Program-made: the position numbers and the translations under genes
The notes under the pieces: generated by a model
Told to the model about the DNA's origin: nothing
What the model saw: only the letters and a program-made list of their open reading frames with translations
Database searches by the model: none
From: Escherichia coli
GTDB taxonomy: Bacteria > Pseudomonadota > Gammaproteobacteria > Enterobacterales > Enterobacteriaceae
Assembly (NCBI RefSeq): GCF_003334815.1
Contig: NZ_QOWO01000115.1
Direction: 5' to 3' (one strand)
Length of the DNA: 869 bases
Shown: positions 1 through 869 of the stretch, piece by piece
How the letters are laid out: each line of letters begins with the position of its first letter
Numbering within the stretch: position 1 is the stretch's first letter

Positions 1-76
1 CGCGGGGAAGTTCAGGCCGCTACGGCCTCTGCAACCGGCTTAGCGTGCTTTATTTTCCGTTTTCTGAGACGACCCC
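1..76. mobile_element. Terminal segment of a Tn3-family transposon (Tn5393-like or Tn21-like) inserted into the colicin gene; the body of the element lies beyond the left window edge
   Basis: Terminal inverted repeat at 39-76 plus 38 bp of GC-rich interior sequence at 1-38 (minus-strand read CCGGTTGCAGAGGCCGTAGCGGCCTGAACTTCCCCGCG). If the element is Tn5393-like, I recall its inverted repeats being about 81 bp, in which case all of 1-76 would be repeat; this cannot be confirmed from the window alone. Confidence 0.75.
39..76 (-). repeat. 38-bp terminal inverted repeat of a Tn3-family transposon (Tn21/Tn5393 subgroup); outer end at position 76, transposon interior towards position 1
   Basis: Reverse complement of 39-76 is GGGGTCGTCTCAGAAAACGGAAAATAAAGCACGCTAAG. 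The GGGG outer terminus, the internal ACGGAAAA motif and the inner TAAG are hallmark features of Tn3-family inverted repeats. The repeat begins exactly where the colicin-matching sequence stops, and composition shifts from AT-rich colicin sequence to GC-rich sequence at 1-38. Confidence 0.85.
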
Positions 77-869
77 TATGATGGTTTCTGTTTTAACAAA
101 AAGAGGACGCCAGTTCTCTGTCCGGACAGCCTTACCAAACTCAGTGATCCAGTCAGCAAGACTTGTAAATTTTCCTGCATATCCCAGTCCCCGACTGAAT
201 CTGTTCAGATTAGACGATATATCAGACAGCTTCACAGACTCAAGGGCTGCGGCAATCGCTGCACGATCTTTTGCATTAATTTTTTTGTTAATGTCAGCCC
301 GGTACTTTTCATACGTTTTTAATGCCTCTTCAACATTACGTATTTTCTTCCCTTTAGCCTGCCCGGCCATCTCTCTGGCTAACTGCTCAGCTTTTGCACC
401 ATATTTTTCTGAAACTGATTTCAGGAACTCTGTTGTGAAATTAATTGCGTCTTTCGTTGCCTTCAGTTCATCCTGTTTTCTTTTCTCTTCCGCTATCTTC
501 TGATTGATGCCGGAAAGCTGGTTACGGATATTCTCTTTTTCCTTCAACAGGGCATTAAGAGCGTCATTTGCATGCTTTTGCTCATTTGTTCTGGCACTGA
601 GGTTATTTCTCGCCGAATTTACCGCAGATTCAGCAGAGGTGATTTTATTTCTGGCATCAAGCAATCTTTGCCGTAACTTATCCCATTCAGCAACTTCAGC
701 ATTATAAATTTTCTTGTCACCTTCCACATCCTCTGTCACCACCGGATTCTGGTCATTCAGAATATTGCGTTTATAGTCCAGACCGGAATGGCTCAGAAGA
801 TAATTCAGGTTTGCACGGTTATCGATGACTGCGCTGGTTGTGATTTTTATCGTACCGGCAAATCTCGGA
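50..869 (-). CDS. cia: Colicin Ia-type pore-forming colicin, partial: N-terminus lies beyond the right window edge; 3' end truncated by transposon insertion at 76/77, so the last 8 codons (GVVSENGK) and the TAA stop (50-52) come from the transposon inverted repeat. Probably a non-functional (pseudogenised) colicin.
   Basis: The minus-strand frame is open from 868 to the stop at 50-52 (my translation of 743-868 gives PRFAGTIKITTSAVDINRANLNYLLSHSGLDYKRNILNDQNPV with no stop, continuing into the supplied ORF). The 'M' at 740-742 in the ORF track is a GTG valine codon. The translation (...VTEDVEGDKKIYNAEVAEWDKLRQRLLDARNKITSAESAVNSARNNLSART...KDAINFTTEFLKSVSEKYGAKAEQLAREMAGQAKGKKIRNVEEALKTYEKYRADINKK...NWRPLFVKTETII) matches my recollection of colicin Ia and differs from colicin Ib at the positions where I recall those two diverging. 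Canonical colicin Ia continues ...ETIIAGNAATALVALVFSILTG... to ...KFWGI; here the frame instead reads GVVSENGK then stops. Confidence 0.88.
   Translation of the reverse strand, partial: PRFAGTIKITTSAVIDNRANLNYLLSHSGLDYKRNILNDQNPVVTEDVEGDKKIYNAEVAEWDKLRQRLLDARNKITSAESAVNSARNNLSARTNEQKHANDALNALLKEKENIRNQLSGINQKIAEEKRKQDELKATKDAINFTTEFLKSVSEKYGAKAEQLAREMAGQAKGKKIRNVEEALKTYEKYRADINKKINAKDRAAIAAALESVKLSDISSNLNRFSRGLGYAGKFTSLADWITEFGKAVRTENWRPLFVKTETIIGVVSENGK

What the first reader, a model, noticed from the sequence alone, without database searches (positions are those of the whole stretch)
50..869. Colicin Ia gene truncated by a transposon, losing the hydrophobic hairpin of the pore domain
The colicin frame matches colicin Ia through ...NWRPLFVKTETII and then leaves the canonical sequence exactly at the transposon inverted repeat. 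By my recollection the missing segment is about 51 residues (AGNAATALVALVFSILTG...KFWGI), which contains the hydrophobic helical hairpin that anchors the channel in the inner membrane. A protein lacking it should retain the receptor-binding and coiled-coil regions but not form a functional pore, so the host has probably lost colicin killing activity.
Basis: partly seen in the sequence, partly recalled or inferred. Interest (0 to 1): 0.8.

Follow-up and report, generated by a model that had tools for sequence, protein, structure and literature searches.

The report
Colicin Ia gene cut by Tn21
A Tn21-type resistance transposon sits inside a plasmid colicin Ia toxin gene and removes the membrane-anchoring end of the toxin, an ordinary kind of gene disruption; the same genome also carries the pore-forming half of a colicin Ib gene and its immunity gene.

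Summary
Window 77-869 (minus strand) is 100% identical to the cia gene of IncI-type plasmids and encodes colicin Ia residues 312-575. Window 1-76 is 100% identical to the tnpA end of Tn21, including its complete 38-bp terminal inverted repeat (39-76). The reading frame leaves colicin Ia after I575, reads eight repeat-encoded residues (GVVSENGK) and stops at a TAA inside the repeat. Exactly 51 residues (576-626) are lost. They contain helices H8 and H9, the hydrophobic hairpin (580-612), and H10. Loss of pore formation by this product is well supported by the literature but was not tested here.

The window is a whole 869-bp contig, QOWO01000115.1, of assembly GCA_003334815.1. Its last 77 bases are identical to the first 77 bases of contig QOWO01000067.1 of the same assembly. 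That contig continues into colicin Ib residues 312-626, with a complete pore domain, and the Ib immunity gene. The genome therefore holds a second colicin I gene, so "the host has lost colicin killing" is not established.

This exact junction is absent from the plasmid, complete E. coli, reference-genome and metagenome collections searched. Colicin genes disrupted by Tn21-derived elements are already described. This is a new instance of a known kind, of low interest.

The parts
1..43 (+). 3' end of the Tn21-type transposase gene tnpA: last 13 codons, AGKFRPLRPLQPA, and the TAG stop at 41-43
   Evidence: 100% identical to the end of tnpA of Tn21 in R100 (WP_001138064.1 ends ...AGKFRPLRPLQPA*)
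39..76 (.). Complete 38-bp terminal inverted repeat of Tn21 at the tnpA end (IRtnp), read on the minus strand as GGGGTCGTCTCAGAAAACGGAAAATAAAGCACGCTAAG
   Evidence: 38/38 identical to R100 Tn21. cia homology stops at its outermost base.
50..76 (-). Repeat-encoded tail of the truncated protein, GVVSENGK, and its TAA stop (50-52)
   Evidence: Translation
77..81 (.). TATGA (TCATA in the cia sense), the 5 bp next to the repeat. This is the expected target-site duplication if the event was a simple Tn21 insertion. Not verified.
   Evidence: The position follows. The 5-bp duplication is a property of the Tn3 family (seen for Tn21 in R100 as TATTA at both ends). The other end was not found.
77..868 (-). 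cia codons 312-575: part of the Cir-binding R domain (about 647-868), the long helix leading to the pore domain (about 446-646), and pore-domain helices H1-H7 (residues 453-575, window 77-445)
   Evidence: 100% DNA identity to cia of NZ_CP024481 and others. PDB 1CII and 2HDI matches. Pfam PF11504 and PF01024. Domain limits from PMC2230624 and PMC2585860.
793..869 (.). 77 bases shared exactly with the start of contig QOWO01000067.1 of the same assembly, which carries cib. This is an assembly-graph branch point and explains why the contig ends here.
   Evidence: Identical prefix of exactly 77 nt, then divergence at base 78
792..792 (-). First base that distinguishes this cia copy (G in the gene sense, S337) from the co-resident cib copy (C, T337)
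   Evidence: Contigs in 14 other samples stop at this same site.

Best explanation
A Tn21-type (Tn3-family) transposon end is joined to the colicin Ia structural gene cia directly after codon 575. The most likely cause is transposition of the element into cia on an IncI-type plasmid.

The interrupted gene would encode a 583-residue product: colicin Ia residues 1-575 plus GVVSENGK. This product keeps the translocation and Cir-binding regions and pore-domain helices H1-H7. It lacks the H7-H8 loop, the H8-H9 hydrophobic hairpin and H10. The hairpin inserts into the inner membrane first, without needing a voltage, and supplies two of the four membrane-spanning segments of the open channel. The product should therefore be unable to form a channel or kill.

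This copy is the only copy of this cia allele in the genome. The same genome also carries a colicin Ib gene, at least from codon 312 to the stop, with its immunity gene, on an IncI1-like backbone.

Shown: the junction, the extent of the loss, and the second gene. Inferred: loss of pore activity, that the event was a transposition, and whether either gene is expressed.
For: Junction and sequence identities:
- cia is 100% identical over window 76-869.
- Tn21 is 76/76 identical over window 1-76.
- The break falls at the outermost base of an intact 38-bp repeat.

Extent of the loss:
- 51 residues, 576-626, are lost.
- Pfam PF01024 is covered only over model positions 2-137 of 185.
- In the crystal structure H8 is 580-594, H9 is 597-612 and H10 starts at 614 (PMC2585860).

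Assembly context:
- The window is the whole contig QOWO01000115.1 of GCA_003334815.1.
- Contig QOWO01000067.1 of the same assembly shares exactly 77 nt with it, then diverges into cib 312-626, followed by the Ib immunity gene and an IncI1-like backbone.
- Downstream of the branch, cia and this cib allele share no run of 77 nt or more. That explains why the window contig is unbroken from 77 to 792.

Precedent:
- A Tn21-derived resistance locus lies in the col operon of pO26-CRL125 and pO111-CRL115 (PMC3817090; confirmed on the sequence).
Against: - The other end of the transposon, the 5-bp duplication, the cia 5' end and promoter, and the Ia immunity gene are all outside the 869-bp contig.
- The protein predicted for a simple-insertion second junction is not on record.
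- Contig QOWO01000067.1 runs unbroken through the backbone that normally follows iia in cia plasmids. This argues against a simple insertion that leaves cia 3' end, iia and backbone in place.
- Loss of activity of a colicin Ia ending at residue 575 was not tested here, and I did not find a paper reporting that exact truncation.
Confidence: 0.9

Rival explanations
1. The junction is real but did not arise from a simple cut-in insertion. A Tn21-mediated adjacent deletion, an unresolved cointegrate or a later homologous recombination joined IRtnp to cia codon 575 and removed the cia 3' end and the Ia immunity gene. One possible outcome is a single plasmid in which a resistance region lies between a 3'-truncated cia and the cib-immunity module.
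For: - The cib contig (L018) passes without a break through sequence that is identical over 1930 nt or more to the backbone following iia in a cia plasmid (L001). A second copy attached to iia should have split the contig there.
- The product predicted for the second junction is not on record.
- The same cib allele lies next to Tn21-, Tn1721- and IS26-containing resistance regions in pO26-CRL125, pSTM32_108 and related plasmids.
- The published description of pO26-CRL125 notes missing direct repeats and invokes recombination (PMC3817090).
Against: - The argument depends on how the unknown assembler behaves. It also assumes that the strain's cia plasmid resembles L001 downstream of iia.
- The fragment predicted if the strain's cib were truncated at coordinate 174, as in pO26-CRL125, was not found.
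- L018's backbone beyond 1985 nt is like ColIb-P9, not like pO26-CRL125.
Confidence: 0.35
2. The contig is an assembly chimera that joins reads from an intact cia gene to reads from an unrelated Tn21 copy. In that case there is no truncated gene.
For: Both contig ends lie in repeated sequence, and only 76 bases of Tn21 are present.
Against: - The switch falls exactly at the terminal base of the 38-bp repeat, as expected of transposition and not of a random chimera.
- cia and the repeat share only one ambiguous base, far too little to mislead a 77-mer graph.
- No branch towards the cia 3' end exists within window 77-792.
- The index lists the contig in two samples.
Confidence: 0.03
3. The window protein is a complete, naturally shorter colicin, or a different colicin that ends at this point.
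For: None found.
Against: - It is 100% identical to cia up to codon 575.
- The reference colicins Ia and Ib are both 626 residues.
- The last eight residues and the stop codon are encoded by the transposon repeat.
- The Pfam pore domain is cut at model position 137 of 185.
Confidence: 0.01

Closest known systems
Colicin Ia (cia; PDB 1CII; WP_001619592.1, 626 residues) of IncI-type plasmids
   Same: 100% DNA identity over window 76-869. Residues 312-575 are identical to WP_001619592.1. There is one substitution (Q351 for R351) relative to the crystallised protein.
   Different: Lacks residues 576-626 (H7-H8 loop, H8-H9 hairpin, H10) and carries the foreign tail GVVSENGK.
Tn21, as in plasmid R100/NR1 (NC_002134), and its many integron-bearing derivatives
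   Same: The terminal 76 bp are identical, including the 38-bp IRtnp and the last 13 tnpA codons.
   Different: Only the terminal 76 bp are visible, so Tn21 itself cannot be told apart from its derivatives. The insertion site is not found in any record searched.
Tn21-derived complex resistance locus in the col operon of pO26-CRL125 and pO111-CRL115 (Venturini et al. 2013, PMC3817090)
   Same: A Tn21-family resistance region disrupts a colicin I gene on an IncI-complex plasmid. Its cib allele is 100% identical to the cib 3' part found in this assembly.
   Different: In those plasmids the 5' end of cib (coordinates 1-173) and the 3' end of yagA are deleted, and the junction is with a Tn1721 remnant. 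Here the 3' end of cia is lost at an intact Tn21 IRtnp.
Degraded bacteriocin genes and orphan immunity genes on E. coli plasmids (PMC12546727)
   Same: A toxin gene is inactivated while immunity genes may persist. That survey reports heavily truncated bacteriocin genes on plasmids.
   Different: Whether the cognate Ia immunity gene survives here is unknown, and it is possibly absent.

Membership tests
Colicin Ia (pore-forming colicin, Ia type) | Sequence identity to colicin Ia across the receptor-binding, long-helix and pore regions | tested here: met
   E = 7.5e-165 to 1CII. 100% identical to WP_001619592.1 residues 312-575.
Colicin Ia (pore-forming colicin, Ia type) | Ia-type rather than Ib-type C-terminal region | tested here: met
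   The window matches cia with no differences. The ColIb-P9 cib gene differs from cia at 271 nt and 118 residues, mostly after residue 427.
Colicin Ia (pore-forming colicin, Ia type) | Complete ten-helix pore domain with the H8-H9 hydrophobic hairpin (residues 580-612) | tested here: not met
   The frame ends at residue 575 plus 8 foreign residues. PF01024 is covered over model positions 2-137 of 185. Helix limits from PMC2585860.
Colicin Ia (pore-forming colicin, Ia type) | Cognate immunity gene iia, convergent and immediately downstream | tested here: inconclusive
   Not in the window. The product predicted for the displaced junction was not found. The unbroken cib contig argues against the usual iia context.
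Colicin Ia (pore-forming colicin, Ia type) | N-terminal translocation domain and SOS-regulated promoter | not testable with these tools
   The contig ends at codon 312. No 5' contig of this assembly was recovered.
Tn21 subgroup of Tn3-family transposons | 38-bp terminal inverted repeat of the Tn21 type | tested here: met
   38/38 identical to IRtnp of Tn21 in R100.
Tn21 subgroup of Tn3-family transposons | tnpA reading towards, and ending just inside, the repeat | tested here: met
   The last 13 codons and the stop are identical to Tn21 tnpA.
Tn21 subgroup of Tn3-family transposons | 5-bp target-site duplication and a second inverted repeat at the other end | not testable with these tools
   The other end is outside the contig. 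The look-up for the predicted junction product was negative.
Tn21 subgroup of Tn3-family transposons | tnpR/res, class 1 integron and mer operon inside the element | not testable with these tools
   Only 76 bp of the element are in the window.

The most novel reading that the evidence does not exclude
The junction is one edge of a compound rearrangement in which a Tn21-derived resistance region is flanked by two complementary colicin I remnants: cia lacking its 3' end and cib lacking its 5' end. The plasmid would then keep Ib immunity, make no active colicin, and carry an 0.8-kb direct repeat of colicin 5' sequence that could recombine. Alternatively, the SOS-induced 583-residue product, which still has the Cir-binding and translocation domains, could act as a non-lethal competitor for the Cir receptor.
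Probability: 0.1. Interest if true: 0.3.

Novelty: new member of a known kind. Interest (0 to 1): 0.15.

Why it matters
The finding matters mainly as annotation. The product should be labelled a truncated, probably inactive colicin Ia (cia::Tn21), not a colicin. In this isolate a 'cia-positive' call from gene screening would overstate bacteriocin capacity.

It is another documented case of a resistance transposon landing in the colicin module of IncI-complex plasmids. That region is already noted as a frequent insertion site.

The analysis also shows that contig ends in draft assemblies can reveal a second, related gene. Here a co-resident cib changes the phenotype one would predict.

Tried and rejected
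**Exact-junction searches.** A 30-nt pattern found nothing in genome contigs or metagenome contigs. No place covering the junction exists in PLSDB or in the 5,426 complete E. coli genomes.

**Exact-protein look-ups that found nothing.**
- The reconstructed 583-residue fusion.
- ColIb-P9-type cib residues 312-626. The right allele was found only after I predicted it from the 77-mer logic.
- The product predicted for the IRmer-TCATA-cia 3' junction.
- Residues 231-309, predicted if the two 5' regions formed SNP bubbles.
- Residues 59-336, predicted if the strain's cib were truncated at coordinate 174 as in pO26-CRL125.

**Other attempts.**
- The 1-336 product exists in 27 index blocks, but this assembly was not among the 14 contigs shown.
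- A literature search for the assembly accession found nothing.
- NCBIfam gave no specific colicin model.
- The colicin review PMC1847374 is not held.

**Readings rejected.**
- A natural short colicin.
- A second cia allele of the L016 type as the partner at the branch. It would share runs of 437, 152 and 82 nt with the window and should have broken the contig.

Full report
**What is in the window**

The minus strand carries an open frame from base 868 down to a TAA at 50-52. The ORF list shows only its internal GTG-started part, 50-742, because frames that run off the end are not listed. The product reads PRFAGTIKI...NWRPLFVKTETII followed by GVVSENGK.

Against solved structures, the first 264 residues match colicin Ia (1CII) at E = 7.5e-165. 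The only substitution is Q for R at residue 351. Weaker matches follow to colicin Ib, pyocin S5 and colicins E1, N, A, B and S4 over the pore domain only.

At the DNA level, window 76-869 is 100% identical to cia on many IncI-type plasmids of E. coli, E. fergusonii and Salmonella. I took NZ_CP024481 as the reference (L001: cia 626 codons, with the Ia immunity gene iia convergent 21 nt downstream). The window protein is residues 312-575 of that reference. The residues that follow in the reference, AGNAATALVALVFSILTGSALGIIGYGLLMAVTGALIDESLVEKANKFWGI, number exactly 51.

The gene is Ia and not Ib. The ColIb-P9 cib gene differs from cia at 271 nucleotides and 118 residues, concentrated after residue 427, whereas the window has no difference from cia.

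**The transposon end**

Window 1-76 is 76/76 identical to the tnpA end of Tn21 in plasmid R100. Bases 2-43 encode the last 13 residues of TnpA (AGKFRPLRPLQPA) and its stop. Bases 39-76 are the complete 38-bp terminal repeat (GGGGTCGTCTCAGAAAACGGAAAATAAAGCACGCTAAG on the minus strand).

Homology to cia stops at 76/77, the outermost base of the repeat. Base 76 fits both sequences. A break at exactly the repeat terminus is the signature of a transposition-derived joint. The eight extra residues and the stop codon of the truncated protein are encoded by the repeat itself.

From 76 bp one can say 'Tn21 or one of its derivatives' and no more.

**What the truncation removes**

According to Kienker, Jakes and Finkelstein (PMC2585860), the crystal structure assigns these residues:
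- 573-575: the end of helix H7
- 576-579: a loop
- 580-594: H8
- 597-612: H9
- 614 onward: H10

[quoted passage not shown] The other two segments (about 544-572 and 450-470) insert only at positive voltage.

The truncated product therefore ends at the last residue of H7. It lacks the membrane anchor, two of the four transmembrane segments and H10. Pfam agrees: PF01024 is matched over model positions 2-137 of 185.

Loss of channel formation and of killing is an inference from this established topology. I found no paper that tests a 1-575 protein directly.

**Where the window comes from, and why that matters**

An exact-protein look-up showed that the window is the entire contig QOWO01000115.1 of NCBI assembly GCA_003334815.1. 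Both ends are therefore assembly breaks.

The left end lies 76 bases inside a repeated element. For the right end, I noticed that base 792 is a site where cia and cib differ: G against C in the gene sense, S337 against T337. It lies exactly 77 bases from the contig end. Contigs in 14 other samples also stop at cia coordinates 1008-1010. This is what a 77-mer assembly graph gives when two genes share their 5' part and diverge at that base.

The ColIb-P9 allele did not fit, because it has two further differences inside the 77 bases. A cia allele with T337 (L016) did not fit either. It shares runs of 437, 152 and 82 nt with the window and should have broken the contig. A cib allele found on pMRY16-002_3 does fit. 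It shares exactly 933-1009 with the window copy and no later run longer than 69 nt.

Looking up residues 312-626 of that allele returned contig QOWO01000067.1 (7,586 bp, L018) of the same assembly. Its first 77 bases equal the reverse complement of window 793-869, and it diverges at base 78.

L018 carries colicin Ib residues 312-626, with a complete pore domain and hairpin. It also carries the 115-residue Ib immunity gene and an IncI1-like backbone: DUF6404, integrase, ParA, StbA/ParM and the start of impB.

**Consequences for the interpretation**

First, window 77-792 is single-copy in the assembly, so there is no intact copy of this cia allele.

Second, the genome holds a second colicin I gene whose pore domain is intact. 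'The host has lost colicin killing' does not follow. At most it has lost colicin Ia.

Third, I could not establish whether cib is complete at its 5' end. The same allele is full length in pEc631_1. It is cut at coordinate 174, next to Tn21-, Tn1721- and IS26-containing resistance regions, in pO26-CRL125, pO111-CRL115, pMRY16-002_3, pH2332-107 and pSTM32_108. Look-ups for the fragments predicted under either scenario were negative or uninformative.

Fourth, L018 runs unbroken through sequence that is identical for at least 1,930 nt to the backbone following iia in the cia reference plasmid. A second copy of that backbone attached to iia should have split the contig. The displaced cia 3' end and iia are therefore probably absent, or they lie in another context. 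The product predicted for a simple second junction is not on record either. I therefore give about one chance in three that the junction reflects a deletion, cointegrate or recombination event rather than a simple insertion with both flanks retained.

**Is it known?**

The exact junction was not found in any collection searched:
- PLSDB, 72,556 plasmids
- 5,426 complete E. coli genomes
- one genome per species in GTDB
- JGI metagenome contigs
- the protein-position index, which holds no record of the full 583-residue fusion

The kind of event is well documented. Venturini et al. (PMC3817090) describe a Tn21-derived complex resistance locus in the col operon of pO26-CRL125 and pO111-CRL115 that deletes the 5' end of colIb. 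They note that IS and other mobile elements are known to insert at this location in other IncI plasmids. I confirmed that truncation on the sequence. A recent survey reports heavily truncated bacteriocin genes and many orphan immunity genes on E. coli plasmids (PMC12546727).

This is a new instance of a known kind, with no new mechanism.

**Verdict**

The molecular interpretation is supported. The host-level inference is only partly supported, because of the co-resident cib. Interest is low.

Noticed in passing
window 793-869; L018 1-77 (QOWO01000067.1 of the same assembly): The window contig and a 7.6-kb contig of the same assembly share exactly 77 nt and then diverge. The other contig carries colicin Ib residues 312-626, the Ib immunity gene and an IncI1-like backbone. 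The isolate therefore has two colicin I genes that share 5' sequence.
   Followed up: yes
cia gene coordinates 1008-1010 (window 792-794); loci L005-L014, L026, L029, L031, L034: Contigs from 14 unrelated assemblies and sequencing runs stop at this same site, and two of them end with the cib base C. cia and cib alleles with identical 5' parts evidently co-occur often in one sample and split assemblies here.
   Followed up: partly
L021 19242 (pO26-CRL125); also L017, L022, L023: The cib allele found in this assembly is 5'-truncated at gene coordinate 174 in a lineage of IncK2/Z plasmids, next to Tn21, Tn1721 or IS26 resistance regions. PGAP names the remnant (WP_024174015.1, 424 residues) 'colicin Ia central receptor-binding domain-containing protein' without marking it as a fragment.
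   Followed up: partly
L007 about 5085 (GCA_013040505.1, AATPBZ010000065.1): A tetR-tetA-pecM-isochorismatase segment, apparently a Tn1721 remnant, is joined 41 nt upstream of the colicin start codon. It probably removes the SOS promoter. This is another mobile-element joint in the same module.
   Followed up: no
L018 1363-3292 against L001: The cib contig shares 1,930 or more identical bases with the backbone downstream of iia in a cia plasmid, yet is not broken there. This suggests that the Ia immunity gene in its usual context is missing from the isolate.
   Followed up: partly
window 749-751: Residue 351 is Q (CAG) in this allele and in many IncI plasmids. It is R in the crystallised colicin Ia (1CII, 2HDI) and in cib. 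The residue lies in the receptor-binding domain.
   Followed up: no
window 45-503, + strand: A 152-residue GTG-started ORF lies antisense to cia and starts inside the transposon repeat. It is a mechanical ORF with no support as a gene.
   Followed up: no
window 77-84 against R100 (L002 4077-4084): The bases just outside IRtnp are TATGATGG here and TATTATGG in R100, 7 of 8 the same. This made BLAST extend the Tn21 match to base 84. It may be chance or a target preference of Tn21.
   Followed up: no

What the first reader, a model, noticed from the sequence alone, without database searches (positions are those of the whole stretch)
1..76. Tn3-family (Tn21/Tn5393-like) transposon end, implying nearby transposase and possibly resistance cargo
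The 38-bp inverted repeat at 39-76 is, to my recollection, identical or nearly identical to the terminal repeat of Tn5393, the strA-strB streptomycin-resistance transposon, and close to Tn21-type repeats. The element extends leftwards out of the window, so tnpA/tnpR/res and cargo genes are expected within a few kb. That would make this a colicin plasmid that has acquired a resistance transposon.
Basis: partly seen in the sequence, partly recalled or inferred. Interest (0 to 1): 0.65.

Follow-up and report, generated by a model that had tools for sequence, protein, structure and literature searches.

The report
Tn21 transposon end inside colicin gene
The first 76 bases are an exact copy of one end of Tn21, a very well known mercury and antibiotic resistance transposon, inserted into a colicin Ia toxin gene on an E. 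coli plasmid; this is ordinary and already understood.

Summary
Window 39-76 is a 38-bp Tn3-family terminal inverted repeat. The whole of 1-76 is 76/76 identical to the tnpA 3' end plus IRtnp of Tn21 in plasmid R100. The tnpA reading frame ends at TAG 41-43, inside the repeat, as in R100.

From base 77 the window is the colicin Ia gene (cia) on the minus strand, 100% identical to IncI-type plasmid copies. The junction falls exactly at the repeat tip. The insertion cuts colicin Ia after residue 575 of 626. That removes helices H8-H10, including the membrane-inserting hairpin, and adds an 8-residue tail.

The window is an entire 869-bp contig of an E. coli draft assembly (GCA_003334815.1). The transposase gene, resolvase, cargo, second repeat and target duplication therefore cannot be checked here. 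Neither this junction nor the predicted reciprocal one was found in any collection searched.

Verdict: a known element at a new but unremarkable insertion site. Low interest.

The parts
1..43 (+). 3' end of the Tn21-type transposase gene tnpA: a partial codon at base 1, then the last 13 codons (AGKFRPLRPLQPA) and the TAG stop at 41-43
   Evidence: 100% identical to R100 Tn21. The annotated tnpA CDS ends at the base equivalent to window 43. The translations agree.
39..76 (-). 38-bp terminal inverted repeat IRtnp of Tn21 (GGGGTCGTC...ACGCTAAG read inward from the tip at 76), the site the transposase binds
   Evidence: 38/38 to R100 IRtnp and to the published Tn21 repeat. It matches Tn21 IRmer at 35/38 and Tn5393a at 22-23/38.
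77..81 (.). TATGA, the 5 bp of target DNA next to the repeat tip. This is the expected copy of the 5-bp target-site duplication (inferred).
   Evidence: The uninterrupted cia sequence reads ...gcctgcTATGAtggtttc. In R100, Tn21 is flanked by the 5-bp duplication TATTA. The second copy was not observable.
77..868 (-). Colicin Ia gene (cia), codons 312-575 of 626. The gene runs off the right end of the contig.
   Evidence: 794/794 identity to cia of NZ_CP024481.1 and 13 other listed plasmids. Pfam Colicin_Ia and Colicin are on record for the product.
50..76 (-). Read-through of the truncated cia frame into the repeat: 8 foreign codons (GVVSENGK) and a TAA stop at 50-52
   Evidence: ORF list and translation. 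It replaces the last 51 residues of colicin Ia.

Best explanation
Window 1-76 is the tnpA-proximal terminus (IRtnp plus the last 13 tnpA codons) of Tn21 or a direct Tn21 derivative, in the Tn21 subgroup of the Tn3 family. It marks where that element inserted into the colicin Ia gene of an E. coli colicin plasmid.

Shown: the sequence identity, the tnpA stop inside the repeat, and a junction exactly at the repeat tip when compared with the uninterrupted target.

Inferred from established Tn3-family biology: the DDE transposase TnpA bound the two 38-bp repeats and made a cointegrate by replicative transposition. TnpR then resolved the cointegrate at res, leaving a 5-bp duplication, here TATGA.

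Consequence: colicin Ia is cut after residue 575 and loses helices H8-H10 of its pore-forming domain, so the plasmid most likely no longer makes active colicin. The convergent immunity gene would lie on the far side of the transposon.

Whether the rest of the element (tnpA, tnpR, res, class 1 integron, mer) is intact is unknown. I put it at roughly 70%, based on how often this end is accompanied by long Tn21 tnp sequence in sequenced plasmids.
For: Window 1-76 matches Tn21 in R100 at 76/76, where it is preceded by tnpR and tnpA. The 38-mer equals the published Tn21 repeat. The tnpA C-terminus and stop are identical. Related Tn21-subgroup elements share the repeat but differ in bases 1-38, at 87-91% overall, so the tnpA tail points specifically to Tn21-type tnpA. 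Window 76-869 is 100% cia, and the break against intact cia falls at the repeat tip next to an AT-rich pentamer. Tn21 in R100 shows the 5-bp duplication. At least 1,621 PLSDB plasmids carry tnpR-tnpA sequence at 99% identity or more. By comparison, 2,242 have a 99%-or-better match to some part of the 76 bases. H8 (580-594), H9 (597-612) and H10 lie beyond residue 575.
Against: Only one end is visible. There is no transposase body, res site, second repeat or duplicated pentamer, because the contig is 869 bp. Some plasmids hold the same 76 bases next to tnpA remnants truncated by IS26 or other elements, so an intact transposon is not guaranteed. The junction and the predicted reciprocal junction were not found in any other record. 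No second example therefore confirms the full structure.
Confidence: 0.9

Rival explanations
1. It is the end of Tn5393, the strA-strB streptomycin resistance transposon.
For: Both belong to the Tn3 family. Both repeats begin GGGGTCGT and end ACGCTAAG, and in both the tnpA stop lies in the repeat.
Against: The Tn5393a ends in pPSR1 match the window repeat at only 22/38 and 23/38, and the next 38 bases at 11/38. Tn21 matches 76/76.
Confidence: 0.01
2. It is only a remnant: the repeat and a stub of tnpA left after IS26-mediated or other deletion. On this reading no functional transposon or resistance cargo adjoins the colicin gene.
For: Closed plasmids exist in which the identical 76 bases have no annotated transposase beside them and IS26 or IS1006 lies within about 1 kb. 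One search lists partial tnpA matches, for example 36% coverage in H134.
Against: Most records with this end also hold long Tn21 tnp sequence at 99% identity or more: 1,621 records with long matches against at most 2,242 with the end.
Confidence: 0.2
3. The junction is an assembly artefact, a chimeric contig joining a Tn21 read to a cia read.
For: The contig is very short and is the only record of this junction.
Against: The switch from Tn21 to cia falls exactly at the terminal base of the repeat, with only a 1-base overlap ambiguity. That is what transposition predicts, and a random misjoin would rarely produce it. A contig ending 76 bases inside a repeat is the normal behaviour of a k-mer assembler at a true repeat boundary.
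Confidence: 0.02

Closest known systems
Tn21 (plasmid R100/NR1, NC_002134.1 59-19730), tnpA-proximal end IRtnp
   Same: 76/76 bases match: the 38-bp repeat, the last 13 tnpA codons and the stop codon inside the repeat.
   Different: The insertion site differs: cia with flank TATGA here, against a Tn9-related context with the duplication TATTA in R100. The rest of the element is unseen here, so Tn21 proper cannot be told apart from its many derivatives with other integron cassettes.
Other Tn21-subgroup transposons (mer transposon of pF3021-1, heavy-metal element of pVirH39, mer end of pAKD17)
   Same: The terminal repeat is the same or nearly the same: 38/38 in pF3021-1 and pAKD17. Where tnpA is present, gene order is the same: tnpR, then tnpA, then the repeat.
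   Different: The tnpA tail differs. Overall identity to window 1-76 is 90.7% (pF3021-1) and 86.8% (pVirH39). In pAKD17 the repeat sits at the merR end.
Tn5393 (Tn5393a in pPSR1, NC_005205.1)
   Same: It is a Tn3-family element. The GGGGTCGT and ACGCTAAG repeat tips are conserved, and tnpA ends in the repeat.
   Different: Only 22-23 of 38 repeat positions match. The interior is unrelated, tnpA and tnpR are divergent, and the cargo is strA-strB.
Other resistance or IS insertions in cia of IncI-type plasmids (for example ISEcp1-blaCTX-M-14-IS903B in pSZB23-1, NZ_CP107011.1)
   Same: A mobile resistance element splits cia while the adjacent colicin Ia immunity gene is kept.
   Different: The element and the position in the gene are different. 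It is not a Tn3-family insertion.

Membership tests
Tn3 family, Tn21 subgroup (Tn21 IRtnp end) | 38-bp terminal inverted repeat beginning GGGG and ending ACGCTAAG, identical to Tn21 IRtnp | tested here: met
   38/38 to R100 19693-19730 and to the repeat printed in PMC6506621.
Tn3 family, Tn21 subgroup (Tn21 IRtnp end) | tnpA reads toward the repeat and stops inside it, with Tn21-type sequence | tested here: met
   The last 13 codons and the TAG at 41-43 are identical to R100 TnpA. Relatives differ in these bases.
Tn3 family, Tn21 subgroup (Tn21 IRtnp end) | Full-length DDE transposase gene tnpA, resolvase gene tnpR and res site | not testable with these tools
   The window is the whole 869-bp contig. 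The other contigs of the assembly could not be reached.
Tn3 family, Tn21 subgroup (Tn21 IRtnp end) | Second repeat in inverted orientation at the other end | not testable with these tools
   There is none in the window. The predicted reciprocal junction is absent from PLSDB and from complete E. coli genomes.
Tn3 family, Tn21 subgroup (Tn21 IRtnp end) | 5-bp target-site duplication flanking the element | tested here: inconclusive
   The junction is exactly at the repeat tip next to the AT-rich TATGA. The second copy could not be observed. The R100 copy shows TATTA on both sides.
Tn3 family, Tn21 subgroup (Tn21 IRtnp end) | Cargo typical of Tn21: mer operon and class 1 integron | not testable with these tools
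   These are seen in the R100 reference, but nothing to the left of base 1 is available here.
Tn5393 | Terminal repeat (81 bp by my recollection of the literature) with the Tn5393 sequence | tested here: not met
   22/38 and 23/38 over the terminal 38 bp, and 11/38 over the next 38.
Colicin Ia gene (cia) | Sequence identity to annotated cia, with Colicin_Ia and pore-forming Colicin domains | tested here: met
   100% over 794 bases to cia of IncI-type plasmids. Pfam PF11504 and PF01024 are on record for the product.
Colicin Ia gene (cia) | Complete C-terminal channel domain, including the H8-H9 hydrophobic hairpin | tested here: not met
   The frame leaves cia after residue 575, and 51 residues (H8, H9, H10) are replaced by GVVSENGK. 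Helix limits are from PMC2585860.

The most novel reading that the evidence does not exclude
The 76 bases could be the end of an undescribed Tn21 derivative with unusual cargo. Alternatively, the truncated colicin Ia (residues 1-575, with translocation and receptor-binding domains intact but no pore) could be retained because it does something useful, such as occupying the Cir receptor. Nothing in the data points to either reading. They are simply not excluded, because the rest of the element and the phenotype are unseen.
Probability: 0.03. Interest if true: 0.3.

Novelty: already known. Interest (0 to 1): 0.07.

Why it matters
It matters very little beyond routine annotation. It shows that this E. 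coli isolate carries a Tn21-type element, so probably mercury resistance and a class 1 integron, on or joined to a colicin Ia plasmid. It also shows that the colicin gene was inactivated by the insertion. The practical lesson concerns interpretation. The exact 38-bp repeat is shared by several Tn21-subgroup transposons, and it is the adjacent tnpA tail that identifies the element. The family-conserved repeat tips make Tn5393 look more similar from memory than it actually is.

Tried and rejected
- **Searches for the junction elsewhere.** A whole-window megablast against PLSDB plasmids and complete E. coli genomes gave no hit spanning base 76/77. An exact 38-base junction pattern found nothing in IMG/VR, JGI metagenomes or GTDB representative genomes.
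- **Search for the reciprocal junction.** A synthetic query (cia 3' part + TATGA + Tn21 IRmer) found no spanning hit in plasmids or E. coli genomes.
- **Exact-protein look-ups.** The predicted 583-residue fusion protein and a predicted 78-residue ORF across the reciprocal junction are not on record. The 272-residue partial product is found only on this contig.
- **Members of its 90% protein cluster.** None of the 12 members whose sequences were read carries the GVVSENGK tail.
- **NCBIfam scan of the colicin fragment.** It returned only sub-threshold coiled-coil matches to SMC-like families, which is uninformative.
- **Literature.** No paper in the library describes Tn21 inserted in cia at this site.
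- **Possible identical insertion with an IS4321-split repeat.** In pN18S0133-2 the flank is different DNA, so this is not the same insertion.
- **Tn5393 hypothesis.** Rejected by direct alignment.

Full report
**What is in the sequence**

The window has two parts that meet at base 76/77. A pattern search finds the 38-mer GGGGTCGTCTCAGAAAACGGAAAATAAAGCACGCTAAG once, on the minus strand at 39-76. It has no mismatch, and nothing comparable appeared in 200 shuffles.

**Identity of bases 1-76**

Megablast of 1-76 against 72,556 plasmids gives 76/76 identity (E = 9e-32) to many records. One of these is R100 (NC_002134.1 19655-19730), the classical carrier of Tn21.

In R100 the match covers the last bases of a gene annotated 'Tn3-like element TnAs3 family transposase', preceded by a recombinase (tnpR). 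That CDS ends at the base equivalent to window 43. Translating window 2-43 gives AGKFRPLRPLQPA*, identical to the C-terminus of the R100 transposase. Bases 1-43 are therefore the 3' end of tnpA, with its TAG stop at 41-43 inside the repeat.

The full R100 copy spans 59-19730. It carries merRTPCADE, tni remnants, IS1353/IS1326-type insertion sequences, sul1, qacEdelta1, aadA1, intI1, tnpR and tnpA, and is flanked by the 5-bp duplication TATTA. A paper in the library prints exactly the window's 38-mer as the right-hand repeat of Tn21, and GGGGGCACC... as the left-hand one (PMC6506621). The window repeat matches Tn21 IRmer at 35/38.

**Tn5393 tested and rejected**

I fetched Tn5393a from pPSR1 (NC_005205.1; tnpA, tnpR, strA, strB) and read both of its ends. 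In the alignment only the family-conserved tips, CTTAGCGT and ACGACCCC, agree. Identity is 22/38 and 23/38 over the repeat, and 11/38 over the adjacent 38 bases.

The 38-bp repeat alone is not diagnostic of Tn21. A mer transposon in pF3021-1 and the mer end of pAKD17 carry the same 38 bases. Their adjacent sequence differs: 90.7% overall for pF3021-1, 86.8% for pVirH39, and unrelated merR sequence in pAKD17. The tnpA tail at 1-38 is what assigns this end to Tn21-type tnpA.

**The flank**

Bases 76-869 are 100% identical to the colicin Ia gene of 14 listed plasmids, and to the same gene in complete E. coli genomes. In NZ_CP024481.1, which is conjugative and typed IncI-gamma/K1, MOBP and MPF_I, the gene is 1,881 bp on the opposite strand. 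It is convergent with the colicin Ia immunity gene.

The intact sequence reads ...gcctgcTATGAtggtttc.... The window leaves it exactly at the repeat tip, with a one-base ambiguity (C at position 76). The adjacent pentamer TATGA (77-81) is the expected target duplication. It is AT-rich, like TATTA in R100. The second copy could not be observed.

**Effect on the colicin**

The minus-strand frame encodes colicin Ia residues 312-575. It then reads GVVSENGK and stops at 50-52. The 51 lost residues are AGNAATALVALVFSILTGSALGIIGYGLLMAVTGALIDESLVEKANKFWGI.

According to Kienker et al. 2008 (PMC2585860), H7 ends at residue 575, H8 is 580-594, H9 is 597-612 and H10 begins at 614. H8-H9 is the hydrophobic hairpin that inserts into the membrane. 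Loss of all three helices makes an active pore very unlikely. This is an inference and was not tested.

**Where the window comes from**

An exact look-up of the 272-residue partial product finds one contig, QOWO01000115.1 of GCA_003334815.1. It is 869 bp long and corresponds to the window reversed. The protein is RCR40621.1 / WP_114476226.1 of Escherichia coli.

I looked for the same insertion elsewhere:
- No record in PLSDB or in complete E. coli genomes spans base 76/77.
- The exact junction is absent from IMG/VR, JGI metagenomes and GTDB representative genomes.
- A synthetic reciprocal junction (cia 3' part, TATGA, Tn21 IRmer) has no spanning hit.
- The predicted full-length fusion protein and a predicted reciprocal-junction ORF are not on record.
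- None of the 12 cluster relatives whose sequences were read has the GVVSENGK tail.

**How likely the rest of the element is present**

By comparison, 2,242 records have a 99%-or-better match to some part of the 76 bases.

Some plasmids keep only a stub of tnpA next to IS26 or IS1006. I therefore rate a substantially intact Tn21-type element at about 70% and a remnant at about 20%. The identity of the end itself I rate at about 0.9 or higher.

An assembly misjoin is unlikely, because the switch falls exactly on the terminal base of the repeat.

**Mechanism**

The mechanism is inferred from established Tn3-family biology and is not shown here. TnpA binds the 38-bp repeats and carries out replicative transposition through a cointegrate. 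TnpR resolves the cointegrate at res, and a 5-bp duplication remains.

**Context and novelty**

Disruption of cia by mobile elements is common in closed plasmids:
- ISEcp1-blaCTX-M-14-IS903B splits it in pSZB23-1, with the immunity gene retained.
- NZ_CP066034.1 keeps only a 167-bp remnant plus the immunity gene.
- NZ_CP059919.1 has an IS1 in it.

No paper in the library describes Tn21 at this site in cia. This is only a new insertion site for one of the best-known bacterial transposons.

Verdict: already known, low interest.

Noticed in passing
window 1-869 (whole contig QOWO01000115.1): The contig stops exactly 76 bases inside Tn21. This is the overlap expected when a k-mer assembler (k about 77) breaks at a repeat. 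It suggests the Tn21 tnpA end occurs in more than one context in this genome, or that the repeat was otherwise unresolved.
   Followed up: no
window 50-868, minus strand: Colicin Ia is truncated after residue 575 of 626 and gains the tail GVVSENGK. It loses helices H8-H10, including the membrane-inserting hairpin, so the colicin is probably inactive while the immunity gene may survive beyond the transposon.
   Followed up: partly
window about 467-869: The colicin Ib gene (for example ColIb-P9, NC_002122.1) is about 98% identical to cia over the 5' 1,335 bases, which corresponds to the window right of about 467. A co-resident cib, or a second cia copy, could explain why the contig also ends inside the gene at 869.
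   Followed up: no
L014 3501-4903 (CP082700.1), equivalent to window 55/56: In many plasmids the same IRtnp match stops at window-equivalent position 55, because an IS110-family IS4321 sits inside the repeat and the outer 21 bases follow the IS. In this window the repeat is uninterrupted.
   Followed up: yes
L013 (NZ_CP107011.1), L012 (NZ_CP066034.1), H172 (NZ_CP059919.1): cia is repeatedly disrupted in closed IncI-type plasmids: by ISEcp1-blaCTX-M-14-IS903B, by a deletion that leaves a 167-bp remnant, and by IS1. In the two loci inspected (L013 and L012) the immunity gene is retained.
   Followed up: partly
window 41-43; L011 92-94; L005 about 3003-3005: At both ends of Tn21-type elements the terminal gene (tnpA at one end, merR at the other) uses the TAG within the repeat's conserved CTTAG as its stop codon.
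   Followed up: partly
window 45-503, plus strand: A 152-residue ORF is listed here, but it lies antisense to cia and starts inside the repeat. It is almost certainly not a gene.
   Followed up: no

What the first reader, a model, noticed from the sequence alone, without database searches (positions are those of the whole stretch)
50..76. Inverted repeat supplies an 8-residue tail and the stop codon of the truncated colicin
Reading the inverted repeat in the colicin frame gives GGG GTC GTC TCA GAA AAC GGA AAA TAA, i.e. GVVSENGK followed by a stop. The truncated product is therefore a colicin-transposon fusion with a defined neo-C-terminus. This is direct sequence evidence that the break is an insertion junction and not a sequencing or assembly frameshift.
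Basis: seen in the sequence. Interest (0 to 1): 0.45.

Follow-up and report, generated by a model that had tools for sequence, protein, structure and literature searches.

The report
Tn21 end truncates colicin Ia gene
A common mercury/antibiotic-resistance transposon (Tn21 type) has landed in a colicin Ia toxin gene, removing the part that forms the membrane pore and adding eight transposon-encoded residues and a stop codon; this is an ordinary gene knock-out by a mobile element.

Summary
On the minus strand, 76..50 reads GGG GTC GTC TCA GAA AAC GGA AAA TAA, which is GVVSENGK plus a stop, in frame with colicin Ia.

- **Tn21 side:** window 1-76 is 76/76 identical to the tnpA end of Tn21 in plasmid R100. 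It holds the tnpA stop (TAG, 41-43) and the 38-bp terminal inverted repeat (39-76).
- **Colicin side:** window 77-869 is 793/793 identical to an intact cia gene.
- **Cross-identity is at chance level:** 20/76 and 31/100.
- **Junction:** homology switches at 76/77. Base 76 fits both partners, so the alignment alone leaves one base of ambiguity.
- **Effect on the protein:** colicin Ia is cut after residue 575 of 626. It loses the H8-H9 hydrophobic hairpin and H10 of the pore domain, so the 583-residue product is predicted to be non-toxic.

Limits:
- Only one arm of the repeat is in the window.
- The window is a complete 869-bp contig of an E. coli draft assembly (QOWO01000115.1) and stops 76 nt inside the transposon.
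- The other transposon end and the expected 5-bp duplication (TATGA) could not be found.
- An early stop is not remarkable. All three inward frames of the repeat close within 8-20 codons.

This is a known kind of event, and interest is low.

The parts
1..43 (+). 3' end of the Tn21-type transposase gene tnpA: last 13 codons, AGKFRPLRPLQPA, with stop TAG at 41-43
   Evidence: Identical to the end of WP_001138064.1 tnpA in R100 (...GAGKFRPLRPLQPA*). DNA is 76/76 identical over window 1-76.
39..76 (-). 38-bp terminal inverted repeat of Tn21 (tnpA side); the outermost base is 76. Only this arm is in the window.
   Evidence: Exact single match, 0 in 200 shuffles. Identical to the R100 Tn21 end. 35/38 identical to the mer-side repeat of R100.
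50..76 (-). The finding: eight repeat-encoded codons (53-76, GVVSENGK) and the new TAA stop (50-52) of the truncated colicin
   Evidence: Translation.
77..81 (.). Target pentanucleotide TATGA (TCATA in the cia sense). It is predicted to be duplicated at the other transposon end.
   Evidence: It abuts the repeat terminus. In R100, Tn21 is flanked by a 5-bp duplication, TATTA. The duplication here was not observed.
77..868 (-). Colicin Ia gene (cia), codons 312-575: end of the receptor-binding region and helices H1-H7 of the pore-forming domain
   Evidence: 793/793 identical over 77-869 to intact cia, which lies beside the colicin Ia immunity gene in CP024481. Matches PDB 1CII colicin Ia at E 7.5e-165. 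Pfam PF11504 and PF01024.
793..869 (.). Contig-end stretch upstream of the polymorphic cia nucleotide 1010 (window 792). It is shared with other colicin I alleles.
   Evidence: At least 24 contigs from other assemblies end at cia nt 1008-1010. The S337/T337 difference lies at nt 1010. The window extends exactly 77 nt past it.

Best explanation
The window is the junction between the tnpA end of a Tn21-type (Tn3-family) transposon and the colicin Ia structural gene of an E. coli plasmid. The transposon end sits immediately after codon 575 of cia.

Transcription and translation from the cia start would run into the 38-bp terminal repeat, add GVVSENGK and stop at the repeat's TAA. That gives a 583-residue protein in place of the 626-residue colicin.

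The lost 51 residues are the loop 576-579, helices H8 and H9 (the hydrophobic hairpin that inserts into the inner membrane) and H10. The product should therefore keep its translocation and receptor-binding domains but be unable to form a channel, so cia is inactivated.

- **Shown:** both sequence identities, the exact breakpoint, the reading frame and what is lost.
- **Inferred:** that this was a simple replicative insertion with a TATGA duplication, that the immunity gene survives at the far end, and that toxicity is lost.
For: - Window 1-76 is 76/76 identical to R100 Tn21, including the tnpA stop and the 38-bp repeat.
- Window 77-869 is 793/793 identical to intact cia. Cross-identities are at chance level.
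- About 2,150 PLSDB plasmids carry this same 76-nt end, annotated as Tn21/TnAs3-family transposase.
- The breakpoint falls exactly at the outermost base of the repeat, as expected for transposase-made joints.
- The flank TATGA is AT-rich, like the TATTA duplication of Tn21 in R100 and like Tn3-family targets in general (PMC4133298).
- The intact protein has 626 residues, TETII lies at 571-575 and 51 residues are lost.
- Pfam PF01024 spans residues 440-622.
- Helix limits are H7 to 575, H8 580-594, H9 597-612 and H10 from 614. The hydrophobic segment inserts as the transmembrane hairpin (PMC2585860).
- GenBank already carries the 272-residue partial product, RCR40621.1.
Against: - The other end of the element and the 5-bp duplication were not seen. 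The predicted product of the reciprocal junction is not on record. No complete E. coli genome or PLSDB plasmid holds either junction.
- Only 76 nt of the element are present, so its completeness and exact identity within the Tn21 subgroup are unknown.
- No expression or activity data exist.
Confidence: 0.9

Rival explanations
1. The junction was made by the Tn21 transposase but is not a simple insertion. It could come from intramolecular replicative transposition (adjacent deletion or inversion), one-ended transposition, or later recombination between Tn21 copies. In that case the cia 3' remnant and the immunity gene are not at the other end of the same element and may be absent.
For: - The reciprocal junction was not found anywhere.
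- The contig stops 76 nt inside the element. This is the signature of a repeat present more than once in the genome, so recombination partners exist.
- One-ended transposition of Tn21 is documented (Avila et al. 1988, cited in PMC4133298).
Against: - Failure to find the reciprocal junction is weak evidence. The source assembly is not in the DNA collections that could be searched, and NCBI annotation would not give a protein for such a remnant.
- Simple insertions are the common outcome for Tn3-family elements.
Confidence: 0.15
2. Assembly chimera: the de Bruijn graph joined a Tn21 end to cia although no molecule carries the joint.
For: The window is a short (869 bp) contig from a short-read draft, and both its ends lie at graph forks.
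Against: - The joint lies 76 nt from the contig end, so k-mers spanning it must exist in the reads.
- It falls exactly at the terminal base of the repeat, which a random chimera would not do.
- There is no shared sequence between cia and Tn21 at the joint beyond one base.
- The contig is recorded in two samples.
Confidence: 0.02
3. Frameshift or sequencing error in an otherwise intact cia gene.
For: None.
Against: DNA identity to cia drops from 793/793 to 20/76 at the breakpoint, and the replacing sequence is 76/76 Tn21.
Confidence: 0

Closest known systems
Tn21 (Tn3 family, Tn21 subgroup) as carried by plasmid R100/NR1, NC_002134
   Same: The last 38 nt of tnpA and the 38-bp tnpA-side terminal repeat are identical, 76/76. 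The AT-rich pentanucleotide target resembles that of R100 (TATGA here, TATTA there).
   Different: Only 76 nt are available. The resolvase, res site, integron, mer operon, second repeat and target duplication are not seen. Other Tn21-subgroup elements with the same end cannot be excluded.
Colicin Ia (cia) of IncI-type plasmids, e.g. CP024481; crystal structure 1CII
   Same: Codons 312-575 are identical at the DNA level. The Colicin_Ia (PF11504) and pore-domain (PF01024) signatures are present.
   Different: The allele ends at residue 575 plus 8 foreign residues. It lacks H8, H9 and H10 of the pore domain. The immunity gene is not in the window.
Gene truncation with a short element-encoded tail at transposon or IS insertion junctions (a general phenomenon)
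   Same: The host reading frame runs into the terminal repeat and stops at the first in-frame stop codon of the element.
   Different: Nothing special. The tail length (8) is one of three possible for this end (8, 11 or 20). The mer-side repeat would give a near-identical GGTSENGK*.

Membership tests
Tn3-family transposon, Tn21 subgroup | 38-bp terminal inverted repeat beginning GGGG at the outermost end | tested here: met
   39-76 is an exact match to the R100 Tn21 tnpA-side repeat.
Tn3-family transposon, Tn21 subgroup | tnpA reads towards the repeat and terminates inside it | tested here: met
   The last 13 codons and the TAG at 41-43 are identical to R100 tnpA. Only 13 codons are available.
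Tn3-family transposon, Tn21 subgroup | Second terminal repeat in inverted orientation at the other end | not testable with these tools
   It is not in the window. The rest of the source assembly is not held.
Tn3-family transposon, Tn21 subgroup | 5-bp direct duplication of the target | not testable with these tools
   The predicted reciprocal junction (cia remnant + TATGA + repeat) is absent from the exact-product index, complete E. coli genomes and PLSDB. The R100 copy shows a TATTA duplication.
Tn3-family transposon, Tn21 subgroup | tnpR/res, class 1 integron and mer operon (Tn21 proper) | not testable with these tools
   All lie beyond the contig end.
   No Tn5393 reference was fetched. The 76/76 identity to Tn21 of R100 already accounts for the sequence.
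Colicin Ia | Sequence identity to cia, which lies beside the colicin Ia immunity gene in the reference | tested here: met
   793/793 nt identical to cia of CP024481, which is adjacent to 'colicin 1A immunity protein'. Colicin Ib differs at 270 of 1881 nt.
Colicin Ia | Complete pore-forming domain, including the H8-H9 hydrophobic hairpin | tested here: not met
   The ORF ends after residue 575. PF01024 spans 440-622 in the intact protein. H8 is 580-594 and H9 is 597-612. The gene is a truncated allele, not a functional colicin gene.
Colicin Ia | Cognate immunity gene downstream on the opposite strand | not testable with these tools
   It would lie beyond the transposon and is not in the window.

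The most novel reading that the evidence does not exclude
The truncated colicin keeps intact translocation and Cir-binding domains but lacks the pore hairpin. It might be retained because it is useful, for example as a harmless receptor-occupying decoy released under SOS that protects kin from colicins Ia and Ib, or as relief from the cost of toxin production while immunity is kept. Under that reading it would be more than a dead gene. Nothing here supports selection. The junction is seen in one draft assembly only.
Probability: 0.03. Interest if true: 0.45.

Novelty: already known. Interest (0 to 1): 0.08.

Why it matters
The result matters little beyond annotation.
- It shows that the 'partial colicin-like pore-forming protein' RCR40621.1 is a transposon-truncated, probably inactive colicin Ia allele. 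Colicin typing of this isolate from gene presence alone would therefore over-call production.
- It marks an insertion site for a Tn21-type resistance transposon in an IncI-type plasmid backbone that is not present in about 500 complete plasmids carrying the site. This could serve as an epidemiological marker if it is found again.

Tried and rejected
- **Looking for the same junction elsewhere.** It was not found in PLSDB, complete E. coli genomes, GTDB representative genomes or JGI metagenome contigs. Only the source contig holds it.
- **Exact-product look-ups.** The full 583-residue product, a 256-residue k=31-style fragment and a 575-residue open-ended fragment are not on record.
- **Reciprocal junction.** The predicted 78-residue product is not on record. 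A synthetic 200-nt junction query was not spanned in E. coli genomes or PLSDB. A protein search with the predicted junction peptide returned only cia C-terminal fragments without repeat-derived residues.
- **BLAST extensions.** Matches of Tn21 flanks to window 77-93 in other plasmids looked like possible remnants of the same insertion. Inspection showed unrelated flanks with chance similarity.
- **Evolved stop codons.** I considered whether the stops in the repeat are an evolved read-through barrier. Stops in all three frames within 25 codons are expected in about one third of random sequences, so I rejected the idea.
- **Literature.** A search for Tn21 in cia found no description of this insertion. 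The Tn21 review PMC103744 is not held.

Full report
**What is in the window.** The minus strand carries one long open frame that runs off the right end and stops at 50-52. Its product ends ...GKFTSLADWITEFGKAVRTENWRPLFVKTETIIGVVSENGK*.

**What the two halves are.** A megablast of the whole window against 72,556 plasmids gave colicin Ia genes covering 76-869 at 100% identity. No record covered the whole window. The first 110 bases hit thousands of plasmids at the end of a gene annotated as a Tn21/TnAs3-family transposase.

I fetched the Tn21 tnpA end of R100 and an intact cia locus with its immunity gene from CP024481. I then compared them with the window base by base:
- Window 1-76 against Tn21: 76/76.
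- Window 77-176 against Tn21: 31/100.
- Window 77-869 against cia: 793/793.
- Window 1-76 against cia: 20/76.

Homology therefore switches abruptly. Base 76 fits both partners, so the alignment alone places the break at 75/76 or 76/77. The 38-bp repeat (39-76, starting GGGG) places it at 76/77.

On the plus strand, 2-43 encodes AGKFRPLRPLQPA*, the C-terminus of the R100 transposase, with the TAG at 41-43 inside the repeat. This is therefore the tnpA-side end of a Tn21-type element. In R100 the mer-side repeat differs at 3 of 38 positions. Only one arm is in the window.

**Consequence for the colicin.** Intact colicin Ia has 626 residues, and TETII is 571-575. The allele here loses AGNAATALVALVFSILTGSALGIIGYGLLMAVTGALIDESLVEKANKFWGI (51 residues) and gains 8. 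Pfam places the pore-forming domain at 440-622, and the window product aligns to the 1CII structure up to the breakpoint. According to Kienker et al. 2008 (PMC2585860):
- H7 ends at 575, H8 is 580-594, H9 is 597-612 and H10 starts at 614.
- The 573-612 hydrophobic segment inserts as the transmembrane hairpin.

The cut falls exactly at the end of H7 and removes the whole hairpin and H10. Loss of channel formation is an inference from that established knowledge. It was not tested here.

**Is the tail remarkable?** No. A stop within nine random codons has probability 0.35. The three inward frames of this repeat close after 8, 11 and 20 codons. The mer-side repeat in the same frame would give GGTSENGK*. 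Any gene entered by this element gets a short tail.

**Where the window comes from, and what that limits.** An exact look-up of the 272-residue partial product found one contig, QOWO01000115.1 of GCA_003334815.1. It is 869 bp long, so it is the whole window. NCBI annotates the product as 'colicin-like pore-forming protein, partial [Escherichia coli]', RCR40621.1.

The contig stops 76 nt inside Tn21 at one end. At the other end it stops 77 nt beyond cia nucleotide 1010. That nucleotide is a polymorphic site (S337 versus T337 in other cia alleles and in cib). At least 24 contigs from unrelated assemblies also end there. This is the pattern of a k=77 assembly graph broken at forks.

I infer three things from this:
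- The genome holds more than one copy of this Tn21-type end.
- It probably holds a second colicin I allele.
- The joint is supported by read k-mers, but nothing beyond 76 nt of the element is known.

**Is it a simple insertion?** The exact coincidence of the break with the terminal base of the repeat shows a transposase-made joint. The AT-rich flank TATGA fits too. R100's Tn21 is flanked by a TATTA duplication, and Tn3-family elements make 5-bp duplications in AT-rich DNA (PMC4133298).

The decisive feature, the same pentanucleotide at the other end, could not be checked:
- The predicted reciprocal-junction product is not on record.
- A synthetic junction query is not spanned in complete E. 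coli genomes or PLSDB.
- The junction itself is absent from PLSDB, complete E. coli genomes, GTDB representatives and JGI metagenomes.
- Of 514 plasmids holding the target site, 500 have it uninterrupted, and none is broken at this position.

A deletion or inversion product of intramolecular transposition therefore remains a minor alternative.

**Comparison with what is known, and verdict.** Both components are identical to long-known sequences (Tn21 of R100 and colicin Ia). The phenomenon, a transposon end closing a host reading frame, is routine.
- The element is Tn21-type, not Tn5393.
- Only one arm of the repeat is present.
- A complete insertion with a target duplication is not yet proven.

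Novelty is 'already known', and interest is low.

Noticed in passing
window 1-869: The window is an entire 869-bp contig (QOWO01000115.1, E. coli draft GCA_003334815.1). It ends 76 nt inside Tn21 and 77 nt past a polymorphic cia site. That is the signature of a k=77 assembly graph broken at two forks. It implies, by inference only, more than one copy of the Tn21-type end and a second colicin I allele in the same genome.
   Followed up: partly
window 792-796 (cia nt 1006-1010); loci L005-L014: At least 24 contigs from unrelated isolate and metagenome assemblies end at cia nucleotides 1008-1010, giving an identical 336-residue partial product. The site is the S337/T337 difference between colicin I alleles. 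This is a recurrent assembly break caused by co-occurring alleles.
   Followed up: partly
L017, L018, L020, L021 and L023, position 1 (cia nt 1721; window 77-81 equivalent): Five contigs from independent samples, made by different assemblers, begin exactly at TCATAGCAGG. That is the pentanucleotide predicted to be duplicated by this insertion, followed by the cia 3' remnant and the immunity gene. Other contigs start 1-2 nt later, which an ATC/ATT variant explains. I could not tie the five to a Tn21 junction, and they remain unexplained.
   Followed up: partly
window 77-84 versus L001 3577-3584: The flank of Tn21 in R100 (TATTATGG) and the flank here (TATGATGG) share 7 of 8 bases, although the surrounding DNA is unrelated. 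This could be chance or a target preference. With two sites nothing can be concluded.
   Followed up: no
window 41-52: The tnpA stop (TAG 41-43, plus strand) and the new colicin stop (TAA 50-52, minus strand) lie 6 nt apart on opposite strands, both inside the 38-bp repeat. The two convergent reading frames therefore end almost back to back.
   Followed up: no
window 55/56 (hits H111-H113): Several plasmids match window 1-55 at 100% and then stop, so their copy of the repeat is interrupted after position 55. From memory, IS4321/IS5075-type elements target Tn21-family repeats, but I did not check this. The repeat in the window is intact.
   Followed up: no
window 45-503, plus strand: A 152-codon ORF starts at a GTG inside the repeat and runs antisense to cia. 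It is almost certainly a by-product of the opposite-strand coding sequence and not a gene.
   Followed up: no
proteins P0012 and P0018: Other public assemblies carry cia C-terminal remnants fused to unrelated N-terminal residues, for example in Salmonella Give. Disruption of the 3' part of cia by other events therefore seems common.
   Followed up: no

Follow-up and report, generated by a model that had tools for sequence, protein, structure and literature searches.

One of the described systems closest to the locus studied here is the intact cia-imm module of IncI1/IncI-gamma plasmids, as found in NZ_CP024481.1 (L001). In this module, imm, which encodes an immunity protein of 111 aa, is convergent with cia, and the stop codons of the two genes lie 21 nt apart; yagA is expected upstream of cia and imm downstream. 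The intact Cia protein has 626 residues. Within its channel domain, helix H7 ends at residue 575 and is followed by H8 (residues 580 to 594), H9 (597 to 612), and H10 (from 614), with H8 and H9 forming the membrane-inserting hydrophobic hairpin (PMC2585860). The second system that is relevant here is the Tn21 copy of R100/NR1 (NC_002134; annotated "TnAs3 family transposase"), a transposon with TATTA at both ends.

Here, these systems are compared with an 869-nt stretch of Escherichia coli DNA, referred to as the window, which makes up all of contig QOWO01000115.1 in draft assembly GCA_003334815.1 and which ends 76 nt inside a transposon. The cia part of the window (76/77-869, 793 nt) is 100% nucleotide-identical in at least 14 complete IncI-type plasmids, including NZ_CP024481.1, and the 264 encoded residues are identical to those of the Cia protein of that plasmid. 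In contrast to the intact module, however, cia ends here at codon 575 at the transposon end, and the cia 3' end and imm lie off the contig. In intact plasmids, the imm stop codon is found 177 nt past the position at which cia is broken in the window.

Structure of the transposon-colicin junction

Window positions 1 to 76 are identical (100%) to the right end of the R100 Tn21 (NC_002134 19655-19730). Positions 2 to 43 correspond to the final 13 codons and the stop codon of the R100 tnpA CDS (16731-19697), the tail being the only part of tnpA in the window, and position 43 is equivalent to R100 19697, the end of this CDS. The tnpA stop codon, TAG at positions 41 to 43, falls within the terminal inverted repeat. 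At its outer end, the repeat in the window runs ...GACGACCCC, and when read from the outside in it is GGGGTCGTCTCAGAAAACGGAAAATAAAGCACGCTAAG, with the GGGG start that is typical of the Tn21 subgroup. Since the left (mer) inverted repeat of the R100 Tn21 differs from the window repeat at three positions, the repeat in the window is specifically the one from the tnpA end. Two marks of the Tn21 subgroup are therefore found in the window, namely, a 38-bp repeat with GGGG and a tnpA gene that reads toward this repeat and ends inside it, and on these sequence features the transposon is assigned to the Tn3 family, Tn21 subgroup. The repeat also provides a stop codon on each strand: tnpA ends at its TAG on the plus strand, and the truncated colicin open reading frame ends at TAA (50-52) on the minus strand. 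Around 1440 PLSDB records match window positions 1 to 140 at an identity of at least 99%, essentially through the Tn21 end. Coordinates of all features are given in Table 1.

Table 1. Features of the 869-nt window
Feature	Position	Strand	Remarks
Tn21-subgroup transposon interior	1..38	+	100% identity to R100 Tn21 19655-19692
Last codons of tnpA, AGKFRPLRPLQPA	2-40	+	part of the segment identical to R100 Tn21
38-bp terminal inverted repeat, tnpA end (IRtnp)	39..76		38/38 versus right end of R100 Tn21
Left terminal 77-mer	1..77		terminal 76 nt of Tn21 and a single base of flanking DNA; read as a probable fork by analogy with the right end
Truncated colicin ORF (RCR40621.1 / WP_114476226.1)	50..868	-	264 Cia residues plus the 8-residue tail GVVSENGK
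Putative 5-bp target sequence TATGA (cia strand, TCATA)	77..81		inferred from Tn3-family 5-bp duplications
cia fragment, codons 312-575 (receptor-binding region plus channel helices H1-H7)	77..869	-	open on the 5' side, where the contig stops
Exact 77-nt overlap with the beginning of QOWO01000067.1	793..869		first difference at window position 792

The window splits between positions 76 and 77, and the junction is the outermost base of the inverted repeat. A join exactly at the terminal base of the repeat is a signature of transposition and not of a chance join. From its letters, the window is best described as the tnpA-end junction of a Tn21-subgroup transposon inserted in cia between codons 575 and 576, with TATGA as the target. 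A simple insertion would place a second copy of TATGA at the other end of the transposon. The possibility that the cia-Tn21 join is a chimeric contig produced by the assembler, with cia intact in the strain, was also weighed. In favor of this are the small size of the contig and the graph forks at its two ends, but the join lies at the exact terminal base of a 38-bp inverted repeat, for which the probability of a random chimera is negligible. Moreover, the two partners share a single base at the join, so that there is no repeat able to mislead a k=77 assembler, and the contig is recorded in two samples; an artefact of this kind is very improbable.

An earlier note on this DNA, made from the sequence alone, had placed the immunity gene just downstream of cia in the opposite orientation and the transposon directly past the cia breakpoint. 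The first statement agrees with the convergent arrangement in NZ_CP024481.1, and the second is confirmed by the Tn21 end in the window. Within the window, however, there is no cognate immunity gene convergent with and immediately downstream of cia: none of the nine open reading frames of at least 20 aa is an immunity gene, and none is homologous to WP_001080734.1 (colicin Ia Imm/Iia, 111 aa). The assembly breaks off after 76 nt of a repeated transposon end, and the lack of imm in the window therefore reflects a limit of the assembly and is not in itself biology.

The insertion site is new relative to the complete sequences searched. The junction in the window is spanned by no record in PLSDB or among 5,426 complete E. 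coli genomes, with either the full window or a 140-nt query, and an exact 27-nt junction pattern gave 0 matches in GTDB representative genomes and JGI metagenomes. A search of the literature returned nothing specific to this insertion or to this assembly.

Coding capacity of the truncated cia gene

The product of the truncated gene matches both PF11504 and PF01024 in Pfam, and it aligns with PDB 1CII over chain positions 290-554 (E-value, 7.5e-165), the alignment stopping at the break. Residues 576 to 626, the last 51 of intact Cia, are replaced by GVVSENGK and a stop codon, and both the 8 codons of this tail and the TAA stop come from the inverted repeat. The complete 10-helix channel domain is therefore not encoded, as the H7-H8 loop, the H8-H9 hairpin, and H10 are gone after residue 575. 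Since the hydrophobic hairpin is missing, the 583-aa product should not form pores, and we strongly infer a loss of channel activity. The suggestion in the earlier note that the truncation fits an inactive colicin is thus sound. Binding to Cir should be retained by the 583-residue product, but without an inner-membrane channel; the Ia locus would no longer be a weapon, and self-protection against it would no longer be needed.

Exact look-ups of the predicted proteins found neither the full 583-aa fusion, nor a 575-aa product stopping at the break, nor the 166-aa partial protein expected from a k=31 assembly on record. One could imagine that the truncated colicin has been retained as a Cir decoy on the producer and its kin, blunting colicin Ia and Ib without an immunity protein; its Cir-binding and translocation domains would be kept, no pore would form, and its expression might be driven by the native promoter of cia, located beyond the window. 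We consider such a role highly unlikely. The insertion was seen in one assembly only, which argues for a recent neutral accident and against a decoy. In practical terms, the annotation "colicin-like pore-forming protein, partial" denotes here a dead, transposon-truncated allele and is no sign that colicin Ia is produced.

A second colicin I locus in the same assembly

The right end of the contig led to a second colicin locus. Position 792 is where common cia and cib alleles depart from the window sequence, which they match at all later positions, and 792 plus 77 equals 869, the contig end. This arithmetic predicted a sister contig with the same 77-nt start and colicin Ib, and such a contig was then found in the same assembly (QOWO01000067.1, 7586 nt; L028 in our collection, referred to here as contig 67). 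Its 77-nt start is the reverse complement of the window end, and the two sequences diverge at the next base. On contig 67, colicin Ib is represented by its last 315 residues, up to the native C-terminus, followed by the Ib immunity protein (115 aa) and an IncI-type backbone. Besides cia::Tn21, the genome therefore has cib-imm(Ib) as a second colicin I locus. The Ib-type imm is the only immunity gene recovered from GCA_003334815.1, and its product has 25% identity to the Ia immunity protein. The Ia and Ib immunities are specific, and no protection from colicin Ia is expected of the Ib immunity protein. The working colicin I locus of the strain appears to be Ib, as seen for the C-terminal part of cib and imm(Ib) only.

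The two contig ends are interpretable as k-mer forks of a k=77 de Bruijn assembly, the assembler, its k, and its repeat-resolution rules being deduced from the 77-nt overlaps alone, and it is this reading that made the sister contig predictable and then recoverable. By analogy with the right end, the left end suggests that the genome contains the tnpA end of Tn21 in two or more contexts. Following the same k=77 logic, the other copy of the tnpA end would be flanked by T and then by a base other than A. A second context for this end means that recombination between Tn21 copies is possible.

The far end of contig 67 was inspected as well. It lies in the 3' end of an impB/umuC-like SOS-mutagenesis gene (L028 7510-7586), with no SNP relative to two Ia plasmids. 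This terminal 77-mer is shared with some other sequence of the genome and could mark where the backbone of a second plasmid resumes. The idea that the mer end of Tn21 abuts impB at this point found no support, as there is no common SNP there and the predicted chimeric open reading frame is absent from the homology-search clusters.

Forks of the kind seen at position 792 may not be peculiar to this assembly. A 336-aa N-terminal partial colicin ending just before window position 792 occurs in 27 blocks of the collection. This 336-aa partial protein, from the shared 5' region of cia and cib, is found on at least 24 contigs, and among the 10 longest listed none is from GCA_003334815.1. The data suggest that the Ser/Thr polymorphism near position 792 is a frequent assembly fork and that two colicin I alleles per sample are common. 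Separately, an IncK2/Z plasmid (NZ_CP027600.1, L027) carries at 1955-3698 a colicin Ib annotated as 424 aa, N-terminally shortened and overlapping a hypothetical open reading frame. This cib diverges sharply from cia near its 5' end and is probably frameshifted or rearranged.

Fate of the colicin Ia immunity gene

The earlier note proposed that the immunity gene had been either displaced by the transposon or deleted. The premises of this proposal hold and the either/or is logically safe, but the window does not decide between the two. We weakly favor the reading in which the arm carrying the cia 3' end and imm(Ia) has been lost or rearranged and is no longer in its conventional place, to which we would assign a rough probability of 0.55. 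Two routes to such a state are known. An adjacent deletion anchored at the inverted repeat, arising during intramolecular transposition of Tn21 as a member of the Tn3 family, could have removed the Ia arm, or recombination between two Tn21 copies could have done so.

The reading of loss or rearrangement draws on contig 67. All 12 imm(Ia) arms that were examined (L001, L025, and ten public contigs) share 77-mers with this contig, and the sharing begins at L028:1363 or 1439, upstream of imm by about 59 nt. An Ia arm in the conventional place would accordingly give a fork at L028:1363. At the cia/cib fork the assembler ended the two contigs, whereas contig 67 runs unbroken past L028:1363 for 6.2 kb up to 7586; by symmetry, this suggests that no second path joins there, an argument from the assembly graph that depends on the behavior of the assembler. 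In that case, the Ia arm would be deleted or connected to an unconventional partner.

The main alternative is simple displacement, in which a complete Tn21-type element of about 20 kb entered cia by replicative transposition and resolution of the usual kind. Past the other inverted repeat, flanked by TATGA, one would then find the remaining 3' part of cia and an intact imm(Ia) under its own promoter, and the cell would still be immune to colicin Ia. Simple insertion with 5-bp duplications is the default outcome for the Tn3 family, and the R100 copy shows matching repeats. Furthermore, imm is transcribed convergently and lies 177 nt from the breakpoint, so that its coding sequence and upstream region would be untouched. 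Immunity genes also commonly outlive colicin genes, with about one-third of the matching PLSDB records retaining imm and only some 41 nt of cia, and imm(Ia) may simply sit on another contig of the assembly. Against displacement stands the missing fork in contig 67, where every examined imm(Ia) arm would merge.

Displacement also predicts a reciprocal junction, which should read imm(Ia), cia 3' end, TATGA, and then GGGGGCACCTCAG... (the mer-end inverted repeat of Tn21, also given as GGGGGCACC...). A junction of this kind with its 5-bp duplication, which the earlier note had named as the finding that would indicate displacement and not loss, was sought in PLSDB and complete E. coli genomes and was not found: no record in either set covers at least 80% of a 400-nt query made of the cia 3' end, TATGA, and the mer end of Tn21. 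At the protein level, exact look-ups showed that the predicted remnant open reading frames of 65, 78, and 95 aa, in which the mer end is fused to the cia 3' end, are not on record, although such negatives weigh little because NCBI probably annotates the cia 3' remnant as a pseudogene without a protein product, and a remnant annotated in this way would escape protein look-ups. A homology search with the 78-aa chimeric remnant returned many cia 3' remnants at other breakpoints and none joined to the Tn21 inverted repeat. Weighing both sides, we regard simple displacement as a serious contender that falls somewhat short of an even chance.

Several public contigs resemble parts of the predicted reciprocal arm. 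A 52-aa partial protein beginning "IAGN..." is encoded on 17 public contigs whose first codon is the break codon, cia I575, and which also contain imm(Ia). Of the ten listed first (within L004-L023), five begin exactly with TCATA, the predicted target duplication, which may be a coincidence. These contigs were considered as candidates for the reciprocal arm and set aside as background; all five NCBI contigs with the 52-aa protein belong to other assemblies, and at neighboring codons contig starts of this kind are equally or more numerous.

Comparison with known colicin I modules and Tn21

In order to place the locus among related plasmids, a 1306-nt query comprising imm plus cia was compared with PLSDB, where it matched 1601 records. 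The full cia and imm module is present in 368 of these, while roughly a third contain the shared N-terminal and central colicin region only and represent colicin Ib plasmids. The class noted above, with imm and about 41 nt of cia only, likewise accounts for roughly a third and is mostly IncF. The orphan Ia immunity gene is thus widespread (for example, PLSDB matches H166-H183), mostly in IncF plasmids of human E. coli.

With respect to the transposon, the window and the R100/NR1 Tn21 are identical over the terminal 76 nt, which take in the 38-bp IRtnp and the last part of tnpA. Unlike the full R100 Tn21, the window contains 76 nt of the element and nothing of a mer module, integron, res/tnpR, or second inverted repeat, so that these 76 nt could belong to any Tn21 relative or fragment, and the insertion site also differs, being cia with TATGA here and TATTA in the case of R100. 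Inactivation of a colicin gene by a Tn21-type insertion is a new instance of a well-known event and ordinary biology. It matters little in itself, as insertions of resistance transposons at or close to the cia gene of IncI-type plasmids are routine, as is the decay of colicin and immunity genes.

The IncF plasmids with an orphan imm(Ia) are similar to the present locus in that they, too, reflect decay of the cia-imm module through rearrangement. They differ in what has survived, as these plasmids keep imm and have lost almost all of cia, whereas here most of cia is kept. Another parallel is provided by the IncF plasmid NZ_CP010187.1, which, like the window, holds a cia remnant without its 3' end; the remnant is an internal piece of the gene, and nothing in the rest of the record matches imm. 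In contrast to the window, the break in this plasmid lies 86 nt from the stop codon, the gene is cut at its 5' end too, and no Tn21 inverted repeat is present at the junction. Displacement and loss of the immunity gene both have precedents among these known modules, and neither outcome is unusual.

What the first reader, a model, noticed from the sequence alone, without database searches (positions are those of the whole stretch)
77..81. Predicted 5-bp target-site duplication flanking the insertion
Tn3-family transposons generate 5-bp direct duplications of the target. The 5 bp immediately outside the inverted repeat are TATGA on the plus strand (TCATA on the colicin coding strand). If this was a simple transposition into cia, the same 5 bp should flank the other transposon end, followed by the remainder of cia. 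Absence would point to a transposon-mediated deletion or recombination that removed the 3' end of cia and the adjacent immunity gene.
Basis: inference. Interest (0 to 1): 0.4.

Follow-up and report, generated by a model that had tools for sequence, protein, structure and literature searches.

The report
Tn21 end inserted in colicin gene
The five bases TATGA do sit directly outside a perfect Tn21 transposon end that cuts the colicin Ia gene, but the window is a whole 869-base contig, so the predicted second copy at the other transposon end cannot be checked; this is an ordinary insertion junction.

Summary
Window 39-76 is a complete 38-bp terminal inverted repeat, 38/38 identical to the tnpA-side repeat of Tn21 in plasmid R100. 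Window 2-43 is the end of tnpA. Window 77-869 is 100% identical to the colicin Ia gene (cia, minus strand, nt 933-1725). TATGA (77-81) is cia nt 1721-1725.

The insertion removes the last 51 residues of colicin Ia, including the hydrophobic stretch of the pore domain, and adds eight residues read from the repeat.

The duplication itself stays a prediction. The window is the entire contig QOWO01000115.1 of the E. coli draft assembly GCA_003334815.1, so the other transposon end is not on it. I found neither this junction nor the predicted opposite junction in PLSDB plasmids, complete E. coli genomes, species-representative genomes, metagenome contigs or viral contigs. No gene product bridging that junction is on record.

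The 5-bp rule holds for this element: TATTA/TATTA in R100 and TGGCT/TGGCT in an IncI plasmid lineage. However, only 3 of 8 sampled plasmids still keep both ends.

Verdict: a real but textbook Tn3-family junction. The duplication is untested, at about 50% odds. Interest is low.

The parts
2..43 (+). Last 13 codons and TAG stop (41-43) of the Tn21-type transposase gene tnpA, reading outward towards cia
   Evidence: It translates to AGKFRPLRPLQPA*, identical to the C-terminus of R100 TnpA WP_001138064.1 (...GAGKFRPLRPLQPA*). The annotated CDS ends at the equivalent of window 43.
39..76 (-). Complete 38-bp terminal inverted repeat of a Tn21-subgroup transposon (tnpA-side repeat, IRtnp), with its outer tip (GGGG) at base 76
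   Evidence: It is 38/38 identical to the R100 Tn21 tnpA-end repeat. It differs from the mer-side repeat GGGGGCACCTCAG... at 3 positions.
77..81 (.). Target pentamer TATGA (cia nt 1721-1725, TCATA in the cia sense). This is the candidate for one copy of a 5-bp target-site duplication, but the duplication is not observed.
   Evidence: The intact S-type allele has one copy at this place, and the other common allele reads TATAA.
77..869 (-). Colicin Ia gene fragment, nt 933-1725 (codons 312-575), cut off by the insertion after Ile575
   Evidence: It is 100% identical to cia of NZ_CP024481.1 and 13 other plasmids. The product hits Pfam Colicin_Ia and Colicin.
50..76 (-). Eight codons read from the repeat (GVVSENGK) plus a TAA stop (50-52). 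They replace the last 51 residues of colicin Ia.
   Evidence: One search compared. The product is annotated as RCR40621.1 / WP_114476226.1, 'colicin-like pore-forming protein, partial'.
793..869 (.). Terminal 77 nt of the contig, ending next to the S337/T337 allele SNP at base 792. Probably an assembly-graph fork, not a biological feature.

Best explanation
Window 77-81 is the cia target pentamer at the junction between the colicin Ia gene of an IncI-type plasmid in E. coli and the tnpA-side end of a Tn21-subgroup (Tn3-family) transposon. Shown: the repeat is complete and joined to cia exactly at its tip. cia is otherwise unchanged, and its product loses 51 C-terminal residues, so this gene copy should no longer make an active pore-forming toxin. 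Inferred from established knowledge of Tn3-family transposition: TnpA joined the transposon's 3' ends to a 5-bp staggered cut at TCATA (cia nt 1721-1725). Replication through the element gave a cointegrate that TnpR resolved at res. At the moment of insertion, a second TATGA therefore lay at the mer-side repeat, followed by cia nt 1726-1881 and the immunity gene. Not known: whether that second copy still exists in the source genome. I put it at roughly even odds.
For: The repeat and tnpA end are identical to Tn21 of R100. The cia flank is 100% identical to intact cia right up to the repeat tip. Only one base is shared between the two partners, so this is not a homology-driven join. Tn21 shows matching 5-bp flanks in R100 (TATTA) and in the IncI-gamma/K1 lineage (TGGCT). 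The target is AT-rich like the R100 target. The contig stops exactly 76 nt inside Tn21. That fits more than one context for this transposon end in the genome, as expected after replicative transposition.
Against: The second pentamer was never seen. The predicted opposite junction is absent from PLSDB and complete E. coli genomes and from three large contig collections. No bridging ORF appears among 41 relatives of the predicted junction peptide. The predicted edge-cut product is not on record, although the equivalent edge-cut product at another Tn21 site is on record in 29 blocks. In the sample of 8 plasmids carrying this exact end, 5 had no opposite repeat within 30 kb.
Confidence: 0.5

Rival explanations
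1. The insertion was a simple transposition that did create TATGA twice. Later rearrangement (IS26 or IS91 activity, or recombination between Tn21-type copies) removed or relocated the mer-side end, so the two pentamers no longer flank one element.
For: 5 of 8 sampled plasmids with the identical tnpA end lack an opposite repeat within 30 kb, and IS26 or IS91 copies lie inside the element. Within single insertion lineages, some records keep both ends and others have lost the mer end: R100 versus L018-L020, and pFORC44_1 versus L022. No opposite junction was found anywhere.
Against: There is no direct evidence in this genome. The cia flank shows no further change, which suggests a recent event.
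Confidence: 0.2
2. Intramolecular replicative transposition of a Tn21 copy already on the same IncI plasmid, giving an inversion. Two oppositely oriented Tn21 copies would bracket the inverted segment between the old site and cia. The two TATGA copies would then sit next to ends of different Tn21 copies.
For: A recurrent IncI-gamma/K1 Tn21 insertion (TGGCT site) lies only about 4.3-5 kb from the colicin gene, with its tnpA end facing it. In the window, the tnpA end faces cia nt 1725 running back towards the cia start. That is the orientation an inversion of this segment would give (inference). The contig break exactly at the Tn21 boundary fits two contexts for this end.
Against: Nothing shows that the source strain carries the TGGCT-site copy; the listing did not show this assembly. 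An insertion from another replicon gives the same local sequence.
Confidence: 0.13
3. Intramolecular transposition or adjacent deletion by the transposon removed the DNA between its old position and cia nt 1725, including the cia 3' end and the immunity gene. Only one TATGA would then exist.
For: This is a known outcome of replicative transposition within one molecule (established knowledge of the Tn3 family). No opposite junction or cia-remnant fusion is on record. A truncated colicin no longer requires immunity.
Against: Starting from the common IncI arrangement, a deletion would put the tnpA end next to the cia 3' part, not the inverted 5' part seen here (inference). A deletion leaves one Tn copy, which fits less well with the contig breaking at the Tn21 boundary.
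Confidence: 0.12
4. The junction is an assembly artefact that wrongly joins a Tn21 end to cia.
For: The contig is short and both its ends lie at likely graph forks.
Against: The two partners share only one base at the join, far below any assembly k-mer. The join falls exactly at the tip of a complete repeat, as biology predicts. The tool reports the identical contig in two samples.
Confidence: 0.03

Closest known systems
Tn21 in plasmid R100/NR1 (NC_002134.1)
   Same: The last 76 nt are identical: the tnpA C-terminus, the TAG stop inside the repeat and the 38-bp tnpA-side repeat. The flanking pentamer is also AT-rich (TATTA versus TATGA).
   Different: In R100 both ends are visible and carry the same pentamer. 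Here only one end is visible. The insertion site differs (cia instead of the R100 resistance-determinant region). 76 nt cannot tell Tn21 itself from its many derivatives; more than 2,000 PLSDB records match at 99% or better.
Tn21-derived element at the TGGCT site of IncI-gamma/K1 plasmids (pFORC44_1 NZ_CP018625.1, E. albertii NZ_CP024285.1, S. Typhimurium NZ_CP027415.1)
   Same: The transposon end is the same, the plasmid type is the same (it also carries the colicin locus), and the insertion lies in the same variable region a few kb from the colicin gene.
   Different: It is a different insertion point, beside the gene for WP_000068661.1 rather than inside cia. Matching TGGCT at both ends is seen in two of these three records.
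Intact cia-immunity locus of IncI plasmids (e.g. NZ_CP024481.1)
   Same: 100% nucleotide identity over window 76-869. It is the same S337/Q350/T573 allele.
   Different: The intact locus continues with cia nt 1726-1881 and the convergent immunity gene. In the window, the Tn21 repeat replaces them.

Membership tests
Tn3-family transposon, Tn21 subgroup | 38-bp terminal inverted repeat beginning GGGG | tested here: met
   Window 39-76 is 38/38 identical to the tnpA-side repeat of Tn21 in R100.
Tn3-family transposon, Tn21 subgroup | tnpA reads outward and terminates inside the terminal repeat | tested here: met
   Window 2-43 encodes AGKFRPLRPLQPA*, with the stop at 41-43 inside the repeat, identical to R100 TnpA. 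Only 13 codons are visible.
Tn3-family transposon, Tn21 subgroup | 5-bp direct duplication of the target at the two ends | tested here: inconclusive
   Only one end is on the 869-bp contig. The opposite junction was not found in any collection or protein set. The rule was verified for the same element elsewhere.
Tn3-family transposon, Tn21 subgroup | tnpR/res resolution module, and for Tn21 proper the mer operon and the In2 integron | not testable with these tools
   These lie outside the contig, and the other contigs of GCA_003334815.1 could not be retrieved.
Colicin Ia gene (cia) | Sequence identity to annotated cia, with Colicin_Ia receptor-binding and Colicin pore domains | tested here: met
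   100% identity over 794 nt to cia of 14 plasmids. Pfam PF11504 and PF01024 hit the product.
Colicin Ia gene (cia) | Complete 626-residue product with the C-terminal hydrophobic segment, and an adjacent immunity gene | tested here: not met
   The product ends at Ile575 plus 8 foreign residues, so 51 residues are missing. The immunity gene is not on the contig.

The most novel reading that the evidence does not exclude
The junction is one of two new junctions made by an intramolecular, inversion-type replicative transposition of the Tn21 copy that commonly sits about 5 kb from the colicin gene on IncI-gamma/K1 plasmids. The two TATGA copies would then lie beside two different, oppositely oriented Tn21 copies, and the plasmid segment between them would be flipped. 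This would be a caught-in-the-act example of Tn21 reshaping its own plasmid.
Probability: 0.13. Interest if true: 0.2.

Novelty: already known. Interest (0 to 1): 0.08.

Why it matters
It matters little beyond bookkeeping. The junction shows a mercury/multidrug-resistance transposon of the Tn21 group inactivating a colicin gene on an IncI-type plasmid, at a site not present in about 72,000 reference plasmids or 5,426 complete E. coli genomes. If the matching pentamer were found, it would date this as a clean, probably recent hop. If not, it would be one more example of the rearrangements that commonly erode Tn21 ends. Neither outcome changes what is known about Tn3-family transposition. The practical lesson is that the proposed check cannot be done on this contig and needs the whole assembly or the reads.

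Tried and rejected
1. I looked for a public record covering the whole window. The best matches in PLSDB and in complete E. coli genomes cover only 76-869, which is intact cia, so none holds the junction.

2. I scanned genome contigs, viral contigs and metagenome contigs with one degenerate pattern that matches both the window's junction and the predicted opposite junction. All three gave 0 hits. The pattern does match the window.

3. I BLASTed a synthetic opposite junction (cia 3' remnant + TATGA + IRmer + merR side). No record spans it in PLSDB or E. coli genomes; the best hits cover only the mer side.

4. I tried exact look-ups of predicted products. The full-length truncated colicin (583 aa) is not on record. 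The edge-cut junction-B product (78 aa) is not on record.

5. I ran a homology search with the predicted junction-B peptide. It gave 41 hits, none joining the repeat-encoded residues to ...IAGNAATALV.

6. I tried to reach neighbouring contigs of the source assembly through edge-cut products: Cia 1-336, the T-allele 312-626 fragment and the TGGCT-site product. All three exist, but only in other assemblies or in listings that do not show this one.

7. A literature search found no report of Tn21 in cia and no mention of the accession.

8. I rejected assembly artefact as the main explanation, because the two partners share only one base at the join. I also rejected my own first idea that the opposite-junction contig must fall below NCBI's 200-nt limit. 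That depends on an unverified second allele, and it fits poorly with the window contig spanning shared stretches of 82 to 428 nt.

Full report
**What is in the window**

Bases 39-76, read on the minus strand, are GGGGTCGTCTCAGAAAACGGAAAATAAAGCACGCTAAG. Window 1-76 is 76/76 identical to R100 (NC_002134.1) 19655-19730, the end of the Tn21 transposase gene and its terminal repeat. More than 2,000 plasmids hold the same 76 nt at 99% identity or better. Window 2-43 translates to AGKFRPLRPLQPA*, the exact C-terminus of the R100 transposase, with the TAG stop (41-43) inside the repeat. So the left 76 bases are the tnpA-side end of a Tn21-subgroup, Tn3-family transposon, with tnpA reading outward. Seventy-six bases cannot distinguish Tn21 itself from its derivatives.

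From base 76/77 to 869 the window is 100% identical to the colicin Ia gene of 14 IncI-type plasmids. In NZ_CP024481.1 the intact sequence reads GCCTGC-TATGA-TGGTTTCTG. The gene lies on the minus strand, and window 77-869 is cia nt 933-1725.

**The pentamer**

Base 76 (C) fits both partners, so the boundary rests on the repeat being its full 38 bp.

**Consequence for the gene**

The intact protein has 626 residues. Here the reading frame leaves cia after Ile575 and runs through the repeat for eight codons (GVVSENGK) to a TAA at 50-52. The 51 lost residues (AGNAATALVALVFSILTGSALGIIGYGLLMAVTGALIDESLVEKANKFWGI) contain the long hydrophobic stretch of the pore-forming domain. From general knowledge of pore-forming colicins, I infer that the product is inactive. 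This was not tested.

**Where the window comes from**

An exact look-up of the 272-residue product found one contig: QOWO01000115.1 of NCBI assembly GCA_003334815.1, 869 bp long, with the window as its reverse complement. The protein is RCR40621.1 / WP_114476226.1 from Escherichia coli. The window is therefore the entire contig.

**Does the element obey the 5-bp rule?**

Yes, wherever both ends can be seen. In R100 the mer-side repeat (GGGGGCACCTCAG...) is preceded by TATTA and the tnpA-side repeat is followed by TATTA. I sampled seven more complete plasmids that carry the identical tnpA end (analysed).

- pFORC44_1 and an E. albertii plasmid, both IncI-gamma/K1, have TGGCT at both ends.
- A Salmonella plasmid from the same insertion lineage has lost the mer end.
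- Three plasmids share the R100 flank but have no opposite repeat within 30 kb.
- pD90-1 has none either.

That makes three independent insertion lineages. Two of them have at least one record with matching pentamers, but only 3 of the 8 records still have both ends in place. The prediction is mechanistically sound, but the chance that it still holds in any given genome is only about even.

**Search for the opposite junction**

If the event was a simple insertion, the other junction should read ...GCATTGCCTGC-TATGA-GGGGGCACCTCAG....

- A degenerate pattern covering both this junction and the window's own junction found nothing in genome contigs, viral contigs or metagenome contigs. The pattern does match the window.
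- A synthetic version of the junction found no spanning match in PLSDB or in complete E. coli genomes.
- At that junction the cia frame would stay open through the repeat. Gene callers do record such read-out ORFs at other Tn21 sites (P0013, P0014, P0016, P0018, P0025, P0029, P0037). None of the 41 relatives of the predicted peptide joins the repeat to ...IAGNAATALV.
- The predicted edge-cut product is not on record.
- As a positive control, the analogous edge-cut product at the IncI TGGCT site is on record in 29 blocks.

This absence leans mildly against an assembled opposite junction, but it is weak. The window's own junction is also missing from all the DNA collections, so the source genome is simply not in them. 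A short or unannotated contig would also escape the protein route.

**Contig ends**

The contig holds exactly 76 nt of Tn21 on one side. On the other side it ends 77 nt beyond base 792.

Base 792 is the S337/T337 SNP that separates two common cia alleles. Many assemblies have a contig whose colicin product stops at residue 336, that is at base 792/793. One other assembly has a contig that starts at the same 77-mer and carries the T allele.

My inference is that the assembler used k=77 and both contig ends are graph forks. That would mean the read set has more than one context for the Tn21 tnpA end and probably a second cia-like allele. I could not verify this for the source assembly. It is also not fully tidy, because the window spans stretches of 82 to 428 nt that the two alleles share. 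The window is purely S-type. In the T allele the target pentamer would read TATAA.

**How it most likely arose**

The precise join at the tip of a complete repeat, with only one shared base, points to a transposase-made junction rather than recombination or misassembly.

By the established Tn3-family mechanism, TnpA makes a 5-bp staggered cut, a cointegrate forms, and TnpR resolves it at res. A second TATGA was therefore created at the mer-side end.

Three other histories fit the same 869 bases:

- later loss of the mer end, which is common in the sample;
- intramolecular inversion starting from the Tn21 copy that often sits 4.3-5 kb from the colicin gene on IncI-gamma/K1 plasmids, whose expected product matches the orientation seen in the window;
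- intramolecular deletion.

My estimates are 0.5 for an intact duplication, 0.2 for later loss, 0.13 for inversion, 0.12 for deletion and 0.03 for artefact.

**Comparison and novelty**

Every component is a known sequence at 100% identity, and the mechanism is textbook. The only new item is the insertion site, which is absent from 72,556 plasmids and 5,426 complete E. coli genomes. The literature search found no report of it. I rate the finding as ordinary and of low interest.

Noticed in passing
window 793-869: The contig ends exactly 77 nt beyond base 792, the S337/T337 SNP between two common cia alleles. Many other assemblies break at the same point. This suggests an assembly fork and a second cia-like allele in the source read set.
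   Followed up: partly
window 1-76: The contig holds exactly 76 nt of Tn21 and then stops. This fits a k=77 graph fork, meaning at least two different flanks for this Tn21 end in the genome, as expected after replicative transposition.
   Followed up: partly
window 80 and 85: Two allele SNPs lie at or next to the target. Base 80 is inside the pentamer (the T-type allele reads TATAA) and base 85 gives T573A. The window carries the S-type allele at all seven differing positions.
   Followed up: yes
window 45-503 (+) and 50-76 (-): Both strands have open frames that start or end inside the repeat. The 152-aa plus-strand ORF is antisense to cia and looks spurious. Read-out ORFs from Tn21 repeats are often annotated as hypothetical proteins in public records; for example, WP_000068661.1 starts 100 nt inside Tn21.
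   Followed up: partly
L023 1-6700 (NZ_CP027415.1); L024-L028: A recurrent Tn21-derived insertion in IncI-gamma/K1 plasmids (TGGCT site) lies only 4.3-5 kb from the colicin gene, with its tnpA end facing it. This region is a hot spot for resistance elements.
   Followed up: partly
L021 24677 and 29544 (NZ_CP024285.1): The E. albertii plasmid has two mer-side repeats in the same orientation about 4.9 kb apart, with a tet(A) module between them. Only the outer one carries the pentamer that matches the tnpA end.
   Followed up: no
L007 1-5126 (GCA_013040505.1): In this assembly a tetR/MFS efflux/EamA module lies 1.8-5 kb upstream of cia, where yagA and ProQ usually are. This is another rearrangement next to the colicin gene.
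   Followed up: no
L019 856 and L020 12541: A second, different Tn21-family repeat (GGGATCGCCTCAG...) occurs in the same orientation as the tnpA-side repeat in two R100-derived resistance regions. It is probably the end of another Tn21-family element.
   Followed up: no
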